A stretch of DNA of 64,000 bases from Oikopleura dioica (Eukaryota > Animalia > Chordata). Positions 1 to 64,000 of the stretch are shown here, piece after piece (within the stretch, counting starts at the first letter, position 1; the number at the start of each line of letters is the position of its first letter). The stretch covers positions 9,238,001 to 9,302,000 of the forward strand of contig OU015567.1 in assembly GCA_907165135.1 (NCBI GenBank), read 5' to 3'. A program made the translations under genes and the position numbers. The notes under the pieces were generated by a model, which was given only the letters and a program-made list of their open reading frames with translations, was not told the origin of the DNA and did not search any database.

Positions 1-748
1 ATTTCTCCACGTTTGAGTTTTGCCCTGATCACAAACGGATTTTCACCGTAGATTTGAGTAAATGGAGCTGGGATTGTCAGCATTTCAGAAACATATCGAG
101 CTTGTCCGATTAACTCGATTCTAACAACTGGACAGGTTACATTTCTAAGAGAGTCGGGTAAAGTGAAAATATTCATATTCTCGACCCATGTCGGTGCACC
201 ACAGTCGATAAGCTCCACTAAAGTTTCGATATAATTTGAAATGGTACTATCTTTATTTATTAACCTTTTGATGAGTCTTCTTCTCGTTTTAGGACTAGCG
301 CTCTGTAGTACAAAAATGCACCACCGGTAATTTTATTTGTCCTGACCAAGACGAGCTTCCTTTCGGTGTCTATTTCAAGCTCTTCGTCGATAATTTTGTC
401 TTGGATGCTTTCGTGAAATTGCGCTTGCGAGATGAACTGACTCCTCTCACCAGTAAGATGTCGAAGGACGAAAACAGACATCATCTGACGTGATTGAACG
501 TGCGTTATTTGGATGATTGTCGACCCTTGAAGAATCCTTGTTTCCAGCGTCGGCACAGCTTTTCTTATGTCGCTTGATTTCTTGTGGAATTCTAGAGCTG
601 ACATTAGATCTGTCGAGTCCAGACTGTGACTGAGGGACTCAAAGATGAGCCAAGGTGAGTCCTTCGTGATCTCTTTTTTTAGATTTATGAATTTAGCTGG
701 TATGGTCTCTCGAATTCTCATAGTGAAATTTTTGTGCGTTGAGCACAT
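1..748 (-). CDS. Hypothetical protein, spliced, runs off the left edge; start not resolved
   Basis: ORF 260-748 plus a further stop-free minus frame from about 240 to 1 (SNYIETLVELIDCGAPTWVENMNIF...). No recognisable motif. Confidence 0.35.
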
Positions 749-1640
749 TTTTCCGAATTTTTATGCATGAAAGAATAGCGACATCACGCGGATCTGATGG
801 ATACAAATTTTCGTGAAATATATTGGGCTTGATGCACAAGAGTTGAAAAATTTTCCATCCAAATCGACAATCATCAATTCTTCTCATGAGCGAGCCTCAT
901 GTTCCAAGACTGATCAACATGAAATTAGAGAGTAGAGACCTTTGATCATCCACGGTCAAGATTTCGAAGCCGTGGATTTCATGGCTTTGCTTGTTAATCT
1001 TCGCCCCGAGCGAAAATTTTCAAGTAATCGGTCTTAACATTTTGACAAGAAACCGCTTCTTGAGACTTGGACTCATTGGAAAGGCTTATTTACTGTTGAT
1101 TTAAAACACAGCATCAAAATAAATCGAATGAATATCATAACGTACCCCCCCCCTAGCTCGCTCACATTTTGTGAACATTTTTCCCTTTTTCGCTTAGTTA
1201 AACTCCAACAAGACCCCCCCTTGGTCGCTCGCTTTTTGTTACCAAGATCCGTTGGTCGCTTTCCTTCTTTTGCATTCTACGACCCCTTGTTCGCCCTCCT
1301 TGGTTTCGACGGCGCACCTTTGCTCGCCCGCCTTTCTCCGTCATTTATCCCTTGTTCGCTCCTGAAGCCCCGCGAGAACGCTTTATAACGCGTAGCTCAT
1401 TTTCTTTTTCACTTTTAAAAGGCTTTTTAACTCGTAGAATGGTCTCAAAATTCGATTTTCATGATTTTTTCCAAGCAAACTTATTTTTTTATGCTCTTTC
1501 ACGTCCATTTTGACAAATTTTCATATCTTCTTAATAAGAAGAAATTTGGACACTCCATTTTAAGTAAACATAAGTACTCGAAATACATGGATTGAAACTT
1601 TGAGACTGTTTTTATAAAAAATCAAATGCCATTTTCCTCG

Positions 1641-2114
1641 AGAGTTGCAAATTTTGATTAATTTTTCCGAGCTGAGCTGAGCTGAGCTGACCTGCGAAAA
1701 ATTTTTCTGAGCTGAGCTGAGCTGAGCTGGCCTACTTCGGAGGTTTCTGAGCTGAGCTGAGCTGAGCTGGCCTTTTCAGAGGTCATTGAGCTGAGCTGAG
1801 CTGAGCAGACCTTTTGTTTAAGAGAGTTGAGCTGAGCTGAGCTGAGCGGACCCTAATTAGAGCTGAGCTGAGCTGCTTTTTACTGTTTTTGGTAGTAAAA
1901 TTGTATTCAAATCATTGAGCTGAGCTGAGCTTAGCTAAGTGATAATCGTCTGAGCTGAGCTGAGCAGAACAGATCATGTTCGAAAATAATGGAGCTGAGC
2001 TGAGCTGAGCTGAGTGAAAATTGTCTGAGCTGAGCTGAGCAGATCAGATCATTTTCCAAAATCACTGAGCTGAGCGACTACTCAGCTCACTCAGCTCAGC
2101 AAATTTGCAACTCT
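1641..2114. repeat. (GAGCT)n pentamer arrays bounded by 14-bp inverted repeats; MITE-like
   Basis: AGAGTTGCAAATTT at 1641-1654 and AAATTTGCAACTCT at 2101-2114. Interior has many short CTGAG runs that flip to CTCAG near the right end. No TSD found. Confidence 0.7.
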
Positions 2115-2226
2115 GGAACCAGTGTCAACATGAAGATTCGACTATTTTGAGTATAAATGTACATATAAAGTCAAACTATCAAGTTTACGGCATAATACAG
2201 CGTTGCTACAAGATATAAAAATTTAA

Positions 2227-2963
2227 GGGACCTGGGCGAGCAGCGCTGAGCCAAACTTCACAGGCTCGCCGTTCTTGTTAAAAATAAGATTTTTGAAATT
2301 TCTTTTTGTAAACTATATCTCCAAGTCTTCAGCTTTCTCTTTCGATTCTTAGTTTTCTCTATCATTCTTGGTTGACGAGCTAGCGAGAAAAGAGAAGCCC
2401 AACTTCAAAAGGCATCAAGTCTTGCAAACTTTATTTTTCCTCATGAAACTAGCACCATTGAAAAGCGCGTTAAATTCTGAACAGATCCCACCCAATCAGC
2501 TTAACTAAATCGGTACTCATTGGCGTGTAAGGCCAGATAAACAAGATAACTTAGCGCCCGCCCAGCGGGAGTCATGTCCTGGAAGCCCAAAATAGCTAAA
2601 TCGGAGCGTCCAGCCGTGCCGCGACCATCTGCGCGCGCTAAGTAGTTTTCTTTATCTGGCCTTACACGCCAATGAGTACCGATTTAGTTTAGCTGATTAG
2701 GTGGGATCTGTTCAGAATTTAACGCGCTTTTCAATGGTGCTAGTTTCATGAGGAAAAAAAAGTTTGCAAGACTTGATGCCTTTTGAAGTTGGGCTTCTCT
2801 TTCTCGCTAGCTCGTCAACCAAGAATGATAGAGAAAAACTAAGAATCGGAAGAGAAAGCTGAAGACTTAGAGATATAGTTTACAAAAAGAAATTTCAAAA
2901 ATCTTATTTTTAACAAGAACGGCGAGTCCGTGAAGTTTGGCTCAGCGCTGCTCGCCAGGTCCC
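2227..2963. mobile_element. Palindromic (foldback) non-autonomous element, TTAA TSD, GG..CC termini (Kolobok-like)
   Basis: TTAA at 2223-2226 and 2964-2967. Arms of about 335 bp are near-perfect inverted copies around a roughly 70-bp spacer. Ends GGGACCTGG / CCAGGTCCC. Confidence 0.85.
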
Positions 2964-3478
2964 TTAACTGGACGCTTTAAAAGAGGAAATGAAGTTTAGT
3001 TACTCTCAAAATATTCATGAAAATGAAAATATAGTTCCCTATGAAAAGCTTGAGTCGAAAGTACAGTAAGAGCTGTAAGAGCGACCCAAGCCGAGCTAGG
3101 CTTTGGCGGTCTCGCGGCGAACAAGGGATAAATGGGTGAGGAGGAGCGAACAAGGGCGCGCGATGTAAAAGAAGGATGGCGACTAATGGAGCGCGCTGAA
3201 ACAAGAATGAGAGCGAGCAAGGGGACTTTGATAAAATTTAACTAAGCGAGCAAGGGAAAAATGCTCACAAAATGTGAGCGAGCTAGGGGGTACGTTATTT
3301 CATTGCTGAATTTCTAAGAACTGTTACGAAGAAATTTAATTGCGATGCAAGTTATGCAAGTGGCCCCTTTTAATGCTAGAAAATTGCCGCGGGCAACAGT
3401 ACCCTTCTGTGGAATAACACTTCCCGGGCTGGCATCTAGAATCCAACCAGCGATGCCAAGTATCTGACCGAAGTAGAA

Positions 3479-5180
3479 ATGCAGACTTGGTTCCACGAAG
3501 TGAGCAGAATTGCTCCCGTAGTGATTCTGATCATTTATGTCGTGCAATTTTTAGAGACCCGAAAGCTCGAGGAAATAAGAGAAGAGAACTTTGGCGAAAA
3601 CCAGAGAGAATTTGAACACAATCTCCTCGGCCAAGCGTATCAGAATCAAGCTATAGAACTTCCTCAAAGTCAAAGACAAGAACAACTCCAACCTGTTGTG
3701 CCTCCTGTAGCGGCAGAAAAACCATGGTGGGATGTTAATACTAAGAAGATAAAAGAAGAGCCAGTTTACCAAGATCTCTTTGCGTTCGAGAAGTACAACC
3801 AGCGTCCGGTCGAAGAATCACAAGCAAAACAACCGGTGAATAATTTTCTCCCGAAGAAAGAGCCACCAGCATTCGTGAAAAACAACGATTTTTTGAATAA
3901 CATCCCTAAAGTTGAAAACAACGACTTTTCCTTCAACAAACAGGCTTCGCTGAATAATCTTATTTCGGATGCACCCAGCAAAGCACCAGGGTTTCCGCCT
4001 GCCCCTCAGATGCCTGTATTCCAGTCAGGTTCAGTCTCAACAAGCAGCTTTCGCTTTCCTGGTAAAACTTCACCTCCAAATAAACGAAAAATCTTCTTCA
4101 ACCGACTTCCCAAATCTGGAGCAACATCCCTTCGATATATTTTGGAACGCCTTGCCAATCAGAACAAATTCACTTTCGACTACCAAAAGCTTCAATGTTC
4201 GACTGCCCGCCGAAAAATCCCGATTGTCAAGATGGACCGAATGCGGAGAAGAAATTCGGTGTTTACATCCGTCGAACTCACTGGGATACGAAAAACGTAA
4301 ATTACATGATGATGAAGCAGCATCACTTCTTCAATTTTACCGAGTACAGAATCCCAATGCCTACATATCTGAATATGGTGCGCGATCCAGTCAACAGAAT
4401 GGCCTCGGCATATTATTTTCAGCGATATGGCTGGGGTTTCGGGTCAAACTCAAGGAAAGGCTAGAGATAGTGTTTATTTTTCGTACAAACAATGATATTT
4501 TCACGCAAAATAGCAAAGTAACATTATTTGAAAGCCTGAAAAAGTAATAAGTTTAAAGGCTCGCAAGAAGATTTCAATCGATCTTTTGATGATTGCGTTG
4601 CTCAGCAGCTTCCTGAATGCTCTGTCCCTCTCCAGGTAACTACAGTTATCACCATCATGAGTTCGTAGTTCAGGTTTTCTCGAAATACTTCTGCGGGACA
4701 TCAGAAGCATGCAATAAACATCAATACGGCTCGCCTGACGATGTGTTCAAGAAAATCGCTGTTTCGGCTGAAATCGCAAAGCGCAATATTTTGAATGAAT
4801 ATTTCTTCATCGGACTTTTGGAACATTTCGAGGACTCACTTTTTGTCTTTGAAAATATCTTGCCGGATTATTTTCGTGGAGCTATTGGAATGACCAAAAC
4901 AAAGGGATACGAGGAGAATAGGAATGGATATCAAAAAAATCTTGCATTAAGAGTTTCCTTCTAATAGAAGAGTTGTTTGAAATCTAAGAAAGAAAAAATC
5001 TGCGGGTAAGAAGCAGGCTACTTTTTCCAACGCAACCCGTTCCGCTCTTGAGAACGGAATATTGGTAAGGCATCGTCGAAAATATAGACGCTAACCATCA
5101 TTTTAGAGAGATGAGGTTGATATCTTCAAGCTGATACAAAAGCTCTTTTTGAGCGTCTTCAATTCTTCAAGAAGAAATAG
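3479..5180 (+). CDS. Golgi type II membrane sulfotransferase, uronyl/heparan sulfate 2-O-sulfotransferase family
   Basis: N-terminal TM and long stem; 5'PSB motif FFNRLPKSGATS; 3'PB motif MVRDPVNRMASAYYF; YFCG and AKRNILNEYFFIGLLEHFEDSL. Short introns and one apparent frameshift near 4185. Confidence 0.85.
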
Positions 5181-5436
5181 ATCTAGGTTCCTGTCATAAC
5201 TGTACATAAACAAAACTCATGCTAAGTAATAGACAAGTTTCGAAAGAGTAGTAAAAAGTTTTATTTAAATATTTTACGATGGTGCATGCAACAACGCTAG
5301 AATTCAGCAGTTTCTACATTTGGTTCGTAGAAATTCTTCTCGTTTTTAATCGATATGTTCGCAAGATCTAATGAGGAATGCCTCGAACTCACGTCGTCTT
5401 CATCAGCGTGGACTTTTTGAAGTTTCAATTTGCGAA

Positions 5437-8400
5437 TTAGAGAGATGTTAATTTTATTTTTGAAAATTTGCCTTGTGTGGCTCTAAATGTAGGGCGGCTA
5501 GATTTCGCCTGCATAACGTGGGTCGAGATCGAGGAGCGTCCCGAGTGGTAAATACTCTGTTTTGCGGTCGATGTGTATGTCATTTGCGTCACCCGACGAC
5601 CCTCGCCAAACTCTTTTTCCATCTCGTCATCTCCTAGAATGCTGTCAGCATCATTTCCAGCTTGGAATCCTAAGTGTCTTTTCAACCATTCATTTTCTGA
5701 ATCAGAACCTGAGCTAGAAACTTATAAAAGTATGATCAAGAACGGTTTCTTAGCGTCATAACGTGATTCTGTGCCAAATTAATACAGTTGATGACTATCG
5801 TTTCGTCTATCTTTTACATTGGTCAATCCCTTCTACAAGCCCCTCGTAACTTCCAATGTCCATATCTCGAACCTCAAGCATGTCGATTGAAGGGATCCTA
5901 GCTTCTGCTGAATCTCCCACTTCTAGCGTAGTTTGCCTGCTCTCTATATCTGGACGAAGGAAGAAAACGAGTAAAGTATCTTTGACGTCTGTATTTCGAG
6001 CTGGAGTAAAATAGAGGTTAATTCACGAACTGCGAGAATTACCGAATGAAGAGAAATACACGGCGGCGACCGAGCAAAGCTCGATCTAGATAAGCAAGTG
6101 ACCTTAGGGGACGAGGGAGTCTAACGAATCTAAGATCCCAATACCCCCCATGAGACTGAAACGTCCTCTAAGGCCAAAGTGTGTGATTTTTGCAGGAGTA
6201 TAAGCGTAAGATGAGTAACATGGCAGGTTCGAAACGTCGAGGCAGTCTGATTCGCGTTAAAAAACCCTTTTTGGGAAAAAGCTTGAATCAGATGCGAAGT
6301 TTTCGTGATGTCCGAGCGGTGATGACATGAAGGAGTAGCTGCACATGTAGAAGAACTCAAAATACGTCGGCGACGGTAAACTGTGATATTTTCCGTACCT
6401 TTTCAGGCCCCGGTCGATGAATAGGGGACCTGAGTGGGGCAGTACTTGCGCTTAGTCGTATGACTGACCCGAGTTTGTGCCGATGTTAAGAGGTTCGACG
6501 GGCCTCGTTTCACGGTGTGCTCGTTTTGTATGTTTCGGGAGATGAGCTGCTCCAACTTCGGTTAAAGTCGCATTCGGATCGGCGCCGGCTGAGTACTGAC
6601 GATCTGGTGAAGACTTTGGACGGGTTCTTTTCTTGCTGTTTTCAGTTGCTGAGTCCTCAACTACTGTTGAGTTATGTTTATCGACTGACATATGGCTATT
6701 ATCGGGCGCAGCAACCTCCGAAATCACTGTAGCATCAGCTGACGTGTCCTCGGCAGTTTCATAGAGAGTACCACCAGAGTACCAGCGATCTGACGGCTCG
6801 GCTGGAGCTACCGACGAGTCCAAAATAGATGTAGCGGTTGTATCTCCCAGATTTTCCATGTCCAATCGGCGTCTACTTTCCAAAATAGGTGATAGAGATG
6901 ATCTTGGCGGTTTTTCCATAGCAACCATCGGAGTCGACGCGACCTGAGAAGATTTCCTCCCCCCATGCGACTTCGACCCGGACTTTTCCATCGGTTTGGA
7001 AGTAGGAACAGGCGATTTTTGTGGGACTTTCGACTTAACGATTTCGGTTAAATGTGGGAATACGTACTCGGCCTCGTAGTAATCAATCCAGCGTAAGTCG
7101 TGATTTCGTTCTGCGGCGTGAACCACGTGTTCTCGATGGATGAAATCACGTTGTCCTTTCTTATCTTCGACCATGACGACCCAGTCGTTGCTCGAAACGG
7201 CTTTCAGGGGACCTACCCAGCGTTCCTTCTTGCTTTTAGCGTCGGTCAGGTTTTCTCGCTTAATGTACACGACAGCGCCAGCGGGGATTGGTCTCGGCTT
7301 AGGCTCGTTTTTCAGCCTGTGCTCCAGTCGCTCGCAGCACCAGACAATGCTAAACATTTCCTTTTCTGAAGTGTTCCATTTTCTTTCAGCTTTGTTGAAG
7401 GTGTGGGAAATCGCGCTTACTAGGTGCACTCTCCCGCCATACTCTTGTAGCAGGACGCCACCCGCTGCGTACAGGCTCGCGTCTGTGTAGAGATGAAAAG
7501 ACTCGTCAAAGTTAGGAAAACTTATGACTGGAGTCTCGGAGAGTCGTCGTTGAATTTCCTTGAGCGCCAAATCCGCTTCTTTGGTCCACTTGAAACAATT
7601 TGTTTCGTTCGCCGAATTTCGAACATCGTTTATGGGCTTCATTCTGCTCGAGAAGCAACCGGATGAAATAGCTTCGCCCATTTTCGTTTCTAGAAAACCT
7701 CGGATCCAATTCAATGACCCGATTAATGAAGCTAACTCCTTTTGGGAGCGTGGGGGTTTCATCTGACGAAGAGCGGAGACTTGCGCAGGGTCCGGTTTGA
7801 TTCCATCTTCGTTGATGATTCGGCCCAAAAAGTGAGCTTCGGATTGTAGGAAAGAGCACTTTTCGCCCTTGAGTTTAGCGTTAAACTTGCGGAGCGCGAT
7901 GAATAGGTTTCGGAGAGTGTTATAATAGCAGCTGAAAGTCTTCCCAAAACACACTATGTCATCGATATAAGAAAGCATCTTTTTCCTGGTGGGGCTTGAG
8001 TCGAGAATTGTGTTTACGACGCGCGAGAATATATTCCCCGAGCATCGATAACCGAATGGTAGTCTGCAGAAGGCGTAAGATTTCCCACCCCACTGGAAGG
8101 AAGTCTTGTACCTGTCGCTTTTCTTTACAGGGCACTGCCAATATCCACTTCGTAGATCAACTGTGGCGAAAAACTTATTGCCCGGTCCAATGTTCGCGAT
8201 CGTATCCTCCATGCTTGGGAGATGGTAAGGGTCGGATTTGTCGGAGAGGCATTTGTTCAGGCTGTTTTTGTAGTTGATGCAGAAGCGCATTTCCCCAGAT
8301 TTCTTAGGAATAGGCAATACCGGGCTGTTAAACCCTTTCTGGTCTTTGATCTCTTCTATTATTTTCGTTTCGAGCAGTTCGGAGATGTGATCGCTGACCT

Positions 8401-11400
8401 GACCATGAAAAGCTTGCGGAATCGGGTGTTGACTGATGTTTCGACTCGTACCATCAGTCGGGATTTCGATCTCGAACGGGAATTCACCCATTTTTTGACC
8501 GTCGCAGCCGAATCTGTCGTCGAATTCCAAACACAGCTCGGCGACCATCTTCTTTTGCCCCGGGTCTGCGTCTGCTGGTAGGGTTATTCCGAGTTTTTGC
8601 TTCGCTAGCTGAATGGGGCACCTGGCTGCGTTCTTGTTCGGCGCGTCCAGCTTTGGGACTTCTCGTGGTGGTTGAGTGCGGGACCGATCGCTGTCTTTGA
8701 CCGCTGATCTAGTCGTCAAGTATTTCTTGATTTTGGTCCGCTTCACTCCGTCCAGCTTCACCACTTGAGTCTCAGTTTGTGTGAAGGCTTCGTTGTAGCA
8801 AAATGAGAGAGTACGATTCTTATTGTCGACTGTGAAGCTGTCCGTCATCGCATTCTCTAGTATATCGCGGCCCAGTAGACTTGGGTATTTACTGCCTGGC
8901 ATGATGGTGAGATTCAAGGAGAATGCAGGGCCACCATTGAATGATAAGCGGCAGGGAAGGATACCCCTCGGCTGCTCGGCGGGGATATTTGGGCTGAAAC
9001 CGGTGACCTTGAAGGGGCAGGGCTTCAGCATCTGGAGAAATTTGTCGGGAACGTAAGCAGCGGACAGACAGGAGGACTCGGCTCCGCTGTCGACTTCCAT
9101 CGATACGTCAAAACTTTTAGAGCCCGTAATGATGGTAGCCGAAGCGAAATAAGCCTTTCCTGGTCGCTTCTTCTTCACTGTGTAAAAGTGAACATCGAAT
9201 GGTTGGAAATCTTCGACGTTCTTAGTCGTATTAATCTTCTTGGATTCTGGTTGTTTATCGTCTTTCCCATCCTTAGAATCGGTGCTGGCGCGCTTAGCAT
9301 TCTTCTTCTTTTTGTTCTTATTTCTGTTGAAGTGCTGGGAGACGGTCGCGCTGTCAACTCGATTCTGTCTTGTGGATTGGGCGAGACGGCAGAGTTCGTT
9401 GATATCGTAAACTTTTGATAGGCTTGGAAGGATTGCGTTGAAAACGTCTGGTTCTTCTTTCCTAAGATTCAAGTACAGCATCATCGTCGAGAATATGTCG
9501 AATATTTCATCGACCCCGGCGTCGGCTGACTTCTCTTGTCGGTAAGAGTTCAAAGTCGCTTGCTTCGCCTCGTTCATCTTTTGCAAGACGTTGGCGGTGT
9601 AGTGTGCAAACGGCTTCGAATGGTCGTATTCGACGTCGAAAACTTCGCTTAGCTTCAGTAAGTAGTGACTCTTCGCGGCGAATGATTTCTCTAGCAGCGC
9701 CTTGGCCGATTTCCAGTCTTGACAATTCAGAAATTCGGTTCCAAGTGAGCGTTCGATGTTCAAGTCGAAGTGGCTGTACACTGCTGCGATGAAAGGCTGT
9801 TCACGTGAAGGTCTGTCGCGGACGTAGGCGCGGTGATAAATGTCGGCTCTGCCCAAGAAGGTGTTGAAAGATGTGTTGCATGCGGCGTCCAGCTTCGGCA
9901 AGTCTTGGACGTGACGAGACCAGGTAGTGGCCACCCATGCTTCTTCTCTCATTGTAGCATTCGTAGATTCTTTTCCTTGATCGAGCTCGCAGGTAAGAAG
10001 CGTTGTACTGAGCTGTTCTAATTTTACTCTGCTTTCTGTGATCAAGGGCTCTAGGCTTGGCTTAAGTGATTCGTCATTTCGCACTTGTTCTTCGAGGTAG
10101 TTTACTCGATCGTTTATGCTTCTTATTTCGGTGACGGTTTCTAGCAGTGATTTGTTCGCCGCCATAGCTCGAAATATATCGGCAGTAAGGGTTTATGGGC
10201 CTTGGATTACCTTTCAGGCCCTCAGAAAATACTGCGACTAAAAGTCGCAATATGATGAGCTGAGGTGCCTTTTGCGCAAACGCCCGACGATTTCTCTGTC
10301 CAGCGATTGTCGAAATTTCAAGGTCTGGTCCAAGGGTCGATTCTTCGTAAACTTCTCTCGATTTTTGGTGAAAAGTGGCGAAAGAATTCTGTTTTTCTGA
10401 GTATTTTAGGTTTTCCCCGGCGTGCGTGCGTGGTTGCGTGGGCGCGACTTTCGGCGCGTGGGTCGTGGTGGCGCTCGTGTGGTGGCGCTCGCTCGGGGTG
10501 GTGTTGGTGTGGTGCGGCGCGGAAAATTCTCTGAGTGGAGTTTCTCCGGCGGCGCGGTGGCGGTTGGTGATTCGGTTCCCCTCGACTCCGCTGACGGCCA
10601 ATCAGCGTCCAAGTTGCGAAACTTCGGTTGTCGATGGCGGAAAATTTACCTTTTCTCCAACGGGACTACTCTGATACCACTGAAGGGATCCTAGCTTCTG
10701 CTGAATCTCCCACTTCTAGCGTAGTTTGCCTGCTCTCTATATCTGGACGAAGGAAGAAAACGAGTAAAGTATCTTTGACGTCTGTATTTCGAGCTGGAGT
10801 AAAATAGAGGTTAATTCACGAACTGCGAGAATTACCGAATGAAGAGAAATACACGGCGGCGACCGAGCAAAGCTCGATCTAGATAAGCAAGTGACCTTAG
10901 GGGACGAGGGAGTCTAACGAATCTAAGATCCCAATACGATCGTAATCATTCTTGCCCCGGAGCAAGCCATTTTCACCAGCTTACTTATGATAACCTAGAT
11001 AAATCAATTACAATTTCATTCGATACTAATTTACATTTTGACCAGGATAGAGGACATTGCCATTGAGTTTTAAGTAGGCTTCTTCTCCATAAATCCTCTC
11101 TTTTGTAGGATCGGAGTATTTGCAAGCGAGAATGAGAATATGAATAATGATTCCTAAAAGGATTCCATAGTAGGACTCGTAAAGCGCAAATAAAAATGAA
11201 ATCGCCAGCGGCAATAAATCAATCTTCGAAGTCTTCCAGCACATTTCAACGGCGTGTGTGTTAAACATGGAAGCAGCGGAGACCATTATAACCGCCCCAA
11301 GTAAAGCTGCAGGAACATAAAGGAAAAGGTCAGCGAGAAGGTAAGTCGCAGTGAGAACAATGCCGCCAACGAAAACGCCCGATAAAGAACTCGCAGCGTT

Positions 11401-13733
11401 TGCTTGGAAATTCACAGCCGATCTAAGCAATGTAAAGGTCGGAATAAAAGGGCAACAGAAGTACCTTGAAAAGCTTCCAGTGATAGGAAAACCGCTACAA
11501 AATGAGTTCGCTAAATTTGCTGCGCCGATTGCGATAAATTCTTGATTTCCATCAACTGTATATCCATTTGCTTTGGCGAAGCCGGTAGCGATTGACAAAG
11601 ATTCAAGGTAAGCAACGATAGGAATAATAATGATTCCAGCACTTGCCTGAGCCATCATCATTCCAGTGTCCACGTGGAAGATCTGTAAGTCAGTTGAGTT
11701 ACCTAAAAATGCTGTTATTATAAATCAAAAATTTCAAGAAACCTGAGGAACAAACATCAAGTCCCGCATTCGCCTCATCAGAGCATTTGTATTCATAATC
11801 GAAAGAGAGTGTCGGTGGTCCCCAGTCAGGTCCATGCGCATTTTGTATATTCGTCAATGTTGCTGAAGTACAACCCTCCGTACCAGGATGGCACCCATTT
11901 TCAAGAAAATTATTAACTGCTTCTTCACTTTCCGTGCAAAACGCGATGATCATTCCAAAATGACGACGACTGCAGCACGGGCAGTCCCAAGAAACCAGAA
12001 AATACTTTGGAAGACACTTTTCATTGCTCATAAAATGGAATTAAATTTAAATGATGACGCCGAAAAATAACTGCTTGTTTTGTAATTTGTTAAACTTTTA
12101 TGAAACACTGCCGTATGAAGCTTCGGATGGTCCTGAAATTGTTGTTTGAGCTCTTTCAAGACCACCAAAACAAAGATTCCAACAAATCCGTACGTATAAT
12201 CGATCCAGTTAGTGTGACCAAGACTCATTTCTTTGCAGCTGTTCAAGAACTTTCCAATAGTTCCGTGGGCGAAAAATCCTGTGCCGTGACCTTTTACGCC
12301 AAATACCTTTCCAACTTGACCAAGCGTGATTGATATCGCTATTCGGGGAAATATTAAGGGTAATGGTATACATCGGCGCGGCGCTGCTCGCTCGACCCGC
12401 GCTCCGCCAGAACCTATTTCTCACGAAGCCGTAAAATCTGAACGGATAAAGATTTTTTCAAAATTTAAAAAGATTCTGAATAATCAAAGTCACTTCTATT
12501 TTCACAGCAAAAATGATAATGATTGTCAAAGAGGAACTATCTGAAAATTGCCAGTTTCCTTCAAATGACATTTTCTTCGATATTTCTCATCCAAAATTTT
12601 TGAAAATTAGACTGTCTTGTAGAGAATCGTCAGCTCTACAAATCCTGTTTTTAGATTTTTGTTTTAGGCTTTCATTAATCTTACATCGCAATTCGTAAAG
12701 AGCGCTACTTGTTCCCGCGCCTCTCCGCTCTCTATTTTTCACGCCACGACCTCACAGCGCTGACTTCAAGGGCGCATATTAAAATCCGAAGAGCTTAAAA
12801 CAAAAATCTGAAAAACAGGATTTGTAGAGCTGACGATTCTCTACAAGACAGTCTAATTTTAAAAAATTTGGATGAGAAATGTCGAAGAAAATGTCATTTG
12901 AAGGAAACTGGCAATTTTCAGATAGTACCTCTTTGACAATCATTACGATTTTTGCTGTGTTAATAGAAGTGACTTTGATTATTCCGAATCTTTTTGAATT
13001 TTGAAAAAATCTTTATCCGTTCAGATTTTACGGCTTCGTGAGAAATAGGTTCTTGCGGAGCGCGGATCGAGCGAGCAGCGCGGCGCCGATGTATACCATT
13101 ACCCTTAAGATTTATTGCTCCAAATGATGCATGAAACAATCAATTTCCTTTCCTGAAGCGTTCACGAAACCGATGATTACTGAATGGGATACAAAATGGA
13201 CCAAGAAACCTAACTGTAATAAACCAAGGGCCATCAAAACCACGCCTTTAAAATAATATTGTTTTACTTGCAGCTAAGCGAATAATACTTACCAGACATT
13301 AATGCAAGAAAAACACATAGTTCAGCATAACTTGTCTGGTCTCCAGAATGCCAAACTGGATCATCTGGCATCGGCCAAGTATCTGGTCGCGCAGCGAACG
13401 TTGCTGTTAAAACTGAAACGATTGCTGTGGGTCCTACAGAGATGTCCTTCGATGTTCCAAAGACAGCATACCACATGATTCCAAAGAATGACGAGTAAAG
13501 ACCGTAAACGACTGGCAAGCCTGCCATATTGGCATAGGCAAGACATTGGGGTGTAACCATCAGACCGATTGTAAATCCGGCTAGGTACTTTTGCTGGTTG
13601 GAGTTGATTTCAATGAAGACTTACCGATCAGATCCCGAATGATATCTGGTGGTCGGTAATCTCTTATCCATAAAAGAATGGGGACCAGCCTTGTGATTGC
13701 ATATCGATGCTTTATTTGCTCCGCACAGCCCAT
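5437..13733 (-). CDS. SLC26A11: SLC26 sulfate/anion transporter (SLC26A11-like); this allele is interrupted by an LTR retrotransposon in a STAS-domain exon
   Basis: QCLAYANMAGLPVVYGLYSS, GTSKDISVGPTA, NQEFIAIGAAN, GFPITGSFSRSAVN. The STAS segment MITI|DMLEVRDMDIG is rejoined across the LTR insertion. Gene ends approximate. Confidence 0.85.
5888..6143 (-). repeat. 3' LTR (256 bp)
   Basis: Identical by eye to 10681-10936; minus-strand termini TATTGGGATC...GATCCCTTCA. Confidence 0.95.
6452..10165 (-). CDS. Gag-protease-RT-partial RNase H polyprotein fused to integrase C-terminal domain
   Basis: Protease VDSGAES; RT DLRSGYWQ, LPFG, YIDD; RNase H TDASLYAAGGVL and EKEMFSIVW; then directly VYIKRE...RWVGPLK (integrase C-terminal type). 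No HHCC or DDE segment. Confidence 0.9.
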   Translation of the reverse strand: MAANKSLLETVTEIRSINDRVNYLEEQVRNDESLKPSLEPLITESRVKLEQLSTTLLTCELDQGKESTNATMREEAWVATTWSRHVQDLPKLDAACNTSFNTFLGRADIYHRAYVRDRPSREQPFIAAVYSHFDLNIERSLGTEFLNCQDWKSAKALLEKSFAAKSHYLLKLSEVFDVEYDHSKPFAHYTANVLQKMNEAKQATLNSYRQEKSADAGVDEIFDIFSTMMLYLNLRKEEPDVFNAILPSLSKVYDINELCRLAQSTRQNRVDSATVSQHFNRNKNKKKKNAKRASTDSKDGKDDKQPESKKINTTKNVEDFQPFDVHFYTVKKKRPGKAYFASATIITGSKSFDVSMEVDSGAESSCLSAAYVPDKFLQMLKPCPFKVTGFSPNIPAEQPRGILPCRLSFNGGPAFSLNLTIMPGSKYPSLLGRDILENAMTDSFTVDNKNRTLSFCYNEAFTQTETQVVKLDGVKRTKIKKYLTTRSAVKDSDRSRTQPPREVPKLDAPNKNAARCPIQLAKQKLGITLPADADPGQKKMVAELCLEFDDRFGCDGQKMGEFPFEIEIPTDGTSRNISQHPIPQAFHGQVSDHISELLETKIIEEIKDQKGFNSPVLPIPKKSGEMRFCINYKNSLNKCLSDKSDPYHLPSMEDTIANIGPGNKFFATVDLRSGYWQCPVKKSDRYKTSFQWGGKSYAFCRLPFGYRCSGNIFSRVVNTILDSSPTRKKMLSYIDDIVCFGKTFSCYYNTLRNLFIALRKFNAKLKGEKCSFLQSEAHFLGRIINEDGIKPDPAQVSALRQMKPPRSQKELASLIGSLNWIRGFLETKMGEAISSGCFSSRMKPINDVRNSANETNCFKWTKEADLALKEIQRRLSETPVISFPNFDESFHLYTDASLYAAGGVLLQEYGGRVHLVSAISHTFNKAERKWNTSEKEMFSIVWCCERLEHRLKNEPKPRPIPAGAVVYIKRENLTDAKSKKERWVGPLKAVSSNDWVVMVEDKKGQRDFIHREHVVHAAERNHDLRWIDYYEAEYVFPHLTEIVKSKVPQKSPVPTSKPMEKSGSKSHGGRKSSQVASTPMVAMEKPPRSSLSPILESRRRLDMENLGDTTATSILDSSVAPAEPSDRWYSGGTLYETAEDTSADATVISEVAAPDNSHMSVDKHNSTVVEDSATENSKKRTRPKSSPDRQYSAGADPNATLTEVGAAHLPKHTKRAHRETRPVEPLNIGTNSGQSYD
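10669..10679 (-). promoter_or_regulatory. Primer-binding site (tRNA-iMet type)
   Basis: TGGTATCAGAG one nucleotide downstream of the 5' LTR on the minus strand. Confidence 0.75.
10681..10936 (-). repeat. 5' LTR (256 bp)
   Basis: Direct repeat of 5888-6143, followed on the minus strand by the PBS. Confidence 0.95.
12358..13104. mobile_element. Second palindromic TTAA-TSD element (Kolobok-like), in an SLC26 intron
   Basis: TTAA at 12354-12357 and 13105-13108; ends GGGTAATGGTATACATCGGCGC / GCGCCGATGTATACCATTACCC; arms of over 300 bp are inverted copies. Confidence 0.85.
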
Positions 13734-14130
13734 ATTTTTGATAAATAAAAATTCTAGCTCCTTGTCCCTTTTCGTGCCTGATCTCTGTCACAGAACAGCG
13801 ACGCATAAAAATCCTTGAATAGCTGATAGATATTTAAGCGTTTGGAAGCTGTGCTCTTGCATGACGAGCGTAAAATTTGCCCTGTAATTATCCTAGAGGT
13901 CATCATTATATTCTTGAAGACTTGTGGTATTTCCTGCTGAGTTATTGATGTTCCAATTTAAATTGAAGCCAAGTTGAAGGAGAAAAAATGCCTTTTGGAC
14001 AAAAATTTCTCATGCGATTTTTTAGAGAAATAGTCTTTTGTTTATGGCTGTGTTGGAATGTTCAAAAGTGAGTGGTGAAAATTTAGTATGCACAGTTGTT
14101 TTTGGTAGTGAACAGTAGTCTGGTAGTGAA

Positions 14131-15771
14131 TCATTGTTGTTTGCAGTCGCGGCTGAAATTGTCGGCGATTTCTTCGAGCTTCTCTTCCACAGCTGCGTTT
14201 TCCTTGAACTTTTGCTCCGATTCTGCGTTTGAGAATTTACGCTCAGTTTTCATCCCGGCCTCTTTTTGGATGTTTTCGACCTTTATTTCCTTGTTGACTG
14301 GTTTCTGAGCTGCAAGGGGCTTTTGAGGACTTTCTTCGGTATCTAAACATCAAGTATATCAAACGTTGATTTCTGTCGCTTACCAGAAATTGATTTTTCG
14401 AAAGTCGGAGCTCTAAATTCGCATTTTTCTCCTCAACAAATTTGAGCTGGTTGTTGAGATCCTTAATCTTGTCGGAGAGGCCGATCTTGTCAAGCATAAT
14501 TGTGTGGATCCGAGAGTTCAGATTTCGTATTTCCGCTTCTTTCTGGTTCAGTCTGATGCGGTGCTGGCTCGGATCAGATGCGTTGTCACTTTCCGTTGCC
14601 TTTTGTAAGCCCTAATAAATTATTCAGTCTAACAGTTTTGATGAAAAAATACCTTATAATATTCAGCTTGTTCAACAGCCAGATTTCTCGCTACAGTGAG
14701 CTCTTTATTCTCTTCGCTAAGACGCTTGTTGCTAGCCTCTGTGAAACGCTTGGTTCTTAGCTCTTTTTCGGCCGTAATCTTGAACCTTGTCAGTTCTTTG
14801 ACTTTCTTCTCCAGAGCGTCAAAGTTTTCGATCTTTCCCTTGTAGCTACACAAATAATGCTTACGGGCATTCAGAATAATCTTACTTTTCTTCGAGGTCT
14901 CTCAACTTTTGCGCAGTAAGTTGTCGCTGATCCTCGACTTCGTTGAACAATGAGTTTCCCTGGCCAAGCGCTTCTGGAGCAGTTTGAGAATTTGACGCAG
15001 CAGCTTTGAGTTCTTGAACTTCGAATTCCAGATCGTTGACTCTCTCTTGCAGCTAATTTTTATCATAAAAATGCGGTCGTCGAAAGAAAACGGTACCTTA
15101 TCAATAGTTTCGGATTTTTCGTCGTTAGAAATGACAAGCTGTTGATTTTGCTCCGTCAACTCCTTCGTCTGCTTTTGATCTTCGTCCATTTTCTTCCTTG
15201 CCATTTCGAGCGAGCTCATCATCGATCGCGCCTGCGTCTCATATTCTATCACTTTCTCTTCTATTGCCGATATCTTCTTCTTGTACTCTTCCTCTTCGAT
15301 CATTCCGGTCTTCTCTGTCGCTTTCTGAGACTCTTGGATCTTTTCGCGGAGGCTTTTGATTTCGTTGTCTTTTTCTACGAGCTTATTTTGGGACTCTTCA
15401 TTTTGAGACCTGAAATTCGGAGTTTTTAAAAACAGTAAAATTAAGAGTTCTTGCCTCAAAGAAGTAGCTTCAGTTTGCTTCGCAATCAGCTGTTTCTTTA
15501 AACTCTCCTTTTCTGCAGTCAAGATGTCTTTTTGTTCTGCGAAATCTCGCTCGCATCTCTCCTCGACATCAACGGTTTCTGCCAAGAGATCTTGACACCG
15601 CTTTCGCTCTTTTGCCAGGATCTCGTTGGCCGATGCAAGTTGCTCCTTCAATCGACCGTTTTCGCCCAGAAGCTGTTTGCCAAATAGCGCTGCTTGTTCG
15701 CAGTTTGATCTCGAGTCCTTGAGCTCATTTTCTGCCTTGGCCAGTTTTTCCTGGTATTCTTCAAGACTCAT
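14131..15771 (-). CDS. SPDL1: Spindly (kinetochore dynein adaptor)
   Basis: CC1 box EQAALFGKQLL; Spindly motif GNSLFNEVEDQR near 14930-14965; coiled coils; C-terminal CKQQ-stop resembling the farnesylated CPQQ of human Spindly. Confidence 0.85.
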
Positions 15772-15864
15772 TTTAATCTGAAAAGGAGAAATGTGACATT
15801 TCATTTCGAAAAATGAAAAAATATTTTTAAGTTAAAACAGTAGAAAAATAATAATAATAAAGTA

Positions 15865-18596
15865 TCATTTGGCGAGGTTTTTTGCAAAGTCCTGGAACTT
15901 CTTCTGTAACGAGAGTCGGTCATTTTCTCGGTCACGGAGGAGGTCTCGGAGTTCGTCCTCGACTTGTTTTATCTTCAAGGCTTGAGCTCGAACCAAACGG
16001 GCCAGTTTTCGGTTGTCCTCTTCAAAGTGGATCACTGTTTTTAGCTTTGCTTCCAGCTCTAAAAGAGAAGAAAATTCAAATGATGCTGCGCCGCGTACCT
16101 GTAAATGATTTCTCTTTTTCGCCGATTTCACTTTGTAGCTCGTTGATGATTTTGTCTTTTTCGGCGATTTCGCAGTTTAATTCGTTCTCTTTTTGTTGCT
16201 TTTGAACTGAAAAATGCGCGAGTTTCTCCTCAAGATTTTCGATAACGATCGTTCGCTCACGCCACTTTTCTTCGTTGGCCTTTTTCTGCGCGTAAAACTT
16301 CTCTTTTTCTTCTAAAACGGGTTTTATATTACTGGTATATTTGGGGATAAAGGTACCTAATAAATGCTCTCGATCGGCTTCTCCGCGAGCAAGTCTTCGT
16401 TCCGCTTTTTCCAAGTGCTTGATTTGCGAGTCGCATTCTGCTTGCATTTCAAACGCTTGTTTTCGTTTTTGGTCGAGTTTGGCTTTGAGATCTTGAATTT
16501 GTTGCTGCGCGGAATCGAGTTCTTTTTCTTTGATTTTGAGCTTTTTCTCATTTTGCGCCTAGAAATCGTTTCAAAAGAGTTTTTTCGAATGTGTACCTCT
16601 ATTGCTAGTTTTTGCTTCAATGCATCGTTTTCCGCGATTAAATTGCCCTTTTCTTTCGCCAAATCGGAGGTTTGCGATGCTAGCCCTTTCGACCACTGCT
16701 CCCGCTCTGCTTTGAGTCCGTTGACGATTCCCTCTTGCTCCGTCAATGTCGCAATTAGCTTCGCCTTCGTTTTCTGCGATTCCTGAAGAGCCAGTTTGCT
16801 TCTTTGCTCATCTCTGTATCTTTGATCTGCAAGCTCTTTCGCTTTTCTAACTGCGTCAACAAGCCGGTCAATTTTGTCTTCTAACTCGGAGTTTCTCGCT
16901 TTCAACTCTTTAGCGCCGGATGCGACCATATCAACGGTGTCCTTCGCCTTTTTCTCCGAGAAAAACAACCTTTCTTGGTTGATTCTCAATTCAGCATGTT
17001 CCTCCTTGAGCTTGTCGATTTTCTCCCTGAGTTTGTTCTTCTCGTTGTCTTCAATTTTCAGCGCTTCTCTAAACTCTTGTTCGAGGGCGGAGTATCGTTT
17101 CTTTGCGTCGGTTTTGTACTCTTCCATATATTTCACTGCGACTTGGAGTTTATCTTTGACGTAGTTTTGCATCTCTGGCGAGTCTGGATGAATGCTAACT
17201 GACAATTTTTCTTGCGCTAGTTTGAGTTCTTTTTCTAGCGCAACATATTTTGATTGCATCGCCGAAGCCTCTGATACAAGCTTTTCATTAGCTATCGAAA
17301 GATTACGATTCTCCTCTGCTTGTTTTTCGTTGTGATGCTTTAGCTTGTTCAACTCTTCCTGTAAATTTTTCATAGCGCGTTTTTCGTTGCTGAACTCTTT
17401 CAACGTCCGTGCAAGAGTTTGCTCGTGCGACTCATTTTTCTCCCGTTCCGCTTTTGCAAGATCTTTGAACTTGACCAGACCGTCTAGGGCAGTTTGGAGC
17501 TGCGACGTTTTCTGATTGATGTCCAGCTGTTGGTCTTCTGTTAGTCTCTGCAATGCAAAAGCTTCGTTTTTCATCTTGAGTATTTCTTCTTGGAGTGTGT
17601 TGGTTTGTTGCTCGAAACTGGTCGCCATCTGGCGCATTTCTTTCATAGCGTTTGCGCATTTTGAGCACTTAGAATGTGCACTGTTTGTTGGAGGTCGAGG
17701 TTTTCTTCCGGCAGAAGCTATAATGAACCCATTCAGCTGATATTTGATTATAAGATCGTACCTGATGGCAGTGGAGCTTGTTTATTTTGATTAATGAGTT
17801 TTTGCAGTTGCTTTTCGAGCCTATCAATCTTTGAATTTGTTTGTTCCTGCTCTCTAGCCGCTGATTCCGCAAGAATCCTAGTCTGCGCCTGCTCCAGCAT
17901 CTTTTGAGCCATCAGGCCGAAATCATCTGCTGTCATTGGTTTCTTTATTTCTTCTTGTACCCAAGGATTTTGATTCCTTGGAGTCGGATTTTGAGAAGTT
18001 TGTGGATTTCTGGATGGTTGGCTGTCAGAAAAAACAAGTGGAGGTAGAGCGCGGCCATCTCGACTTACTCCGTCGATTGAGATTATATGAGGGCAGCTGG
18101 CGAAGATTGTTTCGGCAGAAGAGGTGATAGGGTTATCCGCGATCGTGATTCTTTCTAAAGTTTTTGTGCAATCGAGCATTTGGCAGGTTGATTGAACATG
18201 CGAAATCTGATTTCCGTGTAAGAAAAGCTCTTGCAGTGACGATTCTTTGTTCGCAAACGCTGGTAGAAACCCCAAAGACATGAGCATATTGTAACTCAAG
18301 TTCAGGTGCCTCAACGATACTAGCGAGGCCATTTCCTGCGGTGAAATTTCTCCGATGGAGTTGCTCGACAGGTTGAGAATTTTTAAACAAACGAGGGATT
18401 CCAAGCCAGAGACCTTTTCGATCGAATTCGCAGAAATATCAAGCTCGACAAGATGGGTGAGACGATCTAGTCCTGAGATAGTTTCGATTTGATTTGCATG
18501 AAGATTAAGAGACAACACATCGGGCAAGAGATGAAGGCTTTCTATTTTCTCTATCCCTTCGTCTATTCGAGAAAGTCGCTGAACTTTCAAGTCCAT
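15865..18596 (-). CDS. LRRCC1: Leucine-rich repeat and coiled-coil centrosomal protein
   Basis: N-terminal SDS22-like LRRs (LNLHANQI, LDISANSI, LFLHGNQI), long coiled coil, EQEGIVNGLKAEREQW and C-terminal VEDELRDLL...KFQDFAKNL. Confidence 0.85.
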
Positions 18597-18699
18597 TTCT
18601 GATTTCTGAATGACGTTTTTTTAATATTTTATTTTGATTGCCAAAATAGTGAAATAAATATTTCTGGGAATGTGAAAGAAATGGCAGTTTGTAAATGTG

Positions 18700-20884
18700 C
18701 TAAGTTGGTGAATTATTTTTTGCCGCCGAAAAGACGCTGCAAATTCGCCATTGCTTCATTGGCGTTCTTTCGGTTGTCGGCTATCTCGTTTGTCACTAGA
18801 ATTGCTTCGTCAGAGCAGACAAATAAATTGTGACTTACAAGAATAGACTTTAGACTCGGCCGCCTGGAGCTTCGTTCGCAAGTCCGTAGCCTCGTTTCTT
18901 TGATTTTTAAGCTCTCGCTGATACTTCGCAGTCTTCGCTTTGTACTCCTCGATTTTGGCTGAAGAGCTTTCGACTAAAATTATTATGAACACGTATCACA
19001 AAGAGTCCAATTTACCTTGTTGAATCAGGGCCTGGTTGTCGCTGCTCAGGTCGATGATGTTCTTTTGCCACCACCGATCAGAATTGGACATGTTCGAAAT
19101 GTATTCTTCGAGGCCCCTTCTCGAGTTTCTCTCCTGTTCTAACAGCAGTTCTAGCCCTCTTAAATTCTTTTGTTAAAATAAAAATATTTTTGGGAAGTTA
19201 CCGAATCTGTCGTTTATATTCGTCTTCAATCATTGAGTTCCACTTATGTCCTGAATCACGAGATTTCTTGGAACTGTTGCTTACATTTTCTTTATCATCC
19301 TCGCATTCTGTGGACATTTCGCTGAATGATCGCTTTAATTTGTGAGGCGTACATTCGGGCATGTTTCTAGCACTTGACCCATGCGCGCTGTCCGCGATGC
19401 AGATGAAGTCAGTCGTCTCGATGGTAGATTCATTAAATCTGCGAAGAACTTTAACTCCAAATAGAGCGTTGTCTTTGTCGTCTTTACAAAAGACCAGATG
19501 ACGGAGGTATTTTTGGAGGTGAATGTTCAGCTCTTTTGGCGGATAATTAAGCCAAGCAGCCAGTCCACAAAAGCCTTTCGCGACAAAGCTACCTTCTAGC
19601 TTTAAATTAACGATTTCGTGCAGGATTTCTGAAAGAAAATGTTTGCAATCGAAAAAATGAATGATTCGTACCTAAAATCGGGTCCGCATCGTTCTCGAAT
19701 TGAGTAGAACTTTCAACAGGAGAAGCCAGCTGAAGAATTTCGGAGAGAATGAATATCTTCTGATAGAGGAAGATTGCATTCACATGGCCGGTCTTTCCAA
19801 TTACATTCAAGATCATCCCAAGTTCGTTCTGGACGCTTGGTAAAAGATCGGGAATGTCTGCAACGCTTGTGCCGTTTTCGGACCAGTAGTGAAGACATAG
19901 ACGACCAGCCCAGATAGGAAGGGCAGCGTGCTTCAGCGGGCACTTTCTGATCATCGCCCAGCTTCGTGGGGAAATCTCGCCAGCGTCTTCTTCGATCATT
20001 GAAATCTGCTTCCCAATCAGATCAGAAAGGGATTTCGATAGTTTTGTAAGATGGTAGAGAAGCTTTAGCACAAGAGAGATTTTATTTGAATCGAACTCGG
20101 ATTGATTGCTGATCATTCGGAGACTCAAAGCAATTATGCTCTCACTGCTTGTCGCTTCAGCTTCATACAGAAGGAAAGCATGTTCGTCTCGAATGCACTC
20201 CCTGTAAATGTAAAAGCAGGCAGCGTTTAGACCATCAACTCCCCCTGTGTTCACTTTCAGTTCGTTTCTTACGAGATCGCGGGCATATCGACGGTTATCT
20301 TCGCTCTTCATAAAACTAGAGACGAATTGAGACGTCTGCGAGCTGGTAGAAACGGTGGCAAGATTGGAGATCAAACGAATAGATTGCAGCTTCAGCGTCA
20401 TGTTCTCCCGACTCTCTTTTCTCTGCACCACTTCAAGCAAAAACTGCCTCGCAGATTTCGTCAGTTTCTCCTGAACCATCGGAACATAAGCAGGACTGAG
20501 TTGGGTGACAGAACTCAGCAGACCAAGCAAAATTGAGCTGGACGCACTCAAGGTCAAATTTTCGCAGGCCCAGATGATTAGCGTCTCGAGCGAGGCAAAG
20601 TTCTCAGTTCGTCTGTAGAAGTCCTTCGAGTCCATCAACCAGGTTATGAAACGCGCTACCGCTACGCGATCTTCCAGCGAGTTTTTCTCGGTGACTTTCG
20701 ATCCGAGACAGACGATGAACTCCTCAATCAGCTTTGGAGGATAATGGATAGGCGCAAGGTTTTGGAGGACATCCATAACGGTCGATAACAGGTTTCCTTT
20801 ATCATCAATTAGTTTTAAGCCTATTGTTTTGGACAACCTGTTATATAATCTTTCTTGAGAACGATCGGCATTCTCCATAGCCAT
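18700..20884 (-). CDS. ARM/HEAT-like helical protein with C-terminal coiled coil, possibly CIP2A-like
   Basis: 425-aa leucine-rich helical ORF plus downstream spliced coiled-coil exons (18700-19560). Resemblance to CIP2A is architectural and weak. 3' end approximate. Confidence 0.5.
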
Positions 20885-21069
20885 CCTGCAATGTCTCTTG
20901 AATCGAATTCAGCGGGGATATCGATCTCTGATACAGGGCCATTATCAAGTTGGTCAAAAATGCTCATTTTCTGAAATGATGAAAGTGAGTTCTACCGTTG
21001 AAAACACCGTCTGCCACGTTGAATATTGAGAATAGATATTGATCAACACGTTTTTCTGGCGTGATTTCA

Positions 21070-22060
21070 CGGATTTCGGTTGTTTTTGGGAAATTTTTTT
21101 ATTGAGGCAGCTGTTTTTGCAGCTTCAATTTTCTGGCAGTTGCAGCAGGGAAAAAGAAAAGAAGGAGATTATTGCGTTCTTGCGCGCTTTGCAGCGGGGC
21201 CAAGGTCAGCTTCATTTTTGATTTTTCGACCTGTAGGACGAGGAGTCGGTTTTGCTTCGACTTTCGGGTGATGAAGCTAAACTCGTTATTTTTGATCAAT
21301 TCGAGCATTCTTACTTCGATTGGCTCTTTATTAGGCGCCGGTTGGAAGAATATATGCGGATGAGTTCGCTGCATTTTCCCAAGAAGAATGTCGACTCTAT
21401 TCCTCTGAAACGGTGTTGCCACTTTTTGGCGCTGTCGATGATATTCGTCCTCTTTTTCCTTTGCCTGTTGCTCTTTTGTCTTGTCGCCATCTCCCCAATT
21501 CCATGAGTAGCCTTTGTCGGGGTCGAAGTTGGAAGCTTTTTGGCACTTTTTGAAGGCGTTGTGAACGCGGTCGAGAGCAGTGGCGAGGCGGGAGTTCAGA
21601 ACGGAAGCCAGATCTGGAGCCATATACACAGTGCCGCAAATGATATGGTAGTAAGCCAGGGGTTCTAGTTGCTGACCACTGTCTGTGATCGTTCTTCTTC
21701 GTTTCTAATATTGATAGAGATTTCGACTCTTTTTGTCAATACGATACCTGGATAATGTATAAAACTGGCTCTTGGTAATGATGCAGGGTGTATTCAATTC
21801 CCGGCATGTTGACGAGCGAGTCTAACGACCTACCCTGCATCCGCAACTGCTCATTATTGCACTGCCGATCGTAGAAAGGATTGGCAATGTTCGAGAAATA
21901 ATCAAGAACATTATTGGCATTTAGTTGCGCGGCGAGAAATGGCTGAAATTAAAACTTAATGAAGACCAGAGAGAAGAGTAAAGCTTACCTCTCTATATGA
22001 CATGTGGAGAAGTTCCTGCTGTTGAGCAGCCGCACTATCAGCTTGCGATGGGCCCGACAT
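21070..22060 (-). CDS. MED6: Mediator subunit 6
   Basis: NVLDYFSNIANPFYDRQCNNEQLRMQ, GIEYTLHHYQEPVLYII, APDLASVLNSRL, FQRNRVDILL. 3' end approximate. Confidence 0.92.
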
Positions 22061-22168
22061 GATTTTTATCTAATTGAAGCAGGGATGAGTTATTTTTTGA
22101 AGAAAGAAGAAATATAATAATTAAGAAAAGGAAACTTCAATAATAAGAACAAATGAAAATATGAGAAA

Positions 22169-23457
22169 CTATTCGAAAATAGGGGCAGCTTTGTTGGCCA
22201 GTTGTTGGAGAGCGTAAATAGGCACTTCGGCGGAGAATAAGAACACAATGTGGCGGTTGTCTTGCTTTAGTACGTATGCTTGAAAGAAGTTTGGATCGAT
22301 GGGTGATTGATGAAGGCTTACATTTGTATTGCTTTCTAGCAGAGTAAAATTCGGAATGTGTAGGATTTTGCGTTTTAGTATCACGAAAGACGCTCATCAA
22401 ATTGAGCTTTATTTCGTCCTCTGTCAATTCGTTTTCCATTAGCGAAGCTATCAACAAGTTAAACCGAGTTTCAAATTGATAATAATACATTTAGTAGGAC
22501 GAATGTAAAGCATCGTCTTCATTATCGCCTCATCTTGAATCAAAGTTCCAATGAGACCTGGCGGAAGGCCCTTGGGACCTTTGACGAAATTTCTCAGTGG
22601 CTCGAGTTGGGAAATATCGTGTGGTGTAAATTTTACTACAAATCTTGAGCTATTGAAAGAGAGAATAACCCTTACTTGTTGTTAAATTCGTAACGCTACC
22701 GCAAAGAGCGACCATGGAGGTATTTCCAAAGAGTTTAATGAGAATAAGACGATAAGCGTTGTCTGGAGCAAGTTTATATAAATAAACAGGGAGTTCAACG
22801 AGCGCTTTATCAGAGTAAACACTCGCACAATAAGCAATAATGTTTATCTCGATGTAATCCAACTGCTCCCCAAAATCAGACTTCATTGAAATGATTTCAT
22901 TGTCTTGGACAATCGCGACATATGGGGTTTCAAGACGATCAGACCAGAAGTCGATCTGTTTTTGGATTTCAGGAAGCTTTGAGAAAGAAAGGGAGTAAAC
23001 GGGGAAGTCAGTGATGAGCCAAACTGGAACTTCGTCGATTTGGCAAATGAGGCCGTCGAGAAGAGGGTAGGCTAGGCGAATATCTTTTTTCAGACGAGGA
23101 TCAGCAATCTCTACCAGGTCATCTTGGCCAAGGAGGAGGAGGATTATCTTGTCCGCATAATCAGTCAAGCGATGTGCGTAATATTCATTTACGTTTTTGT
23201 CGAACCAGCAAATAACTAATTACAAATGTTCTTTTTAAGCTTTTTGGAAGACTACTACCTGTGTGGGTTTTTCTTTTCAAGATATAAATCCTCAACGAAT
23301 CAGTAATGCAACTAATTGGATCTAACTCTGCCTCCGATTGACTGAAGAGAACAGAGCTCCAGATTGTCAGTAGTTGTGTGGTTGCTACTGAACGGCCGTG
23401 GGATGATCTGACGAAGAGGATGTTCCCGTCGGGATTTATCAAACTCACTCCTTCCAT
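22169..23457 (-). CDS. FUZ: Fuzzy planar cell polarity effector (tri-longin)
   Basis: LFVRSS, ILLLLGQDDLVEIADPRLKKDIRLAYPLLDGL, IKLFGNTSMVALCG and C-terminal VFLFSAEVPIYALQQLA resemble Fuzzy. Confidence 0.75.
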
Positions 23458-23508
23458 GCTATTCTCATTCTAAAGACACTAGAATAAGAGATGGATCGAT
23501 AAATGAAT

Positions 23509-23964
23509 TTAAGAGTCTTTTTTAGATTGAACATATTTATCCATTTGCTTCGAGATATCCGTCGATTCAAGCTCTCCGTCAGAATGTTCGCGGATCGCGT
23601 TTCTAACATCTTCCTCTTGTTTCACTAGAAATTCTCGTTGCTCATCAGCCGTAAGCGGCTTGTGCCCGAAAGCAGAGAAAAACGCGCCCTTTGATTCTAG
23701 CTTTTTCACTTCATTGTATCCGAGCACAGCTGAAAATGCGCCGAACCAAAAGCCAAAAAGAATACTTTTTATCGGATTCCCGGAAAAGAGAAGAGTAAGG
23801 CAGGAAAATGAAATGCCACAGTAAATCGGGCGTTTGACGATTTTGAAGATCGGGTCTTGTTGGTCAATGCTTTGCCATATTTGAGCCTCTTGCGATGCAG
23901 AGATGACAGAATATCCAACTAGAGCTGTTGTGGCGTTTTTGAGACAGACTTTTATCAATCCCAT
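23509..23964 (-). CDS. Small hypothetical membrane protein (151 aa)
   Basis: Single ORF with hydrophobic Gly-rich helices, a splice-acceptor-like TTTGTAG just before the ATG, packed 52 bp upstream of the FUZ start. Confidence 0.55.
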   Translation of the reverse strand: MGLIKVCLKNATTALVGYSVISASQEAQIWQSIDQQDPIFKIVKRPIYCGISFSCLTLLFSGNPIKSILFGFWFGAFSAVLGYNEVKKLESKGAFFSAFGHKPLTADEQREFLVKQEEDVRNAIREHSDGELESTDISKQMDKYVQSKKDS

Positions 23965-24194
23965 TCTACAAAAATGGTTGAGATGGAACTGATTTTAAAT
24001 GAATAATTGCACATTGTTTAAAATAGATATTTCGGATGCTACAAGCAGAAACTTGAATAGACGCAAGAACAGTCCAGATTCCAGGCTCGCTAGACGCAGT
24101 ATCTTTTTGTTGAAAGATTATGTAGGTAGCTGAAAGCTTTCATTTCAGATCGGCAGAAGAGTAAAAATAATAACAGGTAAAGAATGATGAAGAA

Positions 24195-25134
24195 CTAGGT
24201 TCAACAAATCGAAATCCGATGCCCGGAAAACCCGATATCGGATCGGATATTTATCGGGTTTTGTCGGGTTTTTTTTCACCCTACAAAACCCGATCCTGAA
24301 AATTTCAAAACCCGACGTAGGATCGGGTTTTTGTCGGAATTTCGTCGGGTTTTTCTTGCCTTTTCAGCCAATCACAGTCGGTCTAAATAGCCTCCCTTGC
24401 CCTTTTTTACTCAAAATGCACATTCACATTAATCTTACCAAAGATAATCTTCTGTCAATTGAGAGAATGAAATTCGGCGAGGAATTTCAGAGAACGCCTG
24501 AGCTTGAAGGCTTTAGTACTCCAACTATTTTCAACCAGGGTGGAACGTTGGGACCGGGCAAGTCGGGCAAGAATCGGGCGGGCGGGCAAATCGGGCGGCG
24601 CAGGGCTAGATTTTACGAGGTTAAAATCGGGCAAAGTCGGACAATCGGGCAAAATTCGGCGCCGGGGAAAATAGTCGGCCCTGTTTTCAACCCCATGGGT
24701 TATTTGAGGTCATGTGACCTCGGCAAGGCCTAACCCCCTAAACTGCAACTCAGCAATGTCTAAGCTTTCTAAACATATAAACAGGGGTGGGATTATTTAT
24801 TCTCTATTCTACCGTATTCGACCAGGCGTTTTTATCGTACTAGGAGATGCACAATGGGAAAATGTACAAAAATCTAAATATTATTATAAATGATCCTCGA
24901 AAATTGTTGAAAAAATCCGCTCAAGATGAGTTTTTGACCTTCTTTTCACTTCATTTTTTTTAATTTTTGCTTGTAGGAAACCCGACAAAAATCCGACAAA
25001 AAACCCGATAAAAACCCGATTTCCGACCCGACAAAAACCCGATAAAATCCAACAAAACCCGATCCGATTTTTCCGACCTACTAAAAAACCCGATAAAACC
25101 CGATCTTGGTTTCGGGCGATTTTGTTGAACCTAG
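24195..25134. mobile_element. hAT-type non-autonomous element with AAAACCCGA subterminal arrays
   Basis: TIR CTAGGTTCAACAAA / TTTGTTGAACCTAG; 8-bp TSD ATGAAGAA at 24187-24194 and 25135-25142. Confidence 0.88.
24536..24683. mobile_element. 148-bp hAT-type MITE nested in the previous element
   Basis: CAGGG...CCCTG termini; 8-bp TSD TTTTCAAC at 24528-24535 and 24684-24691; internal TCGGGC repeats. Confidence 0.8.
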
Positions 25135-25182
25135 ATGAAGAATCACGCACGGGGAGAAGGTTGAAAATGAATGAGAGATTTC

Positions 25183-26495
25183 TTATGTTGAACTTTTGGA
25201 GAAGAACGCGCCGAATCCACGTTTCTTCTTTTCGTTTGTCGCAACTTCTGATGTCCCGTTTAGGCCATCGGCTGAAAATGGCTGATCGTAATGAATAAAA
25301 ACTGAAAGCAGACCTTTGTTTAAATACTGCGCCAGCTCTTCTGTCATCGTATTCAACTGAGCCTCGTATCCTTTTCTCGTGGTATCGAGCTCTTGTTCGA
25401 GTTTTCTCCTTGTTTCTTGTTCCTCTCGTAGCTGATTGATTCCAGAGAGACGCTGTTGTTCGGTGTGTTGTAGTCGGTTGCAACTTGCATTCATTTCAGC
25501 CCTAAAACATAAAAATAGTTATAGGAAACAAAAATGAACCATAAAAATAGATAATACTATCAGACAAGCAGTTCAAGGAGTCCCTAATCATCAATCTTTG
25601 ACGGTGCTTCAAAAAAATGTCAGGTTCATTCGGTGTCCTGCTGTGAGTTGAGGTTCCCAAAATGACGCTCAACCCCGAACCAATGGCACACTTTTACATA
25701 AGTTTGTTTCACTGATGTGGGTTCGACAACTTTACTTGTCTCCAAGAAAACGAGCAAACCTGCTGAGAGATGTTGATGCGAGCATATGTTGAATTGTTTC
25801 GATCAAGTTATTGATTCTAATTTGATAGAAGGTCTCCACGCCGTAGACATTGTTTTCGGACCAGTTTTTCACCGTGCCTAAGTCGGACTCGTCGATGATC
25901 TTCAGTTCTTGAGGCAAGCTGACCGGATTTTTATTCGAGAGCGTTTTTGAAAGCTGAAATGATAATTTAAATTCAAAGCATTTCAGTGAATTCAAATTCA
26001 AAAATTAATTTCTTACCATTATCGCGCTGATTTCCGCTTCATGCTTCTTCCTCAATTCCGCAATCTCCGCTGAGAGCTCTACATTAACACCTTGCAACCG
26101 TTTAATCTCCGCCTGGTCATCTTCTTCGAATAAATTCTCAGTTTGAATCGCCAGTTCGAAAGTCTCTGGCGGCTCTTTTTGCTTTTCCAGAAGTTCGGCA
26201 TTTTCATGCTTTAGCCTGTCGATTTGTCCGTTTAAATCGGAGATCTGCTTGTTGTGTTCAAAGAGGTGAGAGTCTAGTTCTGATCGAAGAGAGAGGATTT
26301 CTTTGCGAAGGCCGGAAGCATCGCCACCGGCTGACTTTGATTCTAGCTCTTGAATCCGTCTGAGACGTTTGTTAATTTTTGAAGCCTTTCTTCAAGGTAC
26401 CTGTCTTTTGCTTTGAGAGCCTCTCTCAACTGAATATTCTGTTTTCTTGCTTTTTCATACTCTGCCGCTAGAGCCGCAATTTTCTCATCTACCAT
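25183..26495 (-). CDS. PPP1R21-like coiled-coil protein (short)
   Basis: N-terminus LAAEYEKARKQNIQLREAL and C-terminus TTRKGYEAQLNTMTEEL resemble both ends of PPP1R21/KLRAQ1; several short introns. Confidence 0.6.
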
Positions 26496-26673
26496 GCTTA
26501 ATTGAAGTCATAAGATGAAGGTAGCTTTTATGCACACGATTTATTTCCTCTTTTTTGAAGAACACTTGATAATAAATTAATAAATCAAGAAGTAACAATT
26601 GTTAATTATTCTAGGACTGTTTTCTGATGCCACACAGACAGGGGGAATGATTGAAGAAAATGCGTAATTGTAG

Positions 26674-28671
26674 CTAGTTAATCTTTTTGCGCTTGACGAC
26701 ATCGGGACGTGAAAGAATAGGTTTAAGGCAGGCAATAATTTCGGTAAAGTTGGTGATCAGCAGATAGATGAGACCCAACCAGAGGCCGACGATGGAGCCG
26801 AGGTAGAGGTCGAAGATAGGTGGCCGCACCAAGAACTGTGACATGACGACTGAAATTTCAATGATGTTATTTGGAAAGTGTTGTTTGTGCTTACCTTCGT
26901 GAGTATTGTAAAGATCGATGCCCTGACCGACGTTGACGAGCTCGACATTGCTGGTGAAAGTATCCATGTGCTTTAAATTATTTATTATGTAAAGATTGGG
27001 CTTCTTTTTAGTTTCCTTTTCATACCTTTTTGATATCATTGAAAGATCGTTTGGTAAAGTTTCCAGCAGATCTTTGAGTAGCGGAAAGGTTCTCAACCCA
27101 GGCAAAAGCAGCATCTCCGTTCACTTCGATTCCATGAGTAATTGCCTAAGATTTATCAGAATTGGCTGCGGGAAATGAAAAAGAGGTACCTTGTCCTGGT
27201 AGAGAGTATTCAAAAGACCAGCTCCGATGGTCTTGGTAACAGTTGCATATTCTTGTTTGTTGATTCTGCTTGAGAAATCAGCAAGAGATCGTCGAGCGGA
27301 CGATTCTGGGTCGGAAATTGTAGAAAGAGTGATCGATGGAACCTTTTAATGATAGTAAGAGACAGTTGAGGAAATTCATCCATACCTTCTTGAATGCAAA
27401 TCGCTCATGCTGCCATTTTCGTGCTTCTTCTTGAATATTAATTTTCTTGTGAACGAGCTCTAGTTCAAGTCCGTTAGCAGAAGCAGCGGCTTGAAGAGAC
27501 TTGTAGAACTTGGCACCGAGAGTCCCTTCAGCTGGGGGCTTCGAAACATGCGCATAGATTTTTCCTAAAGGCGAGAGTAAAAATTCGGGGCTATTGACAA
27601 AACACCTTCAGAAGAAGATCCCAAAGCATCGAGACAAATAGCAAGATGGATGTTTTTCAAATTTCCGGAGTTTTCATTTTTGTCCTTTGCGTCGAGCCAG
27701 TTCTTGGTGGAGACAAAGTTGATACTATCAGCGGGCATGATTGCGAATAATACGCTAGAATAATTTATTGGTCATCAAGATGGACAAAATATTTTTACTT
27801 GTATTGCGGTCGAGTGGAGTCGTCGATGAAAAGCATCGAAAGAGATCTTGCGATTTCAAGAGTAACACCAAGCCCAGATCCGGCAGAGTTAGCTCCACGA
27901 GCGAGAGCGAAAGAAGACGCAAACGCATCCATCTTCGTGGTTACAAGAATGGTTGGAGACCCAGAGATTCCATCAAGGCGTGATTCAATAGCATCAAGTC
28001 GTGTCTAGATGAGTTCTAAGCCAAAGTCTACGGACGCGAGTACCTTAAGAAGTTCTGGCTGCTTTCCTGTGACAGAAAACTGATGAAGAACCGATGATCC
28101 TGCATGAAGAATCGCGGAAGCACCGGTCAAATCCGAGAGATCCTTGAGCTCGTCTTGAATTTGCTTCAACTCTGCAGTTTCGTATGAAAAGTAAATAGGA
28201 ATTTGTGTAATTGGAAAGTCCAAAAGCGCTTGTTCAGCATCAGCGAGCTGATCAAGGGTCTTCTTGGTCACGTTTCGAAAGTCTTCCGTTCTCATGAAGT
28301 CCGGCAGGATTATGAGGACGGATCCTGGGTTCTTGTCGAGGAGTGACTTGAATGACTGCTCGGAGGTGATGTCGAGGAGGTTAATGACGACGTTTTTGCG
28401 GGTGATTTGCTTTAATAAAATAGATAAGAAACAGACTTGGTCTGAAATATCACACCTTAGCATCAGGAGCTCGACCCTCAAAAGAAACAACTGCACCGGT
28501 AGATCCAAAAGCTTCGCGATCAGTGATATCCGCGCTTTGATACTCGTATTGGTACATTCGATAGGCAGGGAACTCATAAGAAGCTTCAGTAGGAGCAATA
28601 CAAAGCAGAAAGATAGGGACAACGGCCATGGAAAACTTCCACTCTCCAGGGAACAGATCGTCCAGCCACAT
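26674..28671 (-). CDS. NCLN: Nicalin
   Basis: Signal peptide then YEFPAYRMYQY; HKKINIQEEARKWQHERF; C-terminal TM after RPPIFDL. Confidence 0.9.
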
Positions 28672-28777
28672 GAGCGTTACAATCTGGAAAGAAACCAGGA
28701 GGTTAGATAGAGATATTTCTTATCGTTACTTAGTATCAGTATTCAATTAAATAGTTTTCAGAATTCAGAGGGAAATT

Positions 28778-29472
28778 TTATCGCATGTCTTGACCTTCTG
28801 GAATTGTTATCGTTATTCCATCGAGTTCTTTTGTGAAATGCACGCAACATCCCAGACGCGAGCTAAAAGATTTTAAATTTGATTTAGGAAGAGGGAACCC
28901 CTTAGGGTCCTTTGTAGATATAGATACTTATATCCACGCATGTCGGTTTCCTCTTTATTAGAGGAAAGGTAGAGTTCATATACCGTCCTATTTATCAGCA
29001 TTCAATCTAGTCAAAATTAATCGAGTAGCGTCTGATTCTGGTAAAGCTTGGGTTTTTTAATCATCCTCACGAACTGGTGAAGTGAAAATAAATTATCAAT
29101 AGCTCTATTTTCTCACGGAATTATGGCCTCCACTTACAAGTCAGTTACATTCGGCGCATTATCCAACATATCACATTCTTCTTCTCCCCATGGATCTTCT
29201 TCTAGCGTCTTATCAAAAACACCGTCTTCAAGAATGACATGACACGTCGAACACGCGATTCCTCCTCCACAAATCCCATAGCCTTCCGTTTCGATTTCAT
29301 TGTCTATCACTGTGTCAAGAATAGAATCGCCAGGTCGAGCCTTTACTTCGACGATTTCTCCACGTCGATCGATGAATTTAACATTGATCTTCTTGCCAAA
29401 GAATTGCATTCGCGATTTAGATACATTAAGCAACCTGACCGACTTTGACAGTAGCGAGAAATTCTTGAGCAT
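28778..29472 (-). CDS. Mitochondrial 2Fe-2S ferredoxin (adrenodoxin family)
   Basis: Presequence-like start, CGGGIACSTCHVIL, EECDMLD, and last exon SRLGCCVHF (28778-28864). FDX1 versus FDX2 not resolved. Confidence 0.9.
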
Positions 29473-29774
29473 TCTATTTTAAAGATTTTTTGTAATTTTT
29501 TGCGTGGCCTCAGACAAATGCCTCGTACATTTTCATCAAATGTTCTGACCCGATAACTACCCAGGGTTGGCACCCCGAGCAGCTTCGTGACAGTTCTGAC
29601 TCGTCATCTAACGGATCATCACCGACCGGAATGATTGAAAACCAATCATGAGACCAACGAGAACAGAAAAACTATTGATAGATAAGACACATAAATCCCT
29701 TATGATTTTTATTTCATTTGTATTTGAATTTTCAGAATTTTAAGTTTAATAAATACGACTTCGAAGAAAGCAGC

Positions 29775-30435
29775 TTAGATGGGCCATTTCCACTGATCAG
29801 CTGGGGCAGGGGCGAAGAGATCTCCCCATGGCTGAAGATTTGAAAAATTTCTTTTCATTCAGAAATGTTCGTACCTGATCCTCAGCGAGGTTTCGTGCAC
29901 ATCTGAGCTCTCTCTTCAAGCTTCTAAGATACATCTCGACCTGCTCGCCGAGGGCATCCTCAAGAGCGTCAAGATCGCCAGAAAGTCGATCGACGAGCTC
30001 AGCTTGTTCGTTGATCATTTCGGTGACGGTTGTTCGGTAAATGTAGTCTTCTGGCATATCTTCAAGAACTTTAAGAATTCGCTTCTGGAAGGCCTGGATC
30101 TTGGGGATGGGCTCGTATTCGACCTCGATGCCTAGAAAAAGGGTTTAATGTGAGCTAGATAATATCGAATTACCGGTGATTTCAGTGTAAGTTTTTCGTG
30201 GAGAAGTATACGTCTTTTCTTTTCCCAGAAGAGGCATGGTAAAGTCAACCTTTCCGGATTCCTTGAGAGCTGGCTCCTCGATCATGTCATCTCCTACGAA
30301 CCGGGCGTTGACTTCGTTAGCGTTGATGACTTTCTTCCAGAATTGAGGAGTGTTGGTGGTCTGCATGTCCTTCCAGCTTCGACCGCCGAGCGACTTGGAC
30401 GAGTTCGACAGGGATCGAGCTACCTGACGGAACAT
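29775..30435 (-). CDS. NDUFA5: Complex I subunit NDUFA5 (B13) with N-terminal extension
   Basis: ITGIEVEYEPIPKIQAFQKRILKVLEDMPEDYIYR ... PWGDLFAPAPADQWKWPI-stop across two short introns. Confidence 0.88.
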
Positions 30436-30710
30436 TCTACAAATCGAGAGTTGTAAGTGAAAATTGAAATCAAATTGCAAAAAGTATCTCAATGAAAGAT
30501 CCTTAGAACAAAATTCTGAAGATTTCTCACAAGAAAATTTCTAAATAAATATTAATTATGAATGTCTTTTAGGATGTACGAAAATGCAAACAACCTCTAA
30601 AGATTCTCCACCAATTGATGTGAACTTTGATTTCTGTTTTTGTTTACTGAAAATGATCAATACTAATCAAACAAACGTCCACTTGGCTGTCCCTTGAAAA
30701 GTGTAAGAGA

Positions 30711-32467
30711 ATGAAGCTGCTCGTTCCAGTTTTACTTGGAGGTTTTTCGCTAGCCGCGAGCAAGCACAGTCCCAAGCGTTACCAGCGAAAGGATATTCGG
30801 GACGATGAAGCTCGCCTTGGCCTTCAAAAGCTGGGATTCAGTCTTTTGGAAGAATCAGACGGCAATGGGCTAGGTAGGTCTACGGTCTAGCCGTGATGAT
30901 TTATTGACTTTGACAGCAGAGCAAAAATAGAACAGCTTTGAGAAAAGGGACTCTTTCAAAGTTCAAAATCAAGCTTGTTTCAATCGGGCATGTTTTGATT
31001 TGAAATCAATTGTTAAGATATTCACAAGAAATTCTATTAAGTATCCCCTCTTTCTCTGGCTGGTGTTCTTCACTTGCTAGCCGCTGGAGGAGTTGGTAAT
31101 ACAAGAAGCGAAATCTTGGAAAAGGCCCTTGGACTCGACTACGAAGAGTTCATTAAAAGTTCAAATGGCAAGTTCCAATACAATTGGGTCGTGGAACCGC
31201 ATAACTGCGTGATGGAAACACTGATAGAAAATTCAAAAAGCGGAGATTACGAGTTTGAAAGTTACACTGGTCTCTTTACGAATTTGGAACATGATGATGT
31301 TATCAACCCATGCAAAGGTACGTATTTCACTGTTATTCCGATAATAAGAAATTTCTTAAGATTGGAACGACGATTCCCCATCACATCAGTGCGTGATCAA
31401 AAAAGACTTTATCAAGGTAGATTCCGATATTATCCTTTAATTTTACCCTAAACGAAGGAGTATCTTGGCGAAAACAAAAAAATCGACTTCCAGGGCAGCT
31501 ACGATGTTCTCGAAACAGTAAATGAAGCGGTAAACAAAGCAACGCGAGGCAATTTCCCAGAGTTTTTGGATAGCTTACCGCCAAATACGCTTATGGTTGC
31601 TTTATCCGCCCTCTACATTGAATGTGAGCCTTCTTGGAATGATCAGTGGTAAATTTGAGTTCAGCTAACTGGTACAACAACAAAATCCCGGCACAGTTTT
31701 CTACAAAAATGTTCGACGTCGTAAGCAACGGTGAAATTCGTCGAAATCGCAACAACTACTGTTTCCACGGGAGCTCATCGCGCTGCGAAGCTCCCCAAGA
31801 ATGGCTCAAATCGGAGGAGCTTCCCTTCGACGTCTACAATGACGGCTCCGTTCTCGTCATCGATCTCAACCTCAAATCTGGCAGCGAGCAAGACGAAATC
31901 ATCTTCACGATCGTCATGCCCGACGACATGCGTTCATTTGACTACAGATCGATTTCTCCAACGCTGAAAAAGGCGCAGTCGGTTTGGCAATCGCAAAGCT
32001 TGGAGGAAAAATGGGCAGTGCTCAACATTCCCACCTTTGAAATCAAAATGAAAGAGGATATGATCGGGCAGTTGAGAAGAATGGGCGTTCACGCAGCTTT
32101 TTCGCCTCAGAACGCAGATTTCTCCCACTTATTCACGGATCACACCGACTCGCCCTTTGTCAAGTAAGTTCGATAATTAGCAAATCCAATGGTAATCTGA
32201 TAATAAAATTAAAAGGGTTCTGCAGCATGCAGCAACGTTTTCTGTCAGCAAAGATGGAATAAAAGCTAGTGCAGCTACTGCAGCTGTTTTCGCAACGAGA
32301 AGGTAAGCACTGGTAAAAATTTAGAATTACAACACATATTCAGTCTATCAACTCAAGATGGCAAGATGATCTACGTGAACAAGCCCTTCTACTTTATGCT
32401 CTCGTCGCGTTCTACTGGAAAGGAACGCGCCCCTCTGTTCGTTGGGAAAATCTCAACCCTCGTTTGA
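30711..32467 (+). CDS. Secreted serpin, probably inhibitory (predicted P1 Arg)
   Basis: Signal peptide; SPLSLAGVLHLLAAG; NTLMVALSALY; hinge GIKASAATAA then VFATR|SLS; VNKPFYFML and LFVGKI. Confidence 0.88.
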
Positions 32468-33577
32468 ATTTCTAAAAACCCGAAAGTGAAATATTTCAAA
32501 TTGCGAGAAATAAACATATTTATAAAATTTATAATTTTGTCTTCTTTTCATATTATTTTTTGTTTCATGCGCACAGAGAGAAATAAATGTAAATTACTTT
32601 TTAAAGTAGCAGTGTATGAACAATTGAAAAAAGGGTTAAATGATGACGAAGAAAAAAAGGAAGCTTCAGGAGAGTCTCTTCTGAAGATGAGATACTTCAA
32701 TACTGTAGTTGAGAACGGAACTGTGTGAAAAAATACGGTAGTAAAGAATGAGTTTTTATGAGCGATTCTTTGTCAGCGGTTTGTTTTCCAGTGATTTTAG
32801 TTAGCAGCAACAAGTTGGACGAGAAAGAGACTTTCGTCGATGTAGGAACAGTGGAGACAGTTTGATTCTCTGAATGAGCAGTTTGATTACAAATAAAAGG
32901 GACTGTGAAACGTACTTGTAGTCGTATAAATAGAGGGTCTTCGATTCCTGGACGTTTTTGTTGATTTCTTGAAGAGCATTGACGCCTACTGCGACGTCGT
33001 CCTGATCGATTTCGCCTTTGAGAGCCATCGTCAACCCTTTCAAATTTTGAATTCATTCAATATTTCAAAAAAAATCACCATTTTTATCTCCAATTGCGCA
33101 GCCGAGAATTCTCTCACTTTTCGCCAAAAACTCATCGAGCTTCTTGGGCAAATTCACGATCACAGAATCTTCAGTCATTCTAAAACGATTTCATTCAAAT
33201 CTGATTCTTTCTCTCTTCGGCTCCCGCAGCCTCGATTTTCGTTCTTCAGGGAGTTTAGCCGCGCGCGCTGAGCCAATAAGAGCCGCGCGAGATGGAAATC
33301 CGTGCTTTCTGGATCCCGCAAAGGAAAAACCACAGACTTCCGAGAAAATGATCTGTCGGTTTACACTCTCAGACCTAGGGTCGGAAAATAGAAACCGATC
33401 TTGCCGATCGCTTTTTGAGAAGATATAAATTATAACTTCTATTAAATTAAATAATTGTCTGTAATAGAGTCTATTACAGTTTCAGCTGGGCTTTCGAATG
33501 ATACCCATATATCCATACTTTTTTCGAAAATTTGTGGAGATACAGGGCTTCATGACCTGTCATTTTCAGGTACTTAA

Positions 33578-33709
33578 CCCGTTAACAGCCCCATGGAGAT
33601 TTAATCTCCACGCGTGGAAATGAGTAGCCAATCGCATGTCCGGATTCAGGATTTCACTCAATCATAGACAGGTAAAAGCGTAGGCGAAATCGACCGCCCT
33701 GTTAACGGG
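33578..33709. mobile_element. 132-bp piggyBac-type MITE
   Basis: TTAA-CCCGTTAACAG ... CTGTTAACGGG-TTAA; TSDs at 33574-33577 and 33710-33713. Confidence 0.8.
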
Positions 33710-34310
33710 TTAAGGCGCTAGAATTTGACATTCCTCTTGGCTTGGACACATAAAAATTCTACCATTCGATTCCTTAGATTCTGCGCTACAAACTAAGCAC
33801 TAAAAATATTGAGGTCAAGACTTTGCTCCGCAGAAGCCATTTTCATCTATCAGACAATTTGTAGAAAAAACTAACAAACCAGAGCGAAATTGACAACTGA
33901 CGGTCTGACCCCAACCATCAAAAAAGAATTCTGCATAGTTGAACACGCTAACATTTGTGATTAACTTCACTTCAAGGACTAACAACTCGTTGCTCCTAGT
34001 TTACAAGGAATAAGCATGTCTAAGAGTAAGACACCTATGAATCATAGGCTATGATATTTATATTATCAAAGGCTAGTTACTAGAAGGTAGTCATTACCTA
34101 CGGATTCGAAAAAGCTCCACTGGGGGAGTCTTTCTCGAGGACTTCATAGACGTCAATTGAATATAAGTTCATCATCTAAAATCGATAAAAGTTACAAAAG
34201 TGAAAGTGCCGGAAAGTTTTCTATCGATTTATAAACACTGTTGGCTTGGCATATAACTATCAACTTCGGGAATTTATTTTCACAATATTTTAAAGAGAGC
34301 GAACAAAAAA

Positions 34311-35100
34311 ATGAGCCGAGTACAAAATATTATCCCCAAAGTAAGTTTATGCCAAAAATAATTTCATTCAATGTAACAAATGCTTCCAAAAACTTGAATT
34401 TACTTTCTTGATTAGGGAGCTGTGATCTGGGATGAAGCCGAAAAGGCCGATCGAATTGTAGTCGAAGGTCAGTATTGCGATTTTAAAGATACTGTAACGC
34501 ATCTGTGTCGCTAGGTGCGACAGTGAAGATTGAGAATCCTCCAGTAGAAGATCCTCTGATTCCTCGCAGTGGCGTGATCCAAACTCGTGAGGCGATTAAC
34601 CCCGTCAAAACAAGCTTGGGTTGACTCTAATATCTTGTCCTCCTTGATTTCACATTTTCTAATACCCAGCCCAAAAGCAGCACTAATGCCCGTGTGGAAA
34701 CAAATCCGAAAAAGGTGGCAGCGATGCTGCTCAAGCAAGACCAAATGCCGAAAATTGTCGGAGTGCAGGCAAGGAATATCGTTTCAATTGCCTTTTTATG
34801 AATATTTCTCTAGCAAAAAGATATTGTCGCGCTGACAGAGATTTCAAAACAAGCCGAAATCATCATCCAGAACGACATCAAAAATGCCCAAAAAGATGTC
34901 ATCAAGGTAACATCTTTCTCTTTACATGTGAACACCTATTATTTAGTTCTCAACAGCTGCTCAAGAATTACGGTAAGGACTACCTCTTAAAAAACGGGCT
35001 TATTTTCGCGCTCTTCCAGTGATTTCGTCCTGACGAACGAAGATTCTGACCCTCTACTCGTCTGTCCTCAAGTCAATCCTTTCAAAGGTTCGCTTCCTTG
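34311..35100 (+). CDS. Hypothetical spliced protein
   Basis: ATG at 34311 followed by several short GT/GC-AG introns joining open exons (MSRVQNIIPK|GAVIWDEAEKADRIVVE|GATVKIENPPVEDPLIPRSG...). No homology recognised; end approximate. Confidence 0.4.
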
Positions 35101-35281
35101 ATAATTATTTTTTGAAATAAATATTTCCAGGAGCAACTTTAGCTGAGAGAATGGCAAAACTCTGCAAATAAAGAAATAATTCTGAAAAGTTTTAATGATG
35201 ATATTGCATTTTTATTGAGTTTTAACTAAGTATATGTTGCTAACAGGTCAGTGTGTTCGATACAGTATGATGTCTGTACGT

Positions 35282-36522
<1,241 letters not shown>

Positions 36523-38836
36523 CTGAAATAGATTATTAATAAATGTTTATTCAACAAGATTTCAAATTATTGCTTTTGATATTGGGTAAATTTCTAGCTT
36601 TTTAGTTGCTATTTGGTAAAATTGAATTTTAGTAGTGATTTTCGCTTGAATCTCTTTTGAAGAAAACAACTGATCTCTTTTGAAAACTTAGACGGATACA
36701 AAAAGGGCAAAAAGTACTTTGAAAATAATTTACTTTTTTAGGAGGAGTTGGGTTGAGCAGCTTGCTTGGAAACTGTGAGGAGATCCGGTGTTCGATGTTC
36801 CCGATGGTGGCGGTGGTGGCGCCCACTACGCCCTTAGGCCACTGCCGAATTTACATTTTTTCACCGAAACCGAAACTAAAACATAAACCGGTGGATCATT
36901 GCCAAGCGATTTCCGTCTTTCATGCCAAAAAAGCTTAACTTCAAAAAACTCTTGGCTCCTTCAAAAAGTACCCTCTAAGAACCGCCAACTATAATTCTTG
37001 TATAAACAAGAGCTTAAAAACGTACCCTTTCTTACCTGTGTTTCCATTTGGAGCAGTTTTTGTTGGATATCTCTCAATATTTGAAAAGTTGCCTACCAAC
37101 CAGGATTGAGTCTGACAGAAAATGACGCGCAGTAAAAAGTCCGATCTTTAAAAATAATGTGCGAAATGCTCCGGTGCGTAACATTACTGCCTCTTGCTGG
37201 TATTATCCGCTTTGAAAAGACGTTTTTGGAGGAAAAATCATTCGCCGGTAATGATTATTTATTATTTCAAGCAGCGGGGAAAGAAAGTATCCTTGGAAAA
37301 ATTTACATGGTGAACTTTTGGATGATTAACGTGTGTTTGAATAGGAAAAATTTTAAGTAGTTTGGTTTCGCGAAACAGCGCTGGATTCGTACTTTGGTGG
37401 CTGGAAAGCATCGTTGTTGGAAGCTTCGTATCCAGGGAGATCGACATCGGCTCGATATTGAGGGGGAAGGGATTCGAGCTTTGCTTCCGGATATTGAGAG
37501 AAGTTCTCGTAGTCTGGTGGCAGATCAACGGCCCAATCTTGAGCACTAGTAGTTGCGTTGTTTTCATGACTTCGACTTGAGTCCTGAGCATGTATTCCTC
37601 GTGAATTTCTCGTGCAACGGAAACTCGAATGGAAATGACAGCATATGAAAACAGACATCACAAGGAATATGACGAGGACGGGGAGGAATATCTGCACCGC
37701 TTTTCTAAACAGTTTTTGATGGTTGGAAAGCGAAATGAGTCTCACCTTGTTTCTAAGAGCTCAATATTGCTGGGTATTTCCGCGCCTGGCAGATCTTAAA
37801 ATTGACATGAATTTTTTCAATCGCATAACGAGAGACTCACCAAATATTAATTCAAATGGGGAAGTGTTTTCAACAGTGATTACAAGAAAGTAGATTCTGG
37901 AACCAGCATGCGATAAGAACGGGAGCTTAATGTTACCCTCGGAATCAGCCTCATCCAAGACTTTTGCGTCGTCATTGTCGTAAAACGAAGAGAAAATCGC
38001 TGAATAGGCTCAGAAATACCCCAGAAAATGATTAGGGTGTACCTGTGCTGTAGGAAAACATAAACGCGGAAGAAAAGGTTTCATTACTAAGTACAGTTAA
38101 CGATCCCGGTTGAGGAAAGTCGTTATATTTTCCAATGAGCATTTTGCACTGTCGATATTCGCTTCGAACGAAAATGGAGTCATTTCCAAACGGAAAAGAA
38201 TCACTTGTGATGCAATCTGCAGGGTATTTTTGAACAGTGTGGCTGGAATAAAGACCAACTAGAATCAAAAATAATTTTATGACTTAATTTGAGTTAACGA
38301 CTTACGCATAACAAGCCCTGCAAGAAGAAGCAATGGGACGGAAAAATATAAATTTTCGGTTTTGACAAAATGTCGAAAACGTAACATTTTCAAAATTCTA
38401 AAAGTGCAGTTATCTCAAGCCTGAACTGCGATTCAAGAATTTTGAAAAAAAATTTGTGATTTCATTATTACGAAGCGTGGGCGGCGCGATCTAAGAAAAA
38501 GTTATGAACTCGCCTAGGGACCAGGCGTACTTATTTTTTCAGATTTTTTTTAGACTCAATTATTCTCTATGATCCAAGGATTGTCACAATTGCTTCAGAT
38601 CGAAAATTGCTCATCGCAATCCTGAAATATTGCGTAATTTGTTATTTTCTCGTATAAACTATTAAATTATTAAACCAATACTAATTATATTGAATAAATG
38701 GCCATGCTCGGCCGTTATATGGCCACTTATGGTCGAATTCGGTCGAGTCTGGCCGGAGGACTTCCCGGAGGACCACCCTGGTGGAAAACTAACTGCTGGA
38801 AGACCAATATTAAAAAAAATAATAAATAGCCTAAGA

Positions 38837-39420
38837 TACATTAAAATCACTTCTTCGGACCAAAATCCTGACCCCAATGTTTTTCGTTTTTATCTTGTAG
38901 CGCAGGTTCTGGGGAGTCGAATGGTATAATTTTATTTGGTCGATTATACTATATTATATCGGGTTCTAGAGCTATAAGTACGTGAAATTAACAAGTACTG
39001 AAGCCTCAGAACTCTGAAACTTTCTTTATAAAGTATAGTGATTTTGGGCTCTTTCGAAAGCCCAGCTCAAACTGTGGTTGGGCAGACTTTGTGCGACGTA
39101 AAATTTTGTGAAAAAAATTTTGAGTGGAAAGTTTTTTGACTAAAAAAATTTTTCTGTTGAGAATTATCGGCTGCCCACCAACTGCCCAACCACAGTTTGA
39201 GCCGGGCTTTCCAATGCTATCCATATGTTCATACTTTCTTTGGAAATTTTTGGAGATACAGGGCTTCACTAGAATTTTTCAATAGGGGCGCCTATGACGT
39301 CATTAATGATGACTTAGACCCTTAAAACTATGTGAATCGACTCCTCAGGAGTTGCCCTTTCGAATGAGCATAAGAAAGATGGAGGGCAGAATCTTCTTCC
39401 GAAGAAGTGATTTTCATGTA
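38837..39420. mobile_element. 584-bp hAT-type insertion in the left arm only
   Basis: TIR TACATTAAAATCACTTCTTCGGA versus inverse TACATGAAAATCACTTCTTCGGA; 8-bp TSD GCCTAAGA/TCCTAAGA (1 mismatch); absent at the mirror position near 46710. Confidence 0.78.
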
Positions 39421-40147
39421 TCCTAAGAGGAACAATTATTGCCACTTTTGTCGAGCTTTGGTCATTTTCTGCCGGAGGACCTCCCGGAGGACCAACCTGG
39501 TGGAAGACTATCTGCTGGAAGACCAATATTAACAAAAAATAATAAATAGCCTTACAGGAATAATAATTGACATTTTCGGCAAGCTTTGGTCATTTTCTGC
39601 CGGAGGACCTCCCGGAGGACCAACCTGGTGGATGACTTACCGCTGGAAGACCAGTTTTTACAAAAATTTCTGGATGACCATACAGGGCGAATAATTGCCA
39701 TTAATGGCAAGTTTTGGTGATTTTCTACCGGAGGACTTCCTAAAGGACCGCCCTAAAGGAAAAATAACTAATTAAAGACCAACATTTGAGAAAAATTTGA
39801 AGAACCGTTTGGACCCTTTTGCTATAAACCAACTATCTCAGGGCAAATATAACAAAAATTGCCTAAACGGTCAAAAAACTTAGGGATGCCATAAATCCAT
39901 GATAGACACAACAGAAACTGCATGTTTCTAAAAACCGTTTTCTTCGATATTATGCGTAAACAAAGCCTAAACATAAATTAAATTAAGTCTGAGAATCAAA
40001 ACCGACCCGAAGGGAAGGCCACGCCTGTTTATTAAATTCAGTCAGGAACAGGACGAAGCCGACCCGAAGGGGAGGCCACGCCTTATTATTAAATTCAGTC
40101 AGTGACAGGAGAAGCCGACCCGAAGGGGAGGCCACGCCTTATTATTA

Positions 40148-42487
40148 TGTGGGATTCGAGCTACTCAACTTGTTCGTCAGACTGTTTTCAATGTTCACAA
40201 TATCCTTATTAGGAAATGTTCACATCTGCCTTTTCCACCTGCCACTTCGCTATTACGACTCCGAGTCAGGAGCCGGCATTCTCGATTTTGTAATTTATAA
40301 TACAGACTACCTTGCCAAACTCGAACAGACTCTGATTGCAGTTCTGAGATCCCACAAATTGGTACCAGTCGCTCCAGAAACGAATCCACGTCAAATTCCG
40401 ATTGGCCGAGAGATTACGTCATCCTGAAAATAGCGCAACGAAATCCCGCGAGGGTCACCCTTTGAACTAAATAAAGCAAGGGTGTAAAAGCAAGGTACGA
40501 GAATCCGGTGTCAACGAATAAAGCTTAATCTTCTTTCTTGCTCGCAAACATGGGACGAGCAACAGAAATCGCAAAAGAAATAGAGATATACGAAAAAGCG
40601 CTCACGTACTCGGAAGTTAAAAACGACGCGCAGAAGAAAGCGGACATCGAAAAGAAAATTAGTTCATTGAAGATGAAGTTGATCGCATCCGCAACAGAAG
40701 GCGACAACGAAGACGAATTCACCAGAAAAGATCAGAGTGATCTAAGCTCAATAAGGGCCCAGCTCGGCGAAGTGCATCTTTTCGAAGGAGGTTCCTTCGA
40801 GGTAACGAATAATTTCATCGCCCGCTGCCAAAAAGTTTTCGACTTATGCGTGAAACCGAATATGAAGCTAGAGAAGGAATTCTTAGTCGGCGTCAAATCA
40901 CGATGCTCGGTTCACGTGACGCACAGGATGGGAACAAACCAGAAGAACTGGGACGAGCTGAAGAAAGAGATTTTTTCAAATTTCTCCGGTGGTATCACTC
41001 CGATTCAATCCCTTCAGCGTGCCCTGAATACTCCATACGACAAAAGAAAGGGGTTCAAGAAACTTGCCACGCAGATAAGCCTCAACTTGGAAGCAGCAAG
41101 AGCTACTATAGAGAAAAGCCTAAAGAAACAAGAAATAAAAATGGAACGCGGGAGCAGTTCCAACAGTGGGATCACGGTCGTTTCCGAATTGCTGACGATC
41201 GATAAATTCATGGAACATCTTGGGGCAAGCATTATGGCGACAGTAATCCAGGTACACCACAACGAGTTGTACAACTCGATGGCGCCAGTATGGAAGAAAA
41301 TAGGCGATGCTGGCACGCTGGCGGAGCACGCGGAGTATTATCAGTCACAGACAGGCGGAGGCGAAATGACCACATACTACGGACATCAATCATATAGCCA
41401 ACGGGGCCGATTCAGAAACAGTGGCCAGAACAGAAACAAAGACTCGAGGAGGGGAAGCCACGGAGAAAATCGTAAGCAGGGCACTTCTGGAGGCGGCCAG
41501 AGCAATGTAAAAGGAAACAAATTCTACAATAAGAAGAAGTTCATCAAGAACGAAGCCTACCCGAACGAAGAAGAAGACGAAAAATCGGAAGATAACGATG
41601 AAGATTACGATTCAACGGAAGAGCACAGAGAACAAACGCTTTTTATCTCAAACCCTCGGGCGGATTTCTCAGTTAGAGCTGATGCGGAGTGCTACGCATC
41701 AGACCCGATTAATAAAGAAGTTAGCACACATCAAGTTTTCGCCGGAAGAATACAGCCTCGAGTCGATACTTTTATCCAATCACAGTCCGGCACATTTGCC
41801 TCGCTCAACGCACTGGTTGATACTGGGAGTTCTCTAACGATGATATCGCGTGGAAACATTCCATCACAATTGATCGGCGACACCCAAAATCTCGTCGAAT
41901 ATTCTGCTTCGGCGTACCCAGTTAGTCCATTCGAAGCCGTCTTTGGGAGGAAAGCGTCTCCCCGTGGCATCAAAATTCCCGAAAAACAACTCCGACGAGG
42001 CACCCACACACGTCGCCAAGTGATTCCATATCAAGCAGGGCCTTCCGCCTGAATCCTTTATAGTCGAGGTAGTCACCATCGTTTCGTTTCTCAATATATT
42101 TTCAAAACTACCAGCGGAAAACCGTCTCGCCGGCAACAGCGTTTTATGTGGCTCAAAACCCTAATCGCCGAGGTAGAATTCTTACTTTCAAACACTCACA
42201 TTTGTTTCGCCCGTCTAACGCGCAAGCGCCGAACTCAACAACGATCGTCCAACAGCCTAACGAAAAAGTGGGGGGACATGTGGGATTCGAGCTACTCAAC
42301 TTGTTCGTCAGACTGTTTTCAATGTTCACAATATCCTTATTAGGAAATGTTCACATCTGCCTTTTCCACCTGCCACTTCGCTATTACGACTCCGAGTCAG
42401 GAGCCGGCATTCTCGATTTTGTAATTTATAATACAGACTACCTTGCCAAACTCGAACAGACTCTGATTGCAGTTCTGAGATCCAACA
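40148..42487 (+). mobile_element. Non-autonomous Ty3/Gypsy (Tor-like) LTR element encoding gag-protease only
   Basis: 209-bp LTRs at 40148-40356 and 42279-42487 (TGTGGGAT...ATCCCACA, one difference seen near the 3' end); TSD ATTA; TGGTACCAG PBS-like site at 40360; purine tract AAAAAGTGGGGGGA before the 3' LTR. Confidence 0.9.
40538..42052 (+). CDS. Gag plus aspartic protease fused to an integrase C-terminal remnant
   Basis: Gag-like helical region, RGG/basic segment, protease LVDTGSS, then YSASAYPVSPFEAVFGRK (post-core integrase motif). No RT or RNase H. Confidence 0.8.
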   Translation: MLANMGRATEIAKEIEIYEKALTYSEVKNDAQKKADIEKKISSLKMKLIASATEGDNEDEFTRKDQSDLSSIRAQLGEVHLFEGGSFEVTNNFIARCQKVFDLCVKPNMKLEKEFLVGVKSRCSVHVTHRMGTNQKNWDELKKEIFSNFSGGITPIQSLQRALNTPYDKRKGFKKLATQISLNLEAARATIEKSLKKQEIKMERGSSSNSGITVVSELLTIDKFMEHLGASIMATVIQVHHNELYNSMAPVWKKIGDAGTLAEHAEYYQSQTGGGEMTTYYGHQSYSQRGRFRNSGQNRNKDSRRGSHGENRKQGTSGGGQSNVKGNKFYNKKKFIKNEAYPNEEEDEKSEDNDEDYDSTEEHREQTLFISNPRADFSVRADAECYASDPINKEVSTHQVFAGRIQPRVDTFIQSQSGTFASLNALVDTGSSLTMISRGNIPSQLIGDTQNLVEYSASAYPVSPFEAVFGRKASPRGIKIPEKQLRRGTHTRRQVIPYQAGPSA

Positions 42488-43708
42488 ATTATATTCAGTC
42501 AGGGATAGGGCGAAGCCGACCCGAAGGGGAGGCCACGCCTTATTATTAAATTCAGTCAGGAATAGGGCGAAGCCGACCCGAAGGGGAGGCCTTGCCTTAT
42601 TATTAAATTCAGTCAGGGATAGGGCGAAGCTGACCCGAAGGAGAGGCTACGCCTGTTTTTTCAATTCAGTCAGGGACGGGGCGAAACCGACCCGAAGGGG
42701 AGGCAACGCCTGTTTTTTCAATTCGGTCAGAGACGGGGCGAAGCCGACCCGAAGGGGAGGCCACGCCTTATATTTAAATTCAGTCAGGGATAGAGCGAAG
42801 CCGACCCGAAGAGGAGGCAATGCCTGTTTTTAAGTCAGGAACAGGACGAAGCCGACCCGAAGGGGAGGCAACGCCTGTTTATTCAATTCAGTCAGGGACA
42901 GGGCGAAGCCGACCCGAAGGGGAGCCAACGCCTGTTTATAAAATTAAGTCAGGGACAGGGGGAAGCCGACCCGAAGGGGAGGCCAGGCCTCTTTATATAA
43001 TTCAGTCAGGGACGGGGCAAAGCCGACCCGAAGGGGAGGCAATGCCTGTTTTATAAGTCAGGGACAGGGCGAAGCCGACCCGAAGGGAAGACAAGCCCTG
43101 TTTACTCTATTCAGTCTGAAACGGGGCCAAGCAGACCCGAAGGGGGGGCAGTCTTATTTGTTTAATACAGTCTGAGACGTGGCAAAGCCGATCCGAAGGG
43201 TCGGCCAGTCCAGTTTATTTAATTCCTTCAGGTCACCGATTAAAATAGAATTTGAGGAATTTGATGATGATGGTAATGGATCGACGAGTATATGTCGAAT
43301 TTATTGCGCTTTCTGACTGAAAATAAGAAAGCAAGTTCTTTGTCCGAGTACAAGTGTTCCACAGAAATGTTCAAATTTCGAATCGAATAAACGTTTATGT
43401 CGCCCCTTGTACTTATTTTGGGCTGGAGGTTTCAAATCTGTTAAGAGTTTCCTTGGAAAACTAGGATGGAATGCTCAAAAATAATGCTGAACAAATGTCT
43501 ATGCAAGACGACACTTTATATGAAGAAACGCGACATCCACGACGATTCTTTCTTCGATGTTGCATATATGAAGGTTTGACCGATGAAGAATCCAGACTCC
43601 CATCTTCGAGGATGCATCTTTGATGATGTTTGGATAGAATTGATCTGTGGGAGAAGGCCCCCTCCTCTTAGGCATAGTAACTGGCTCAAATGGCGGACAA
43701 AGTCCCCG

Positions 43709-43780
43709 GGAGAAGTAGTGCAGTGGTAGCACACCGGTTCATGAACACGGAGGTCCCTGGTTCGACCCCAGGCTTCTTCA
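43709..43780 (+). ncRNA. tRNA-like cassette in 5' LTR (defective anticodon arm)
   Basis: GGAGAAG/CTTCTTC acceptor stem, GTGC/GCAC D stem with A-box TAGTGCAGTGG, CCTGG/CCAGG T stem with B-box GGTTCGACC, discriminator A, TTTT at 43785-43788. Confidence 0.8.
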
Positions 43781-44081
43781 ATACTTTTCACTCGCCTTTG
43801 CCTGATCCTACAAACTGGTGAAGACAGTGGGTTGTCTAGGTAGCCAAAATAAATCCTAAGCTGAGATTGACAAAGGGTCACTCAGTAGCTCAGGAGAAGC
43901 TGAAGGTTGGGAGGGTTGGTAGGCTTGCAACGGTTGGGGACCGTGGCACCAGACAAAGAACCAAAAACCCAAGGCGGCATATGTAAGACGAGTTGTTAGA
44001 GCAGTTACTAGGGGGAGTTGTGGGAGAAGGCCCCCTCCTCTTAGGCATAGTAACTGGCTCAAATGGCGGACAAAGTCCCCG

Positions 44082-44153
44082 GGAGAAGTAGTGCAGTGGT
44101 AGCACACCGGTTCATGAACACGGAGGTCCCTGGTTCGACCCCAGGCTTCTTCA
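44082..44153 (+). ncRNA. tRNA-like cassette in 3' LTR (identical copy)
   Basis: Same 72-nt sequence as 43709-43780. Confidence 0.8.
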
Positions 44154-45392
44154 ATACTTTTCACTCGCCTTTGCCTGATCCTACAGATCAAAGAAATATG
44201 TCATTTACCGAGGATGCAGAAACAAAGATTAAGTCAAGCCTCTCAAACACTCTGATTTCTTGCGATAAATTTATTTTACAATATAATCATTTAAACTGAA
44301 TCACAGAATAATAAAATCGAGCTTTTCTTCCGAGTTCGTCACTTCTATCATTTTCAGCCCTAAGAACAGTACAAAAATTTCAAGAAGCTTCTGAGAATTC
44401 GAAAAGAAGCTGAAAAAGAACACCAACAATCTGCAATCATCACTGAAAGAATTTCACCTCAGTAGTAAGAATTTAGTGCCGGGGTCCGAGCAACATGGAT
44501 CTTTTTGTTCCCCCCGAGGGTTGAGCCCATTGTTCTCGGCGGAAGTTGACCCTTTGTTCGGACCGATTTTTATCAGACCCTGGCACCTCCTGTTTCTTTT
44601 GTTTGTACTGTATAATAATTAAAATTAATATTGCGAAATCAAGCAGCATTTTGTTTGTTATTTATTCTTCTAGAGCTTCTTGAAAACATGAGTTTTTAAT
44701 CAAAACAAAAACAGTTTGAAGAGATATATAAGAGAGAGACAGAGATAATACGATTGACACTTCAAAATAATAATGACCAATTATTATTATTATTTTTATA
44801 ATTTTAATTTCAAAAACTTAATAATAATGACATGCTTAATTCTTTTTCTTCAGATTTTTCGATGCCAGGAGGTCAAAGTTTTTGTTGTGTCATACCAGGT
44901 TGTCTAGACCCCGAGCCCTTGTACCACAAAACGGCTAGTAGCAACTATTTGAAGCAACACTTCTGTGTCCGATGTAAGTTCAGTGGTTCTTGTGTTTTTT
45001 TTCAAGATATTTAACCAAAATTCTGGAGAAAATTGTTCATTATCGACTCATAAAGTCAGCAGAAAATTTTGGTTGAAAAGCAAGAATTTTGTTCTTGAAT
45101 GCATTCTTGTAAAAAAAAAACATGACTAGAATTCATTTTAAAGAAATATCTGTCGAAAAAGACGATTAAGCAGTCTATCACTTTGAACGGCTCTTTTGGG
45201 ACATGACAGTGTCCATAAGCTTAGATGAAATCTAGTTTGACTTTAGCTGCGGCAAGCTTTCTCCGACAAGCGGCCAGGGCTATAATCAAATTGTCCAAAG
45301 TGGGCTTCAAGGGCGGACAAGTGGATTTGTGCTCCAGGCGCCTAAGAGTTGTTTGCAGAAGCAACGTGCCTTAGCTGCGATCGAGGAGATAA

Positions 45393-46150
45393 TTCGGGTC
45401 TGCTTGGCCCCGTTTCAGACTGAATAGTGTAAACAGGGCTTGCCTCCTCTTCGGGTCGGCTTTGCCCCACCTCAGACTGAATTGTCTAATCGGGACTGGC
45501 CGATCCTTCGCGTCGGCTTGGCCCATCTTCAGACTGACTTGTCTGATCGGAGCTGCCCCCCCTCCGGGTCGGCTTGGCCTTGTCTCAGACTGAATTGTGT
45601 AAACAGGGCTTGCCTCCTCTGCGGGTCTGCTTGGCCCGACCTCAGACAGAATTGTCTAATCGGGACTGGCCACCCCTCTGGATCGGCTTGGCCCTGCCTC
45701 AGACTGAATTGTATAAATGGGACTGCCCCCTTCGGGTCGGCTTGGTTCCCTCTCAATTGGATTGAATAAACAGGCCTGGCCTCCCCTTTGGATCGGCTTC
45801 GCCCTGTCCCTGACAGAATTTAATAAAGAGGCGTTGCCCTCGGGTCGGCTTCGCCCTATCCCTGACTGAATTAAAATATAAGGCCTGGCCTCCCCTTCGG
45901 GTCGGCTTCGTCCTATCCCTGACTGAATTAAATAATAAGGCGTTGCCTCCCCTTCGGGTCGGCCTCGCCCTGTCCCTGACTGAATTGAATAAACAGGCGT
46001 TGCCTCCCCTTCGGGTCGGCTTCGCTCCGTCCCTGATTGAATTAAATAAACAGGTGTGGCCTTATTTTCGGGTCGGCTTCGTCCTGTTCCTGACTGAATT
46101 TAATAAACAGGCGTGGCCTTCCCTTCGGGTCGGTTTTGATTCTCAGACTT
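45393..46150 (-). repeat. About 59-bp minisatellite array of the right arm (inverted)
   Basis: About a dozen units of CCCCTTCGGGTCGGCTTCGCCC..CCTGACTGAAT, the reverse complement of the left-arm units. Confidence 0.9.
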
Positions 46151-48157
46151 AATTTAATTTATGTTTAGGCTTTGTTTATGCATAATATCGAAGAAAACGG
46201 TTTTTAGAAACATGCAGTTTCTGTTGTGTCTATCATGGATTTATGGCATCCCTAAGTTTTTTGACCGTTTAGGCAATTTTTGTTATATTTGCCCTGAGAT
46301 AGTTGGTTTATAGCAAAAGGGTCCAAACGGTTCTTCAAATTTTTCTCAAATGTTGGTCTTTAAGTAGTTATTTTTCCTTTAGGGCGGTCCTTTAGGAAGT
46401 CCTCCGGTAGAAAATCACCAAAACTTGCCATTAATGGCAATTATTCGCCCTGTATGGTCATCCAGAAATTTTTGTAAAAACTGGTCTTCCAGCGGTAAGT
46501 CATCCACCAGGTTGGTCCTCCGGGAGGTCCTCCGGCAGAAAATGACCAAAGCTTGCCGAAAATGTCAATTATTATTCCTGTAAGGCTATTTATTATTTTT
46601 TGTTAATATTGGTCTTCCAGCAGATAGTCTTCCACCAGGTTGGTCCTCCGGGAGGTCCTCCGGCAGAAAATGACCAAAGCTCGACAAAAGTGGCAATAAT
46701 TGTTCCTCTTAGGCTATTTATTATTTTTTTTAATATTGGTCTTCCAGCAGTTAGTTTTCCACCAGGGTGGTCCTCCGGGAAGTCCTCCGGCCAGACTCGA
46801 CCGAATTCGACCATAAGTGGCCATATAACGGCCGAGCATGGCCATTTATTCAATATAATTAGTATTGGTTTAATAATTTAATAGTTTATACGAGAAAATA
46901 ACAAATTACGCAATATTTCAGGATTGCGATGAGCAATTTTCGATCTGAAGCAATTGTGACAATCCTTGGATCATAGAGAATAATTGAGTCTAAAAAAAAT
47001 CTGAAAAAATAAGTACGCCTGGTCCCTAGGCGAGTTCATAACTTTTTCTTAGATCGCGCCGCCCACGCTTCGTAATAATGAAATCACAAATTTTTTTTCA
47101 AAATTCTTGAATCGCAGTTCAGGCTTGAGATAACTGCACTTTTAGAATTTTGAGAATGTTACGTTTTCGACATTTTGTCAAAACCGAAAATTTATATTTT
47201 TCCGTCCCAATATGAAGCAGCAGTTGCATCTCTCGGAGAGAACCCTCGACAATTGTCGACATTCGCCCGAAATCCTGTTCAGGTATCTCATTAAAAGCTT
47301 TATCTGTTGATGTCAGGCGAAATAATTTTAATGTTGTTCGAGTCTGAGCAGATGAGCCCTTCGTCGTAAAATCAAACGCTTCTTCAAGTGCCTTGTTTCA
47401 AGAAGAAAACGCTGTACGCCGTACGTCTTTGTTCCAGCAGATAGTAACAATGGAAAATATTGAAACGTGGGCGATTCTATTGGCAATTAGCAGTCACGCT
47501 ACTCTGAGTTTACCGTAGCGTTTCGAAATTTTCGTAATTAATTTTTAGATATCAAGGAAGACTCACCTGCAATAAATATGACTCACAATGTTTTGAATTT
47601 GATATAACTTCATTTACAATTTATTCGTTTTATATATATATATATTTTTAATATTGAACAAAAGTTTTGGTTGAGCTTTTACTTCTTTTAAGATTGGATA
47701 AGATTGAGGACCTCAATCTATGATTTTGAGGTAGAATTTTTGTCCTCTTATTTTTGACTTAGAAATTGGAATTTTTCTTATTGTGACAAGAAGTTACAGT
47801 AATTGAACTTGCTTAACAGTCGTTGGCGTCACAGTTTTCTAGCAAATTTTTAATAGGAAGTTAATGAACTTGAGATAGGAGTCCGGCTATGTACGGTGAT
47901 AAGGCAGGACGCGTACGTAATTTTATTTTACTACCGCGTCAATAATTAAATTTATATTAAGAGTAAAAAGCTAGGCTTTGGTCGGCAACAAGACGGCAGT
48001 GTTTTTGACTTGGACGTTGTCAAAGAGGCCGCCGTTGTTGGTGCTCGTCTCGTCGCGCTCGTCGAACGCGTCCAGGCCGCTCTTGAACGGAGAGGCTGAG
48101 AAGCGATGGACCGAGTTGAAAGAACTACTACTGAAACGACAGGTTCAACGACTGTTG

Positions 48158-55281
<7,124 letters not shown>

Positions 55282-57992
55282 ATTTCGATAGATGGAGCAA
55301 GATACGGCCACTTATTCACTCAACATATCTGAAAGAAAAGGTTAGGGCGGCGCAAAACAATGGTTTTATTCATTCACCCGGGGAGCAATCCAAATTAATA
55401 AGAGTTATAAAAAAGTAGTTACGGCCTATAAATTATAAAAGTTAAAGGCTTTCAGGGCGACTTGTCAGTGTTTGACGGGTCACTTAGAGGAAAAAAGTAG
55501 CTGCACATTAAAATTTTACTCGCCCGAGGGTGAATTAAGCCCCAAGGGAGGCACTGTCAATGTGCAACCACCAAGATTGATAAGAGCACATGAGCATATC
55601 CGTGGTCTATCCCTGGCTCGGGCCAAAAACAATGTCTCTATCGGCTACAAAAGATGCTCTTGTGCTCTGTCTTCTCAAAATTATTGAATATTTTTCACAA
55701 AATGATAGGTCTTTTGGTCTCTCTGATAGAAAAATGTTGACTGCTTCTACCTAAAAAATTATATGCGGCTAAGAATTTCTCGTCTACTCCTACCGCTTGA
55801 AAGTAAAAGGTCTCTTTCGTCGTAAAAGATGTTTTGCTGCTGTTCTCTTTTTTAACGTAATAAATAGTACTACGGAGCCATTGCCTTTTTTATGAAATCA
55901 ACTGGAGAATTCTAATTTCGCGCTCATTCAATGATGAAGCCCTCATTTATAATTCACTTCGAAAAGCTTTTCTAATAAAGACCTTTTTATTTTGACCGAG
56001 TTCTAAGCAAATTTGAAGGCGGTGAAATATTAATTGACGTCGTTTAGATAAAAACCTTGTATTTTCGCCGATTTTCGCCCATTTGTACTGGTAATTTTTG
56101 ACTATCTCTTTGTTGAAAAAAATCTATTCTCCGTGCTCACAGAAGGTATCAAAATAAGTCTTAGTATTTTCTTTGTGTTCGTTAATATCTGTTAAAATGA
56201 GAGATGCAACACACAATCTACAGAAAACTGCGTGATGGGATTTAACTGCATCATCTTGCCGGAGGCTTGTGAGGCCATGCGCGGCCATGACTCGCGCGCG
56301 CCCTCAGTAAAAAGGAGGAAAATAGTAGCCAAGTATTTTTGCATAATTTTCCATACAGAACCTACAGGTTCAAAAGGATCAACAATTTTCACTCGCAATG
56401 TGGTTTCAAATCTGAAGTAAAAGTACCATTATTACGATGATTAAATTGAAGGGATTAGATCTACCGGCAAGGAGGCACATTCTCATCCTTCAGAATGTCA
56501 GCTAATGTCAGGTCATGTCGCCACTAATTGGCCACTGAAAGGGACGGTACTTATCCGCTTTACTGCGGGACGACGCATCAGCGAATTTCAGGCAAATGAG
56601 GGGATCAGCGTCTACTTAGGGGCCCAGATTTTCGCCGGGCCTCGTACCCGCCACTCAGCCATTTCACCGCGATTCCCGGCCGTCACCACCAAAGTAGCTT
56701 TCTGGACGGGCAGCGACGTAAGCGTGCCCGGAGCCGATTAGTAAGCCGGATTAGAGCGTTATATGCACACAAATGCTCTATTATTCCGCATTTACATCAT
56801 TGTCGCAAAATGCACTCTTATGCTTGACTTTGACTTTAAATTTTTAAAAAGCAATTATGATCGAAAAGACCGTCTCCAAGAAGCAACAAAAAGTTAATCC
56901 TTGCTTGACTGGACTACGCCATATTAACCTGTTTCGTAGGGTTTGTCGAACGCGTCAATCATATACGCCACAGTCGGGATATAGATGACAAGGCGAATTC
57001 TCAATGAAGTGGGACAGATTCTCTAATAATTGCTGGTTTTATTGTCCGAGAGTCTCAGAAAGCGTGGGGGCCGCTGGCCAGCCCTGCTGCTCAGTCCGTC
57101 GAGACCTAGTGGATATTTGGATATGGAGAATTATGCGCCGGTTTCAAATTGGAATTGATTTTGATCTCAGGTATCGATGTGCTCCCCTCGGGCTCCGTCA
57201 GAGCTGGCCTCAGAGGATAAAAATGAACGTTTCTACAACTGGCGCTTATAAAATTGAGGACTTTCTAGAGGACTTGCTAGTTTATAACCTGATTGAATCG
57301 AAACTCTTTTGAACTGCTCATTCTTCATAAATAATCTCTTCTATGTCTTCTCGATTTCGAGGGTACCAAATAATTAGGTCCTATTATCTCTTTTGCGCCC
57401 AATGATTAGGGCCTAATCAGGTGCGTCAGAATCGACGAGGACGTAGACGTTTCTGTTTGTACTGAGCTGGGACACACGCCTGGGGCAGCACGCGATCCCA
57501 TAAATTGAAAAGCTGAAACAAACCGCCCTCTTGGGTGAATGGAACGAGCCGCCATCGATAGAGAAGTTGTTAATTTCCGTAATGAAACCCCAAATTCCAA
57601 AATAGAGAGCACCGAGCTCTATAAAATATTTGCGTCGTCAAACGTCAAATGCACGGATGGACTAGAGAATTCAAAAATCTGTACCCGATGAATAATTTAA
57701 ATCTTTAAAAAAGCGCGTCCCTCTAAACAAAAATAGCGCATGACATTGCTTGCTAATGAAAATCGGCTCACCTGGTGATCAAGGCCAAATTGAACTAACC
57801 AACTTAGTTGATAACAATTAAACTAATGATCTGCGTTCTAGAAACAATATTATGTAATTGTAAAACTACTATGTCGACCTTAAATTTTCATTGATATTTG
57901 AAGTGAAAAATGCTGCTACAAAGATTATTTCATCCAATTATGCCCTTGGGCAAATTCTAGCTTACATTTTGAAACAGTCCAAAAAGCAAAAG

Positions 57993-59167
57993 ATGTTGTT
58001 TCTTCTCAGAAATTTGAGGCATTTGAAAATATTACTGTTTTTAGTTATATTTTCATTTTGTTATTGCATATATTTTTATCGAGAAAGCTTAGAAGATGAA
58101 AGCAAGAAGAAGCCACAAAGGATCTCAAAGTATGAAATTTACAATGAAGCTAGTGGACATTTGGATAAAAGAAGAACCTACAAAATATACAAAAATCGGC
58201 AAGAGATTGAATCAAGGGGCAACTTTTTCATTGCTACGATCCTAGACAGTAGCAAAACTCATTATCTACGGGTTCTCCGAGAGTCCCTGGACCAAATTAT
58301 CACGATTTCTGCCGCTATTCTCGTCAATGACTTGACCGAAATGCAATCAATCGAAGAGGAATTCTCCCAATCGAACGTTCGAGTTAGTTTTTTAACACAA
58401 CAAGAACCGGTTCAATCAGAAGATTCTTGGTTTCCAAATAATTTGCTACGAAATGTAGCGCGTAATTTGACAACAAGTTGCGCACATTTCCTTCTGATCG
58501 ATGTTGATCTGTCGATTTCGCCGGGTTTTGAGGGACGATTAGGCAGGGGCTAAGCTTGTCATCTCGGAACATTACCATTACAGTAAGTCTAGCCCGCAGA
58601 AAACTTCTTGGAAAGTAAAAGCTCTTCAATCGATGAAAAAGAGCTCTTTTTAATTCCAGTATTTGAAAAAGAATCGAAAGAAGAATCTGCCCAGAACTTT
58701 CCGCAACTAGAAGAATTTTATCGAAATGGAAATGTTAGAATGTTCCATGCCTGGTGCACAGAATGGTGCTATTCATTTTATAACTATGAAAAATGGTTCG
58801 AAGAGACATCAAAGAACTCAGAAATCGCCAGGGTCGGCTACGAAATCAAATACAAGCTGAGCTTCGAACCTTATTACATCGGCCGGACTAATTCTACTCC
58901 ATTTTACGACACGCGCTTTCAAGGTATAAATCCCTCTCCTCTCAATATGCGAATATTTTAGGATACGGATACAACAAGGTGATCCAGTGCTACGAAGCAG
59001 CCCTCCAGAATTACTCCTTCAAAGTGCTGACCTCTGTCTGGCTGACGCACGACGGAATTAAAAACGAGACAACCGGCTCTGGCGCTGATCAACAAGCCTT
59101 CAACCAAAAACTTTTCAATCTTGCCAAGAAAGAACTGAAGAGTAAATATGCCCTGTTAAAACTGTAA
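57993..59167 (+). CDS. GT49 glycosyltransferase (B4GAT1 / LARGE C-terminal-domain-like glucuronyltransferase)
   Basis: Type II TM, FPNNLLRNVAR, FLLIDVD DXD motif, FEPYYIG, FYDTRFQG|YGYNK. Confidence 0.82.
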
Positions 59168-59458
59168 TAAACACACTGGTTCTGATACATTGACGGGTTT
59201 TATTCGAGAATGAAACCTGAGCAAATGCTGGCAAAGAAAAATTGATTCTAAATTGAAAGGGCAGTCTTGAGCAGATCTAGAATATTTTCTAATTTTTGGT
59301 GGAGAATGGAGATAAATGGTAGGTGTTCGGCAACGATGGTCGAACTTCTAAGTGTGTGTTGAAGACTAAGGTAATGGCTTTTTGAGGATGAGAACTGTTT
59401 CAAATTAAATCGCTGATGATACATGGTATAGAACGAATTCAATCCTTTCCTAATATTT

Positions 59459-62480
<3,022 letters not shown>

Positions 62481-63090
62481 TGTTCTTCCTTATCTATTTC
62501 TCGTTATCACTGCAATCGGAATTAAGGGAAATCAGTTTTCGAGTCGAAAACAATCGGATTCGAGCCGTGGACTTGCTCGTCGGACTTCGAGCAGCAGAAG
62601 GCGTCGAGAATTGCTCCAGGGCAACCAATCCAAGAGCGTGAGCGCGTGTAGGCGCAGCGCACTTTTTTGCGCTCAAGGAACGATCCAAAATCGAAATCGC
62701 GGAAAATCGCGAGAAATGGAGAAAATTGAAAAATGCACTCGATGAGTGTAAAATTGAAATAAATGTCCAACTCAATTGAGTTTCTTTAGAGAAGAAAGAA
62801 TATTTAAAATACGATAAAATCAAGGACTATTGAAAAAACTTTGAAGAATCTCTTAACACATTTACCGTCAATATGTATCAGTTTTATTCAATATTATCCA
62901 TGTGTGCATAAATCTGAGTTTATCATACTTTCGTGAAATTACGCCAAGTCTGAGGAGTCTTCAGAAAGTCCATGAACCCCCAAAAATAGATTTGAACCTA
63001 CCTACTGATCAAATATTTGCTCTACCTTCTCGTTGACCGCTCTGTCTCCTTTTATCTCCCACAAATTATCCCATCTTTTCTACGACTATC

Positions 63091-63447
63091 ATGAAACTTC
63101 TTCCCTTTTTCGCTGGTCTTTTGAACTTGTCCGAAGCAGCTACAGTTGCTCCTTGGCCAGCTCGACCTGATCGACCAGAGCTTCCAGTGTAAGTCGAAGA
63201 GTTAATTCATTATCAGAGAAATAAATCCTCGTTTAGTAATTGTCCGAGAAATGTGCAGGTTGAAATCTGCTACACGATGTGCCAGAGTCTCATTTGCTGG
63301 GAATATCCTTTGGTTCACTACCGCCGTCGACGAGCTATCGACGAGAAGATGATGCAGCTCACTGACGAGCAAGTTTCGTGCTTCAGCTCGAATAGTGTTC
63401 CCTACTGTAATGCCAAACATGGACTTTCTTTTGACCCCCTTGCTTAG
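63091..63447 (+). CDS. Small secreted Cys-rich prepropeptide (about 102 aa)
   Basis: Signal-like MKLLPFFAGLLNLSEA; 48-nt GT-AG intron 63189-63236 joins the frame; six Cys; RRRR site. Confidence 0.6.
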
Positions 63448-63617
63448 AATGTTGAATAAATATTCTGTTCCTCCCTTTTATAAAATGAATCAGCAGCAAT
63501 GTGACCTGGTCGACCACAGTTATAGCAAACAATATTAGACAAAATGAATCCATCTGAAATGAATCCTGAATCCATTTTCTATAAAATGTTTTATAGAAGG
63601 AAGCACAAGAATTGAAA

Positions 63618-64000
63618 ATGGGAATTCTTGAAAAAATCGCCGATATCGAGGCCGAAATGGCCCGAACGCAGAAAAACAAGGCCACCGAGTATCACTTGGG
63701 TCTGCTCAAGGGAAAACTTGCCAGGTTGCGAGCAGAATTGATGGAGAATCAGACGAAATCATCCGGTGGAAAGGGTGAAGGTTTCGATGTCATGAAGTCG
63801 GGTGACGCGAGAGTTGCCCTCATCGGTTTTCCATCTGGTAAAGTCATGTCTTTCTCTGCTTTATATCCATTTGAATTCAGTCGGAAAGTCGACTCTCTTG
63901 TCTCTCATCACCAAGACTACCTCTGAAGCCGGAGCGTATGAATTCACAACGTTGACTTGCATTCCCGGAGTCATCGAATACAAAGGCGCGAATATCCAAC
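63618..64000 (+). CDS. DRG2: Developmentally regulated GTP-binding protein 2 (5' part)
   Basis: [63 protein letters not shown]. Confidence 0.93.

What the first reader, a model, noticed from the sequence alone, without database searches (positions are those of the whole stretch)
43766..43833. The TRIM primer-binding site partly matches the 3' end of its own encoded tRNA-like RNA: possible self-supplied primer
Seen: the LTR RNA ends ...CCAGGCTTCTTCA. After CCA addition its complement is TGGTGAAGAAGCCTGG, and the PBS reads TGGTGAAGACAGTGGG, a perfect match for the first 9 nt and 11 of 18 overall. The cassette has its own terminator and intact acceptor and T arms, which are the features RNase P/Z and CCA-adding enzyme read. 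Inference: the element may make its own RT primer, or the cassette derives from the primer tRNA. Alternatively a host tRNA ending CCCACTGTCTTCA-CCA is the real primer.
Basis: partly seen in the sequence, partly recalled or inferred. Interest (0 to 1): 0.75.

Follow-up and report, generated by a model that had tools for sequence, protein, structure and literature searches.

The report
Helenus mini-retrotransposon with mosaic primer site
A 540-base protein-less jumping gene of the tunicate Oikopleura dioica carries a tRNA-like gene in each end, and its primer site partly matches both that tRNA-like RNA and the host's leucine tRNAs, so a self-made primer stays possible but is not the best-supported reading.

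Summary
The primer-binding site (PBS, 43816-43831) is complementary to the CCA-tailed 3' end of the tRNA-like cassette in the LTR (43709-43780) over its first 9 nt, and at 11 of 16 positions.

The element is a Helenus/TRIMp3-type TRIM, a kind described by Kojima in 2024. It is new for tunicates, and this scan had already noted it on other copies in this genome.

No RNA encoded in the 64-Mb genome complements the PBS fully. All 12 exact genomic copies of the 13-mer complement are the TRIM's own PBS.

The PBS is, however, a tRNA-Leu-type PBS with a scrambled centre. Four host tRNA-Leu-type families (27 genes) match it in register at positions 1-6 and 11-16. The best pairs at 14 of 16 positions, counting one G-U. 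So six of the nine "own" matches (TGGTGA) are generic, and only three (AGA) are specific to the cassette.

Duplex energies are similar: -20.8 kcal/mol for the cassette and about -18.5 for tRNA-Leu. Covariation cannot be tested, because the cassette is invariant in 26 LTRs and the PBS varies at one position in one copy.

Best reading: a host tRNA-Leu primes (about 0.5). Self-priming is about 0.2.

The parts
43642..43645 (+). Target-site duplication GATC, left copy
   Evidence: The same 4 bases lie at 44186-44189. Every other full copy has its own 4-bp TSD.
43646..43812 (+). 5' LTR, 167 nt (TGTGGG...CCTACA)
   Evidence: 100% identical to 44019-44185. 27 LTR loci were recovered in the genome, two of which are one segmental duplicate.
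43646..43708 (+). Variable, U3-like part of the LTR
   Evidence: 13 of 63 sites vary among 26 LTRs, and there are indels as well.
43709..43780 (+). tRNA-like Pol III cassette: acceptor GGAGAAG/CTTCTTC, discriminator A, T arm CCTGG/CCAGG, imperfect anticodon stem
   Evidence: ARAGORN. Rfam tRNA 50.5 bits. 0 of 72 sites vary among 26 LTRs, apart from one singleton 1-nt insertion.
43785..43788 (+). TTTT Pol III terminator-like run, 5 nt after the discriminator
   Evidence: This run and its twin in the 3' LTR are the only T4 runs in the element. Host tRNA-Ile and tRNA-Arg genes end with the same kind of T4 run.
43813..43815 (+). 3-nt spacer AAC between LTR end and PBS
   Evidence: Other LTR families of this genome have ...TACA-AAT-TGGTG... 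at the same junction.
43816..43831 (+). Primer-binding site TGGTGAAGACAGTGGG. It is a mosaic. Positions 1-9 complement the cassette's 3' end plus CCA. Positions 1-6 and 11-16 complement host tRNA-Leu 3' ends.
   Evidence: Identical in 12 of 13 internal units; one unit has C to T at position 10.
43813..44018 (+). Internal region, 206 nt, too short to encode gag or pol
   Evidence: only mechanical ORFs of up to 121 aa, running through LTR sequence. One search marked 18 of 206 columns as variable among 13 units; several of these, next to the PPT, come from indels.
44010..44017 (+). Polypurine tract AGGGGGAG, 1 nt before the 3' LTR
   Evidence: The PPT/LTR-start junction is exact at 10 sites and slightly diverged at 3, all of them this family's copies.
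44019..44185 (+). 3' LTR, with the second cassette at 44082-44153 and TTTT at 44158-44161
44186..44189 (+). Target-site duplication GATC, right copy

Best explanation
The element is a young, non-autonomous Helenus/TRIMp3-type TRIM of Oikopleura dioica. Its PBS is a degenerate tRNA-Leu-type PBS. The outer blocks, TGGTGA and AGTGGG, sit in the exact register of the host tRNA-Leu 3' end: CCA, A73, positions 72-71, then position 66 and the T-stem strand CCCAC. Only the four central positions differ.

The most likely primer is a host tRNA-Leu, above all the 3-gene family ending TCTTGTCA. It would anneal through two 6-bp blocks plus two further pairs in the centre, one of them G-U. A Tor (Ty3/gypsy) reverse transcriptase supplied in trans would extend it.

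The tRNA-like cassette serves mainly as the element's Pol III promoter and conserved R/U5-like 5' region, as Kojima proposed for Helenus. Its 9-nt match to the PBS is two-thirds generic.

Shown here: the anatomy, the copy set, the lack of any perfectly matching RNA gene, the in-register tRNA-Leu match, and the conservation pattern.

Inferred: which RNA actually primes, Pol III transcription, and the helper element.
For: - One search lists 35 host tRNA genes with a CCCAC T-stem strand (the reversed-pattern control gave 1). They include families ending TTCAGTCA (x13), TCCTGTCA (x7), TTCTGACA (x4), TCTTGTCA (x3) and CTTTGTCA (x2).
- One search shows that the x13 family is an 82-nt tRNA-Leu-AAG.
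- Searches give the fit to the PBS. Identity is 11-13 of 16, and 14 of 16 positions pair for TCTTGTCA. Duplex energy is -18.3 to -18.7 kcal/mol, except -16.8 for CTTTGTCA. The fraction of shuffles reaching the observed energy is 0.008-0.016 (0.034 for CTTTGTCA).
- tRNA-Leu is a usual primer of LTR elements here. Seven loci carry an 18-nt match to the complement of the TTCTGACA 3' end. Thirteen loci of several subfamilies have ...TACA-AAT-TGGTGACTGA, a 10-11-nt PBS for tRNA-Leu-AAG.
- The TRIM's junction, CCTACA-AAC-TGGTGA, resembles that second group.
- Kojima 2024 (PMC10886601) reports that animal Helenus make 4-bp TSDs, use the 3' ends of host tRNAs including Leu, and show no complementarity between LTR tRNA and PBS.
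- The 4-bp TSDs are confirmed here.
Against: - No tRNA-Leu pairs with more than 6 contiguous nt from its 3' end, while the cassette offers 9, and the cassette duplex is about 2 kcal/mol more stable.
- Co-resident Leu-primed families have uninterrupted PBSs of 10-18 nt, so a 6+6 split site is unusual here.
- The mismatched centre is kept in at least three sublineages that each inserted recently. That is odd if it is only decay.
- No autonomous element sharing this PBS or this LTR was found.
Confidence: 0.5

Rival explanations
1. Self-supplied primer. Pol III transcribes the cassette from any of the LTR copies found here (26 counted) and stops at the T4 run. RNase P and RNase Z trim the RNA and the CCA-adding enzyme tails it. 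The resulting 75-nt RNA anneals through 9 nt (UGGUGAAGA) to the PBS of a full-length TRIM transcript and primes the helper's reverse transcriptase.
For: - The 9-nt uninterrupted helix from the 3' end is the longest any tRNA-shaped gene of this genome can offer. A T-loop-anchored search for 3' ends ...CTTCA returned the LTR cassettes plus 33 other sites, and none of those 33 is a tRNA.
- No tRNA-shaped gene ends in GTCTTCA.
- The cassette duplex, -20.8 kcal/mol, is the most stable tested. 0.4% of shuffles reach it.
- Other LTR families here work with PBSs of only 10-11 nt.
- The whole cassette is invariant among diverged sublineages, including the acceptor stem and not only the A and B boxes: 0 of 72 variable sites against 13 of 63 upstream, Fisher p = 2e-5.
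- Its terminator is of the same type as those of host tRNA genes.
Against: - Six of the nine matched nt are shared with every tRNA-Leu-type PBS, so the specific evidence is 3 nt (about 1 in 64 by chance).
- Pairing beyond 9 nt is at chance level.
- Positions 11-16 match tRNA-Leu in register and not the cassette, which self-priming does not explain.
- If the cassette were the selected primer, a longer perfect match would be expected; none of 13 units moves towards it.
- Kojima looked for this complementarity across Helenus families and found none.
- The conservation fits an R/U5 or promoter role equally well.
- The cassette's fold is not more stable than shuffles (z = -0.7), and its anticodon stem is imperfect.
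Confidence: 0.2
2. Fossil of a primer switch. An ancestral perfect tRNA-Leu PBS was partly overwritten when the cassette RNA, or another RNA ending ...UCUUCA-CCA, once primed and was copied into plus-strand DNA. Patchy repair left cassette-type sequence at positions 1-9 and Leu-type sequence at 11-16. Either RNA may prime today.
For: The PBS is an in-register mosaic of exactly these two complements. The four adjacent central differences are hard to get by independent point changes. A note from another window of this scan (s1-378124, not checked here) reports a reverse-transcription scar with 18 nt copied from a tRNA-Leu primer in this genome.
Against: Position 10 (C) fits neither source. No intermediate PBS forms exist among the 13 units. 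None of the recent insertions shows any new conversion of the PBS, which argues that primer sequence is not usually inherited here. With only four informative positions this cannot be told apart from chance.
Confidence: 0.1
3. The real primer is an RNA that these searches could not see. It might be a tRNA gene missing from the assembly or with a non-canonical T loop, an edited or fragment RNA, or a host tRNA that needs only 6-8 terminal pairs. In that case both partial matches are incidental.
For: A full tRNA census was not possible: only 63 of 3446 Rfam candidates were scored, so absence rests on pattern searches. One unexplained single site, C1:6328554-6328577, reads as a T-loop-like stretch followed by the exact 9-nt complement CTGTCTTCA and then CCA.
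Against: The 13-mer complement was searched without any structural assumption, and all 12 exact hits are the TRIM's own PBS. None of the one-mismatch hits inspected is a tRNA. The method does find primers: the tRNA-Leu-AAG genes matching the 10-11-nt PBS of other families came out cleanly. The odd C1 site has no paired 5' acceptor strand at tRNA distance.
Confidence: 0.15

Closest known systems
Helenus (TRIMp3), TRIMs with a tRNA-derived sequence in the LTR; Kojima 2024, PMC10886601
   Same: Two short LTRs, each holding a tRNA-like sequence with A and B boxes. A PBS lies just after the 5' LTR and a PPT just before the 3' LTR. There is no coding capacity. TSDs are 4 bp, as in animal Helenus. 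Tandem arrays occur. The PBS is of a host-tRNA 3'-end type.
   Different: Tunicates are not among the hosts in the paper's text or its held supplements. The paper reports no complementarity between LTR tRNA and PBS in any family, whereas here there is a 9-nt match. The PBS here has no perfectly matching host tRNA, and no autonomous element shares it.
Cassandra, plant TRIM with a 5S rRNA gene in the LTR
   Same: A non-autonomous TRIM whose LTRs carry a Pol III gene with promoter and terminator. Its function is thought to be transcription of the element.
   Different: The captured gene is 5S rRNA rather than a tRNA, the host is a plant, and the PBS matches a host tRNA (from my own knowledge and the introduction of PMC10886601). 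It was not tested here beyond the tRNA call.
Self-priming LTR retrotransposons (Tf1 of fission yeast)
   Same: The element itself supplies the primer instead of a host tRNA, which is the idea at stake here.
   Different: In Tf1 (from my own knowledge) the 5' end of the same transcript folds back onto the PBS and is cut by RNase H. No CCA is involved. Here the PBS starts with TGG, and without the CCA the LTR offers only a short broken match read off (6 pairs, then a bulge, then 3 more). Any self-priming would therefore be in trans, by a processed tRNA-like RNA.
Tor elements (Ty3/gypsy of Oikopleura), the likely helpers
   Same: 4-bp TSDs, G-rich PPTs and LTR ends ...CA. Several families here have the junction ...TACA-AAT-TGGTG with tRNA-Leu PBSs. 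A 5-kb copy lies in this window at 5888-10937.
   Different: The copy in the window uses a different PBS (TGGTATCAGAG...) and an unrelated LTR. No Tor family with this TRIM's PBS or LTR was found.

Membership tests
Helenus / TRIMp3 | Short non-autonomous LTR element (published range 311-1263 bp) with two LTRs and no gag or pol | tested here: met
   540 bp, 167-nt identical LTRs and a 206-nt interior. Only mechanical ORFs of up to 121 aa.
Helenus / TRIMp3 | tRNA-derived sequence with A and B boxes inside each LTR | tested here: met
   ARAGORN. Rfam tRNA 50.5 bits against a gathering score of 29. B box GGTTCGACCCC. A box matches 10 of 11 positions (read).
Helenus / TRIMp3 | PBS next to the 5' LTR and PPT next to the 3' LTR | tested here: met
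   TGG... starts 3 nt after the LTR. AGGGGGAG ends 1 nt before the 3' LTR. Both are conserved across copies.
Helenus / TRIMp3 | 4-bp TSDs in animals | tested here: met
   GATC here. GTAC, GAGT, AGCG, TTAT, GGTC and others at other copies.
Helenus / TRIMp3 | Mobilised by an autonomous Gypsy element with a similar PBS region | tested here: inconclusive
   At least 150 integrase-bearing loci exist, but none shares the PBS or the LTR. Only the junction type ...TACA-AAY-TGGTG is shared, with Leu-primed families.
Helenus / TRIMp3 | Pol III transcription from the LTR cassette | not testable with these tools
   It needs RNA data. Only the promoter boxes and the T4 terminator are seen.
Element with a self-encoded tRNA-like primer (hypothetical class) | The PBS complements the element's own RNA better than any host RNA | tested here: inconclusive
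   The cassette gives the longest terminal helix (9 nt against 6) and the lowest duplex energy (-20.8 against -18.7). Host tRNA-Leu pairs at more positions in register (14 of 16 against 11 of 16).
Element with a self-encoded tRNA-like primer (hypothetical class) | Covariation of the PBS with the cassette's acceptor 3' strand | tested here: inconclusive
   The cassette is invariant in 26 LTRs. The single PBS variant, C to T at position 10, has no partner change. No relatives from other genomes could be reached.
Tf1-type cis self-priming | The 5' end of the transcript is complementary to the PBS, without CCA | tested here: not met
   The PBS begins with TGG. The cassette's genomic continuation is ATA, not CCA. 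The 5' end of the cassette resembles the PBS rather than complementing it.
Cassandra | 5S rRNA sequence in the LTR | tested here: not met
   The Rfam scan of 43000-44800 finds tRNA only and no 5S.

The most novel reading that the evidence does not exclude
The CCA-tailed Pol III product of the LTR cassette is the real primer of reverse transcription. This Helenus family would then carry its own tRNA-like primer gene, 26 LTR copies of it in this assembly, and depend on the host only for tRNA-processing enzymes and on a Tor element for reverse transcriptase. The Leu-like outer blocks of the PBS would be a relic of an earlier tRNA-Leu-primed state.
Probability: 0.18. Interest if true: 0.8.

Novelty: new member of a known kind. 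Interest (0 to 1): 0.35.

Why it matters
LTR retroelements are thought to take their primer from the host tRNA pool, with Tf1-type cis self-priming as the known exception. An element that encodes a tRNA-like primer in trans would be a third way. It would also give the tRNA-like sequence of Helenus elements a second function beyond the Pol III promoter.

The present evidence does not establish that. What it does give:
- A Helenus family in a tunicate.
- A recently active element whose PBS has no perfectly matching RNA in a near-complete 64-Mb genome.
- Two concrete primer candidates that a simple RNA experiment can separate.
- The finding that the whole cassette, with the stretch after it through the PBS, is the most conserved part of the element.

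Tried and rejected
1. A host tRNA fully complementary to the PBS. I searched the 13-mer with up to 1 mismatch, the 16-mer with up to 3 mismatches, T-loop-anchored 3' ends GTCTTCA and CTTCA, a G-U-tolerant pattern, and a pattern requiring a paired acceptor stem. Nothing tRNA-like turned up apart from the TRIM's own cassette.

2. The recurrent motif TGGTGAAGACTTTGGA looked like a shared PBS. It lies on the antisense strand near the 3' end of the pol ORF of the high-copy Tor family, so it is not a PBS.

3. The two-copy near-matches to the PBS have no LTRs around them.

4. Extended pairing of the PBS with the cassette's T arm is at composition level only (p about 0.3).

5. Relatives in public metagenomes. 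The cassette's D and anticodon region gave 0 hits. The T-arm 22-mer hit 120 or more contigs, mostly soil and sediment samples by their names. I used the tRNAs on them only as a control set.

6. A PPT/LTR-start look-alike, GGGGACGTTGTGGGAG, continues with no resemblance to the TRIM's LTR start and looks like coding sequence.

7. A positive control for the Tor copy in the window: a host tRNA ending CTCTGATA.

8. I did not run the costly protein searches. Nothing in the question rests on a protein.

Full report
**What is there**

Window 43646-44185 is a 540-bp terminal-repeat retrotransposon in miniature (TRIM).
- Two 167-nt LTRs, 43646-43812 and 44019-44185, are 100% identical.
- The element is flanked by a 4-bp duplication, GATC.
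- Each LTR holds a 72-nt tRNA-like sequence, at 43709-43780 and 44082-44153. ARAGORN calls it a tRNA, and Rfam's tRNA model scores it at 50.5 bits against a gathering score of 29.
- A TTTT run follows the cassette 5 nt later. This run and its twin in the 3' LTR are the only T4 runs in the element.
- Three bases after the 5' LTR comes TGGTGAAGACAGTGGG (43816-43831).
- One base before the 3' LTR lies AGGGGGAG (44010-44017).
- The 206-nt interior cannot encode gag or pol.

**Whose genome**

The assembly has 64,281,565 bases in 19 contigs. The longest contig is 17,092,476 bases and contig C5 is 16,158,756. These figures agree with the Okinawa Oikopleura dioica assembly OKI2018_I69: 64.3 Mbp, 19 scaffolds, longest 17.1 Mbp, N50 16.2 Mbp, GC 41% (PMC8008620). 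This is an inference from statistics. Earlier notes of this scan name the same species. It is not human DNA.

**The family**

A DNA search of the genome finds 13 internal units and 27 LTR loci. Two of the LTR loci are one segmental duplicate.
- One array at C1:2724384-2725654 has 4 LTRs and 3 interiors within a single TSD.
- There are 3 solo-LTR loci.
- Every insertion has its own 4-bp TSD.
- LTR pairs are identical in 7 of 10 simple copies, yet copies differ from each other by up to 6%.

Several sublineages have therefore each moved recently.

**What kind of element it is**

This anatomy is that of Helenus, the tRNA-bearing group of "TRIMp3" elements described by Kojima in 2024 (PMC10886601). 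Helenus has a tRNA-like sequence with A and B boxes in the LTR, a PBS and a PPT. In animals it makes 4-bp TSDs, forms tandem arrays and is presumed to be mobilised by Gypsy elements. Tunicates do not appear in that paper or in its held supplements. Other agents of this scan reached the same classification on other copies.

**The observation**

It is correct. With CCA added, the reverse complement of the cassette's 3' end equals the PBS over positions 1-9 and at 11 of 16 positions.
- In 20,000 composition-preserving shuffles of the cassette's 3' part, only 6 reach 9 contiguous matches. About 0.4% reach the duplex energy of -20.8 kcal/mol for 18 nt.
- The signal is the 9-nt helix alone. Given that helix, the rest pairs no better than shuffled sequence (p about 0.3).

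**Is there a better host primer?**

- All 12 exact genomic copies of that 13-mer are the TRIM's own PBS read backwards.
- The one-mismatch sites that I inspected are not tRNAs.
- Searches anchored on a canonical T loop and a 3' end GTCTTCA gave only non-tRNA sites.
- The same search with 3' end CTTCA returned the LTR cassettes plus 33 other sites, and none of those 33 is a tRNA.
- A pattern that also requires a paired acceptor stem gave 23 sites, none tRNA-like.
- G-U-tolerant versions gave nothing convincing.
- No other repeat family carries the first 12 nt of this PBS: there are 12 TRIM hits plus 4 singletons, against 5 in the control.

So no RNA gene in this assembly complements the PBS perfectly beyond 9 nt.

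**The turn**

Notes from other windows say that LTR elements of this genome use tRNA-Leu. I therefore listed every host tRNA with the Leu-type T arm, GGGTTCRANNCCCAC. There are 35 genes, against 1 in the control.
- Their 3' ends are TTCAGTCA (x13), TCCTGTCA (x7), TTCTGACA (x4), TCTTGTCA (x3), CTTTGTCA (x2) and a few others.
- The x13 family is an 82-nt class-II tRNA with anticodon AAG.
- Four of these families (27 genes) complement the TRIM's PBS in register at positions 1-6 (5 of them for TTCTGACA) and 11-16. The TCTTGTCA family pairs at 14 of 16 positions, counting one G-U.
- Duplex energies are -18.3 to -18.7 kcal/mol. The fraction of shuffles reaching them is 0.008-0.016.

The PBS is therefore a tRNA-Leu-type PBS with a scrambled four-base centre (AGAC). 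Only positions 7-9 are specific to the cassette, roughly 1 in 64 by chance. Conversely, the in-register block AGTGGG fits tRNA-Leu and not the cassette.

**Context from co-resident elements**
- Seven loci carry an 18-nt match to the complement of the TTCTGACA 3' end.
- Thirteen loci of several subfamilies share the junction ...TACA-AAT-TGGTGACTGA and diverge after 10-11 nt. That is a short PBS for tRNA-Leu-AAG.
- The TRIM's junction, CCTACA-AAC-TGGTGA, is of the same style.
- A 5-kb Tor-like element in this window (5888-10937, minus strand) has 257-nt identical LTRs and a 4-bp TSD, ATCG. Its PBS is different: TGGTATCAGAG....

These results show two things. The pattern method does find real primers. 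And PBSs of 10-11 nt are enough in this genome, which keeps a 9-nt cassette helix within a plausible range.

**Conservation**

Among 26 LTRs, nucleotide substitutions hit 13 of 63 sites upstream of the cassette, 0 of 72 sites in the cassette and 1 of 32 sites after it. One search marked 18 of 206 interior columns as variable among the 13 interior units, several of them next to the PPT because of indels. The first 34 nt of the interior, which include the PBS, carry one singleton. Fisher's test for cassette against upstream gives p = 2e-5.

The invariant block, 43709 to about 43849, is what an R-U5-PBS-leader would be if transcripts start at the cassette. It shows that the whole cassette matters to the element, not only its promoter boxes. 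It cannot tell a primer role from an R or promoter role.

Covariation cannot be tested. The only PBS variant, C to T at position 10 in one unit of the C1 array, has no partner change.

**Weighing**

For a host tRNA-Leu primer:
- the in-register 12-14 of 16 fit;
- the usual practice of animal Helenus and of local Tor families;
- abundant genes.

For the cassette:
- the longest terminal helix;
- the best duplex energy;
- many gene copies;
- the puzzling retention of a centre that mismatches every tRNA-Leu.

Against both: no insertion shows any drift of the PBS towards a perfect match to either RNA.

I put a host tRNA-Leu at about 0.5, the self-made primer at about 0.2, a primer-switch fossil at about 0.1 and an unseen primer at about 0.15.

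Kojima explicitly considered self-priming for Helenus and dismissed it because no family showed complementarity. This family is a partial exception, but a weak one.

**Limits**
- A full tRNA census was not possible: only 63 of 3446 candidates were scored.
- The helper element is not identified.
- No other Oikopleura genome could be reached.

Noticed in passing
window 5888-10937 (minus strand): A complete 5-kb Tor-like Ty3/gypsy element. It has 257-nt, 100% identical LTRs, a 4-bp TSD (ATCG), the PBS TGGTATCAGAGTAGTCCC, a G-rich PPT, a 175-aa gag-like ORF and a 1237-aa pol ORF. It belongs to a family with at least 40 near-identical copies in the genome, many with a 1726-aa ORF.
   Followed up: partly
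G000:C1:6328554-6328577 (not fetched): A single site reads ATTCAAAATTTGCTGTCTTCACCA. That is a T-loop-like stretch, then the exact 9-nt complement of PBS positions 4-12, then an encoded CCA. No paired 5' acceptor strand lies at tRNA distance. It could be chance (about 1%) or a relic of a tRNA-like retrocopy or of another element's PBS.
   Followed up: no
L047:1500-1573 (G000:C1:10853572-10853640): The only relative of the cassette outside the TRIM. It is a stand-alone tRNA-like gene, 80% identical to the cassette, with the same acceptor 5' strand and T stem, an odd anticodon loop (ARAGORN calls it Ser-TGA despite a short variable arm), and a T7 terminator. It may be the source gene or a sister of the captured cassette.
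   Followed up: partly
G000:C1:2724384-2725654 (L035, L036, L042): A tandem array of the TRIM: 4 LTRs and 3 interiors inside one TSD (GGTC). The middle unit carries the only PBS variant and a 13-nt internal deletion.
   Followed up: partly
G000, 13 loci listed: Several LTR subfamilies share the junction CA(C/G)TACA-AAT-TGGTGACTGA and then diverge. That is a conserved PBS of only 10-11 nt for tRNA-Leu-AAG. Short PBSs seem usual for one Tor clade here.
   Followed up: partly
G000:C1:16555762-16555787: One tRNA-Leu-type gene (3' end TCTTGTCA) is followed by CCA in the genome. This could be chance (1 in 64) or a retrocopied mature tRNA.
   Followed up: no
window 43000-43230: A tandem array of units about 60 nt long (cagggacggggcaaagccgacccgaagggg...) lies just upstream of the TRIM.
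   Followed up: no
window 43259-43324: A weak match to the C/D-box snoRNA family SNORD27: 26 bits against a gathering score of 52, E = 0.11. Probably chance.
   Followed up: no
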